Shown here: piece by piece, positions 1 through 64,000 of the stretch
Layout of the letters: each line of letters opens with the position of its first letter
Position numbering within the stretch: the first letter of the stretch is position 1
Made by a program: the position numbers and the translations under genes
The notes under the pieces: model-generated
What the model saw: only the letters and a program-made list of their open reading frames with translations
Told to the model about the DNA's origin: nothing
The model's database searches: none
NCBI RefSeq assembly: GCF_021028975.2
Contig: NC_059436.1
Location: forward strand, 25,048,001-25,112,000
From: Sphaerodactylus townsendi
Taxonomy: Eukaryota
Reading direction: 5' to 3'
DNA: 64,000 nt

Positions 1-297
1 CCATATCTGTGGCAATCCCAAAAAGGAACTCTTTGTCCCCTCAAGCAGGGGTGTAGCTGAGTAAAATGGTGGCCACGGCTCACTCGTGTGGAGCTCAGGA
101 GCAGGGCCATGTGCCTTGTGGGAGGGGTGCGGCCCACTTGATGTTGGCTTCAGCTCACCCAGGTCCAGCTTTCAAGCCTGCAGCTCAAAGCTTGTCCCAA
201 GCATCCCTGAGGCCAGAATCAAACTGAACAAGCTGAGCTGACCAGTTCCAGCTTTATGCTGTTGGCTCCACCCCCACCCCACCCCCCAGGCTCCACC

Positions 298-628
298 TGT
301 AAGGAACTCGAAGGACTTGAAACCAAACGACTTAGGACAGCTCGTTTATTCCATAAACTTCAATGATCACAATACACGCCATGCGAGAACTGGCCCCCCT
401 CGGCCAGAATCGTCGTTTTTACAGACGAGAGCACTGCCCCTCCCCCTTGCATAGTTCCCAAGCATAGTTTCACACAGGGTGAAAAGCCGAAAAGCAGCTC
501 AAACAGACATGATAAGCATAAGCATAGTAAGGCTCAATACTCCGGGCAGCAAGTTTCTCCAGTCCAAGCGAATGTACCAAGGACGAAGCCGGGTGGAGGA
601 TCGCACTAACTCCCCAACACCTCTTACA
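298..628 (-). repeat. 3' LTR of the Gypsy element (331 bp)
   Basis: Bounded by inverted termini TGTAAG (298) and CTTACA (628). Minus-strand AATAAA at 355-360. Directly follows the PPT. Confidence 0.85.
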
Positions 629-642
629 TTCCGCTTCCCCTA
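629..642 (-). promoter_or_regulatory. Polypurine tract of the Gypsy element
   Basis: Minus strand reads TAGGGGAAGCGGAA immediately before the TGTAAG start of the LTR. Confidence 0.8.
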
Positions 643-654
643 AGAAACCCCCTT

Positions 655-1920
655 TCCCCCGGCTTGCCGGGGAAGGCTTTATGGAAAGCCGAAATCAAGG
701 GGGGGATCAATATTTTCTACAGCAAACTACTGATTATGACCAGAGGGATACCACTCCCAGGAGACCAATAGATACTGCAGTCGACAAGTAACATAAATGG
801 TGATTCCAGGAATAGCGTCGATCTCAGAATGCTTGTGGCTAATTAACGATCACCAGCGGGGGAGCCCTCCCGTTGGGTAATGCCAGGCATTCCGAAGCTA
901 TGAGCCTGCTCGAGCAGACGGAATGAAAAACAGGATGAATGTTAATTTCAGTGAGTTAGGCAGTTCCAAACGTATACCCCCCCGTTAATTACTTCTGGGA
1001 GATTCTGAATGGCCCGGCACTTCTTTGCCTAGCCAGCGGAATATTTGTGCACATATCTCAAGTTTCTGGTAGAAAGATAAACCCAGGCACTCCACGTGCA
1101 AAGTTGGGAAAATCAACTCTATGTGTTTGTCTGCTTGGAACTTTTGAGCCTCTTGCTTTTGAGAAAGGGAGGTAGAAACAGATTTCCATCCCTCCGCTAA
1201 GAACTTAATCCAACGCACCTCCAAATTCTGGGGGCTGCAACGCCGAGTCGGGGAGTTCCAGGGTGAGGGGGGAATTTGTTACCAGATACTATTTCCGCAA
1301 GGCGTTTTATTGAAGTTACTATGCAATCGCATTATTGTAAAGTATGACCAGCTTCGTATGTATAACTCGACTCCAGTTAGTTTTGACGGTAATTGGCGCA
1401 ACAACGTAGATATTGTTCCAGTGTTCTGTTGGTCCGTTTCATCTGGCCGCCACTTTGAACGTGGTAGGGGGCTAAGACAGCCGAGGGTGGTCTTGTAGAA
1501 ACGTCCAGAAACGCCTTCCAAAATTTTGAGATGAATTAAACTTTATCCAAAATTACTCTCTCCTGAGCTGAGTGCAAACGATACACATGTTGAATAAACA
1601 CCTTGGCTAGCTTAGGCGCTTGACGGGACAGGCAAGGAACGTAGTGAGTTTCGCTTGGAAAAAAGGTCTACTACTACCCAGAGCGCCGTGGTTCTAAGGA
1701 CTCCTAGGCAGATCTGTTATAAAGTCCATGGATACGATCTGCTGGCGTCTGGTGAAGCCGGAGGAATAATGGTGTCCATAGCTTTCCGAGGATCTCCCTT
1801 GGCTTCCGCATTTGTACACCCCTTAATGCAAGACTCAATATCCTTGTACATAGAGCGCCACCAAAATGGCCAAGCCTAAGCAGGTGTAGAGTTTTCTAAA
1901 CTAAAGTGCCCTGTTTATGA
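655..1920 (-). pseudogene. Integrase plus C-terminal chromodomain remnant
   Basis: Chromodomain-like text EIDAI...RLQYLLVSWEWYPSGHNQ...LISAFHKAFPGKP at about 660-830. QKFQADKH and GP-type C-terminal integrase motifs in ORF 985-1224. Core remnant at about 1280-1520. WWRSMYKDIESCIKGC zinc-finger-region remnant at about 1810-1870. Confidence 0.8.
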
Positions 1921-2229
1921 AAGCATCATGCCCCGCCAGCAGAACTCGCTATGTAGGGAAGGCGGCATCGCATCAGCAGTCACCCCGCCTCCAAACCTCA
2001 CCAGAATCCGGTAAAGAGGGTCCGACTTCCCTTTCGGGATGTCCTGCTGTCCCGCCTCCTCTAACTGATGAGGAAAGGCATGTCCACGTCCGAACAATTC
2101 GGGATGGGAGTGGAAGGCGGGGGGGGAGTCGCTTGGGATCGATTGACCACCAGCCCCACTTGGGAGGGGGAAAGGATGGGGTCCGAGGGGTGTTACGCAT
2201 AAAACCACCCCCTTCGGCTGCCATGGACA

Positions 2230-3520
2230 AAGCATCGGCCAACTTGTTAGTTGGGTTTCCTGGGAAGAAATGTGGACTGTAAATGCAAACCGAGAGAAGA
2301 AATCGGCCCAACGCAGCCGTTTCAGCCTATTATCTTGAGGGGAGTGGACAAGGCAACCAGGTTCTTATGACGTCGGACTACACTCTGGAACGAGGGTGGC
2401 AGCCCCTTCCAGCCAGTGCTCAAGTAGAAAGAGCTTCTTTAATGGCGGCCGCCTTCCTGTCCCCCCCACCGCCCAGTTCAGTCTAGGGCCAGAAAGCTTT
2501 TTTGACGAATAAGCACACGGGACAAGTTTATTATCTTTATTTTCTCTGCAGGAGGGCAGCCCCCAAAGTTTTATCCGAAGCATCGATATGTACTATGAAA
2601 GGCAAGTTAGATCCAAAAGTTTTAGAATAGGCTCAGTGGTGAATGCAAGCTTATGACTGAAAGGCAGTCTGACAATCCTCTTGCACCTGTGTTATATTCC
2701 GGGTTTGTGACGCCTGAGGACCTTTTCCTTTGGTGCCGTAGTAGATCCATTAATGGTAGGGGCTAGCTGAGCAAACTGGGGAATAAAGTCTCGATAGAAA
2801 TTGGCAAAAACCTAGAAAAGACTGGAGTTCCTTACGAGTGGTGGGAATGGGCCAGCTTAACGACTCAAGCAATTTTAGTAGGGTCCATTTCCTTAGTCCC
2901 TCGGGCGAGATCCCCATAGCCTAAATAGTCCAGGGATGTACGGCAAAATGCACATTTCGATAGCTTGACAAATAGAGAACGCTCAAGCAGACGTTGTAAC
3001 AATTCTCTGACCAACTTTTTGTGCTTCTTCTACCGTTTATAGCATATCAGAACATCATCTAAATATAATACTACTCCCTTTGAATAAAAAAAGTCTTGCA
3101 AAACATCATTGATTTTGGGAAGACATGAAAGCCCCTGGGGCTCCTGCTAATCCGGGAATGCGCATTACACAATCATCTCATATTGTCCTAATTTAGTGTT
3201 AAACGCCAAGTTAAATTCGTTCATAACCTTTCAGTAAATTCTCACACTGCAGTAAGCCTCCCGGTGAAGTCCAATTTGTGGTGGTGGAAAATGCGCCCCG
3301 CACCTAAAGCCGAAAGCATAATCTTTTTTTAATTAAAGGCAAGGGGTATTTGTTGGAAAGAGTGAGATCGCCCAGCGCTTAAACCCCGCATAGTCGGGTG
3401 CAAAGAGACGCAGGGAACCATCTTTCTTCTTTACAAACAATACCGGGGCAGCGTGGGTGCTTTTGGTTGCCCTCACCGGATGAAACCCCTAAAGCAAGAT
3501 TCTTATCAAGGAAAGCCCTG
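2230..3520 (-). pseudogene. Reverse transcriptase and RNase H remnant
   Basis: VLYLDDVLI with YLDD at 3054-3065. RNase H motifs DASDKTLGAALLQ and PCAYSSKKL (about 2500-2585) and NKLADALS (about 2230-2250). Confidence 0.9.
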
Positions 3521-3907
3521 AGCCCTTTCTTTGTTCGGCGCGACTTCATTCGGGATATATTCTTCCTCTTGGTGAAGTTGTGCTCCCGGATTAAGAGGAT
3601 CTTGCAATCTGTATCTCTATGGGGAAGTTGATCGCGATTCTCCTCTTCAAAAAAACTTTGTAGCTAGATCCCAGTACTTACCTCTTGGGATCCCAATCAG
3701 TTCAGGGCTCGGAGCAACTTTAAGGGCCAGCGTTTAAATCTTGTGGGAAGTTGGGGCTTTCTAGAAGTTCGCCAGGTGGTTCTCCTCATGCATATGGCTC
3801 TCCACAAAGGTGGATCCGCGAATCTTAACGATGCGTTGTCCCCAGAGAATGGTGGGGTTCATGGGACAGTGAGCCAAGGCATTCCCAAAACGATGGGGTG
3901 TTTGGGC

Positions 3908-4411
3908 TTACTGGATGCCAAGATGAAGCTGCGCCTCTCCCAGTGCTCGGCACAACGTAGAAGCACTGGTTAGGTTCTTGAACGAAGCCGGGCCCTCGAT
4001 CCCAAGGCGACTGCCATCATCCATCTGGAGTAAAGGGGATGGGCTTACCAATGCCATCCGTTCGAGACCTAACTGTTCTACTACCTGAGGTCTCATTAGA
4101 CAGTGAGAGCAGCCTGAGTCCACTAAAGCCCAGGCTAAGATATGGGTGCGTTTCGCTGAATTAGTTAAAGTGGCCATAATGGTTATGGGGGCCCCCCCTT
4201 CACTCACTGCATCGGGTGCCGTCATTTCGTCTGCTGGGCCTGATGATAGACTTACTCCACCAAAGTCGGTCTCTTTGCTGTCATCCTGGTCGTCCTCCGC
4301 TAGGCTGCAGGCAGCTCCCTGAGGCTCTTTCGGACCCGGTTTACGGGGGGTCCTGGCTGTGGATTTTCGTGGCGCTGGGACGGGAGCCTTGGGCTTTTTC
4401 CAGTCAGGCAT
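3908..4411 (-). pseudogene. Retropepsin aspartic protease plus gag-pol linker remnant
   Basis: ALVDSGCSHCLM catalytic DSG motif in ORF 3908-4411. Confidence 0.85.
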
Positions 4412-7400
4412 TGGTGGGTGGAGCTACAAATAAGAGGTGTTTAGCAAGCCCATAGGACACTGTAGGTCAGTCAAGACTGCTTCATCTCCCAGTAGAACCT
4501 CTGAGATGCCTTGATACTGGGAGAAGGCAGAAACCCAGCCCCTGCCTGGAAAAACACAGGAGGGCTGCTGGATCAGATAGGGGAACCCTCTGCCTTCTGA
4601 ACTGGCAGCTGCTTCTCACATTCAGAGGGCAGGGCAATTCTTCTCTGGAAACAGCTGAGGGAGCCGCGGGCTCCTCCACGGAGCATTTCTCTCTGACCAC
4701 CAAGTGACACCCCCGTCCCTGCAGCAATGTCTGCTAAGGGCTGGTCTGTTTGTTTTACTCAGGTGTAACACATTGCGCTAAGAATTCTCAGGTGAATTAA
4801 CGGGGAAGGTAAATTTAGCACAAATAGATGTAAATAACTTCACAGCATGGCTTGCCTTCAGCCTGCGGGAAGCGGCAGGAGGCTGTAAAGTTAAATGTAG
4901 CTGGATTTAAAGAGGATGGCATGATTTTACAGCCAATAATAATATTACTGGCTGGAAATCCCAGGATAGGAGAAAGGCAGCCTCTAGCAAGCTTTGGTTT
5001 CAAGAAGGCTTCTTGATCACTCAGAAAGAGAGAGAAGAGATCAAGGCTGTCTCCTACTAGGGCTGATCAACCTCCCTGCCCAATTGTTTTGGCAAAAAGG
5101 GAGGGCAAGTTCACCCCACCCCACCCCCACTCACTCTGTTGCACCTAAATAACATTTGTGGCACTGACTGAGTCACCGAGGAGGGTGTGGGACTGGAGAA
5201 ATGTCCTCGGTGGCTTAACACAGGAGATGATGCCAAGGAATATTAAGTTGCGCTCTCTTAAGTCTTCCTTCTGTCTCCCAAATCTGGCATGATTTCTGCC
5301 TTTGTTTCATTCCCCCACTGGCCTCCAAGGAATCTGGACTTTCCTGTAAGGATGTCTTGCCTTCGAAATTAAGCTGTCAGTTATTAGGGAGGAAGGATAG
5401 GAATGGAACTTCCAGCTTCAGAGGCAGGATACCTCCAATTATTAATTTAAAGAACAAACCAGAAGTGGAGCATCTCCATCCAGTCCTGTTTGTGGGTTCC
5501 CCATCTTCTGTCCTGGACCTGTTGGAGACAAAAATATGGGTGCCAACACAGTTCACCCATGACAGCTGCACAAACTCTGCTTTGGGGGACAGCAGAACAG
5601 TTCAAATGTTTTAGCTTTTTTATCCATTATATTGATTTTTTAAAAACTGGGTTGTTTTCATATGTGCCTTTTATGGTTTCTGTTGCACAGCCAGGCCATT
5701 TGAGCAGACTAAAATGCACCAAAAAAGAAGAAAACAAATCCATTAAGTAATGAAATAATGAACCCTGTGCTTCTGTGGCTCCGCGCAGTGCTTGAGAGAG
5801 TGGATGAAGTCTGGCCCTGTGAAGGCACCAGCCGGCCATCTCCGGAGGGGCCTCTGCCCTTCTGCCCTTGATGTAATTACAAGCAGCAGACACTGCATTT
5901 AGAGACATGCTGCCCATAGAGGCGGGGGATTATTTGGGGTGTACATTTCTAATCAGAAGCAGGAAACGGGGGCTGTCTGCTCTGAGCCCAGGCACTACAT
6001 CTGCGGCCCCTGGAGGTTGTGTGTTTGCAACTCAGAGAAGTTCCCCACTCAGCAAACAACCCGAAGACAAACGGCCAACAAAGCCCCACCCTGGTGCCCT
6101 GCAGCGGCCTCCAGAGGAGCTGGCCCCATGCCCTGTGCGGCAGACCCTGCTCAGCCGTCTCCTATGGGACAGATGCTGTCCTCTTCCACCATTCAGTAGT
6201 ACCTGTGTTGACCTTCCCATTGGCACAGGTATGTAAACAGAGCAGCTCTCAACAGATAGTGAAACACAAGCTCTGCAAAAGGAAGATCCTGGCTTTGGTC
6301 TAAAGGGATCCAGTGAGAAAGATTTGACTGCAAACCCCCAGCACCCCCTGCCAGACAATGCTGAGCTGGGCCACACCCCGCGTTTAGGGGAAGCAGGAGT
6401 CCAGCCATGGGGAGAAACCTGGCAGCTGCACTTCTCTCACTTGGCACAAGGACAGGGAGGCCCAAGACCCCCCCCCCCAAAAAAAATAATCCAAAACATT
6501 CCATTTCGCATCTGTTAAATGCAAAATGTTGCAAAAATTCAGATCGGTGTATCTGAACGGTCACTGGTGAGATCTGCATCTTGTCACCCACATCCTGTGG
6601 TGAGCCCTTCTGCCAAAGGGAACTGGTAGAGTGGAGCACCCTGAAGGCGAGCAGCCGGGACAGGGAGGGGGGAGTCAAGGTCAGCAGGAGGAATTCCTCT
6701 TTTCCTCTTCAGGATTCCTTGGAGAGGGGGAGGCCCAAATCAAGGCAGGAGGATTTGTCTTGGGGGTGGGGGAAGCGGGAAAGCATTTGTATGCTCTGCC
6801 GTGCCCTTGCGATTGAATTTATAACATCCTCCATCTTGTCCTTTGTGAATTCCTGAAAACACCTTTGTGAAACCCCATCCCACAGACCAATATGAGAACT
6901 GCAGCATTTCAATCAGGCTTCTGAATACGCCGCAAACAGTTGCGCAGGCAGCTGTTACTCCCTGGCGTTTGCCGTTGCACGCTTCAGTACAGTTTGCGGA
7001 GTCTATTTACCACATCTAAGACTGATTTCCTTCCTTTCAGCTGCTTTGAAGATAATTGAAGGTACCTGCATTGTCTGCCTGTGAATGTTACCATAAAAAA
7101 ACCCCAACAGCTAATGCTGCAATCGATGTCTCTTCGTTAAGGCTGCTCCTCCACTGGCGTCGAACGCCATGTAACAAAGGTTTGGAATGACTGGATCAGC
7201 AAATTGTCACCGGCCGGCTACTTGGTTAATCACAGGAGGCCCTGCAAAGAGCCCCGGTCCTTTTGATAATGCAAGGCGTATTGAATTGTTAAGGCTAAAT
7301 TAAATATTTAATAGGAAATTTTGCAAAAATGGCAATTTTCCCCCTTCCAATTAAACAAGCAAGGCATGAAAGAGAGAGACAGGAATTGTGCTGTGCCCAG

Positions 7401-7780
7401 CAGGTTTGGATCACCAGCAACCCCGGTGGTTTCCAGCTGCAAGACCAGCCGCTTCTGCTGACCACAGTGGGAGGCAGGGAGGGATCAGAGACACACGTGA
7501 GGGGGGCAGTCCTTTCATGTGCAGCAGCTTCTTCACACTCCAGAAAAGTTCTCTCGGGCTGCTTGCAAAAGGAGGACAAGAAACACTATGAAATGTTCTT
7601 GCCCACCAATGTCAGCAAAAAGCCTCCAAACAGGCAGCCAGACTTGATCCGGGCGTTTCTTCTCCTTAGTAAACTCTGCTGCAGCACCAGCCAGATCAGA
7701 GCAGGGCCCCTGGGCTGGCACTGCAGGGGGTTGGCTTGGGCCTGGGCAGGGGAGTGTGCAAGCCCAGGATGTCCTGCCAG

Positions 7781-7975
7781 CAGTGGCGTATCTGCCAGGG
7801 GAACATGGGGGTCAATTGACCCTGGGCACCACCCATTAGATTGGCAGGCTCCTGACCCGGCTGCTCCTTCAGGCCCGGACCACCACCACCCTCCCCCGCC
7901 AGCTAAGGTAAGTGGGACAGGGGGCGCCCTGAGCAGGCATTGCCCTGGGCATCATTTTCCCCTGGTACGCTTCTG
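7781..7975 (+). mobile_element. hAT-type MITE (CAGTGGCGTA-type TIR family)
   Basis: TIRs CAGTGGCGTATC and GGTACGCTTCTG. 8-bp TSD cctgccag/tctgccag (7 of 8). Homologous to 14308-14673. Confidence 0.85.
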
Positions 7976-10184
7976 TCTGCCAGTCCCAGGCCACCAGCAA
8001 GAGAAGTCAATAAAGTTGAGCTGTTGTGGTGTATCAGCCTTAGCTTCACTGTGCCCTGTGGGAGCCCCGTCTATCTGCTGACTTCTGCCTTTTGGATCAC
8101 TTGGAGGTTTAAACCTAGCAGCAAAGAACAGACGCTCACCCTGACCCATGATCGCATCCACACGGGGACATTCCCTTTGCACTGGATCTCCTCTCCAGCC
8201 AGCCCAAATGATGTTTCTGTAACACAGTGGACCATGGTCCTAGGAGGTTCCATGGATCAGTTGATTCTTAGGCTGATTCCCTCCAAAGTTGCAGCTCCAT
8301 TCTGGATTTCACTTTGGTTCACTTAGCAAACTAACTCTGGGTTCAGAGATCCATTTGCCTGTCTGACCAGCCGGCTGCAAAAAGAGGTGATGTTTTCCAT
8401 GTCATATTCTTTTGCAAAAGAATTTTGCAAGAATCCATCCATCCCAGCTCAGGCTACACCCCGGCAGTGCAGACAGGATGAGTCCCTTGTTCAAGTTCAG
8501 AACTGCCTAAACTGGAGGGTGAGGATGGAGGGGCATAGAAACCCCTGCAGGCTCCGACTGCTCTGACTGCTCGGAGGGGACAGATGGACCCTGGCAGCTG
8601 GCAGCAGGGAAATGAGCTGGCATGGAGGATTGTCGAGCGAGCGAGTGAGTAAGTGAAGGTGTCTCAGCTGCACACATCAATCCCCTGGATGGCTCCAGCC
8701 CCAGCCGAGAAACCTGTCGGGAATTGAGCTGCCAGAGAAGGCAGCAGAGAGGGAGGAGCAGAAATGTCAGCTTGGAAATGGATTGGACTGTGACACAGCG
8801 AATAAAACAAGTGACCCTGCTGTGAAGCTATAATGGGGCTGGTGTGTTTGGTATTTAATTCAAAGGCTATCTATCTCCCTGTCTACACAGAGTCTGCTTT
8901 CCTTCCCATCTAATCTTTCTGTCTGCTCTCAGGCCCAGAGAGAGAGGGCTGCGTGGAGGAAGCCGGGCAGAGGAAAGCTCTGCCTGCTTCCAGGACGAGC
9001 TCTGCTCTTGGTGGCCAACAGGGGTGTCTGGACATCATGGGAGTGGGTCTTTGGGGCCTGGTTTCTTTCCCTCTCTCCTGCGCTCATTTGTTCCCTTCCT
9101 CTTGCAGCTTGACTTTGCCTTCACAGACTGAAATGATGCCACTGCAGCCACGGGTGTGGGTGTCTCTGTTAATTGCACGTCAACGACGTATTCCAGTTCC
9201 TGTCGATCACCTGTTATGTTCGTTTATCGTCCATATCCGAAAACCTGCAGTTTAAAACAGCGTTCCGTTCTGGAACTGGTCTGAACCTGAACGTTAGAGC
9301 AGGACCAACCCTTCCGTGCTTAATTAGAAACTGTTTATTTATTCATGGTATCTGGAGGAGTCAGGCAAAAAGATGCCAAAGATTTACAAAAACCCACGGC
9401 AGTTCCAGCTTTTGGAGCCTGGCTCCTACTGTGCCCTTTATGTGAAAACAGCAAATTGGGAACAACCTGAGAGCAGCAGATAGCTTGCTGGTTCACACTG
9501 CTACAAAACGGCAGTAAAGCTGCCACACTGCTGAAAACACAGGAAGATGTGACTCAGTTCTTGTGCCTGAGATGCATCAGAAACTTCTCATACATACATA
9601 ACTGAAAGGTTGTGTTCTACAAAGAAATAAACAGATAAATAAATAAACAAACTCTCTTGGGTTTGTTTTTGATGCCATGTTCTGTGTTTATGGTTGTTCA
9701 ATTTTTATATATTTCAGTTTGCTTTATTGAAAACAGCTGTGAACTGAGAGATAAAAGAGGTGTAAACTATTTTAAATTATTTTAAATAAATTTTAAAAAT
9801 TACTTGTACTATTTTTTAAAAAAAAATCTTTCTTTTTGGTGCTGGAACCAGCTGCTCATTCCTCACAGCCCTCTGAACTTGGTGGTCAGCTGAAACCCCA
9901 CATCTGGGGAGGGGGTTGTTCCTGGTCGAAAGAAGGATCCCCCCCTTTTCTGATCCCTTCTCATCTAGGTCTACGCCCTCATATGATACAACTGAAGGTC
10001 ATGCAGGGCATCCTCCAGCGCATGGCTAAGGCTCCATGCTCCTGGGAGTGTCGCACCAATGTCTGGATTGCCGCACTAACAAAATCCAAAGACACAGAAA
10101 ATGGGCCTGGCAGGGGGAAGCTGGGATTCCACCCCTCTATGACATGCAGGTATTCTCTTCCCCCCCATCTCCCCCCCCGCATCT

Positions 10185-10308
10185 TGTATGTTTTGCCTGC
10201 ATCTGTGGCTGGCATCTTCAGAGACTCCTCTGATGCAGGTGAAATGTCAGGAGAAAATGCTACTGGAACACGGCCATGCAGCCTGGAAGCCCCACAACAC
10301 CCCAGTGA
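10185..10308. mobile_element. Penelope-derived short palindromic element with decayed hammerhead motif
   Basis: Inverted gcctgcatctgtggctggcatcttcagag followed by gatgcaggtgaaatgtcaggagaaaatgctactggaacacggcc. Same family as the 30, 34, 50 and 54 kb copies. Confidence 0.75.
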
Positions 10309-12554
10309 AGTTCTTTTCTTCCTTCTTTTCATCTTCCTCTTTCTGCGCTCTCCCGCTCGTGGGTTGATTTCCCTCGGACTGCCTCGGACTGCCTGCAGCA
10401 TCAAGTGCTGGCTCGCATGTGTGAATAGGCTGGAGTGCAGCTACAGCTCAACAGTCAGAAGGTCTCTTCCACCCCTCACCACCCCCCACCCCGTCACCCT
10501 GAAGATAACCCGTCTGAGGGAGTCAGTCTCTGCTCCCAGGAATCCAGTGCTGCAAACTGCCCTGTAATCTCTTTGCTTATAGAGTCATCAATGCCTTCCT
10601 TTCCAGTTGTTTTTCATTTAAAAAAAAACCCAGCCTCTCAGAATTCCTTAGATTGTAAACGCTAAAGCTGAATGACACAGTAACCTCATTCCCTATTTAT
10701 GTGGGTCCCAGCAGGGGCTCTCCTCCTTGCTCAAAGACACCCCTCCCCACAGGAGCCGTGGAAACTCTCTGCTCAATGGCTGCTCATTTCTCTGTGCCAC
10801 TTCATCTTTTTATCACTTCCATAAACTTTATTGCAAAAGCAATGAAAACTCGTTATTTCTCCAACGCGCGGTGTAGAAACACACGGCCCTGGCTCCAGTT
10901 TATGAAATGGCTCTGATTGCTGATCGGTCTTTAATGTCTGGCTCTGGCACCAGGAGGAAGAATGCGCCCGTCTCGCTGAGTTCCATCGCAAAGTGATCCT
11001 TGGCTGTCCAGATCCTGGAGGAACAGCCATTTCTAGGGGTGCCTCCGTACCCAGGATACAGCAGCCTTAGACTGGGCACCAACGCTGCATGCTCCAGTCT
11101 TGGGCAAGGGGAGCAGCTGGTACTGGGACACTGTTCGCAGGTGATAGCACAGGTCTATGGATGCTGGCTCTAATTATTGCAGCTGCGCTGCCACTCTGGC
11201 AGGGAACTTTACACATCTCGATGTGAACTGGAAATGTTCCCAACCTGGACCCAATGCTCATGTGAGCGAGTGTGCTGTAGTGCTCAGACAGTTGGACTAA
11301 AAGTGGGGAAGGGGCCATTTCAAACCACCTCTGTGCTCATTGGCATATTTAGGGCATGGGCAGTGTCAGCAAACCCACAATCCTTTTAAGAAATAGAGGG
11401 AAACAATTTGCTTTCAGCCGCTGAAAGGCAGGCAGAACAGCAGAGATGGAGACAGTAACGGCAGACCCAACTTAGGGGAAAGAGGGGCAATATCATATGG
11501 GAAAAAGGAAGCATTGTTAAACCACGCTAGAGCACATGGGCCAGGGGAGCTGTTTCTGCCCCACATTATAGCTGTCTCTGGAGCTTGAAGCCTCACCCTC
11601 CCTTCCAGCACAGCTGACTCCCCAAACTGGAGTCAGGCTTGGGGAACATTGATGAAAGAAACAAGCTGCAATCAGGTGGGGGGGGGAGTTCCCCTTTTTT
11701 TTTAACAAAAATGTTCCTCTCCCTGCCTTTAGAACTGGAGGAAGGGAGAAAGGAACTCACTCATGCCTCTCTGCAAGGGAGAATCTCCACAGCTGTGCGT
11801 TACCCACCGCCAGGCACCCAAGTGACTCCCTGTTTGTGTTCTTGAGGAGCTGGGGGAAGTTGACCTTCATGCCAGAAGTAAAAAGAGATCTGGACCCCCA
11901 CAGCAACCCCCAGAACTGGTTTGCCACTCTTTCTTCGGAGCAAGGCTTCCTGTCCCCCACCTCACCCTTTTACGGCCATTCCTCTGCCGCATGCAGTCGC
12001 TGTTACAACATGAAGGGTTTCTGCCGAGTTTCTTTGGTTCCAACAGGTTGTGCCACATAACTTAGACAAAAGAGTGCTGAATTCATCTCTGATTCTTGGG
12101 GCCTTTAAGGAATACAATTAGCTTTCCCATCGTTTTTGTACTCTCTAAATCTTTTAATTCAGTCATACAAGGACAAGCGTGTAACTGTCAGGACCAGGTA
12201 TGTATACATTTGGAAGGATTTAGGTCAGACTGCTGTAATTAAACTTGCATGCCCCCGGCACTGAGGACCTTTCTTGCATAACTTATATCTTCAGCACGGG
12301 AGTCCTGCACCTCCATTTCTTCTGCACACACTCGGAAGCAGCCAGCCTTCCTCCGTTAATGGTGGGTTGGTCACTCCTCCTTTTTGTAGGATCATCCCAG
12401 AAGAGCCCACAGGATGCGTCCTCCACACCTGGCACGTGAACACATGATGCTGCCGTATGCCAAGTCACACCTTTGACCTGTCAAAGCCAGTCTTGCCTAC
12501 TCAGTCGGGGAGCAGCTCTCCTGGCCCTCACCTCCCGCCTGGTCCTTTTGCCTG

Positions 12555-12623
12555 CAGATGATGCTGGGGGTTGAACCTTCTGCACACCAAGCACAGGCTC
12601 TGCCACTGAGCCACGGCCCCTCC
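12555..12623 (-). mobile_element. tRNA-Ala-derived SINE head fragment
   Basis: Reverse complement GGGGCCGTGGCTCAGTGGCAGAGC...GGTTCAACCCCCAGCATC with A and B boxes. Confidence 0.7.
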
Positions 12624-12923
12624 CTAATCTTGTCCAAGGTTTGGGGCAAGAGTCCGCACCCAGACATGCCTCCTGCCTCTCAGAGCCCCAGCGAGAGTAC
12701 AGCGCCAGGCAGGCAGGCAGGCGGGCAGGAGGACAGACGGGCAAGGCGGAGCTCAGACCCAAGAGCAGAGCGCAAGGAACAGAAAAGGCTGTTACCACAG
12801 GAGAGCTGAGGCTGCTTTTAAGCCTCCCACCCGGAATGACGCAAAGGCAAGCCGGAAGAAGGGCAGGGTCCCCTGTGTGGGTTCGCTGAGCAGTCGTGCA
12901 CCCCCCTCCCAGAGGTATGAAGC

Positions 12924-13222
12924 AGAGAGCCAGCAGGGTGGTTAAGAGTGGTGGACTCTAATCTGGAGGACTGGGTTTGACTCCCCCACTCCTCCACATG
13001 AGCGGCGGACTCTACTCTGGTGAACCAGATTTGTTTTCTCACCCCTACGTTCCTGCTGGGTGACCTTGGGCTAGTCACAGTTTGTTCAGAGCTCTCTCGG
13101 CCCCACCAACCTCACCAGGGGTCTGTTGTGGGGAGAGGAAGGGAAAGGAGCTTGTAAGCTGCTTTGAGTTACAGGAAAGAAAGGCGAGGTATAAATCTGA
13201 ACTTTTCTTCTTTTTCTTCTTC
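12924..13222 (+). mobile_element. tRNA/CORE SINE (Squam3-like)
   Basis: tRNA-like head, CORE-like ctgggtgaccttgggctagtcac, ...ggtataaatc end and (CTT)n tail. Confidence 0.85.
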
Positions 13223-14307
13223 TGGCCATCAGTGTGGCCCTCAAAGTGGCAAACTCTGTCACCGCTGCCGCTCCCCCTTTGCAGTGAACACCACGAGAGT
13301 CCAAAGCAGCACAAAGTCATGTTCAGTTTATGCTTCCCGCCTTTTCCAGGTTAGGGAGAGGTTCCACTGGGGAATACCTTGAGGACTCACCCACCCCCAG
13401 TCTCCAAACTCTGGCTGAACCCCTTTCACAGAGCTCTGAATCTAGGTCACCAAAAAGCCTCTTGCCTTCCGCTCCTCCGAAAGCTCCCAGTTGGAATGTT
13501 CAGAAGCAAACAGGAGCCTCGCGAATGACAGAAAAGGCCCTGGAGCTTTGCTTCTCGGCGATACATCTGATTCTTTCAACATTACAAAGAGCTTCACTTC
13601 GGAGGCATATTTGGGCTGCTTCCCTCTGTGTGTTTTTTAAAATGTCAGGACGAAAATTTAATATTGCAGAAAGCCCTTGATGAACCCAAATTCACAATTA
13701 TGGGGGAGGGAGTTGGGGGGATCCCCCCCATGTGAAAGAATAGCCTCATTTTTAAAAATGTATTTTCATGTGCAAAAAAGGCACCCCTGAACCTAGCCAG
13801 CCTCCCTCAAAGCCCTGCAGCGCTTCAAAGGTTTCTTGCCTCTGCTCTGAAGGAGACCCTCTTGAATTTGCTTAGTTGAAAAGGCAACTTCTCAAGGGAC
13901 GCTTCCTTTGGATTCCACTGCCCTTTCCACAAGAACTGAATAAACATTTCAGTCAAGATTTCTCCGAGGATCTGTGGTTAAAGTCATAACCTTTCCGGCA
14001 GACCCCATTAACTCCTCCAGCCTCGGTAGCTGGCCCCGGCCTCTGTGGAGGGACTCGGGGCCCACAGCCGGGGAAGGTTGCCTTCCACTCGAGTTGACTT
14101 TGGCCAAACACCACTGGCTGGAATTTATCTGCAAAGATGAGTCTCAGGGAAGAGTGCTCATCTTTGCTATTTATAAACCCAAGACACAGAGTATGTAAAT
14201 ACTTCGCCATTCAGTATTTATGAAGTGCTATAAAATGTGACAGGAAGGGCTGGGAGCCAAACTCGGCTTTAGCAAGGCTGCAGCCCACCACTCTGGCTGC
14301 ATGGAGG

Positions 14308-14673
14308 TAGAGGCATACCAGCAATACATGGCGCCTGGGGCAAAAAAAAACCCCACACGTGTGTGCGCCCTTTGCACACCCCATGCCCCCCATTGGTGGG
14401 GGGCCCGGCAGGTGGCAGCAGCCGGCGCCAGCTGCTGCTGGGCCTCCACCTCCACCGGAGGCTGCGCCTGCCTCGCTTGAGGGGCTTGCCATGACCCGGC
14501 GACAGCTGCTGCTGGCAGGGGTGCCCATACCTGCCAGAGGGGCATGCAGCCTCCCAGCCCTTGACCACGGCTTCATCACGTGGAGGGCATGATTTTGCAC
14601 CCCCCACATAATCAAATGGGTGGTGCCTGGGGACGTGTGACCCCCACATGTCCCTCTGGCAGGTACGCCCCTA
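14308..14673 (-). mobile_element. hAT-type MITE
   Basis: TIRs TAGAGGCATACC and GGTACGCCCCTA. Exact 8-bp TSD catggagg at 14300-14307 and 14674-14681. Confidence 0.9.
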
Positions 14674-14790
14674 CATGGAGGGATTCTGGCGCAAGTTGAA
14701 TCCCCCTTGCCGGATTTCTGCTGCTGCAGCCGATGAAATGATGCAAAGCTTGTACCCAAAGTAGGCGGACCGAAGCCAGTGGTAGCCCCC

Positions 14791-14850
14791 GGGGCTCGGC
14801 AGTAGAGCATCTGTTTGGCATGCAGAAGGTCCCAGGTTCAACTCCAGCTT
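14791..14850 (+). mobile_element. tRNA-Ala-derived SINE head fragment
   Basis: gtagagcatctgtttggcatgcagaaggtcccaggttcaactcc matches the head of the 63118 copy. Confidence 0.7.
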
Positions 14851-14980
14851 GAGAAACAAGTACAGCATTAGCTCCCCCAGTGAGCTTTCCAGAGCTTTCC
14901 AGAGCAGGGCAGGATGGGGCTCCCTGGAAGCATCAACCCAGACTGGCCCCTCGATGCAACCATGGGGGTGAGGCTGAAGG

Positions 14981-15355
14981 AGGGTTGCTAAATTCCAAGT
15001 GAAGTAGGAAGGTTTCCTGGAATAACAACTGATCTCCATGTGACAGGGATAACTTTCCAGCAGAACATGGTTGCTTTGATGGGCAGTCTACAGCCTGGGG
15101 AGGGCGGAAGTGACCCTGCTGAGGGGCTGATTCCACCCCTGTTCCCCACAGGCTCCACCCTGAAATCCCTACTTGGTAACGTGGCCAGCCCTGGGTTGGG
15201 GAATTCCTGGAGATTAGTGGGTGGAGCCTGTGAAGGTCAGGGCTTGGAGACGGGAGGGGCTTCACCTCAGTAGGGCCTGTGGCCACAGATTCCAGCCTCC
15301 AAAGCAGCCACGTCACCCAACTGCTCTCTGGAGATCAGTTGCAACTTGGGAGGTT
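14981..15355. mobile_element. Two adjacent, oppositely oriented copies of the TAGGGTTGCCA-TIR hAT-like MITE
   Basis: 14981-15175 (+) and 15178-15355 (-) both align by eye to 44717-44927. Confidence 0.65.
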
Positions 15356-18039
15356 TTGTCAGTGTGCGCTTAATGTCTGAATGTCTGGGGCCTCTTTGGG
15401 TTGCTGAATCTTGCCATTCATTGTTTTGTTGTCCTCTCTGTGCTGGCAACTATAGACAACAGCGGCATCTCTAGCCTTCTCCGCAGTGGGAGGGGTGGCC
15501 AGGTGGCTCTATATCTTTCCCTAGACCTCAGCAATGGACTTTCGCTTTCCTTGACTTTTCCAGCTTTTACTTTGCGTAGTTGTGAGCAGGGAAGGGAGTG
15601 GACAGCAGAGGTAATAAAGCTGTCAGGCAGCTATTTGGGGGGAATTGGGTTAGGAAATGGCTTCTGCAACCGAAGCCACTGGGTTCAGCCTGTTCATCCT
15701 GAGCCAAAGTAAAGAGACTTCTGATTTTATAAAGAATCCAGAGTCTGTCATTCAGAATTAAATCAGTAGGACCTGATTAAAGCTTTTCCCAGGCTCTGCC
15801 TGGAAGTTGGCAAGCCTGTCACTTGGCAAGGCTGAGGCTAAAGGGGGTGACTCTACCAAGCTGCATCCATTTTTGAGCATGCTGGAACCCCTCCAGGCAG
15901 AGGGTTGAGGTCCCAACTTGGCCGGCTGACTGTGGACATCCAAGGCAGAGCGCAACTGCAGCCGGCCTGTTTGCAGGCAGCTGCTGTGACAGTCTAAACT
16001 TGGAAGCCCTTCTCTACACACAAAGTTGCATCAAGCCTCAGGAGGAGGGGGGGAAACAGTTGCCAAAAATGAGTTCTCGAATTCAGAAAATTTTGTTCCT
16101 CAATCAAGGCCGAACTGATCCTTCTCCACTGCTGTCTCTAGGCTGTGCTAAAATAAAAGATTACTTGTAAGCTTGAAGTTGTAAAAAGCATGATCATTAT
16201 TTCTAGCACATTTATTGAATGTTTTTCTTTGGCACAAATTTGATGCTATTTTGAAGCAGATATGGTTGGTATGGGCTTGAATAATTGGATTGATCCTGTA
16301 TTCTGCTAGCTTTGTAGGATGCTGGGAGATAGAGGCACCTGTAAAGGCAGGCCTCTGCAACCCCAGGGCCCCTGCAGCTCATCTCCAGCCAGGACCAAAG
16401 CCTTTTTTGGGGGGGGGGGGGGGGCAGAGGTGCCTGCCAGCCAGCCGCCCCCAAAAGGACAGTGACATCCAGAACTGGAGAGACTTGGGCTGCCTCCCCC
16501 AGAAAGACCACTTGAGGAGCCTGCTTGACTGGCAGCTCCGATCGACACCTTGTGGGTCAACTCTGTTCTTTGCAAACCGAGGTCTGGGTGGCAAAACAAC
16601 TGGAGGAAGCCAGTGGTCCTGGTTTGTAGACAGGAGTGTGCCATGTGGGTGTTAGGCACTTTGTGATGTTGTGATGGAGCGCCAGACAAGGCTAGCAGGG
16701 GGTGAGCTCTGTGAGTGGGCATTCAGGCCAAACCCTCTCCTCCTTGAAGGCCTGTTTCCAGACCTTTGGTGCCTGCCCCCTGCCTACAGGAAGCACTCCG
16801 CTCTCTCTGCCATCCTTTAGGTAGAAAGGATGCATGAGAGGGGGCATTTACACCTGACACCGAAATCCTTCTGGGTGCTCCTTCTGAAATCCTTCTGAGA
16901 TCCTTCTGGGTGCTCTGAGACAAGATTTAAAATGGGTAATTAAATTCTGGACCCGTATCTGAACACAAGAGTCCAAGACTTGCCGAAATGACCTTGGGCA
17001 AGATGGCAGTAACCATCCTCAGCTGTCTGCCTTGGCACATAACTGCCTGAGATGTTTCCAGGTTGCATTTTTGGGGAGGGGAGGGCTTGTGTATCTTCTC
17101 TAACAATATGGGCAGAAGCAGTCAGTGGCTCTGCAATGCTGCCCTATCCCAGGGGCTCTAGAGCACTGAAGGAACTGCTCTGTGATGCCAGCTTGAGGAA
17201 GCAGAGGCAGCTAAAACACCAATGCAAACAATGTTCACCAGAAACGCTCTGCTCAGTCATAGTGCAAATGCAGCCCTGCACTTTTGTGCCTCTGCTATTC
17301 AAGGTCCAGATTAAATCCTTCCCTGCCTTGCCCATCAGAACTGTGAGTGGACCACAGGCCGTTACCAGGACTCAGCAGTGGCAAGCACATTGCCCATGGC
17401 AAGCATGTTGCCCAAAATCCAGGCCGTTGTTCCAGGTGCTACAGCAGCGGAGGAGCTGAGAAGGACAGTGGTCAGAAATGACTGATGGATTCAGGCTCTC
17501 TGGTCTTCCTGAGGCTAAGAAACCAGCACAGGCCGGTCAGATGCAACTCTGGAAAGAGTTCTGAAATCAATTTGCAAAATAAAAATCCTCCAGCAAACAC
17601 TTTGAAGTAGCGTTTTCTTTGAAGACAATTGAATTGTTCATGGTCTTATCGCCAAGAATAGAAACAGCTGCATGCCTGGCCCTGCACTACAACCTCTGGT
17701 CCAGAGGGCTGCATCACCAATGTTCCTGAGTAGCTCTTCCTGGTGAGTGAGGGGCTTCAGGGCAGCTGCCTGCAGAAGCTGGAGTGAAGGTTTGCAAAAT
17801 TCAGAACGTGGAGGCAGGTCCAGCTTAGCCCCTGGGGTTTCATGGGCTCCACCTGTCCTGATTTACCAGAAACAGACTTTGTTTTCTGTTCCTGCCCAGC
17901 CAGATCTCATCCTACAAGGCACCTATTCTGCCCTGTTCCCCAGAGGTAATCCCTCCAGATCTGAGTGTGGAAATGTATGTTGTCTGCAGCACAGCTGAAG
18001 GTAACCGCATTAACCCTGCAATGTACAATCTGCTAATGT

Positions 18040-18420
18040 CAACACAAGAAGAGCCCTGCTGGATCAGACCAAAGGCCCAGCCAGCCCAGCATTCTGCTCA
18101 CACAGCAGCAAACCAGCCACTTCTAGGAAACCCACAAACAGGAAGACTGCAACAACATTCTCCCACCTGTGTTCCCTGGCAACTGATTCAAGGAGTGGGA
18201 GGAGCAGATATCCATCATAACTAGCAGCCACTGATAGCCCAGTCCTCCATGAATGTGACTCCTCCCCCTTTCAAGTCTTCCATGTTGGCAGGCATGACCA
18301 CATCTTGTGACAGTGAGTTCCACAAATTAGCTATACTCTCTGTAAAGAAGTACTTCCCTTTGCCTGTCTTGAATCTCCCACCCTTCAGCTTCAATGGATG
18401 ACTTCAAGTTCTAGTATAGT
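18040..18420 (-). mobile_element. Old CR1 LINE 3' fragment
   Basis: aagagccctgctggatcagacc terminal motif followed by reverse-complement ORF2 C-terminal sequence. Confidence 0.75.
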
Positions 18421-19179
18421 TTTGTAGACCTTTATCATGACTCCTCTTAATCACCCAGACTGTTGATAGATTGTAAACAATGAGGTTTTTAATGCACAGT
18501 TTTTTAAACCTTTTAAAAGACTTCCTGACTTTTCAATCAGTCCAGGTCAGTGGAGTAAATGAACCTGGCAGGGCGAATGGAGGCCTGAGCAGCCTGGGAC
18601 GATGGTTCTGGCTTGAGAACAGCGGAGTAGCCAGCAGGTTCCTGCTTTCAACCATGAGTTATGCAGAGTTCTGGGTGAAAGTTCAAATCCCAGTGATGCA
18701 TCTGAATTCTGATGTGGCGTTCTGCTCAACATCTGAAATGTGAGTGCTGTGATCTTCAGGCATCTTGTGATTGTCTTGGCAGGCATCAAATACACAAGGC
18801 CATCACCCGTCAGCTGTCAAATACTGACTCTGCTGCGTCTCATCCATCCAGCTCTGCCAAATGCTGAATGCCATTACATGTTAACTGTGGCAAATGCTGA
18901 AATGCTAATATTGTTGCCTGCCCACCATCAAATGCCATCACGTTTCCACTACTGAACACCTAATATTATCGGCTGTCAACTACAGATACCCAATATTCAG
19001 TGAATATTCAACAAAATACTGTAAACTTGAAGGCATCTCTGGAAAAATATTTGGCATCAAAACCTGCAGAGGAGAATTTGGAAGAGCAAATTTATGTCAG
19101 TTTGAGTTCTGTTCTGGAACTTCTTGGCATTCCTTCCTTCACAAATCTTGCCTAACACCTTCTCAAAGCCTCCCACCGC

Positions 19180-19373
19180 ATGAACACGTGGAGCTGTCTC
19201 ATGCCAAAAAAGGCCATTGGCCCATCTAGCTCAGTTTGTTGTCTTCTGGTTGGCAAAAGCTCTCCAAGTTCTCAGGTGGAAAAAGGCCTTTCCCAACATC
19301 AGCCACCCAGAGATTTCCAGAACTGACCTTGGGACCAGCCTGCAAGCCAAGTGCTCTGCCACGGAGCCACAAC
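19180..19373 (-). mobile_element. Diverged tRNA-derived SINE with CR1-type tail
   Basis: Similar to the reverse complement of 63118-63306 (ggccattggcccatct...gctctgccacggagccac). Confidence 0.55.
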
Positions 19374-20411
19374 TGTCCCGGGAGGCCTCCAGGCCATTGA
19401 TCACAACTTCACGCTCCCCCAGAGCCCTTGGAAGGCTGCCCAGGTTGGAACCACGCTGCTGTTTATTTCAACAGCTTGTCTGTTGCACCAGGAGGCCACC
19501 TTGCAAAAATGTTGGCGGTGAAAAATTAATTCCTACTCGAACTCACCGCAAAGCTTCTCGTTGGGGATGAATTCCCCTTCATTACTCTCTCAGCCATTCT
19601 TCTTGCCCAAAGATGACAGACATGGAGCACAAGAGAGGTGGCCTCTTATCTGCAGAACTTCGTTAGCAGGCTATTTAAATCATTCTAATTACTCCAGAAA
19701 CCCACCATTAACTTTGCCAGTGAGATGTGCTAGGAAGACACCCTCATTTGGGTCCCACTATATTTTACACAGCTTACAGGAATGACTCGCTGAGTTGAGG
19801 CAGGGCAGGAAGGGATGGGGGGGGGGGGGACCAAGCAGGGAAATGTCCTGACATTAGGAATTCAGATTTCATTACAACGGCATTGATTGCCGTGGACTGA
19901 TTTAGCAGAGGCCTGATTGTCAGATGGAGAGCAGAGGCTGGAAAAGGCATCGAGAGTCAAAATTACAGGGGAAATAATGAGAAATGGAAATGCCACAAGG
20001 ATGGATTCCGGTAAACACTTTCGATCATCGGGGGGGGGGGGGGGCAGAATGTGCTGCCTGCAGAAGCGATGGGACAGGGGAGGGGGGGCCGCAGCTTGTG
20101 TCCCGGGGCCAAACAGAACCCGGCCAGAAATATAGATGTGTGCTGGCGGCGATGGTGATGATCACAATCCCTTTTGGGGATGATTGGCAGGGAAGGTTTG
20201 GAGGGAGGGCATGTATACTATGGGAATTTGGGAATATTGGGATATGGGGGTCCCATGGGGCTACAGCTCATCTTCAGATCACAGATATCATTTGTCCTGG
20301 AGAAAATGAATGAATTTGGAGGGTAGACTGTATGGCCCTGTGTCCCCTGCTGAGATCCCTTTCCCCCCAGGCTCTATCACCCAATCTTCAAGGGTTTCCC
20401 AGCTAGGATCT

Positions 20412-20549
20412 NNNNNNNNNNNNNNNNNNNNNNNNNNNNNNNNNNNNNNNNNNNNNNNNNNNNNNNNNNNNNNNNNNNNNNNNNNNNNNNNNNNNNNNNN
20501 NNNNNNNNNNNNNNNNNNNNNNNNNNNNNNNNNNNNNNNNNNNNNNNNN
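20412..20549. other. Assembly gap
   Basis: Run of N. Confidence 1.
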
Positions 20550-21561
20550 CCTAGAAACCTTACAGCATAACTGTTATCTGTTCTGTTGCAATCTGGCAAA
20601 GTGACTTGAAAGCACTAAATGGTATCGATTATGTACTACCTGACAGACAGACAGAGAGAAGCCTTACTCAACAGTGAGATGGAGCTATCCTTAGAATGAA
20701 TATAGTATAGGAATGCCCACTTAAATGCAACCATCCTTGACCTTCCTTCTGAGTGACCACCAGGTCGGAGTTTGGTGGGTTTCTCTGGGGAGAGCATTTA
20801 AAGCAACTTTGCAAGCATGTTCTGAGTGCTTTTCCCAAGAGCTCAATATAAATAACGGCTGCACCTGGACATACTTTGGAGGATCTAGGCCTGAACCTCA
20901 AGGTTAGGAATTACATGCTAAATAAGCTCTGTTACAAAAGAAATGGCAGAAATTTAAAAGAAAGTCATTCACTTAATGCAAGATGCTGCTGCACCAAGAT
21001 TCTGTGTTTCGAGGTAAACACTTGTTTACTTCTAATAGAATTGCCTGCAGGCTTGAGTGAGGAAATCTTCCTGTTGCATTTGTCTCCCCACCTGCTTTTT
21101 AACCTGCTAGGAAGCATTCCAGAAGCCCACCCGTGGCACAGCACTGCCCCAGACTCAGCACTTGATTGGGAATGCAGCCAAACGATGATTGAGAGAATGT
21201 TAGGAGAATTCTGCAGGGTGGGATAAGGAGAGGGTTCCGTGGTGGGTCCCTTCCTCCTCCCATTGGCCTTGCAGGTTGTCTCTGCCACAGCACAGCAACT
21301 TGTAGGCAAGCCAAGAGGTCAATGGAGCAGATGAAAGAGACCTCAGGAAAGCAGGGAACGTTGCTTCCACATGAAAATCATCTTGGGTTTTTAGTTAGAG
21401 GACTTGTATTGGAGTAGTTTAACTCTTTCTTGATTGGTCAGTCACAAGCAGTTGCTAGTTACAGGAGACCAGGAGATAGCAAGGTGGGACTGGCTCTGTG
21501 GGGTGCCACAGGGTTGGTGTGGCTTCCAGTGTACTTTCATCTTGACATAACACCCTTCAGG

Positions 21562-21858
21562 GGAGCAGCAATGGCAAAGTGGTTAAGATCAGGTGCACTC
21601 TAATCTGGAGAACTGCATTTGATTCCCCGCTCTGCAACTTGAGCTGTGGAGGCTTATCTGGGGAACTACATTAGCTTGTGCACTCCAACACATGCCAGCT
21701 GGGTGACCTTGGGCTAGTCACAGTTTTTTGGAGCTCTCTCAGCCCCACCCACCTCAAAGGGGGTTTGTTGGGGGGAGGGAGGCAAAGGAGATTGTAAGCT
21801 CCTTTGAGTCTCCTTACAGGAGAGAAACAGGGGTATAAATCCAAACTCCTCTTTTCCT
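21562..21858 (+). mobile_element. tRNA/CORE SINE (Squam3-like)
   Basis: Colinear with 50101-50399. Confidence 0.85.
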
Positions 21859-22476
21859 CCAGGAGAAAGGCAAGCTGGCATCACAGTTTTGAAAGTCACC
21901 CAGTTTTGAAAGTCACCCATTCAGCCAATCAGATCCTTGGGCACATCATCCTAGTCTTTGGGAGAACCCAAACAGAACTGTGATTGGGAACGGGGCTGCT
22001 GAATACTCAGCATGGCTTCATTTGTTATCTATTAAATAGACATCTGATCTGGAATGGAAAGTGCTGAGAAGAGGGCTTCCTTGGGGAGGGGAGTCAAATG
22101 AACTTTGGGAGCCTTATTCTGCTGTCTGCTCACAACAAGGCCAGGTCAGGCCAAGGGGCTCAGCCCCACGCAGGAGGAGCCACTCCAGGCCCGGCAGGCC
22201 CTCCTCTTCGCTGCGCTTGCCAGTCCTTCCACGAAGTCTCTGCTTCTCAAGGTTGCAGCCCCACTGGAGAAACACAGTGGGAGAGCAATTATATATCATT
22301 AGTAATAAATGTGTAACTCCTTCAATTAATTAGCTCCCTTTAATTATGTTTAAAAAAAACCTGTACATTTTCCAGAATGACATGAAAAGGAATAGAAATA
22401 AATGTAATATTTGTGAAAGGGGGTGGTGAGTGGCCTTTAAGAATCATTTTGCCTCTGTGGGAGAACGAGTACGTGA

Positions 22477-22487
22477 GTGTGTGTGTC

Positions 22488-22529
<42 letters not shown>
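22477..22529. repeat. (GT)n(GA)n microsatellite
   Basis: Read directly from the sequence. Confidence 0.95.
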
Positions 22530-22884
22530 CTTTCCCGCAATGGTAGTGTGTAGTATGCTCTCTCCAAGCAGCTAGCAGTCTTGGGGCAGTTTTTTTTTTT
22601 AAGGATTCATGGTTGTGTAAGGAAAGGTCACTGGACACGGAATTGAGCTTTTTGTAACAAAACCTTTTCATGAACAAATGCTCCTATAACAGCAAGTGGA
22701 ATTGGACAGGTACCTTTCAAAGAGGCTGCCCTGACACTTCTGTCTTGAGCATCCATCCCCTAGAAGCAGCTGCACCACCCTGCAGTTTCCAAGGTGACCC
22801 CAGACTGGCCGGCCCTGCCACGCAGACTGTTTCTCTTTTGTTGGCTGTGCTCAAACTCCATGTCGATTCATAAGCCTCTCCAAG

Positions 22885-23373
22885 GTCACAAAGCATTTCC
22901 CCCCATGTCCCTACTCGGCCTCTGCGGTCTGTGGAGGCAAACCTTCCGGTGGTCCCCAGCCCCTCAATGATGCGACCGGCCTCCACCAGGACCAGGGCTT
23001 TCACCGCCCTGGCCCCTGCCTGGTGGAACGCTCTCCCTCCAGCCATCAGGGTGCCGCAGGACCTTGGACAGTTCCACAGAGCTTGTAAAATAGCATTGTT
23101 CCACCTGGGTTTTGGGGAGGCTGGTGGCTGATGTGCTGCCCCCGCCACCCCCTGCATGCCGCCAGTCCCCTCCCAGGGAGGTAGGAGGTTTTTATCTGAG
23201 TTGCCATCTGGTGTTAGGTTTTTTGTTATGATGCGGTGTTTAATTATTTTCTGTTTTAATCATGGGGTTGTGATTATATGTTTTAAATGATATTTAATCT
23301 GTTGTACACTACCCAGACCCCTTTGAGGGTGGGCGGTATAGTAAGCTTAATAAATAAATAACAACAACAACAA
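22885..23373 (+). mobile_element. L2 LINE 3' end
   Basis: ORF2 C-terminus RAFTALAPAWWNALPPAIR...FHRACKIALF, then 3'UTR ending gggcggtata...aataaataaataacaacaac. Confidence 0.85.
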
Positions 23374-25697
23374 AATTTCCGGTTGCTTGGAATAGTCACC
23401 AGCCATGGCAGGCCATGGATTAGAACCCCCTCATTTATCAAGTCTCAGCCTGTGGAAACCTTAAAACTGGTCCCTTTGGTGGGTAGTCCTGTTGGTCTGC
23501 AGCAGAACAGTTAGAGACAAGTCCAGCAGCACTCCAGAGGCCAACAAGGTTTGCAGGGCAGGAGCGTTCAAGAGCCACAGTTTTCACAGCAACCTGCCCC
23601 AGGATGCAGCTCTGAGACAAGGAAGCCACAAGTGGCAGCTCCTGGTGGAGGCTGATCATGGCTTAAAGGCAACAGGTGCTCCCAGCCTCTCAGAAGTAAC
23701 TCCATCCTGGAACTTGCAGCCACTGTGGTTTCAGGGAGGCAGGATTTCAAAGTACAGACAAAGCCAGGCCTGGCTAAGGATCCCAACTGAGTGGGCATTC
23801 TGCTAACCTGGCTGAAATGAAACTCCAAATAAGCCATTTGAGGGTGGCTCAGGGATACCTGAAGTGATGCAAGGGCCCTCAGAGTTCAGGGGGTAAACAG
23901 AAGTTCTTTCCTAGAGCGTTTGGAGCCTTTTGGCTGGTGCCACTGGCCTAGGAGGCAGAAGGCTCCTGGTGGCAAGGCCTGGCTGGTGGGCAAGTCCAGG
24001 AACCACCAGTGATGCTTGGGAAGCCCTGCAGAGTATCACAAAGACTTCCATGTCCTGATTCATGGATAGCCAACAAATGCAGCCAAGAGTCCAGTGCCCA
24101 CTGGCGCTGCTGCCTGACAGCTGTTTCCTGGCTGCCTGGGTGCTGGCAGGCTGAGCCACCCAGAGATGCCAGCCAACATGGCGAGAGGTGGCTCTTCCTT
24201 TTTAGTTTTCAAATTTTCAAGAGGCATAGTATAGAACGTGGCCTCAGCTGTTAGCTGGCCCTTGACCCTTGATAAATTAAAGGGATAAAGCACCACCTAA
24301 CTGCAATTTGCCCCAGACAGCTCCCTCCCTCTCTGCTGCTCCACCACTTCCTGTAGTTTTCCTACAGGGCAAGCTTTTCAGCCACTGAAATTCTGAAACC
24401 CAGATTAATTTGTCCAAAAATTTACTAAAATCAAATGGTACAATCCAAGCAATTAACAGTGCAGGATTTTCTCCCCTGACTTCCCTGTGTTGGACCTGAA
24501 GAGAGCCCAGTGGAGGTTTGGGGATGCAGATTGCCAGAACCCGAGAGCCTTATTGGCACAGGGACCTTGCTCACTTTTACAGCTGGACCTAAATTTTTCC
24601 AGTACTTAAGAAATATGCAAGCTATTGAAAAATCCTCAGTATTCGAAAATATTGGAGAGCTTCAACTTTAGCACATTGTGATGTTTTATCATCCGCAGTT
24701 CTTGGGGATCACCCCAAATGCTTCTCTTTCGGCCAGCATTCATGTCCTTGTGGCGCACTGTGCCAGAGAGTGGGATCCATGTGCTGCTGTCCTGCAATTA
24801 TTATGAGCATGTTAGAGAGGTTGTAATTGCTCCACTTTTGGCGATGATGCCAGGCAGCTCAGCCGAACAGCCGATAACATCTCCTTGTTGCTGGGGAAAA
24901 TGTACATCAAAGCCATTTAAAATGTAGCCATTGAGATAAGGACCCAGATGGCAAAATAATTCTGCTAATCAGATTCTAATAATTGCTATTTAAACAATTG
25001 CATCATAAAAATCTCTTGATCGTATGATAAAATGTATATACAATTACTCAAATGGAAACAAGCCATCTTAAAGGTCAGCATCACAAAAAATGTTCTTCAT
25101 AGGAAAACCCAAAGCAAAATTAAAATGAGAATGTTTACAGAGCACATCTCTCCTTCCCAGGACGCCGACTTTGTATGAGGAAAGATAAAAGTGGTTACTT
25201 TTAAAAATACAGCAAAATCTAAACCTAAATTCTTAAAAAGGAAGAGAGAGAGATGTGGAGTGCCTGGAAGATTTTTCAAAAGCGTGGCGAGATGTACATT
25301 CATTCTTATTACTAACAGCATTATATCGTAGACAAACTTTTAAAGAAAAATCAAAGGATGCGCCTAACTGCTCTGGAGAATAGCCCGAAGCAGAACAAAT
25401 TGTGGGGAGGGGGAAAGGGAGGTAAAAAGCAACGGTGGGAAAAGTGAGATCTGGCGAGGAGAAGGAGCAGAGGCGGGGGGGCGCAGGGAAGGATCGGCAT
25501 CTCCCTTCCCTCCAAGTCTTTGCAGATCTCCACTTCTCAGCTACCCTAGGTAGATGTCATTGGCATGGACCGGGGCAACCTACCACTGAATATCGGTCAC
25601 TGGGGGGTGGGGTGCAACAGCAGAGGAGGCCTGTGTGTTGCTTGTGGACTTCTTGGAGAGGCTGATGGGCCAACAGAAGGCTGGTCTAGAGGGACCC

Positions 25698-26113
25698 CTA
25701 GAACCAGGGGGCATTCATTGAAAATGCTGGGGGGAAGAATGAGGACTAATAAAAGGAAACACTTCTTCACGCAACGTGTGATTGGTGTTTGGAATATGCT
25801 GCCACAGGAGGTGGTGATGGCCACTCACCTGGATAGCTTTAAAAGGGGCTTGGACAGATTTATGGAGGAGAAGTCGATTTATGGAGGAGAAGTCGATTTA
25901 TGGCTACCAATCTTGATCCTCCTTGATCTGAGATTGCAAATGCCTTAACAGACCAGGTGATCGGGAGCAACAGCCGCAGAAGGCCATTGCTTTCACATCC
26001 TACATGTGAGCTCCCAAAGGCACCTGGTGGGCCACTGCGAGTAGCAGAGAGCTGGACTAGATGGACTTTGGTCTGATCCAGCTGGCTTGTTCTTATGTTC
26101 TTATGTTCTTATG
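25698..26113 (+). mobile_element. Young CR1 LINE 3' end
   Basis: RTRGHSLK...KHFFTQRVIGVWNMLP. (TTCTTATG)3 tail. Small internal tandem duplication at about 25858-25900. Confidence 0.95.
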
Positions 26114-26160
26114 ACCCTTTGTCTGATCCAGAGAGGTTCTTCCCACACATTGTCTTACTC

Positions 26161-26284
26161 CCGTGGTGGCGAACCTTTGGCACTCCAGATGTTATGGACT
26201 ACAATTCCCAATTGGCCATGCTGGCAGGGGCTGATGGGAATTGTAGTCCATAACATCTGGAGTGCCAAAGGTTCACCACCACTG
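26161..26284. mobile_element. Palindromic hAT (Charlie/Chap-like) MITE
   Basis: Near-perfect hairpin (ggactacaattccca / tgggaattgtagtcc). Exact TSD tcttactc at 26153-26160 and 26285-26292. Confidence 0.92.
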
Positions 26285-26321
26285 TCTTACTCCAAGCCCT
26301 GCAACAACCTTGAAAGGGAAG

Positions 26322-26472
26322 CAGTGCCGTAGCGCCCAGGGGATGGGGGCATCTTGCACCGGGCATGCACTGGTGTGTGGTGGGGGTGTTCCGGGGCGGG
26401 GTGGACAGGGGCGTGTCAGGAGTGCAGGGCACACATGTGCCCTGGGAGCAGTTCCCCCTTGCTACGGCTCTG
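26322..26472 (+). mobile_element. hAT-type MITE
   Basis: TIRs CAGTGCCGTAGC and GCTACGGCTCTG. Imperfect TSD aagggaag/aaggaagg. Confidence 0.75.
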
Positions 26473-27540
26473 AAGGAAGGCCAATCTCATTTGTGCTCTA
26501 GTGCAATACTGAGCAGCCCAAAGCTGCCTCTGAGCTGAGGACAGTCTCAAGATGAAAGTGTTCTGAATAATCTGTTAGCCACTGGCTGGAAGCAGCACCC
26601 CGTTTGGCTCAGCTTGCTGAAGCAGACCGATTGGAGCAGCATTTGGATTTCAAGCCAGTGCTTGGCTTCCAAAGCAAGAGTTGAAGAGCGACCCAGGAGA
26701 ATCTGGTTGGGGCTCCCTGCAGAAAATATCCTAGTCCTGAGCTCAGTGCTTATTCCACAAAACTCTACATCAGGAAAGAAATCTACAGTTATTATTTCAC
26801 TGTATAGTCTTACAGGGGTGGGGAGGGGCAGGGATAAGCAAAAGCCAGCCCAAGCAAAGGGCGTTGGGTATCAGACTGGCTGCAGAACCTTGGATAGTTC
26901 CAAAGGAGGCCAGACCCAGCCTGTGTCCTTAAATAGTCCAGGGGGCCTCAGACGATGCAGCCAGCCCCATCCGCTTTGGGCAAGGAATGCTCCTTAAAGT
27001 GCCCACGCTCATCTTTGGAACCTGTCAGTCTTGAGGTGTTTTGCAACCTTTTGGCGGGACATCCGGCATCTCCACTGAGTGGGATTTGTGGTGGGGACTT
27101 TGGAGATGGCTAAGAGAGCAGATCTGCAGAAGAGTGAATGTCCACTAGGTGGGCTCATCCCATTCAGCAGGTGACCCCTGACTGGATAAGCCCAGGGGGA
27201 GGAAGACAGAGCAGCAGCATGATAAAAGGACCAACAAAGCTGGAGCTGGGGGAACAGCAGAACTGAGCAGAGCTGGGGAAGGTGCATTTTCACCTTGCTG
27301 AAATCTCCCGCTTCAACCAAGAAGTAGAAACTGCAGAGCTCTGGCTTGATAGGCTTTGGAAAGGACCATTTCCCTCAAAGTAAAACCGCCTGAAGCCCGT
27401 GGAATGCATTAGTCAGGGGACTCAAGAAAGCGCATCCAGCCACATGCCGAGGGATAGCCAAAGCCAACAAACTACCAAGTCAAATCCATTATGCCAAAGC
27501 AAATCTTGGCCTCTAATTCTGGCAGAACCCCATTCCCTGC

Positions 27541-28670
27541 ACTGTGGTGTAGTGGTTAAGAGCATGTGGGTTTGATTCCCCTTTCCTCCACCTGAGTGGT
27601 GGAGGCTTATCTGGTGAACCAGATGTGTTTCCACACTCCTACGTTCCTGTTGGGTGACCTTGGGCTAGTAAGAACATAAGAACATAAGAACAAGCCAGCT
27701 GGATCAGACAAGAGTCCATCTAGTCCAGCTCTCTGCTACTCGCAGTGGCCCACCAGGTGCCTTTGGGAGCTCACATGCAGGAGGTGAAAGCAATGGCCTT
27801 CTGCGGCTGTTGCTCCCGAGCACCTGGTCTGTTAAGGCATTTGCAATCTCAGATCAAAGAGGATCAAGATTGGTAGCCATAAATCGACTTCTCCTCCATA
27901 AATCTGTCCAAGCCCCTTTTAAAGCTATCCAGGTTAGTGGCCATCACCATCTCCTGTGGCAGCATATTCCAAACACCAATCACACGTTGCGTGAAGAAGT
28001 GTTTCCTTTTATTAGTCCTCATTCTTTCCCCCAGCATTTTCAATGAATGCCCCCTGGTTCTAGTATTGTGAGAAAGAGAGAAAAATTTCTCTCTGTCAAC
28101 ATTTTCTACCCCATGCATAATTGTATAGACTTCAATCATATCCCCCGCTCAGACGTCTCCTCTCCAAACTAAAGAGTCCCAAACACTGCAGCCTCTCCTC
28201 ATAGGGAAGGTGCTCCAGTCCCTCAATCATCCTTGTTGCCCTTCTCTGCACTTTTTCTATCTCCTCAATATCCTTTTTGAGATGCGCTTACCTCAGAACT
28301 GGACACAGTAATTCAAGTGCTGCTCGCATCTCACGGCTTCTTTATATAAGGGCATGACAATCTTTGCAGTTTTATTATCAATTCCTTTCCTAATGATCCC
28401 CAGCATAGAGTTTGCCTTTTTCACAGCTGCCATGCATTGAGTTGACATTCCCATGGAACTATCAACTAAGACGCCCAAATCCCTTTCCTGGTCTGTGAGT
28501 GATAGCACTGACCCTTGTAGCTTGTATGTGAAGTTTAGTCACAGTTCTCTCAGCCCCACCCACCTCACAAAGTGTCTATGGGGGGGAGAGGAAGGGGAAG
28601 GAGCTTGTCAGCCACCTTGAGTCTCCTTAGAGAGAAAGGTGGGGTATAAATCCAAACTCTTCTTCTGCTT
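27541..28670 (+). mobile_element. tRNA/CORE SINE split by a CR1 insertion (halves 27541-27669 and 28536-28670)
   Basis: The SINE breaks at gggctagt and resumes with tagtcacagttctctcagcccc. Confidence 0.85.
27670..28535 (-). mobile_element. Young CR1 LINE 3' fragment
   Basis: ORF2 C-terminal peptides (DQERDLGVLVD, AVKKANSMLG, RTRGHSLK). (CATAAGAA)n tail. tagt duplicated at both ends. Confidence 0.95.
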
Positions 28671-30081
28671 CTATCCTGCAACACGGGAGGATGAGTTGGG
28701 GAAAGGAGAGGCGGTGTTGGCCTGATCTCTTGGCTGCTGGCGCTCACTCAGTGAGAGGGGGGCCTTGCTGCTGTTTGGCTTCATGTTGTATCAATCCTCA
28801 GCAACCGCCTTTGCTCTACCCTCCCGGTGTTGGTTTTGATCTCACAATGAAGCGTGAGTCTCCAGCGATGTTGACTTTGGGATTTAATATATAAGGCCAT
28901 TGTAAATCATTTATTTCATTTCCTTGGCAAGGTCTTCATCTGTTGTGACTTGGAGAGAAGAAAAGGTGGCCGATGTCCGTAAGCAACAATGTTTGCTGAG
29001 AGCAAATATTTGTACATGAGAAATGGCGTGTGTGGCATGGCCACATTGTGTACCGACAAGGCTGTGGCCTCATCCAAAATTACCTTTGCTCTGAGATCCC
29101 TGACCTAAAGCAACTCCCCCCCCTCCCTCCCACAAGAGCAGCTCTTGCAGCTCCAAGACAGGCATGCCAATCAAGTTGAGTGGCAGAGCAGGTATGTGAC
29201 CTGACCTCCCTCTGCTGGATGGAGAGGGAACAGCAGCTGCTGGGAGTCATCTATTTGGCTGGACAATGCTGACTTAGCACATTTTTTAACAAAACTCCAC
29301 AATAGAAGTTATCTCATCAGAATATTCATTGTATGTGAGATAAACCATCAAGAATGGAAAATGCACTTTGCTCAGTCATTTCACAGAAGTTCCCTCCCAT
29401 TGCAATAAAAGTCCAGCCAGTTTAGTATTTTATTTGTATTATTGTTTTATTACTGCTGTACAATACCGTGAAGCTGTGGGGAGTGGCGTGTGAATTACTC
29501 AGCCCATAAAATGTGCTTCCTTTGCTCAGCCATCCGAGCAACAAAGGCCTCACAGTCTAGGTCTCTAAGACCAACTCACACAGACAAAACAACTCAAGAA
29601 AAAGTCATCTAAAGCCCAAAATAGCTGAGATTGGTTAGAGTCTGAAATCACATGTTAGGATTTGTAAAACAGGTTCTGTCGAGTTCTTAGAGACTGCAGT
29701 GAATAAAGAAGTCCAAGTCTCAGTTTAAGCCAGGATGAAATGTAGCACTGAATTTTTTATATAAATTCTAATTCTGCACTTCCATGTTGTATATTGCATG
29801 TTGTGACTCTCAAATCTATAATGGTAATTCCAGGGAGATGAACATTTTCACCTACAGGTTTCTGGGTTTTATGATTTCTTATGTCCAGTAAGCATATAAC
29901 CTGTTCATCCAGTGTGGAGATGGTAGGAGGGTATTACTGTGGTTTGGTGGCATATCTTAAATTGAATTATATGCTAGTGGAGAGCCCAGGATCATGTTGC
30001 AGGTGGTGTTGGGTTCCACAAGAGTTTTGCCTGTGTGAGTTGTGAGTTTCACTTATGAAAGCTCAGACTGAAATAAGTGTT

Positions 30082-30277
30082 AGGGTGTTGTGGGTTTTCT
30101 GGATTGTATGGCCATGTTCTAGTAGCATTCTCTCCTAACTTTTTGCCTGCATCTGTGGTGGTGCCAGCCACAGATGCAGACAAAACATCAAAAGAGAATA
30201 CTACTGGAACACGACCATACAACCTAGAAAGCCCACAACACCCTAGTGATTCTGGCCATGAAAGCCTTCAACAATAC
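30082..30277 (+). mobile_element. Penelope-derived palindromic element
   Basis: Inverted 5' part plus forward terminus ...gccatgaaagccttcaacaatac. 15-bp TSD actgaaataagtgtt at 30067-30081 and 30278-30292. Confidence 0.85.
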
Positions 30278-30298
30278 ACTGAAATAAGTGTTGTTAAC

Positions 30299-31231
30299 CA
30301 GGGATCCCCAAACTTTTTAAACAGGGGGCCAGTTCACTGTCCCTCAGACTGTTGGAGGGCCGGACTAAAAAAAACTATGAACAAATTCCTATGCACAAAT
30401 GATTGTAAAATGTTTGATTTCACCTTTCAGCCTTTCTGTCATGGTCTATGTTTAGAACAGTGACCAAAGTATGTCAAGTACAGGGTGGGCTCCAAATATT
30501 GTTGGGGAGGCTGTGGAATACCTTCCCCTGTAAAAAAAAAATGCAGAATCCTTTTCCCAATGAAGCATTCCATCTAAACCCCAGGATGCAGGTATCTTCC
30601 TGGGTTCTCTTCCCCAGCAGCCAGTGAGCCATTCGGCAGCCCCTGGCTGATGCCAATGGGGAGAAGCACCCAGAATAAGCCTCGGAGAGCACACACATGG
30701 AGTAGCCGAGAGAGAAGGGCGGAGCAGGCATTGCCACATGTAAGGTTTCCAACTCTGGGTCAGAAAATTCATGGAGATTTGGGGGTGCAATCTGAGAAAG
30801 GCAGAGTTTGGGGTGGGGAGCCACCATCCAAAGTAGTCATTTTCTCTAGGAATTGATCTCTGTCACCTGGAGGTCCGCTGTAATTCTGGGACATCTCCAG
30901 GTCTCCCCTAGAGGTTGGCAACTCTTACATAGAGGTAATATCCACAAATATGTCTCCTGCCTGTGATCAGCAATGTTTAGAAAGGGGCATCCAAGGACAG
31001 GAAATCCACACCCGCTTTGCTTCCCTCCCCGCCGACTGAAGAGGAGTCACCCTCTTCGCTCCCCCGATCCTTTGTGCTGGTGGTGGGGCAGGCAAGCCCC
31101 TTGCGCCAGAGGGGCCGATTCCTCCTCTCCCTCGAGCCCCCACTGCACGTGAATGGAGCCATTGCCGCCATGCCTGGCGGGCCAGATAAATGCCTTCAGG
31201 GGGCCCCCGGGCCGTAGTTTGGGGTCCCCTG
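30299..31231. mobile_element. Non-autonomous hAT-Charlie element resembling OposCharlie1 (OC1)
   Basis: Ends CAGGGATCCCCAAACTTTTTAAACAGGGGGCCAGTTCACTG and GGGCCGTAGTTTGGGGTCCCCTG. Flanking duplication gttgttaac at 30290-30298 and 31232-31240. The OC1 assignment is from memory. Confidence 0.8.
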
Positions 31232-31729
31232 GTTGTTAACTCTGTTATAATGTAGGTAACTGTGACTTTGTTGATGCTCCCTTGGTGAATTACATAATTA
31301 ATTTAACATGATCCTTTAAGGAAAAGGCATTTGTTTTAGTTTGACTTTCCACTAGTTCTGTGGCCAGCTGTGGCCTAAAGCAGGACCCAAAGCAGGCTTT
31401 GCCGAAGTTCTAATAAAGTCCTGTTCTGTTTTGGTACCGGGTGTAGAGGAGTTCTTACAAAGTCTTGAAGGTTCCAGTGGCCTTTTTGTGTTGTTTTGCT
31501 GCAACAGACTAACACGGATACCAGATTTTCTCTGTGTGCTGAGTTTGCACTGACTTTTTCATGGTTCATCTTTTAACAATGAGCAGTTAACAACTGCTAT
31601 GATTATATTTTTTTAATGCTGATGGTACTTATTAAATGTTTATAAACAATATTCATTTTGAATCAGTTTGTCACATATTCCAGTTGTATTCTTTAAGGAC
31701 CAGTGGCTTGCATTTTTATTTCTAGATTA

Positions 31730-31960
31730 NNNNNNNNNNNNNNNNNNNNNNNNNNNNNNNNNNNNNNNNNNNNNNNNNNNNNNNNNNNNNNNNNNNNNNN
31801 NNNNNNNNNNNNNNNNNNNNNNNNNNNNNNNNNNNNNNNNNNNNNNNNNNNNNNNNNNNNNNNNNNNNNNNNNNNNNNNNNNNNNNNNNNNNNNNNNNNN
31901 NNNNNNNNNNNNNNNNNNNNNNNNNNNNNNNNNNNNNNNNNNNNNNNNNNNNNNNNNNNT
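31730..31960. other. Assembly gap
   Basis: Run of N. Confidence 1.
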
Positions 31961-32743
31961 GTAACAAACATACATGCAAATATTGATGATGCTGTGATAT
32001 GAGTGTTTGCATGAATATTCTTGGGCGTGGTGTTTCACAGAAGTACCCATGAATGACTATCTGTCATTCACTTGAATCCCACCTCTGGAACATGCTAATC
32101 CCCCAACATGCCCCACCCAGGCAAATCACTTCTTGTTCTCTTCCTCTTGCCTTGATCTTTCCTGGCCATATTCCAACAGAGGCCCTGTCACCCTTCTTGT
32201 CCCTCAAATAATTCCCCATCTGCTTTGAGCTGCAGGGGTGCCTTTTTCCTTTGACTGTCTGGACCTTGGTATCGTGACACCTCTGTTCTTTCTTGCCTGT
32301 GATTTACCGTCTGCTCCTTCACCTCTTTCCTTTCTTGCAGCATTTTTACATTTCCCATCATAAATCCAGCACATCCAAATGATCCTGATCTTAAGGGTCT
32401 CCTTTAATTTGCACAAAGTGGGTGACCCGTGCTCTCGTGAGAACCATCATCGCTCTGTGTTGGGCTGGCTCCCTTTCCCTTTTCGCGTCATAAATCCACC
32501 ATCTCTGCCTGACAGGGTCGCAGCCTTGATACTCTAATTGCACATTATGCTCCAGGAGAATTGGCAATCCTGATTCTGCCACTCATTCATGGGAACTGTC
32601 ACTCTGCCTGTCCCTGAGATGAAAGGCAACCTCTGGGGGGAAAAGAGCCCTTGGCAGGCAAAAAAGTGAGATGCCATGATGGCTTTCAAAGGGCAGTGTG
32701 GCCGACTGCGGAGTGACAGGGTTGAGAACACAGGGAGGCATTT

Positions 32744-32764
32744 GCTGCTGCTGCTGCTGCTGCT
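32744..32764. repeat. (GCT)7 microsatellite
   Basis: Read directly from the sequence. Confidence 0.9.
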
Positions 32765-33344
32765 TTTGCAAGTGACCCACCTGGAAGAAGTTTCCAATGC
32801 CAGGTAACTCAGTCATGACTTAGAAGCAATTCCCTCTCGCCCTGCAAAGGGGCTGACTCCCAGGTAAGTGGAGTTGGACAGGCTTGAAGAATTCTGTGAC
32901 TCCCCTGAGCCCCCTCCCCAGGAACAGCACACAGAGATGAGGCCAACAATAAAATGCTTGAAAGATGCTAGAATGGAGTGTCCTTTAATTGCCAGTAGCC
33001 AACATGAGCTTTTTAATCGAAAAATAGCAATAAATAATAAAATACCGGTAGATATATTTGGGAGGCAGGGAGCCAGCAGGCCTATGAGATTCCTTTGGGG
33101 ATGGGTGAGGCTCCATTTCTTGCTAACAAAAGGGTGAGGAATGCCCGGGAGGAAACAGAACCAACTCTGTTCCAGACCAGATCCAGGATAAGAAGAGGCA
33201 GTCGGGGGGCAGAGAGAGAAAGGGAGGCAGAGGGTTATCAGGGGTCCCGGCATTCTCCTGCCCAGCCCACTTCAGGCCTCTGGCAGAGACGGGGGGGGGG
33301 GGGAGGACACATTCAGAAGATTCCTCCAGTTTTCTCTCATTTAT

Positions 33345-33570
33345 CAATTCATTCATTTATTGCTCACCTGTTTCCCCAACGCCGCCCCCCCCCCTCCACG
33401 GCTGACATCATTCTCCTGTCCTCCAGCTTATCCTCACAACTGCCTGTGAGTTAGCTTAGGCTGAGAAAGGGCAACTGGACCAAGGTCACCCATCAAGCTT
33501 CCATGGCATATGAGTGCCGATTCGAACCCAGGACTCGGATTCTAGCCCAACACTCTTTACCGCTGCACCC
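33345..33570 (-). mobile_element. Older tRNA/CORE (MIR-like) SINE
   Basis: tatcctcacaac...ccaaggtcaccca...gattcgaacccagg (reverse-complement B box). Confidence 0.7.
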
Positions 33571-34158
33571 CATTGGCTGTTTGCTAAGGAGGAGACTGTT
33601 GCTGACTTTGCCGATGTGTGGGGTGGGGCTCTGGTTTGCTGGTCACACAAAGCCTTCGATTGTGGCTGCACTTCATGTTCCAGCACTGCCCTTTCCCTCG
33701 CGAGAACAGGGCTTGGGCGATGCTGCAGGGAGAGGCAGAGTTCCAGTCAGCATCTCAAACACTTCCATTTATTAAATCCACCAGAAGGTCCCTGAATTAT
33801 GCATTTCCCAGCAATCCAGCTGTTGCTTTTTGTTACATTTAGCTGTCATCAATTTACACATTTTTGTTGCTATACAACATCTCCGTCCCTAAATGCTAAA
33901 ATCCACACATTTGAAAAGTTAGCACATGATAGCAGTTCTGAGATCATATAGGCAGGTCGTATTTAGCCAGCCAAAGAGATGAAATTGGCAGGCAGCCTCC
34001 AATATTAAGTACAAATTCAGAGCACACCAGCAGCCAGAACATTTGAGAGAAAATAAAACAGTGTGTCTCTTAAACAAGTGCGGCGGGAGAGTTCCTGCTC
34101 TAAATGTCATGGGTATCTCCACACAGCTTGAAGAGTCCGTCTTTCAAAGCACCTTGAG

Positions 34159-35048
34159 TCCTACAAATTAGGATGTTGTGGGTTTTTCAGGTTGTATGGC
34201 CGTGTTCCAGTAGCATTTTCTCAAATGTTTTGCCTGCATCTGTGGCTGGTGTCTTCAGAGGAAGATGCCAACCAGATATGCAGGCGAAACATCAGGAGAA
34301 AATGCTACTGGAACACGGCCATACAACCCAGAAAATCCACAACACCCTGGTGATTCTGGCCATGAAAGCCTTCAACAATACATCCTACAAATTAGCCATG
34401 AAAGCCTTCAACAATACACTGAAATAAGTGTTGTTAACTCTGGAACACGGCCATACAACCCGGAAAAACCACAACACCTTAGTGATTCTGGCCATGAAAG
34501 CCTTCAACAATACATCCTACAAATTAGTCATGAAAGCCTTCAACAATACACTGAAATAAGTGTTGTTAACTCTGGAACATGGCCAGTGGTGGGATCCAAA
34601 AATTTTAGTAACAGGTTCCCATGGTGGTGGGATTCAAACTGTGGTGTAACACCAATGAGGCTGGGCAGGGCACGACGGGGGCATGGCCGGGCATTTTGGG
34701 GGTGGGGCATTCCTGGGCAGGGCTGTGGCAAGGAAACAGCCACTGCGCCGGTCCTTGGGCGGGAAACGAATGTATGCAGGCGCAGGCTGCCACGCACTCC
34801 TGCTAGACTGCTTCAAGTTCTGCGTGCTACTGCTGAGAGGAGGGGCGTAACTAAGGCAAAAATCACGTGGCAAAATCACCAATTAGTAACCCCCTCTCGG
34901 CACACACAAATAATTAGTAACCTACTCTCGGGAACCTGTGAGAACCTGCTGGATCCCACCTCTGAACACGGCCATACAACTCGGAAAACTCACAACACTC
35001 TAGTGATTCTGGCCATGAAAGCCTTCAACAATACATCCTACAAATTAG
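34159..35048 (+). mobile_element. Penelope-derived palindromic element expanded into 132-bp chimeric tandem units
   Basis: tcctacaaattag occurs at 34159, 34383, 34515 and 35036. Inverted arm 34172-34261, forward arm 34262-34382. Unit period is 132 bp. Confidence 0.9.
34584..34964 (+). mobile_element. hAT MITE nested in the Penelope-derived array
   Basis: TIRs CAGTGGTGGGATCC and GGATCCCACCTCTG. TSD aacatggc/aacacggc (7 of 8). Confidence 0.9.
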
Positions 35049-35669
35049 TTCGACGTGTCACTACTTCCCCTTCTTCATCCCTCCATCAATGGATCCAGGA
35101 CTACGCCTTCTTCCTTCCACTGAGGTTGGTGGAAGAAACGGGGGCTTCATCTGGAGGCAGCGCTGGGCTTCTTCTAGCTTTGTGGTTTTGTTCAGCTAAT
35201 TCAGCTTTGTATTTGAATCAGATTCCTCTCCAATTTTCTTCTCTAAATGTAGCAGCTGCTGAGGTCGTGGAGTGGCACAGGTGGGAGAATCTCATAATGG
35301 ATGGTGTTCAGAAGGGTGAGGAATTCTCCTTGAGGGAGTCGGGTCTGAATAATGCTCAGATTTGTGCGGGGGGGGGAGGGGGGCTGTCAGAATGAGAAGC
35401 TGTTTCAAAATGCCCACCTCTGGGACTGTGGCTGCTTTCATAAAAAGCCATGCGGCCGTCACTGTTTACGGCTGTCTCCTAAGGAGGATCTGGCCTGGAT
35501 GCTGGTTTGCCTCAGCTGACCACCTAGCTCTTCAGGACAAGATCTTTAGAGATTCCTCAGGAATCTCTACTGTGAGGACCGAAGTAGATGGGAAGGAGCC
35601 CTTGCGGCCCCATGAGGAAGCTGTTGTCCATTTGAAAGTGAGTTTAATTTAAACCCCTTGTAGCAAGTC

Positions 35670-36835
35670 CTATTCTCCACTACCCGGCCTCCCTCTAAAT
35701 AACAGCCCTTCAAATATTTTAAAAGAGTAGTCAAATCACCCTTAAGAAGAACATAAGAACATAAGAACTAGCCTGCTGGATCAGACCAGAGTCCAACTAG
35801 TCCAGCACTCTGCTACTCGCAGTGGCCCACTAGCTACATTTTGGATCTCATATGCAGGATGTGAAAGCAATGGCCTTCTGCTCCTGAGCACCTGGTCTGT
35901 TAAGGCATTTGCAATCTCAGATCAAGAAGGATTGAGATTGGTAGCCATAGATCGACTTCTCCTCCATAAATCTATCTAAGCCCTTTTTAAAGCTATCCAG
36001 GTTAGCAGCCATCACCACCTCCTGTGGCAACATATTCCAAACACCAATCACAAGTTGCGTGAAAAAAATGTTTCCTTTTATTAGTCCTAATTCTTCCCCC
36101 CAGCATTTTCAGTGTATGCCCCCTGGTTCTAGTATTGTGAGAAAGAAAGAAAAATTTCTCTCTTCAACCTCCCTTCAATCCTTCAACCTCCTCTTGCCCA
36201 GGCTGAACATTCCCAGCTCCCACAGCCTTTCTTCATAAGGCTACAGTCTGTTGGGAATTTTGGTCTGCCCCACAGTAAGCATAAATTCCCTTTGGTGCAG
36301 AGTTTGGGTTGCAGACACGTTTCCCCCCTTCCAAATTCACTGCTGCAGATTCCAGAAGCCCTGAGCTCTGAAGTGTGTGGAAAGTGTGAAAGGGGGGGTG
36401 GCACCTTTGATCGAAGCAGTTCCTCACATATAGCCAGAGAAGAAATGAAGAGTGCCCACGGTGGAGCAAGCAGCCTTGAGCTAAGCCGAGCGTTCATAAT
36501 GGGCATTAGTCTCCAAACCCCTCATCGTCCTGTGCCCTTCCTACAAAGAGGCTTCCAGAACTGGACACAAGACATCAAAAGGGGTCCAGCCAGTGCAGTA
36601 TTCCCATGACCTTGACACTGTGTATTGGGTGATACATCCTAAGACTGAATTGACCTTCATTGTTGCAGTCATGATGAATGTGCAGTCCACGAACACCCCA
36701 AGATCCCATTCACACACACTTCTACCCAGAAGAATATCCCCCCATCTGGTGTGTGTGCATAAAATTTTTACTTCCAGATGCAAAACCTTACATTTTTCTC
36801 TAACATATCGCTTCTTGTTCACATCTGCCCATTTT
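35670..36835 (-). mobile_element. Old CR1 fragment interrupted by younger insertions
   Basis: Reverse complement encodes EKCKVLHL...CEWDLGVFVD...KVNSVLGCI (ORF 36541-36822). CR1-like pieces also lie at about 35710-35745 and 36165-36240. Confidence 0.75.
35745..36162 (-). mobile_element. Younger CR1 3' end nested in the older CR1
   Basis: (CATAAGAA)n tail and high similarity to 27670-28090. Confidence 0.92.
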
Positions 36836-37947
36836 TTTTTCCAATTTCAGGAACCTCACTGGCAAATCCCCTGGTCTGGTCTGGTGGGTTGAACGTGCTC
36901 CTTGGAACTTTCCCAGGTTGTGGCTTCCTTGCCCATTGAAGGGCATCCAAATGTCTGTGCTCCACTGTGGAATTACAACTCTTCTGCTGATGTTCTCTGA
37001 AGACTTCATCTCTCTCTCACCTCCCCCTTGATGACTCTTGCTTACCTGTCAGCATTACAAGGTCTGATTAGCACTTTCTTCTCCGGAGAAATAAAGCCAG
37101 CCTCTGACTAAATGAAGAACGGAAGATCTTATATAGGAAGAGACACTTATTTATCCCTTTCCTAGATGGCCTAATGAATAATTTCATGTTTGCAGAAGCT
37201 CGTATTTGAAATTCAGAGACAAGAGATGTATTGCCGAAAAGGCCGGAGGGAGATGGCAACATTAATTTTGCCCTGAAAAGATTTACGTAAAAAAAAAATA
37301 GATTTTACTATTTTAATGCCTCCATTCTTTTCTTGAAATAAGCTGTGAAACACAGTTAATTAGACTTAAACCCTAAAAGGCTTAGGCAATTGGGCTCCAC
37401 AGGAAAAAGTGATCTTTTCATTTTGTAAATTAAATTTAAACGCATCACAAGCAAAGCCTTCCTTTAACCACACATAAGAGCCAACACTGATCTCAAACAG
37501 TGGGGGGTGAGAGTGAGGGTGGGGAAAATGCTAAAATGACACATTATGAGCCCCTTTCATCTCCCTGCATTGGCAGAAGCGGCGACTCCCTCTTGGGCCT
37601 CCAACAGGAAAACAAGCCTCTTTCTGGTACCTGGAAAGCCTCACGAGGCCAGGCCTCCAATTAGGGGCTCTCTGTGCAGATACGCCAGAGACGAGCTCCA
37701 AGAGCCCAGCCATATTGCTTTGGTAGCTGGCCAAGCTTTTTGATCAATCTCTGCACGGGCGAAGACTTAGCCATCAAAAGGTGACGCAGTATTTCTGCAG
37801 AAAGTAGTTTTCCTCATCTTGGAGCTCAAGAGTAATGCAGGTATTCCAGTTCCTGGGTAGTTTGGCTGCGGTCTCTTGAAGAGTTTGCACGGGTGGAGAG
37901 GTTTGAGGAGGGGAAGGCAGCGTCTCTGCCTCTTGCAGTCTCTCTTA

Positions 37948-38315
37948 GAATCATAGAATCATAGAGTTGGAAGAGACCCCCCCAAGGGCCATCCAGTCCA
38001 ACCTCCTGCAATGCAGGAACACACAATCAAAGCACTCCAACAGATGTTTAAAAACCTCCAAAGAAGGAGGCTCCACCACTCTCTGAGGCAGTGAATTCCA
38101 ACTCCGAACAGCCCTGACGGCCAGGGAGTTCTTCCTAATGTTTAGGTGGAATCTCTTTTCCTGCACCTTGAATCCATTACTCCGGGTCCTAATCTCTGAG
38201 GCAGCAGAAAACAAGCTTTCTTCCTCTTGGACATGGCATCCTTTCAAATATTTAGGCAAAGCTATCATGTCCACCCTTAACCTTTGCCCAGAACTGAACA
38301 CAATATTCCAGGTGG
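37948..38315 (-). mobile_element. CR1 3' end, second family with (ATTCTATG)n tail
   Basis: agaatcatagaatcatagagttggaagagacc. Peptide RTRSNGFKVQEKRFHLNIRKN...WNSLP. Confidence 0.92.
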
Positions 38316-39338
38316 AGCTCCTGCTAGGCTGGCCTGCCTCTGCTTCCACTTATTCTTTGATTATATGTTTACAAATAAAACCAGCACTCCAAAAACAGAA
38401 GAATTCTGCAGGGCTCTTTCATCCAAAGGGGATTTATCCAGGCATCTGTGTCCTTCAAACTTCCCACAAGGAACTGGGAACAGACAGTGTTAACATATTC
38501 CACATTAGCGAATCATTTATTTATCTGGAAACGTGTAGACTAACTTCCTCCCTACCAGGTGCGGACTTGAGGTGGTTTCTACATATCAAAAACCTATCAG
38601 TAAAATCAACATGTATATTGCTGTGATACACCCAATAGCAGCTTAAAATCACACATCTCCATGGCTACAGACAGAAAAGAGGCACTAACCTGCTGAGTGC
38701 AGATCATACGGGTAGAGGAAGGCAGGCTTTAAAAATCAAAGCCCTTCAGTGTCTGCCCTCCCCACCCTCCCTGCTTATGGGCAAGCAAGGGGGGTGTGAA
38801 GATGGAGTGGGGCAGTTGGGATCAATAGCCCCAGTGAGCTGAGACAACCACTTCCCAGACTTCTTCAGCCGAGACCTGGGAGGACCGCCTGGCTGGATCA
38901 ACCCTATCCCAAGTCCTTCCAATGCTCTGAAGCCTCCGTACCTAGACCTGAGGGCACTGCACGGGACAGGACATCATTAGGACCATCAGCTTCTTTGACC
39001 ATTCTGGCTGTAGGCAGCAGCTGAGGGTCTGGGGGCCTTCCTGGCCACTGGGGTGCTCCCTGCTGGCTGCATCTGGGTGGGTAAATGCGTCACCCTCTGT
39101 TGCCACCTCCCGGCTCTTGTGCTTTCCCAAGACGATGTCTCCCCTGTCTACCCACTTCCCTGGCACAGCTGCCATCAAGAAGAAGAACATCCAGTCCCAG
39201 TGTGATTTCTTTGTGCAAATGAAGGCCTGGCGTGTATTTCCTGCACCTCTACCCCAGGATAATCTGTACACTCCCTCTGCCAATGTGGCCTCTCGGTGGT
39301 CTCCATCCTTTGCCTGAGTGATGCAGTAATTCTCATTG

Positions 39339-39352
39339 GTCACTATGGCAAC
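39339..39352. promoter_or_regulatory. Candidate RFX X-box next to an inverted CCAAT
   Basis: GTCACTATGGCAAC (reverse complement GTTGCCATAGTGAC). ATTGG at 39335-39339. Motif match only. Confidence 0.4.
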
Positions 39353-40673
39353 GCCCAGCAGCCTCTGCTTCCCACAGTCCAGTGAAGGAACAGGGAGCTA
39401 CAAAGGAGGCAGAGAGGCTCTGAGCCAAGTTGATTGCAAAGGCGGATATCCCCAGGCTCCACCTACTGAACACCTGGCAGGAAGCAAAACCCCACAGCCA
39501 TTAAACTGATATCACCCAGACCCCACCCTGGCTTCAGAGGGCCGCTGCAGCCTTCGTCCAGGGCCAGGGATCTTCTCCTGAATGGCTGCCTGGAAGTCAG
39601 CTGGAACCCGAGAGCCATTTGTTTAGATGTGATGGATAATTATTTCTACCATGCCACGGATGTGAGTGGCACTGTACAACTCCACATAAGCCACAAGAAG
39701 AAGGTCCAAGAAGCTTTGGTTCAGGCTTGGCCATTTAGCTGTTCATTCTCTCTGCCTTCTGTTTTGGATCCAAGGAGAGCTCCGACACATTTAGAAACAA
39801 GAGAGACGGGGCCATTTATGCACTTATGGTCTGCCCCACAGTGAGCGCCCATTCCCTTTGGGTCAGATTCTCGGTTGTGCACACATTTTCCCCCTTCCCA
39901 AATTCACTGCACCACAGATCAGATAATCCCTGCAGTTTTTGAAACCTCTGAAATCACAATTTTTCCTCTCCCTGTACAGGGAAAGTGAAGGGAATCCGCA
40001 TACGCTTTGCTTTCTTCAAGTTTTCTTGCTCTTCTCTGCCTTCCCTCCATTTTCCAAGATCAAAAAGGCTGCTTGTTTGTTGTTTATTTTTACACTGAGG
40101 GCCTATTGCCCCAGCAATAGAAATTGAGATAATAGAAATTGGTCTAGTGAATTAGACAGCACCCCAAAAAAGATGACAGGCTTAGACAGTACCCCAAAAA
40201 AGGTGACAGGCAACCTCCCCAGGCAGAGAGAACAAGGCAGCAGAACGTGGGCAAAATGAGGGATCAGTTTGGCTCAGGATGCTTCACAGCATGGTAATCT
40301 GGTAAGGACAAAAAACTGCAGGGAAACCTCACTGCAAAGCAAACGGCCACGGGGTCAGTGGTGCTGGATGCAAAGGCACAGGACAGTTGAACCTAATTGA
40401 AACAGAAAGCTGGCAGTTGTTAAAGCCCAGTCCAGAAAGAGATCTTCTGGCATCTCCAGGGCCTCCAAGGAAACCATCTTGGTCTATCTCTGCTGTGGGG
40501 ACTCAGGTTGTCAGCTGCAGCTTGGGAAATTCCCAAGGTTTGGAGGTGGAGCCTGAAAGAGGATGCAGTTTGGGGGGTGAGTTCAGTTGGGATATCATTC
40601 AATACACCTCCCCTCCAAACCTGCCATGTCCTTCAAGGGGACTGATCTCTGTAGTCTGGAAATCAGTTGTAAT

Positions 40674-40774
40674 CAGTGGTGGGATTCAAATAATTTAACA
40701 ACTGGTGGTTTACAAGAACCATTTTAACAACCGGTTCTGCCAAAGTGGTGCAAACCTGCTGAATCCCACCACTG
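40674..40774 (+). mobile_element. 101-bp hAT MITE nested in an older TAGGGTTGCCA-type MITE (about 40500-40830, minus strand)
   Basis: TIRs CAGTGGTGGGATTCA and TGAATCCCACCACTG. Exact TSD gttgtaat at 40666-40673 and 40775-40782. Confidence 0.93.
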
Positions 40775-40992
40775 GTTGTAATCCTAAGAGAAAGACCTTC
40801 ATGCCCCACCTGAAAGCTGGTAATCCAACTGGCCACTGCTTTCTACTACTTCTGCCCTTCAGTTATTCTCCTGAAATTATTTATTCCCTCTTCCCCAGCC
40901 TCAAGCCTCCTCTGACCACAGCTCTGACCCCTTCTTTCTGTAGCCTTGGCTGCCTCTGACGATGGGACCTGGAGGATCATCTAGCTCTAGTG

Positions 40993-41068
40993 CAGGGGCC
41001 ATGCAGGAAGGGGCTGATGGGAATTGTAGTTCCTGAACATCTGGAGAGCCGCAGGTTCCCTACCCCTG
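40993..41068. mobile_element. Internally deleted Charlie/Chap-like MITE
   Basis: CAGGGG...CCCCTG ends. Exact TSD ctctagtg. Confidence 0.85.
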
Positions 41069-41767
41069 CTCTAGTGCCTCCTTTGACTGGTCCATTTCTT
41101 GAAGATGGTTGCTGTGGTAGCCCACATGGTCAGAGCTTAGAAGAAAACAAGCAGGAGACCCTCAAGGACTTCCAGGGGGCATCTCATTTTCTCCTCCCCC
41201 TTTCTCTGTATCCTTCTCTTCTTCCCTCTCTCCCACCCACCCACCCACCAGCCAACCAACCAACCAACCAACCTTCATCTGTACTCCCGTCTTCCTCTTT
41301 CCCCCTTTTCCGTCCCTTGGAAACTTTTGGCTCAGTTGCATGATGGTGATCCCTCAAGGGCTCCACGTGGCACCTCATTTTCCTCAGCACCCGCTCTACA
41401 CAGTGTGTTCTCTTTTGCACTCCTGACAACACTCCTGTCTTCACCTGGCACCAATGAGTCTACCCTCAAAAGTAAAAATGGGTGTGCAAAGGTCCCTGCT
41501 CCCTCCTGCTTTTTTATTTATAGAAATCAAGGCTTGAAGGTGGGCAAAAGTATTGAATGCCCTCACACTGAGAAGGCATTTGTTTCTTTGAGTTACAGAC
41601 ATGGCTTCTGTTATGGGGGTGTGGGTTTGAAACCTCCCAAGGTTTCTTAGTTATTTAGAATGTTTTAGATTTCAGATCTTTCTATAAACCTGGGGATTTT
41701 TTCAGGTTTGTAGAAAGATCTGCCTTGCTTGTTCATGACTGCAGTGTCCACAGATTTGCCCATGGTG

Positions 41768-42440
41768 AGAATCATAGACTCAAAGAGTTGGAAGAGACCC
41801 CAAGGGCCATTAAGTCCAACCCTTGCAATGCAGGAACACACAATCAAAGCACTCCTGACAGATGGCCATCCAGACTGTCTTTAAAAACCTCTAAAGAAGG
41901 AAACTCCACCACCCTCCAAGGCAGTGCATTCCACTGTTGACCAGCCCTTACTGTCAGGATGTTTTTCCTGATGTTTAGGTAGAATCTCTTTTCCTTCACC
42001 TTGAACCCATTATTCCTGGTCCTAGTCTCTGGAGCAGCAGAAAACAAGCTTTCAGCCTTCACCCCCCACATGACATCCCTTCAACATATCTGCTAGCTAC
42101 AGGGCTACTCATGTCACCTTCTTTAACCTTCTCTTTCTCCAAATCCAAACATCCCCTTGTGCTCCCTACAGGCTTTTCCCTCATAGTCTGGTCTGCGAGT
42201 GACCTTACACTCCAGATGTTATGGACTACAATTCCCATCAGCCCCTGTCAGCATGGCCAATTGGTCATGCTGGCAAGGGCTGATGGGAATTTTAGTGCAT
42301 AACATCTGGAGTGCCAAAGATTTGCCACCACTGTCATAGGTCATGGATTCCAGACCTTTCACCATTTTGGTTGCTTTCCTCTGGACCCATTCCAGCTTGT
42401 GAATATCCTTGAATTGCAGTGCCCAGAACTGCACACAATG
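41768..42440 (-). mobile_element. CR1 3' fragment, ATTCTATG-type family
   Basis: Peptides TRNNGFKVKEKRFYLNIRKN and CVQFWALQFKDIHKLEWVQRKATKMVKGLE. Confidence 0.9.
42189..42333. mobile_element. Palindromic Charlie/Chap-like MITE nested in CR1
   Basis: Same family as 26161-26284. tcatag duplicated on both sides. Left end damaged. Confidence 0.8.
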
Positions 42441-43743
42441 ACAGGTTTTGATAGGAAGCATGTGGTGCTGGTCTCTCCCTGTGTGGAGCAGTCTGGATCT
42501 GGCAGGGGAGGGCGAGTGAAGTGAGAGCTGGGGGGGGGGGAGCTGCGTGCCAGTCCGCTTGCTCAGCAGGGTGCCTGGACCACAGACTCTCCAACTGCTT
42601 GACTGATTCAAGTGACTTCTTTTCCCTGTCAGCACCAGGCTCTGGCTGCCAACTTCCCTTTGCAGAGATGAGAGTGTGGGATCATCAGGGACTCTAAGTC
42701 ACCAGCAGTCTCTTTGAGATGAAAGAGGAGAGAGAAGCATATGGCATTTAATTATTTATTTTTATTTCATTTCTCAAAAGGAAGAACTCCGGGGCCCCAG
42801 AGAATTCCTGGGATAACAAACGGAGAGTGTTTGGATTGCAAAGGATTGCGGGGGGGGGGGCGGGGGGGAGACAAGAGCTCAGAAGGGACTTTCAGTACAA
42901 GGAGAGACACTTCACAGTTAAATCCAAGAAGCACAGAAGGATTCATCAGTGAGCAAAAGAGAAAGAGGGGCAGACAGAGAACTGTTGCAGAAAAGAATCC
43001 TCAAAGGACACGAGAAAAAGCCACAGCAACTGCCAAGAAATGAATTATACATGTCACCTTTGTGTGGGGGTTGAGCTTGAGACACAAGTGGATTCCTAAA
43101 TGCTCCCACGATGCAAAGATCTTGTTGAGGAAATGGTTCCAGTTGCCAGGGCTTCAAGTATTCTGGCAGTTACTGGAAACAGTCCTCACTGTGAAAGCCA
43201 CAAGTTGCACACCTGCTGGGAGGGCAGCAAGCATGGCAAGATCCAACTGTAAGTGGAGCTCAGCTGCGGAAGACGGGGCCATTTTGCTTCTTAGAGAAAT
43301 ATTCCCCTTCTGGACTGCTACAGCACTTATTACACAGACGTCAATCACAGAGCGCACCTTTCACGCGCAGAGCCAAAGCAGAAAGCAACGCATGAAAACA
43401 GGCAGAGTAAAATCACATTTTAAAACCAATGAAAACCAACCAACCCACAAAAGCACACACATCGTTAAAACAATTAAAAACAGAATTAAAATACATACAA
43501 AAACATGAAAACCACAACACTGGTCAGGAAAAAAATCTTCACCTGCTGGTGGAAGATGGCAACAGAAGGCTACAGAAACATTTCCCTGGGGACAAAGTTC
43601 CAGAATTTGTGGAGCACAACTGAGAAGACCCTCTCCTGCATCTCTGGAGACTAGGACACCCTAAGCAGGTCCTCCAAAGATGGGGAGGGGTTCATGCAAG
43701 AGTAGGTGGTCCTTTAGGCATGTCGGTTCCAAACCATACAGGG

Positions 43744-43867
43744 CAGGAGTGTCAAACGCTGGCTCTCTGGATGTTCATGGACTACAATTCCCATCAGCCC
43801 CTGCTGGCATAAGCCAATGGGAGTTATAGTCCATGAACATCCAGAGGGCCAAAGTTTGACACCCCTT
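43744..43867. mobile_element. Palindromic Charlie/Chap-like MITE
   Basis: TIRs CAGGAGTGTCAAAC and GTTTGACACCCCTT. TSD atacaggg/atataggg. Confidence 0.88.
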
Positions 43868-43932
43868 ATATAGGGCTTTAAAGGCCAAGATCAGCACCTT
43901 GAATTGTGCCCAGAAGCAAATTGGGAGCCAGC

Positions 43933-44191
43933 NNNNNNNNNNNNNNNNNNNNNNNNNNNNNNNNNNNNNNNNNNNNNNNNNNNNNNNNNNNNNNNNNNNN
44001 NNNNNNNNNNNNNNNNNNNNNNNNNNNNNNNNNNNNNNNNNNNNNNNNNNNNNNNNNNNNNNNNNNNNNNNNNNNNNNNNNNNNNNNNNNNNNNNNNNNN
44101 NNNNNNNNNNNNNNNNNNNNNNNNNNNNNNNNNNNNNNNNNNNNNNNNNNNNNNNNNNNNNNNNNNNNNNNNNNNNNNNNNNNNNNNNNNN
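43933..44191. other. Assembly gap
   Basis: Run of N. Confidence 1.
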
Positions 44192-44460
44192 NCCCCTTTC
44201 TCTCCTGCAGGAAATTCAAAGGGGCTTACAAGCTCCTTGCCCTCCCCCCCTCACAACAAACACCCTGTGAGGTAGGTGGGGCTGAGAGAGCTCCGAGAAG
44301 CTGTGACTAGCCCAAGGTCACCCAGCTGGCATGTGTGGGAGTGCACAGGCTAATCTGAATTCCCCAGAGAAGCCTCCACAGCTCAGGCGGCAGAGCTGGG
44401 AATCAAACCCGATTCCTCCAGATTAGATACACGAGCTCTTAACCTCCTACGCCACTGCTG
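44192..44460 (-). mobile_element. Young tRNA/CORE SINE (Squam3-like)
   Basis: Nearly identical to 46991-47289. Confidence 0.9.
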
Positions 44461-44716
44461 GTCTCTATGGTCTCTATGACACCCTCCAGCCAACATCCTG
44501 ACTGCAGCTTTCTGCACCCACTGAAGTTCCTAAACACTTTTCAAGGGCAGCCCATGGGGAGCACGTGGCCATAATCTAATCTAGATGTAACTACTAGGCC
44601 ATACACCTCAGTGGCCACATCCTGTCTCCCCAGGAAAGGCCACAAGGTTTACCTCTTAAACTACGCAATGCAGCAATTCAGGGTTGCAAGAGAGTCTGTT
44701 TGCCCCTGGTGTTAGG

Positions 44717-44927
44717 TAGGGTTACCAGCCTCCAGATGGGGCCCGGAGATCTCCCAGATTTACAGCTGTTCTCCAAACAGGGCTTCGTTCTCCTGGAGAA
44801 AACAGCTGTTTTGGAGGCTCCATGGCATCATGTCCCACTGAGGTCTCTCTGCTCCCCAACTGCCCCTCCCTCCCGCCCAAGCTCCACCCGAAAAATCTCC
44901 AGGGATTTCCGAGAATTGGCTACCTCA
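44717..44927 (+). mobile_element. hAT (Blackjack-like, TAGGGTTGCCA-type TIR) MITE; related copies near 16360-16500, 20300-20410, 30740-30926, 49520-49686 and 62130-62315
   Basis: TAGGGTTACCA start, TGGCTACCTCA end. Exact 8-bp TSD gtgttagg at 44709-44716 and 44928-44935. Confidence 0.85.
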
Positions 44928-45167
44928 GTGTTAGGACCATTGAAAGTAGCTTGCTTGATGAAAGCCACCTTTGATAGCCGGTACCTAGTGAACAACTTCT
45001 CAAATCGATGGAAGCACTGGAAGGAAATGATGTATGACCATGAAAGTTCGGGGGGAGGTTATCAATTTTAGATCTTCTTCAGACTTCTTTTCCCAAACCA
45101 AACTAAGATTAGCTTGTTATTAGAGCTGGTCAGGTAGTCTCAGGATTTTGTTCTCATTCATGCTTTT

Positions 45168-45420
45168 CCTGGTTGGTAATCTTCAGAGGTGTATCGCCAG
45201 AGGAAACAAGTTCGATCATTACCAGATTTGGTTGCATCTTCAGAGGTGTATCACAGAGGAAACAAAGTGTAACAGACTTCCCTCTGTGATACACCTCTGA
45301 AGATGCCAGCCACAGATGCAGGCGAAACGTTAGGAACAAGATCCACCAGACCACGGCCACACAGCCCGGAAAACCCACCACAACCAGTTGAATCTGGCCT
45401 TGAAATACATTTCACAACAC
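45168..45420 (+). mobile_element. Penelope-derived element with hammerhead motif (45294-45334) and duplicated inverted arms
   Basis: CCT-CTGAAGA-tgcc...ggc-GAAA-cGTT-AGG. 25-bp perfect stem spanning 45235-45305. Confidence 0.85.
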
Positions 45421-45499
45421 ATTAAGTATCTTCAGGTGCTCAGTGGTTCCTTCGAACTGCTTCCCTCCAATGAATCCTTCTCATGTTGTGCCCAGAACA

Positions 45500-45868
45500 G
45501 TGACTGTACATAGGTCCATCAGCTCTGCTGGAGGGAAGATTTAAGAATATGGAATGCTCTAAAAGAGTTTGTTCATGTGATATGACTACCTTTGAAACAC
45601 TTGACCATTCTTTGTTTCTATGCCCTAAATACAATAAGATACGCATGAAATACATGAATTCCATTTTCTTGCAATGTTCTCAGTGGCCTGAGTGTTATAA
45701 GATACCCAATCTCCTGAACAGCTCTGATGTGCTCTTTTGTGAAACTGTTGCACATTTTATACTGGAAATTAGTAATTTTAACTGTATTTCTTAACCTTGT
45801 TTTGTTTTAAAATTTTGTCCTGTTTTATATGCCAATAAAGGCTTGTGTTGTTGTTGTGTTGTTGTTGA
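45500..45868 (+). mobile_element. Non-LTR retrotransposon 3' end with C-terminal zinc knuckle (RTE-X-like)
   Basis: LLEGRFKNMECSKRVCSCD...ETLDHSLFLCPKYNKIR, then AATAAA and a (TTG)n tail. Confidence 0.7.
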
Positions 45869-46990
45869 CTGTACATAGGAAGAACTTGGTTGTCGAAAAC
45901 CTGCCCCCTTGCTTGAAATAGTGGATCAGAGCATGAGCCTTGCGGGACCACCTCAAGCCCAGCCTTGCCCAGGAATGGTCCAGCCACCTTTTGATTCCTT
46001 CTGGCCACAGATGATGCCAGGAGAAAATCTTTCACGCCCTGGCCAAGGAGAGCCTCTCATCTCCTGGGCAACTGTCCGCAAGTGTGAAAACTACCATTTT
46101 CTTTCCACAGAACACCAGACATTTCTCCACGGTCCCTGCTCAGGCTTTGTAGGAGATGATAAAAGAAATGTTTTAATAAGCAGGATGCTGTGCGGGTGCC
46201 TGAGCCGCGTGTCACTGTCCATTTGTAAGACTGGTGACAGATGGATCTCTGGATAATAGCATCCTCTTTGTACTCAATGGAGCTGGATTAGAGCAATTGA
46301 ACATCCCAGGAAGATTACCGGCAGTTATGGATAGCAGTTATGGATATTGCTTGTCATGTTACTCTTGGCAGATGCCTTCCTCAATTGACAATTCGCAGGC
46401 ATTTCCGGGATAGGTGCTAGATGTCCTTTCTGCAGCAAAATGAGGCCTCCGTGGCCCTCTGGAAAGATCTGCTAGCATCAATTGTCAGCGCTGCGGCCCT
46501 TCATCCGCCATTTAATTGCAAAGGCTGCCTTGGCACAAATCTACCAGATGGATGAAATGGCAAATGCCACCCAGCACTCCAACAGCTGGAAACAGAGCTC
46601 TTGCGGCTGAGAAAGGAGTCTGTGAGCAAGGACGGGTGTGAGTGTCCTTCTGCCTTGGGCGGGGGGCGGGGGGGCTCTCGTTCCCCAGTTCCCAACGGAC
46701 CTGTCCTTTAGGTGAGTCCTGAAGCCCGGGATCCCCAGTGCGGTGCCCGTGGGGGCCTTGGTGTTCATGGGTGCTTTTCCTGGCGCCTGCCAACTCTTTT
46801 ATTTTTTTATTTTTTATTTATTTTATTGAATTTCTATACCGCCCTTCCCCGAAGGGCTCAGGGTGGTGTCCATCAATATATAAAACAGTTAAAATCCATT
46901 CTGCATTTATCTCAGTTAAAACCATATATAAATTTTAGGAAGCGGGGAGAACCAGATTTGCCCAGCAAGGCTCCTGACTGGCCCTTGGAG

Positions 46991-47289
46991 AAGAAGAAGA
47001 AGAGTTTGGATTTATATCCCCCCTTTCTCTCCTGCAGGAGACTCAAAGGGGCTGACAATCTCCTTTCCCTTCCCCCCTCACAACAAACACCCTGTGAGGT
47101 GGGTGGGGCTGAGAGAGCTCCGAGAAGCTGTGACTAGCCCAAGGTCACCCAGCTGGCGTGTGTGGGAGTGTACAGGCTAATCTGAACTCCCCAGATAAGC
47201 CTCCACAGCTCAGGTGGCAGAGCTGGGAATCAAACCCGATTCCTCCAGATTAGATACATGAGCTCTTAACCTCCTACGCCACTGCTGCT
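46991..47289 (-). mobile_element. Young full-length tRNA/CORE SINE (Squam3-like)
   Basis: (AAG)n tail at the left end. TSD ccttggag on both sides. Confidence 0.92.
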
Positions 47290-49074
47290 CCTTGGAGAGC
47301 TGATCGGCTGTGCAGATATTTTAAAACACTGTCTTGGCAGCAGCTGCCACCAGAGCAAGAGTGACTGCCAGGAAGGGGTAATAAAGAACCTTTTGCCGAA
47401 GAACCTAACCACCGGGGAGGGCAACTGGACCAGCCATGTAGGGGGAGGGGGAAGAGAGAAGATACCTGAGCGACTCTTGCAGGGAGCAGGCCAACTAGAT
47501 CTTGTTGTCTCTGATGTTCAGCAAGGAGACCAGAAGGGAGTGAACACAAACATGCCAATTAGCAGCCTTTCCAGCAGCCTTTTAAACAAACGACTCTCTC
47601 AGTTAAGGCAGGTTGCTCTCAGGGACTGCATTTGTGCCTGACAGAGCAGCCTATTTGGAAAACAGGTTTCCGGGATTCCTGGGCAGAGATTGTTCCAACC
47701 CACTCAGCCTTCTCGGTATAAGCTCCTGCATTTCAGGTCCTGCACAGGTAGCTATTTTGCCCGACCGGCCGTGAGGCGGTGTGCCAGGGAGTGCCCAGAT
47801 GGGGATGACTTTGGGCCTGGGAGATCAGCCATTGCCCGACTCCTTGCCCTGAACCTGGGAGTCCCCGTGGAATGAAAACAGAGCTGTTCCCTCCTTGCTG
47901 CTGTTTGAACAGCCTGGCTGCTTTTCCTGCCTTTGGTTCCTTCCGTGTGTTTGTCACATGTGAGTATATATATTTATCCAGCTCTGAGCTCAGTTGCCAG
48001 AGGGGGCCACAGCCAATAAGCACACCTCCGTTAAATATGATCGATGGGTGCCCCGTGGTGACATGGTCAGGTCGCGAATCTCGAAGGCCCCAAGGAACCA
48101 TAGCTACGCAGCCGGGTCTCTCTCTCTCTAGCCAGGGCGCTCATTCATCATTTGCAAACAAGGCTGCGGGGAGGGGGTGGCAGAGTATCAGAAGGAGCAC
48201 ATTTAAAATTGTTTGGGGGCAGGAAAGATATGTTGGGCTTAGCTTTCCATTCCTCTGCTCCCTCCCCCTCCTTTTGACAATGAAGAACCAGCCCAAGGCA
48301 CTCCTGGGATTTGGGACTTCACTCTGCCTTTTCCTAGCCTGCTCAGCAGTGCTGGAACTGGGCTTAGCTTAACTGGCAGCTGCCTGCCTCTGGGCCTGGC
48401 CTTAATTTCCTGCCACAGAGCCAGCGCTCTCTGAGCACAAGCTGCCGTCTCCTCCGATGAGCCTGCAGTCTATTTGAAGGGCGGCAGCGCTCGCTTCAGC
48501 AGCCAACGGGAGCACAGAGCACTTTCATTGCAGGCTGAGAAGATGTTTGCAACGCCAGCCTTGAGAAGGGAGGCAAGAACAGCTCTGAGAGTGCTTTCCC
48601 CACCCTGTTGGAAAACCACAGCCAACCCACTCACCACTGGGAGCAGGCCAGCAAGACTCCCGAGGGGGCCTCTGGCTTCAGATGTTCAGCGCAGGCAAAC
48701 ATCCTCTGCTCCCATAAGCCCTGCAACTTGTGGGTCGCAGTAGGATTGCCTCGCCTCTTGATCTAGTCTGGTTTCTCAATGGCAGGAAATTTTAGGGAAT
48801 TCTGTGTCTGTGCAGCTCCTCGGGCATCTCTGTAAGAGTTTATCATAACTCCTGTTTTTATGTACACTGCCAGACATTATGTGAATTTGTGTCCGGTTAA
48901 GGACAGATAGTTGACCTTTCATTATCTCCCATAATATGGGCTCCTTAGTGACCACGAACTTGTTGCAGTAATTATATAGCCTACATTTGCTTAGAGACTC
49001 AAAATCAACCTTTCTATTGGATTCTTTGTCAATTTTGTACTGTATGACACGTCCTATTTGTGTGTCTCAGTATT

Positions 49075-49122
49075 TTGACCTCTGAAGAAGAAGACCTATC
49101 AGGTTGAAAGACATCAGGTCAA
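49075..49122 (+). ncRNA. Type I hammerhead-ribozyme-like motif, second family, in an AT-rich putative Penelope-like terminus (about 48840-49270)
   Basis: TTGACCT-CTGAAGA-aga-agacct-atc-aggtt-GAAA-gaca-TC-AGGTCAA. Perfect 7-bp helix I and a helix II hairpin. Confidence 0.6.
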
Positions 49123-49859
49123 TCCGTGTCACAAGTTCAGTGCAATCAATTTGATGCTTTGGTATTGTAGGAAATGTAATCTTTTGATCCAGATTTCTAT
49201 TAAATTATTATAATTTGAAGCGTTTAACACTGTTATTAATTTCAATTATTCCTTCTGCTTTTCTCAACTTTTTTTGGTCCCCAGCGTATTTATATAAGTT
49301 GGTTTTTTATTTCCTTTCTGTTTTTTTGCGTGTGTGCTGGGAGTTTCTCGTGAGCAAGCAGGGCAGGTGCCAGCCATGACAGGTCTCAGCCTCAGGCTCT
49401 TGGGTTTCTTGCTGCCACACAATTGTTCCCTTCTGTGCATCTGAAGTCCTGCCTGGGCCTGGGCTGCTTTAGCGCCATAGAGTCCGCCCATTTCCTCCAG
49501 AGGGACTGGCCTGGCTTGTCTGGGGATTGGCTGTAACCGTGGGAGCTCTCGAGGCAGGAGCCCTCCCAGAAAGACCACCCTTCAAAGCTGCCATTTTCTT
49601 CTGGGGAAATGATCTCTGTCTCCTGGCGAAGAGGTCCTGCATTCCAGCAGATCTCCAGGCCCCAGCTGGAGGATGGCAGCCCTACTCGTCCTGGGTCCTT
49701 GGAAGTTTGTGGCAGGCCCACCACTTGCCTGCACCAGCTGGAGATGGATCCATGGTGGCTATTTTCTTTTGGATATACTTTACAACTATTATAGCAGCGT
49801 TCTTACAGCAGAGCAGTCAACCAAATAGGTTTGGGCAAGTAGTCCGAGGGCTCATTTTA

Positions 49860-49986
49860 TTGGGGTGCTGTGTGGTTTCCAGGCTGTATGGCCGTGTTCT
49901 AGCAGCATTTCCTCCTGACGTTTCGCCTGCATCTGTGGCTGGCATCATCAGAGGATCTGATAGTAGGAAAGGAAAGCAAGTGGAGA
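49860..49986 (-). mobile_element. Penelope terminal-repeat fragment
   Basis: Same family as the 30, 34 and 54 kb copies, extending upstream of the ribozyme motif. Confidence 0.8.
49913..49955 (-). ncRNA. Intact minimal type I hammerhead ribozyme motif
   Basis: Reverse complement TCCT-CTGATGA-TGCC(agccacagatgca)GGC-GAAA-CGTC-AGGA. All core nucleotides are canonical. Confidence 0.8.
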
Positions 49987-50100
49987 GGGCGCATCATAAT
50001 GTACCTCAAATGCCTCATCCTACAGAAGGGCACCCGGAGGACCTTCCTCTTCTCCCAAAAGTCATCAGAGGAAGTTTACCAGTCAAGGGGTACCAATCAA

Positions 50101-50399
50101 GGAGCAGCAGTGGCGTAGGAGGTTAAGAGCTCGTGTATCTAATCCGGAGGAACCGGGTTTGATTCCCAGCTCTGCCACTTGAGCTGTGGAGGCTTCTCTG
50201 GGGAATTCAGATTAGCCTGTGCACTCCCACACACACCAGCTGGGTGACCTTGGGCTAGTCACAGCTTCTCAGAGCTCTCTCAGCCCCACCTACCTCACAG
50301 GGTGTTTGTTGTGAGGGGGGGAAGGGCAAGGAGATTGTTTGAGTCTCCTGCAGGAGAGAAAGGGGGGATATAAATCCAAACTCTTCTTCTTCTTCTTCT
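50101..50399 (+). mobile_element. Young full-length tRNA/CORE SINE (Squam3-like)
   Basis: Head with A/B-box-like motifs, CORE, and (CTT)5 tail. Confidence 0.92.
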
Positions 50400-51424
50400 A
50401 AAATGACTCCTTGCTTATGGATGGGAAAAAATAATTGAACAGAAAGCATAGAGTAGGAATAAACGGACAGTTCCCTCCGTGGAAGAAGCGAGCAGTTGGG
50501 TCCTGCAGGATCAGGATCAGCACAGGTGCCAGGCAGGCCAAGCAGCGGAGTGGCCACATTTGTGGATAAGCCCTAGTTATTCAGTACAGCGAGAAACAGG
50601 GCAGATTGCAAAGATCTCTCAGATGGTCTCTCTCTCTCAGTGGGATGGGTGGGCAGCAACGTGGCAAATGAAGTTCACCGTTGATGAGTAAAAGGCGATG
50701 CACGCTTCGAACAAAACATCCTGACTCCCAATATGAATCCCGATGAGGTCTGAACTGGTCGAGGCTGAGGGGGGAAGGGATCCGAGCGCTAGAATGTAAT
50801 GAAAATGTCGACTCAGAGCACAGCAGCAGTGGGAAAAGGCGGGTGGCGTGCTGGGGGTTATTAGGAGAGGGGTAGAAAACGAAACAGCCAAGATTGCGAA
50901 GCCCGTGTATAGCTCTAGCAGCGCAGTCTCACCAAGAGTGCAGCGTACAGTTTGGGTCACTGCCAAGCGAGTTGCAAAAAAGTGGGTTGCAGAGGCAGAA
51001 GACAATGCAGTAAAAGCAAGAAGAAGATACATACAATAAATGTTGCAATCGACTATAATCCCATTCCCTTGTAAAAACAACCTCCTGGACTGTTATGTTG
51101 TACTGCAGCTTGAATTCCTTTATAAAAAGGCCTTCCTGGACAGTTCTGTTTTGCATATTCTATGAAATGATAGATTGGGGCATGACAGAGGTTTATAAAA
51201 TTATGCATGGGGTGCAGAAAGTGGATAGAGGGAGCTATTTCTCCTTCTCCTATAATACAAGAACTCAGGGGCACCCCGTGAGGTTGACGGGCAATGAATT
51301 CAGGATGGACAAAAGGAAGAATTTCTCTGCTCAATGGCATATTAAATTGCGGGATTCACTGCCAGAGGATGCTCTGATGGCTGCAAACACAGAGGCCTGA
51401 TATGGAAATTAGGAAGGTGCACAG

Positions 51425-51452
51425 AGGAGGAGGAGGAGGAGGAGGAGGAGGA
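51425..51452. repeat. (GGA)n microsatellite within the CR1 3'UTR
   Basis: Read directly from the sequence. Confidence 0.95.
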
Positions 51453-51568
51453 GAGGTCTATCAGTGGCTACTGGCCATGGGAACTGAAGGGAACCTCCAC
51501 AGTCAGGGAAAGTAAAGTTTTGAATCCCGGTGCTGGGAGGCAACATCAGGGGAAGGTCTCTGCCTTTG

Positions 51569-51834
51569 GGCCTTTCTCCAGTCACCATTTGCTGCACACT
51601 ACTCTTGCCAAATAGCATGGGGTCCAGCAGCACTCCCCACTACAGAGGCGGCAACAACGCAGCCGCCCCAACTCTGCCGCTCTCACGCCCCCTCAGAGCG
51701 CGTCATTTCTGGCGCTGCTGAAAACAGGGTTTGATGACCCTGCGGCAGTGGGGAAGCCGGGGAACACAATTCCGGCGCTGAAAAGGTCCACGCCGGATGA
51801 AACCAACGTCATTTTTAAAAGTGGGGAAACAGCC
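51569..51834. mobile_element. PIF/Harbinger-like MITE nested in the CR1 3'UTR
   Basis: Imperfect TIRs GGCCTTTCTCCAGT and AGTGGGGAAACAGCC. tttg on both sides. Removing it restores a continuous CR1 UTR. Confidence 0.65.
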
Positions 51835-52999
51835 TTTGTCCCCTGTTTTTGATCCTCCAGAGAGGAACTGATGGATTGCTGTGTGAGACAGGACGCTGAG
51901 CTAGATGGACGTCTGGTCTGATCCAGCTGGATTCTTATGCTTTTGGATATGAATATTTTTCATGTCCATCTTTAACTTAATATTCCAGGGTTATCCTGTG
52001 GCTTAACCCTTTTATAGGCTCATCCTTAGAAAAGCTGAACCAGTAAGATGAAAAAAATGTGTGTCTGAGCACATGCCGAGTGCCCTCACTCTCCCCATTA
52101 CTCAGTCCCCACAATCAGCTCCCAGGGATGGGGTTTCAGAAGGGCTTATGGAGCAAGGCCCTATTGTCTGCGAGGCCCTGTTGTGTGAGAAATTAAGCAG
52201 TTTTCCTTTCTCATATAGAAAGTAACATTTTGCACAATGTTTTTCCAACTGTGTAGAATTTTTATTTCTGAAAAGGGATACTTCTTCCTGAAAAGGAAAC
52301 GTTTCCCTTTCTCTTCTCTTCAAACAATTTAAATAAATTCACCCCCAATGATCCTTTGAGGAAAAGAGATCACCAGTATTTTCTCGAATGTAGAGGAAAC
52401 TCTCTCTTCCGCAAGGGCTCGGAGGGCTGCAGAGCCCTGTCATGTTTCTCTTTAATGAGCCTTTTGATCAAATGCACCTGGTGGGGCTGGGGACCCAAGA
52501 AGAGAGGGATCTTCCACCACGGTCAGTGTGTTAATGAAAGTTGGGCCTCTGGAGGAAGGCCAAAAGGCCCAGGAATCTTCTCTAACAAATATTCTTGGCA
52601 GCCTTGGAAAGTGAAGTCGGGAGCATCTTTTTAGCCTCCAAAACTAGGCATACTTCTCCAAATATTTATTTTATTTTATTGGACTCATACCACACTTGTT
52701 CCCATTTGAAAACGGGCTCAGGGCAGCTTACAAATGTGAAAATGCCATATAATACTACTGTACTACATCAATTGCCTCATTCATTTTGGATTGTCTCATC
52801 AGAGGGTTTTTGAGATGGTCAGAAGTGGTTTACCGTTGCTTTCTTCTGCACAGAACTAACTAGGGCTAGCTGAAGTTTACACAACAGCTACAAGAATAAC
52901 ATCGCATTCCAAGAGCAAGAAGAAAACAGAGAGTAGTGCTCAAAACACAGAAAGATATCTGCGAATCTGGACGCGTCCTTGCTAGGCCTCTGAAATGAA

Positions 53000-53520
53000 G
53001 TGATTTAGATTTAGAAACCTTTAATGGCATATATATAAATTATACAATGGAAATTAAAATTGGCTGGTAAAAAATTTTAAAAAAAACAAGCATCAGGAGA
53101 GCTGGAATATTAAGCCACTGGATTGGGTTTGAGTCTGCTAAGCATTTGGGAATGTTCAGTGATGACAACACACAAAAATCTGGCAGTTTGTTCGATGGTA
53201 ACAGTTGAGTTGCTGTCTAGCAAGAACAAAGTTTTGACAGCATCTGTAGTGTTGCCTAGATCAGCTAAGAGAGGGTTAAGTAGTCTTTCCCGCTCTACAG
53301 CATATAAAGGGCAATATAATAGAACATGATGGACGGTTTCCTCAAGACCAGGATTGCAGGTGCAAGATCTATCAGAGGATGGAAGATGGTGCTCTCTGTT
53401 GTATCGTCTGGTAGAAGGAAGAGCATTGAAATGAAGTGTTGCATTCCTTCTGCTCTACCTGAAAAAGATAAGTGTTAAAACTGGAGCTGAGCTGAGAGGG
53501 ATCACAGTTCAAATCTTTCC
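53000..53520 (-). mobile_element. RTE-X-like LINE 3' end
   Basis: Reverse complement FNALPS...DRSCTCNPGLEETVHHVLLYCPLYAVER. (TCTAAA)n tail. Confidence 0.7.
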
Positions 53521-54095
53521 CACTATAGTGAAAGGTGACCCTCTGACACTTTGGGGGAGGATCACTTTGTAAGGCAGACAAAAGTGTTCCCCTCTGAAGG
53601 CCATTTGGAATTAGGACAGTTGTGGGTTGGTTGGAATCACACATGTGACTGATCCAGGAAGCATGGCTTGCCACCTCTGATTCACTGTGCCAGATCTTAA
53701 CCAATCCAAAACCCCAGGACACCATGACAACTAGAAATTGCATTGTGGCACCTAGAATTTGCAGCAATTATTTTATGGTAGCATCTAGAAATGCTAGTAT
53801 GAGGCGGGATATAAATACTATGAATAAAATAAATAAATGAAATCTGTCAGCAATTCTGAGTGAAAGAACAGAGGGTTGGATCCAATCAGCTTTTCAGGTA
53901 AAGAAAAGGGGAGGCGTGATCCACTTTAAACCCCAAAAAGGCTATCTTTGGGTTCATGGGATCAGACCTGCATGGATACAGCCATATAATGAGGAAAAGC
54001 TTTGTCCAAGTCTGAAGGAAAGGCAGGTGGGATCCTATTGCATCAAAACGTTTTGTTGTTTAACATGCAAATGAATGTGCAAAACATTCTTGTCA

Positions 54096-54258
54096 AAGGC
54101 TTTCACGGCCGGAATCACTAAGGTGTTGTGGGTTTTCCGGGTTGTATGGCCGTGTTCTAGAGGATCTGAAGATCCTCTGAAGATGCCAACCAGAGATGCA
54201 GGTGAAAGATCAGGAGAAAATGCTACTGGAACATGGCCATACAACCTGGAAAACCAAC
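54096..54258 (-). mobile_element. Penelope-derived palindromic element with hammerhead motif
   Basis: 13-bp TSD aacattcttgtca at 54083-54095 and 54259-54271. TCCT-CTGAAGA...GAAA-GATC-AGGA at about 54173-54215. Confidence 0.85.
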
Positions 54259-55838
54259 AACATTCTTGTCATTGTTTGTATATGTATACACTTAATTTTT
54301 CACTGGTCAGTTGTGGTGGATGAATTCATTTCTCAACCAGATGCCTCCTATATGGCCTCCAGTACTCAATTAAATGGAGATTTTACAAGCAATAAAGTAA
54401 TTGTGAGAAATTGGGAAGAATTACTGTGGGGATGAGAAGATGATAAACTGCAGTGTTTTTATCAAAACTTTAATAAAATGGTGGGAAAATGTGAAGATCG
54501 GTGAGGCTGGGTAGTAGTAATAATTACAAAATCCGATCATTAAAAATGAAAGCCTGGAGATGAAAAATGAGTCTGGCTCCTAAATGTTTGGGCTGTTTCC
54601 TCGAGTCAAAGAAAACGGGTCAGGGACTGAATTACGCCGTTACGTCATCATCACATTCACTATGTGACCTCTGAATGGCTGGAAGCTCTGAAGGAAGATG
54701 AAAACAGAGGAAATAGGAAGGGAGAGAAAACAGGGGCTAAAAGTCAGGGGAGGGAATCTATTGGGCTCCCAAAACACTCCTGTTCCTCCCTGAATAACGG
54801 GCATAGCCTTGCTTAAAACAAGCCTCTGAAAACACGCCGTCTCTTCCTTCCTCCGGGCAAAGAGTCAGCATTCTCCTCCCTCGTCTCTAGGCTTCTCCCC
54901 AGGAGTGACCCCCTTACAACCATGATTTAATACAATGGAAGAGACACAGGAGGCAACCTATCTCCCATCCACCCCTCTTCCAGCTTAATGAGCAGACTTG
55001 TGCTTTTCAATCTGTCTGTGACCTTCCCCGGTTCTCCGCAACCCCTGAAGTTCTTGTCAGAATGGATGTGAGGCGTTTAATAAGGTGTCTGTCTAACTGC
55101 TTGCAACAGGAGCCCCTCAGATATGCCATGAGAGGCCTTTCCTTTAACCAACGTAGAAAAAGAAAAAGAAAACAGATTAGAGTGACTGATCAGGCTTCCT
55201 CCCCAACCCTAAGACAGTCTAATTCTAAAGCTGGCGACGCAGAGGTTGGTGGGTTCACTGTTTGCTCCATCCTTGGAGTGGATCAAAGGAGCTTTGTTCC
55301 TCCAGTCTCGCGTTGGAGATGGAGACGCAGATGTCAACTCCAGTCCAAAGAGCTCCTTCAGCTTCTCGGGTAAAAGCTTAACTCCCTCCTGGCTCTATAT
55401 TTATCATCATTAAGCGCCTTCCCAGCAAAAGGTGAGTGCCAAACAGAGCGAAAGGTTTGTCTTGACTCATCCCCACTTTGACAGCTCCTGCTCTGAGAAA
55501 CTGGTTTATAACTGACACACTTCGCTGGATCATGACAGATATCCCTCCGGCAGTGACTGTAACATATAAATAACTCCACCGCAGACCTTTTCCTCCGGCC
55601 GCAGTCAAACGGTTCTTCGTGAAGAGCCAAAAAGCACACCAGTCATTCAAACACCCCCTCAGAGGAGAGGACCCTTCATCTCTGCCCTTGTAGGACGAAC
55701 AACGGTCCACACGTGGAGTCTGGTTGCTAGATGATGCCAAACTAATGGAAATACAGATTCAGAAATCTTCCAGGTTTCCCCAGATCACCAAACTGAATGT
55801 GAAACATTTTCCCCCAAATCTGAATTTGGAGCACTTTT

Positions 55839-56107
55839 GGGGGCGTTTCCCCACTCTTCACGATCCCCCCTATGCTGCGCGCTGCTCTCAGTGCGTGGCA
55901 TCCCTGGCACGTGGCCAGGCGTCCCCACAACCCCACGAAAGGCGCCGTTTGCAAGAGCGCCTGGAATGCCGTGTGCTGAGGGGGCATGACAGCAGCAGCG
56001 TTGGGGCGGCTGCACTGTCGCCGCCCCTGACGTGGGGAGTGCCGGGGGACCCCGCGCTACTTGAGGAGAGTAGCGCGGGGCTTAAGGTAAGTGGGGAAAG
56101 GCCCTCT
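55839..56107. mobile_element. PIF/Harbinger-like CpG-rich MITE
   Basis: TIRs GGGGGCGTTTCCCCACT and AGTGGGGAAAGGCCCTC. TSD not intact. Confidence 0.65.
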
Positions 56108-56423
56108 GATGCACTTGATTGGGTGGTTCATGTTTTCAAATCAAGTGCCTCAGATATTGAACCCCACCGAACACAGCCTCACAACGCCTGCAAAGCCCCC
56201 ACGGCCACGTCAGGCTTCCAGCGCAGAAGACCCAGCACTGAAATCAGCTCATACTGGATGTCAAATACAAATATACTGAATATTCACAAAGGATTTGGAG
56301 GGGGATTCTGAGACTAAATGGGCTTCAGCTCTGCTTAAGTGTGGTTCCCGCATATTGATCAGCTGGTTCTCTGTCATTTAGCAACTTCACTGCAGATTAC
56401 TTGCAACTGAATTAGTCACCTAA

Positions 56424-56580
56424 NNNNNNNNNNNNNNNNNNNNNNNNNNNNNNNNNNNNNNNNNNNNNNNNNNNNNNNNNNNNNNNNNNNNNNNNNNNNN
56501 NNNNNNNNNNNNNNNNNNNNNNNNNNNNNNNNNNNNNNNNNNNNNNNNNNNNNNNNNNNNNNNNNNNNNNNNNNNNNNNN
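56424..56580. other. Assembly gap
   Basis: Run of N. Confidence 1.
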
Positions 56581-56692
56581 ACAAAACAAACCAGGAACCA
56601 GGTCGTCCATTCAGGAGATAGTGGGTGTGGAGATATTCCTGAAAAGTTTGTTCTGTCTCCTTCATTGGGGCTAGACTTGGCAGCAACCACAC

Positions 56693-56895
56693 ATGAATCT
56701 CGCCTTATAGCGCCTTATACTGAATCAGACCTTTGGTGCCTCGAGGTGTTGCCTGCTCAGTCTGGCAGCAGCATTCCAGGATCTCAAGCAAAGGTCTTTT
56801 GCAGCACCTGCTGCCTGGTACTTCTAACTGGAAGTGTCGGGGGTTGAACCTGAAACCTTCTGCACACAAATTGCTGCCCACAAACAGCCATTCCG
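56693..56895 (-). mobile_element. tRNA-Ala-derived SINE with CR1-type tail
   Basis: gccttatactgaatcagacc...ggggttgaacctgaaaccttctgca. Confidence 0.7.
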
Positions 56896-56930
56896 CACAC
56901 AGCAATTGCTCCACCCTGATTCTGATCCAC

Positions 56931-57470
56931 CCTGGAGCACCTTCCCTATGAGGAGAGGCTGCAGCGTTTGGGACTCTTTAGTTTGGAGAGGAGATGTCTG
57001 AGGGGGGATAGGATTGAAGTCTATAAAATTATGCCTGGGGGAGAAAATGTTGACAGAGAGAAATGTTTCTCTCTTTCTCACAATACTAGAACCAGGGGGC
57101 ATCCATTGAAAGGGGGAAGAATTAGGACTAATAAAAGGAAACACTTCTTCACGCAACGTGTGATTGGTGTTTGGAAGATGCTGCCACAGGAGGTGGTGAT
57201 GGCCACTCACCTGGATAGCTTTAAAAGGGGCTTGGACAGATTTATGGAGGAGAAGTCGATTTATGGCTACCAATCTTGATCCTCTTTGATCTGAGATTGC
57301 AAATGCCTTAGCAGACCAGGTGCTCAGGAGCAGCAGCAGCAGCAGAAGGCCGTTGCTTTCACCTCCTGCATGTGAGCTCCCAAAGGCACCTGGTGGGCCA
57401 CTGCGAGTAGCAGAGAGTTGGACTAGATGGACTCTGGTCTGATCCAGCTGGCTTGTTTTTATGTTCTTAT
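56931..57470 (+). mobile_element. Young CR1 3' end
   Basis: [13 protein letters not shown]...KHFFTQRVIGVW. TTCTTAT tail. Confidence 0.95.
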
Positions 57471-57529
57471 CCCCTCCCCTTTCCTGATTCACACTCTCCT
57501 GGCGTCACTCTGAACAAGGGATAAGCACA

Positions 57530-57720
57530 AGAAGCCATCTCGGGCTGATCTGATCTAGACCATTTTCCCAGCTACCCCAGAACTGTCTCTTCTGATGGGT
57601 GGCTTCTGCCTTTGGTCCAAGGCACAGGAGGTCTTTCTGCACAGCAGCCCCCTGAGATGTTGGGGACTGGACCTGGAATTTTCTGTAGGCATGCAGGTCA
57701 TCTGCCACCAAGCTTTCAGT
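57530..57720 (-). mobile_element. Diverged tRNA-derived SINE
   Basis: gagatgttggggactggacctggaattttctg...tctgccaccaagc resembles the reverse complement of the 63118 head. Confidence 0.5.
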
Positions 57721-58269
57721 GGAACACCTCTGGCCATTTGACGAAGCTCATGAGCCAGCTTGCAGAGTGGAGGGGAGGGGAGGGCCCTTCAGCTGCATGA
57801 ACCAGAAAGCGAATCTGTTTGCATGCAGGACAATGAGAATTAAAGTTAAAAAGTCAGGCTTTGTTTGCCATGTTGGAAGCTCAAAGAGTTAATTTGGTAG
57901 TTTTCATTTTGTTGCTATGAAACATAATCACCAGCTAATTAGCGAGAGTCCGTTATTCTGATATAATTACAGGATATTACATAAATAATCGGGGAGAGGG
58001 AGCTATAATGGGAAAGGGGGGGTCTGTTGGGTGCTGCTGTTTTTTCTCAGTCGATTAAGAGGGGTCTCTAACTTACAACGGGGGCGGGGGGAAGCTGGAT
58101 GAGCGCAGGAATCTTCCCTGAGTCAGCTGCTGAGATAATACCCAAACTATTCTTTTTACACTCTGATAAGATTTGGGTGCCTTGCAACGCCCCTTTGGGC
58201 TGGGCCTATGAATGGTGTGATGTACTGGGCCCATGTGTTGGACTAGGCCCATAGGATGGGTGTGGTGTG

Positions 58270-58425
58270 GTGCAGCCCAATCCCATAAGATCTCAGAAGC
58301 TAAGCGGGAACAACACTTGGAAGCCTCTGCAGAGAAAGCCATGGCCCACCACCTCTGCTTCTCACTTGCCTGGAAAGCCCCTTGCTGGGGTGACCACCGT
58401 AAATCAACTGAATTAGACAGCAGAG
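58270..58425 (+). mobile_element. 5S rRNA-headed SINE with Sauria/BovB-type tail (5S-Sauria-like)
   Basis: gatctcagaagctaagc...cacttgga resembles the 5S internal promoter, then ccatggcccaccacctctg...cttgcctggaaagccc...ggggtgaccaccgtaaatca. Confidence 0.65.
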
Positions 58426-59207
58426 CGTGGTTATGTGCCACGTTGCCTTTCCCTGGAAAAGAACTTGGCTAAAAATATCCCTTTTGGATCGGGCCACAGT
58501 TTATGTAGCTTCACCGTCTTTCCGTGGCCCTGACCCACCAGAAGCCACGAGGGTGCTTGAAAGCACTTTGCATGGGTGGGGTAGCCCTGCCCGCTGTCTG
58601 CCCCAGACTCAGCTTTTGTGCCAGGCAAAGGCTCCAGAACCAAACCCCCCGCTGTTGCTGCATGGGGGAGGGGGGTGAGGCCTGGCCTCTGCACGGGAAA
58701 AGAGTTCCTGTGGTCCTGGCCCTCAGACTGGAATTGCTTCTTGCTGCTTATTTCAGTGCCTGCGGAAACCACAGAGAGGGCATGGCAACACAAAAGATCA
58801 CACTCGCACACACACCCTGCTGCCACTGCTGCCACAACAGCCACATCCTCTCCAGGCCCCTCAATGCATCCAGTTTCAGAGCAAAATAAGAACCGTGTCT
58901 CTGTCTCCTGGAGCTCATGAGGAGAAATGAGCGATTCCATCAGGAGAGCAGAGGGGAGAGGAGGCCGGAGGGCTGGCCTTCGCGGTGGCCGTGACATTCT
59001 CCAGAAGCTGGTCATCAGCACAGGCGAGCTGGCCGCAGCCTTGGCCAGAGAAGAGCAGCACAGCCAATGAAGAGCCTGCTGAGTCCTGGGCCGGAGACTC
59101 AGGCCTGCGGTTCAGAGTGCTGAAGGAGTCCCTTCTGCAGACTTTCATCCTGGCGTCATCCACAATCTTCAGCTGCTGCAAGGTAGCTGCAGTGCTTCAA
59201 AACCCCG

Positions 59208-59397
59208 GGATGGTTGTTGTGGACCTTCCGGGCTTTGTGGCCGTGGTCTGGGCACACTTCTCTCTGTGACACACCTCTGAAGATGCCAGCCACAGGTGCA
59301 GGTGAAACGTTAGGAACAAGATCCACCAGACCACGGCCACACAGCCCGGAAAGCCCACCACAACCAGTTGAGCCTGGCCATGAAAGCCTTTGACAAT
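59208..59397 (+). mobile_element. Penelope-derived palindromic element with hammerhead motif (59274-59314)
   Basis: Same subfamily as the 45.3 kb copy. CCT-CTGAAGA...GAAA-cGTT-AGG with an inverted 5' arm. Confidence 0.85.
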
Positions 59398-61146
59398 CGC
59401 CCGATAGTCATTTGACCAGAGATGGGAGCAGGAGCAGGGATGAGGGGTGAGCCAGGATTTCTCCCAAGCCTCCATCAAAGGAGCAACCAAGAAGGTGACT
59501 AAGTGTCACCTGGCCAGTGTCTCTGGCCCTCTCGGTTGGTGCCCACTGGCCCAGGTGCCGGGAAACCACCCCAAGGAGGGAGACAAAGGTAAGGGGGCAT
59601 TGCCAGGTTCTGCAGAGAGCCAGGCCTGGATTTTTTTCGGCAGCAGTGAAAAGGGAGGAACAGCCGCTCTCCATCCCCTTTGCCTCCCTCATTCATCACT
59701 GTCACATCTGGAGAGGTTTTTTATTTAACAACCAATTTATTTCCAATTTAACTAATCTCGGGCTGCAGCATCTCGCACAAACACACCGAAGGCGTCGGCT
59801 GCTGTAAATAGACTTACAGGCCACACCAGTTAATATAAACTCCCATCAAAGTGCATCAGGCAGCACAGAGATACCAAGGGGAGATTGCCGGGCCTCTCAA
59901 ATATGCACAGGGGCATGCTAAGCGCCGGCTCCCCACCCTCCCCTCTGCTTCGCCCAGCTCCGAGAGCTGGTTAGATTTATATCTCTGCCTTCCGGATCGC
60001 CCCGTCTCACCTTGAGCAGGCAGCCAAAGCTTTCATAAACAATTTATGGGGAGATAATACAGAGAGACTCAGAGGCCGGGGCTGGGGGGGGGGGGCAGGG
60101 GAGGCACGGCGGCAATCAGCAAAAGGACACTGTCTATTTCCCCAGAACCTGCCGCTCAGTTCATAACTCCCATCTCGGCAGCGTTGTTGTCCCTTTGCCC
60201 GTCAGGTTGCGTGGCAGCTCTTCAGAGCGCTCCGGAGAGAACCACTGCTCTTCATAAGGACAGATCTGCCAAGGGAAAGGGGCTGCGGAACAGGTGGCCA
60301 CAAGACCCCTGAATGAGCCCAGGGATCCCCAGTCACCCAAAGGGCAAGCCACCGAAGGCTCTTTGGAATCTCGGCAGGCCTCCCCCGGCCCCGGCTTGGC
60401 CAGGAAAGGCCGTTGCCTGCCCGCCTGCCTCCTCCTCGGGCACCACACAGTGGCTGTTTCTCCTCTGGAAAGATAAACCCCGAGCCACACTTCAAAGGCA
60501 GAGGATGCTTTTCAAGCATTTACTTCTTCTTAAAAGCCCCCCTCCCGGTTCTGATCTTTCCCTAAGCCCCTGACTGTAGCAAGATAAATAAGTCCTCCGT
60601 GAGGTGTTTTTATCCAGCCGGGGCTCTCGACAGACCCAGCCGAAGACTGGCTTATGTCGCTGTTGAAACAGACAAGAGATGCTCAATGCCATGGCCTGTC
60701 AGCACAGAGCATCGCTGGCACTTCAGCGCCGCAGGAGGTCTCGGGTCCCTCCCGCTGGCTGCCTCTGACTGCTGCAGAGTGCGCCTGGATGGTGGCAGTT
60801 TTGATCTCCGAAGACAGGCTCCTGCATCTGCCCCACAAAAGCATTCGCCAGAGAAGTCAAACAAGTCAGAGGCGGGCCCCACGCCTGCTGCTGAACCATA
60901 TCGGCGCATCGTTTCTCGTGTCAGCTTATACACTGCCAAAGCAGCAGGACATTTCCCCCGGGAGGGGAGTCGTTTCCCCCACCATCCTTCCTCAGCTGGG
61001 CTTGAACTTGTGACCTTTGACTTCCTAGCCAAAGTCAGGTCCACACCACCATGCAGCTCGAATCCCAGTTCAGCTCCAGACATTCCCACTCAGCTTCACT
61101 TCCCCATCAAAACTATGGTGGTAAGACTGGCATTAATCACAGGTGT

Positions 61147-62099
61147 AGGGTGGTGAGAACCACAAAGGATTGCGAAGAGCTCCAAGCGGACCTTGATAAA
61201 TTAGGTGAGTGGGCTAAGAAATGGCAAATGCAGTTCAATGTAGCAAAATGCAAAGTGATGCACATAGGGGCAAAAAATCCAAACTTCACATACACGCTAC
61301 AGGGGCCAGTGCTATCAGTCACAGACCAGGAAAGGGATTTGGGCATCTTAGTTGACAGTTCCATGGGAATGTCAACTCAATGCATGGCAGCTGTGAAAAA
61401 GGCAAACTCTATGCTGGGGATCATTAGGAAAGGAATTGAGAATAAAACTGCAAAGATTGTCATGCCCTTATATAAAGCAGTGGTGCGACCGCACTTGGAG
61501 TAATGTGTCCATTTCTGGTCGCCGCATCTCAAAAAGGATATTGAGGAGATAGAAAAAGTGCAACGAGGATGATTGAGGGACTGGAGCACCATCCCTATGA
61601 GGAGAGGCTGCAGCATTTGGGACTCTTTAGTTTGGAGAGGAGACGTCTGAGGGGGAAATGATTGAAGTCTATAAAATTATGCATGGGGTAGAAAATGTTG
61701 ACAGAGAGACATTTTTCTCTCTTTCTCACAATACTAGAACCAGGGGGCATTCATTGAAAATGCTGGGGGGAAGAATGAGGACTAATAAAAGGAAACACTT
61801 CTTCACGCAACGTGTGATTGGTGTTTGGAATATGCTGCCATAGGAGGTGGTGATGGCCACTAACCTGGATAGCTTTAAAAGGGGCTTGGGCAGATTTATG
61901 GAGGAGAAGTCGATTTATGGCTACCAATCTTGATCCTCTTTGATCTGAGATTGCAAATGCCTTAACAGACCAGGTGATCGGAAGCAACAGCCACAGAATG
62001 TGAGCTCCCAAAGGCACCTGGTGGGCCACTGCGAGTAGCAGAGAGCTGGACTAGATGGACTCTGGTCTGATCCAGCTGGCTTGTTCTTATGTTCTTATG
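61147..62099 (+). mobile_element. Young CR1 3' fragment with ORF2 C-terminus (premature stops)
   Basis: DCEELQADLDKLGEWAKKWQMQFNVAKCKVMHIG...LYKAVVRPHLE*. (TTCTTATG)2 tail. Confidence 0.96.
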
Positions 62100-63092
62100 T
62101 GCTGCTCTTTCTTCCTTCAAAGTCTTTGGTCTGGGGATGCAATTTCCCAGAATTACAATTCATCTCCCAACTATAGAGACCGGTTTCTTAGGAGAAAATG
62201 GCTGCTTTGGAGGGCGGGCCCCACTAAGATCCCTCCTGTTATCAGCGCCCCCCCCCCCAAAGGCTCCATCCCCAAATCTACAGGAATTTCTCAAATGGGA
62301 GTCAGTGCCCCTACTTTTATAGTCTGCAAAATTCCCCGAGCAAAGTATAAATGTCTGTACTGTGAGCCTGTGTTACCCGCACCTCTCAGGCCAAATGGTA
62401 GGGGAAGCCAGCCTAGAGAGCCCTCATTTTCCTTCTTCCCTGCCAGTGAAGAGGGGTGCTGCGTGACTCAGCGGCTGGCTTGCAGAATATTTATCCTTGG
62501 TCAACCTGGCAAAAAGGAGTGATGGGCGCACTTAGGGGAAGGGCCGGACTCCGCCACACCCTCCGAGTCGTGGTCCCACTCGCTCCGAGCTTCCTGGCCT
62601 CCTGGGCAAACTCCCTCGTCTATCAGCAAAACTCACATTGGTTGCCAAATTTCCGATTCGTTTAAATATCTTTGGTGGGGTTCCACTTCAGTGTGGCTTT
62701 TTCAAAGAGACAACGGCTGTCTGCCTTGAAGCATTTTTCCCCCTTTGATAAATGGGTAGAAAGGTTTGCTTTGCATCCGCATGATGGGGCCATTTCATGC
62801 AGCCGCACTCGATGGGCACCCACCAGCCAGGCACAAGAAAATGAGTGGGGGCGGAGGGGGGGGAAGCATTGGTGATCCTGTGGCAGGGAGGCTGAGAAAG
62901 CCAGCGGCGCACGGGCCCTTAATAGGCTGCATCGATGCTCAGTCAGAAGCCGCAAACAGCCTTGGGAACTGAGTTAGCCGAGGCGAGCCTCCACAAAACA
63001 TTTCCTAGGCGGAGAATTGGGGCAGGCGGTCTGGACAGCTGAGTGAGGCGGCTCCGTCAACACCCAGGACGCATCACCTCCTGACAGGGCGA

Positions 63093-63110
63093 GTGTGTGT
63101 GTGTGTGTGT
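63093..63110. repeat. (GT)n microsatellite
   Basis: Read directly from the sequence. Confidence 0.9.
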
Positions 63111-63117
63111 TTGGGAA

Positions 63118-63306
63118 GGGGCCGTGGATCAGTGATAGAGCATCTGCTTGGAATGCAGAAGGCCCCAGCTTCAGTCCCCAGCATCTCCAGCTCAGGATCA
63201 GGAAGGAGGTCGTGTGGAAGCCGGAGACCCTGGAGAGCGGATGCCAGCCTGAGGAGCCAATGCTTATTTTGAGGGCCCGAGGGCCTGACTCATATAAAGC
63301 AGCTTC
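63118..63306 (+). mobile_element. tRNA-Ala-derived SINE with CR1-type tail
   Basis: GGGGCCGTGGATCAGTGATAGAGCATCTGCTTGGAATGCAGAAGG...CCCCAGCATCTCCA head. Tail cctgactcatataaagcagcttc. Confidence 0.75.
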
Positions 63307-64000
63307 GTGCTCTCGTCAGTGCATGTGCGTGCAAGCAGGTGTAAATGGGCGTTTCATAAATGGGGGTAAGAAGATTTGCCTGGTTGCAGGTGTTTCTTTC
63401 TGACAATGTCCCAAATGGAAGGAAGGACCCTGGATTCTGCTGAGTCTCTTCCCTGTGGTTTCTACTCAGCGCTCAGCTTCTCCGAAGATCTAGGCGTGTG
63501 AAGGAAATCTCCTCTGCCAGCTCCCTCACTTGATTGCAGCCCAGAAGGGGAGGTGAGACCCTCCTCACCTGCTGCCACAGCAATGCCCACCTCCTCCTTG
63601 CAGAGAGGAGAGGAGGGCACCTTCAGGTGGAGCACAAAAGAGTCTTCGGGTTTCTAGGCCGCCTCCCAAACCCCTTGGCCCAAGCAGAATAAACTTCTGT
63701 TGTCTCTGCAAGCCTCCGCTCCACCCCCTTATTAGCAACTGTGGCAGAACAGGTGCCCATGAGTCTGGGGAGGTGCTAATCAAATTTCATGCTTTGGAGC
63801 CGAAATGCCAGCTCAGCCGCAGGGGCTGGCAGCAATGCCCGGGCCTCGGACCTTCCGCCTGGTGACACAGAGCAGCAGGTCCTGGGCAAAACAGCAGCAT
63901 CTTGGCTTCTCGGCAGAGACTGGGTTGCCAGGTTAAAGAGGCCGCTGAACTGAGGGCCCAAAGGACTGCCCACTAATTAGGAAGCAGCAGATGGGGAAAT

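What the first reader, a model, noticed from the sequence alone, without database searches (positions are those of the whole stretch)
30067..35048. Chimeric tandem array: one Penelope-derived copy carries the unique flank of another copy 4 kb away
Seen: the 30 kb element has TSD actgaaataagtgtt, followed by gttaac. The 34 kb element has its own TSD, tcctacaaattag. After its first terminus the 34 kb locus twice reads: own TSD, then ccatgaaagccttcaacaatac, then actgaaataagtgttgttaactc (34418-34440 and 34550-34572, the 30 kb locus flank), then re-entry into the element at tggaacacggcc. The period is 132 bp and the 34 kb TSD occurs four times. Inference: repeated template switching between two neighbouring homologous copies, either by Penelope RT template jumps or by microhomology-mediated repair or replication (ctg is shared at the re-entry junction). 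A single switch followed by tandem duplication also fits.
Basis: partly seen in the sequence, partly recalled or inferred. Interest (0 to 1): 0.7.

Follow-up and report, generated by a model that had tools for sequence, protein, structure and literature searches.

The report
Repair scar linking two Penelope copies
The end of one Penelope-type jumping-gene copy is repeated three times, with a 44-base piece of a sister copy's end and its unique neighbouring DNA from 4 kb away between the repeats; this is real, shared with related animals, and likely a DNA-repair scar made long after both insertions, a known kind of accident.

Summary
Observation confirmed. An 88-bp block (pLTR end, tail, TSD) of the 34-kb Penelope stub is present three times, separated by two 44-bp pieces copied from the 30-kb sister copy (22 nt tail, its TSD, flank). 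The diagnostic 21-mer occurs only 3 times in 1.81 Gb, all here. Short-read contigs of four other runs carry array junctions, including two related organisms 2.0-2.7% diverged, so it is no mis-assembly. The copied flank runs across the site where a DNA transposon later inserted. The three repeats share two CpG decays and diverge star-like; a rough clock puts the array at 0.4-0.55 of the element's age, which argues against reverse-transcriptase jumps during the original insertion. One junction lies within 1 nt of the TSD end, and younger Penelope copies have re-inserted at old tail/TSD junctions elsewhere in this genome, so a later re-cut is the likely trigger. Best reading: break repair with a short back-slip, a homology-guided hop to the neighbour, a 3-nt microhomology return, then early doubling. 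Not seen at 130 other tails. The scan noted related Penelope captures of nearby DNA before, between the two arms, on other DNA. Known class of event.

The parts
30067..30081 (+). Left TSD of the 30-kb Penelope stub (15 bp)
30082..30277 (.). 30-kb stub: inverted left arm (about 30082-30160), sense right arm and 33-nt tail ending 30277; CTAG subfamily
   Evidence: 78% identical over 220 nt to the end of an ORF-bearing copy
30256..30298 (+). Source of the captured piece, first part: last 22 nt of tail, right TSD (30278-30292), gttaac
   Evidence: 44/44 and 42/42 identical to the array pieces
30299..31231 (.). 933-bp later insertion with short terminal inverted repeats and a 9-bp duplication (gttgttaac); hAT-like label is recalled, not tested; inferred absent in organism H
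31232..31244 (+). Right duplication copy and tctg: the end of the captured flank, with the ctg microhomology at 31242-31244
34159..34171 (+). Left TSD of the 34-kb stub (TSD34 copy 1, 13 bp)
34172..34382 (.). 34-kb stub: inverted left arm (34172-34260), right arm and tail; strong hairpin; CTAG subfamily
   Evidence: z = -13; 81% identical over 218 nt to the end of an ORF-bearing copy
34308..34395 (+). Repeat u1 (88 bp): pLTR end from ctg, tail, TSD34 copy 2 (34383-34395)
34396..34439 (+). Captured piece 1 (44 bp): 22 nt tail, TSD30, gttaact
   Evidence: junction contigs in runs X10, X12, X13, X14
34440..34527 (+). Repeat u2 (88 bp) with TSD34 copy 3 (34515-34527)
34528..34571 (+). Captured piece 2 (44 bp; one C>T at 34528)
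34572..34583 (+). Repeat u3, left part, with left copy of the 8-bp duplication (34576-34583)
34584..34964 (.). 381-bp non-autonomous DNA-transposon-type insertion with 8-bp duplication (hAT-like label recalled); 1.2% non-CpG from its consensus; sets a minimum age for the switch
   Evidence: inferred present in organisms G, H, C
34965..35048 (+). Repeat u3, right part, tail and TSD34 copy 4 (35036-35048), followed by unique flank

Best explanation
The array is likely a DNA-repair scar made long after both Penelope stubs had inserted: an 88-bp duplication of the 34-kb copy's end with a 44-bp piece templated from the sister copy 4.1 kb away, then doubled. Shown: anatomy, source of the piece, reality in other genomes, and order (switch, then the 381-bp insertion, then the species splits and the 933-bp insertion). 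Inferred: a break left a 3' end at the right edge of TSD34; this end slipped back 36 nt into the tail (1-nt microhomology), moved in register to the 30-kb copy through the identical tail (at least 23 nt), copied its TSD and about 10 nt of flank, and was joined at ctg to a second copy of the 34-kb pLTR end; the 132-bp unit then doubled soon afterwards by slippage or unequal exchange, or in a second round of the same repair. The break was more likely than not (about 60:40) a re-cut of the reconstituted target by a younger Penelope endonuclease whose insertion aborted; otherwise a spontaneous break or fork stall beside the hairpin. No function is proposed.
For: Unique source 4.1 kb away in the same orientation. 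Microhomologies of 1 and 3 nt; 33 identical nt between the two tails. u1-u3 share two CpG decays against the subfamily consensus and no non-CpG change; private changes 3, 2, 3. Those decays are not a fixed subfamily state: 13 of 100 listed CTAG tails have both, 15 of 100 have neither (counted by eye). Likelihood peaks at 0.40-0.55 of the element's age in all 4 settings; ln-likelihood drop to 'at insertion' is 1.6-4.8 if the source RNA had a 35% chance per site of being already decayed, 4.1-7.6 at 5%. The two stubs differ at position 38 in both arms, so they likely came from different RNAs. u2 and u3 copy this locus's own decayed sequence, not a young element's RNA. A younger subfamily was active at the right time: 2.4% non-CpG, 28% CpG decay, against about 5% and 71% for the CTAG subfamily. 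Of 50 loci examined (of 77 pattern hits), 19 have a real tail just before a second element; in L133, L137, L187, L188 a young element's TSD starts at or within 2 nt of an older subfamily's tail end, and L137 has the same TSD three times. Precedents: tandem duplications with microhomology and occasional templated inserts from failed SDSA, and patchwork inserts from iterative priming (PMC8654963, passages); duplications at breaks with 3' overhangs (PMC5730883, passages); MMBIR (PMC4888836, passages).
Against: Non-CpG changes alone do not exclude formation at insertion (ln-likelihood drop 0.1-2.6); the timing rests mostly on two CpG sites and few changes. Private changes cluster oddly: 8 in positions 66-87, about 1 in tails, TSDs and captured pieces, which may mean gene conversion has lowered the apparent age. 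The junction at the TSD end is also what an insertion-time event predicts. The nuclease trigger is an inference from one coincidence (roughly 2 in 100 for one preset boundary, far less striking after allowing four breakpoints and several landmarks). The first 22 nt of the captured piece cannot be assigned to either copy, so the back-slip plus in-register hop is one parse among several. DNA and RNA templates cannot be told apart from sequence. Contig depth for two units in the relatives is mixed: about 2.8x on the shared unitig in X13, but about 1x on the re-entry contigs in X13 and X14; the TSD34-to-tail junction was laid only in X10 and X12.
Confidence: 0.65

Rival explanations
1. The array formed during the original insertion of the 34-kb stub: second-strand synthesis or the element's reverse transcriptase reached the end of the TSD gap, jumped to the pre-existing 30-kb copy and back.
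For: Junction within 1 nt of the TSD end; everything lies inside the outermost TSD copies; no shared non-CpG change among u1-u3; PAc cuts and extends both strands (PMC11167929, main text read); L1 insertion ends yield templated insertions and template switches (PMC11702581, passages).
Against: Needs a source RNA already decayed at both tail CpGs; private divergence (about 2% non-CpG, 1 of 6 CpG sites) is well below the arms' full-age divergence; likelihood favours 0.4-0.55 of the age. The ordinary central arm junction is intact, unlike the between-arm captures noted elsewhere in the scan.
Confidence: 0.15
2. A later Penelope protein re-cut the site and its reverse transcriptase, lacking its own RNA, copied host read-through transcripts of the two local stubs, jumping between them.
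For: Fits late timing, the junction at the TSD end and re-insertion at old junctions. Short reiterations at tails occur (L002 tail duplication; L135). Template jumps on read-through transcripts were proposed for Adineta Penelope (PMC3846280, passages).
Against: Neither switch point lies at the two known RT start sites that bound the tail; the two ends would need transcripts of opposite strands; no host gene or RNA run was found for this window; 0 of 130 other tails show the pattern.
Confidence: 0.12
3. Two separate late accidents: first a plain 36-bp duplication of tail end plus TSD, later a one-sided homologous invasion of the 30-kb copy finished by end joining.
For: Gives the same product; explains why the neighbour's tail, not random DNA, was used (33 identical nt).
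Against: Needs an extra rare step: tail-gap-tail with a 10-16-nt gap gave only 5 hits genome-wide, 2 in this array and none other with a TSD between. No intermediate seen.
Confidence: 0.06
4. Assembly artefact or family-consensus sequence.
Against: 21-mer unique to this window; junction contigs with 0-1 differences in four runs and three organism labels; repeats differ by several substitutions; the copied flank no longer exists contiguously at 30 kb in this assembly.
Confidence: 0.02

Closest known systems
Tandem duplications with templated insertions from failed SDSA joined by polymerase theta, and patchwork inserts from iterative priming (Kamp et al. 2021, PMC8654963; passages read)
   Same: About 100-bp direct duplication, microhomology at junctions, insert templated from nearby DNA, repeated pieces
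   Different: There induced or accumulated in repair mutants with break-flanking templates; here a fixed germline event whose template is a homologous retroelement end 4.1 kb away
FoSTeS/MMBIR (review PMC4888836; passages read)
   Same: Several template switches with short microhomology and return to the original template
   Different: Very small scale; one hop can be in register on at least 23 nt of identity
Double insertion of a transposable element at one target site (McGurk and Barbash, bioRxiv 10.1101/158386; passages read; no mention of Penelope)
   Same: TSD preserved between tandem units; old target re-used; dimers can expand by unequal exchange
   Different: Here the added units are copies of local DNA, not a new element; true double insertions of this family occur at other loci (L133, L137, L187, L188)
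Penelope/Poseidon inverted-pLTR insertion with one-sided tail (PAc, PMC11167929, main text read; Adineta Pen2a, PMC3846280, passages)
   Same: Both stubs have inverted arms, a 33-nt tail on one side and 13-15-bp TSDs
   Different: The tail-side array with a neighbour's flank is not part of the described insertion unit; Adineta captures lie between pLTRs
L1 non-canonical insertions with templated pieces and template switches (PMC11702581; passages read)
   Same: Retrotransposon endonuclease ends repaired with borrowed sequence
   Different: Those form at insertion; this one likely formed later

Membership tests
Endonuclease-bearing Penelope-like elements (the two stubs) | Terminal sequence belongs to an element with one ORF encoding reverse transcriptase | tested here: met
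   Stubs are 78-81% identical to the end of L182, whose 837-codon open frame begins in that end and has RVT_1 (E 1e-12)
Endonuclease-bearing Penelope-like elements (the two stubs) | C-terminal GIY-YIG endonuclease in the parent ORF | tested here: inconclusive
   No Pfam hit on the whole ORF or its last 137 aa; a GVY...YIG-like motif is visible by eye (motif recalled)
Endonuclease-bearing Penelope-like elements (the two stubs) | Inverted pLTR with a 30-40-nt tail on one side and TSD | tested here: met
   feature as described in PMC3846280 and PMC11167929
Endonuclease-bearing Penelope-like elements (the two stubs) | Hammerhead ribozyme in the pLTR | tested here: inconclusive
   Rfam found no hammerhead, only sub-threshold hairpin matches; the stubs are truncated and decayed at the core; the full-length copy was not scanned
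Endonuclease-bearing Penelope-like elements (the two stubs) | Phylogenetic placement in the Penelope/Poseidon clade | not tested
   No tree or direct comparison with PAc was made
Tandem duplication with templated insertion (TMEJ/MMBIR type) | Direct duplication with an insert that maps to nearby DNA | tested here: met
   88-bp duplication, 44-bp insert, unique source 4.1 kb away
Tandem duplication with templated insertion (TMEJ/MMBIR type) | Microhomology at junctions | tested here: met
   3 nt and 1 nt; 1 nt is no more than chance
Tandem duplication with templated insertion (TMEJ/MMBIR type) | Made by a host DNA polymerase on DNA | not testable with these tools
   Sequence cannot name the polymerase or tell DNA from RNA templates
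3' transduction by read-through transcription | New insertion carrying the source's flank, bounded by its own new TSD | tested here: not met
   The flank piece has no TSD of its own and is followed by copies of the 34-kb element's own end
Double insertion at one target site | Second unit is a new, independently derived element | tested here: not met
   u2 and u3 share subfamily state and both CpG decays with u1 and have no left arm

The most novel reading that the evidence does not exclude
Penelope proteins return to their old insertion sites, and when they arrive without their own RNA the telomerase-like reverse transcriptase primes on the old TSD and copies host transcripts of neighbouring copies, jumping between them and repeating the round; this array would be a fossil of such a reaction.
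Probability: 0.12. Interest if true: 0.6.

Novelty: new member of a known kind. Interest (0 to 1): 0.3.

Why it matters
As a single locus it is a dated, unusually legible example of how two short retroelement copies a few kb apart exchange sequence: TSDs and two nested insertions give source, order and rough age. The side result matters more: younger Penelope copies re-insert at old tail/TSD junctions, which means old sites stay exposed to the endonuclease and may seed local rearrangements; this is directly testable in the published in vitro system. No effect on a gene is shown.

Tried and rejected
Family-consensus origin of the 23-mer: rejected. Mis-assembly: rejected for the junctions; no long reads were offered, and contig holes are uninformative (X12 lacks a re-entry contig that X10 of the same organism label has). 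Same source RNA for both stubs: first suggested by the shared TG and CA tail states, then dropped, since 13 of 100 subfamily tails have both and the stubs differ at position 38 in both arms. A second microhomology from the t at 34528: dropped; the 59-nt junction contig has c at about 1.5 times single-copy depth and the right-flank contig of X10 starts at 35019, which suggests t is recent (indirect). Close pairs of tails elsewhere with the same flank (L027, L038-L040, L060) look like larger duplications, not captures. Recurrence: 0 of 130 other tails in 1.02 Mb, a sample enriched for well-kept tails, had a neighbour's flank or more than two TSD copies within 1 kb; the genome-wide tail-gap-tail pattern is exact-match and covers only gaps of 10-16 nt. 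Host gene: 93 of 102 long stop-free frames scanned (9 overlapping N left out) gave no Pfam hit above cut-off; transcription direction unknown; no RNA run held the stretch. Snap-back copying from the left arm: rejected, u2 and u3 continue into the tail and lack left-arm variants. No valid chance control for the 77 tail-to-left-arm hits was built; 31 of 50 examined are host sequences that only resemble the tail end. Seven literature searches (listings only) showed no paper on this array type or on same-site re-insertion in Penelope elements; the library lacks most subscription papers and no supplements were read.
Full report
Observation. With two later insertions set aside, the 34-kb locus reads: TSD34, inverted arm, sense arm, tail, TSD34, then twice [22 nt tail, TSD30, gttaact, ctg, pLTR end, tail, TSD34], then unique flank. 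That is three copies of an 88-bp block (u1-u3) with two 44-bp pieces between. The 44-bp pieces match the 30-kb copy at 44/44 and 42/42. The 21-mer TSD30+gttaac occurs 3 times in 1.81 Gb, all here.

What the stubs are. Both are inverted-arm stubs with a 33-nt tail on one side and 13-15-bp TSDs, the structure described for Penelope-like elements (PMC3846280, passages; PMC11167929, abstract and main text, parts 1-2 of 4, where the tail lies between two RT start sites and both strands are cut and extended). They are 78-81% identical to the end of an element with an 837-codon ORF and an RVT_1 match. Pfam did not find the GIY-YIG domain and Rfam found no hammerhead in the stubs. At least 1618 well-kept tails exist in the genome, 235 of the CTAG type to which both stubs belong.

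Reality and order. Contigs of other runs were laid twice. From the unique-flank pieces (summed by hand), X10 differs at 3 of 3578 letters, X14 at 73 of 3562 and X13 at 81 of 3035. X10 and X12 hold a 59-nt contig across TSD34, tail and TSD30 with no difference; X10, X13 and X14 hold contigs across flank and re-entry. All three re-entry contigs stop fitting at 34453, where the 381-bp insertion would begin, so that insertion is inferred in all three organisms. In X13 a contig starts 17 letters before 31232 and a 46-nt unitig ends exactly at ctg at about 2.8 times single-copy depth, which fits a 30-kb locus without the 933-bp insertion; X14 and X10 run into that insertion. No piece bridges a junction by 31 letters on both sides. 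The order is: two Penelope insertions, switch, 381-bp insertion, split of H, 933-bp insertion, split of G and C.

Age. From 72 CTAG tails, 47 were kept as subfamily members (25 dropped as too short or main-family). Non-CpG divergence is 3.2% at A/T and 7.3% at G/C sites, and 71% of CpGs are decayed. The arms of the two stubs are of this age. u1-u3 share two changes, both CpG decays in the tail, and have 3, 2 and 3 private changes; no pair shares one. The decays are not a fixed state of the subfamily (13 of 100 listed tails have both, 15 neither). A simple likelihood puts the array at 0.40-0.55 of the element's age in four settings; the drop to 'at insertion' is 1.6-4.8 ln units with a generous chance of an already decayed source, but only 0.1-2.6 from non-CpG sites alone. 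The 381-bp insertion is 1.2% non-CpG from its consensus, its family mostly 1.2-3.3% (15 other copies, one outlier at 6.7%), a compatible minimum. The stubs differ at position 38 in both arms, so they are likely from different RNAs. The star pattern makes the doubling about as old as the switch.

Junctions. TSD34-to-tail has 1 nt of microhomology and lies at the TSD end; re-entry has ctg, in the middle of a perfect stem of the hairpin. The two tails are identical for 33 nt, so the first 22 captured nt may come from either copy. This allows a parse with a local 36-nt back-slip, an in-register hop to the neighbour and a microhomology return, which explains why the neighbour's tail was used.

Trigger. 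A late break exactly at an old TSD edge needs a cause. Tail, TSD and flank rebuild the original target. A search for a tail end followed in 8-17 nt by the start of a left arm gave 77 hits; of 50 examined (the first 30 listed and 20 chosen for longer gaps), 19 have a real tail upstream. In L133, L137, L187 and L188 a young element's TSD begins at or within 2 nt of an older subfamily's tail end, and L137 has the same TSD three times. The young subfamily (20 copies: 2.4% non-CpG, 28% CpG decay) is of about the array's age. Re-use of a target is known for other elements (bioRxiv 10.1101/158386, passages), and PAc is proposed to nick its own pLTR. That this locus was re-cut is inference.

Frequency. 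None of 130 other tails in 1.02 Mb carries a neighbour's flank or more than two TSD copies; a genome-wide exact pattern for tail, 10-16 nt, tail gave 5 hits, 2 here, one plain tail duplication and two unrelated. The array is a rare accident, not a routine product of the family.

Comparison and verdict. It works like a tandem duplication with templated insertion (PMC8654963; PMC5730883; PMC4888836; passages only). It fails the tests for 3' transduction and for double insertion. Earlier scan notes describe Penelope captures of nearby DNA between the arms (unchecked leads; one pointed me to PMC11702581); none was shown for this place and none held all my words for same-site re-insertion. Late DNA-templated repair 0.65, insertion-time event 0.15, late RT copying of host RNA 0.12, two-step variant 0.06, artefact 0.02. 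New member of a known kind; interest 0.3.

Noticed in passing
L137, L133, L187, L188 (also L150, L135, L184, L189, L131): Young Penelope copies inserted at the right junction of older copies; L137 has one TSD three times around two different subfamilies. Same-subfamily cases may be tandem duplications.
   Followed up: partly
L126-L155, L183-L202: 31 of 50 hits are host sequences ending like the tail (caatac) just before a new insertion, often inside its TSD: a target preference or primer microhomology with the tail end.
   Followed up: partly
L002 near 1500; L135 about 110 nt after the junction; L080: Short reiterations at tail ends (a duplicated tail; aattatac repeated; caata repeated), reminiscent of repeated priming.
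   Followed up: no
window 34214-35395 +: 393-codon stop-free frame across the array, the longest in 264 kb apart from a simple repeat; its start is the element's own ORF frame, which both junctions keep. No Pfam hit; taken as chance.
   Followed up: partly
window 34308-35002, repeat positions 66-87: 8 of about 9 private changes cluster in a 22-nt C-rich stretch, 5 of them non-CpG C>T; the subfamily is only modestly more variable there. Unexplained: deamination of single-stranded DNA or conversion elsewhere.
   Followed up: partly
G000:C12 about 24,982,000-25,002,600 (L009-L011): About 20 kb of a C-rich simple repeat (runs of about 14 C and one A) 46-66 kb upstream of the window; satellite or assembly artefact.
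   Followed up: no
L131: Two tandem copies of an element with many small indels, resembling unpolished long-read sequence.
   Followed up: no
L182:745-3258 +: An open 837-codon Penelope ORF of the youngest subfamily, so the family may be recently active.
   Followed up: partly
window 35049-35054: The flank right of TSD34 begins ttcgac, which also occurs in the undecayed tail; no role found.
   Followed up: no
L035 about 5032-5700: A roughly 670-bp diverged inverted repeat of host DNA begins right after a tail.
   Followed up: no
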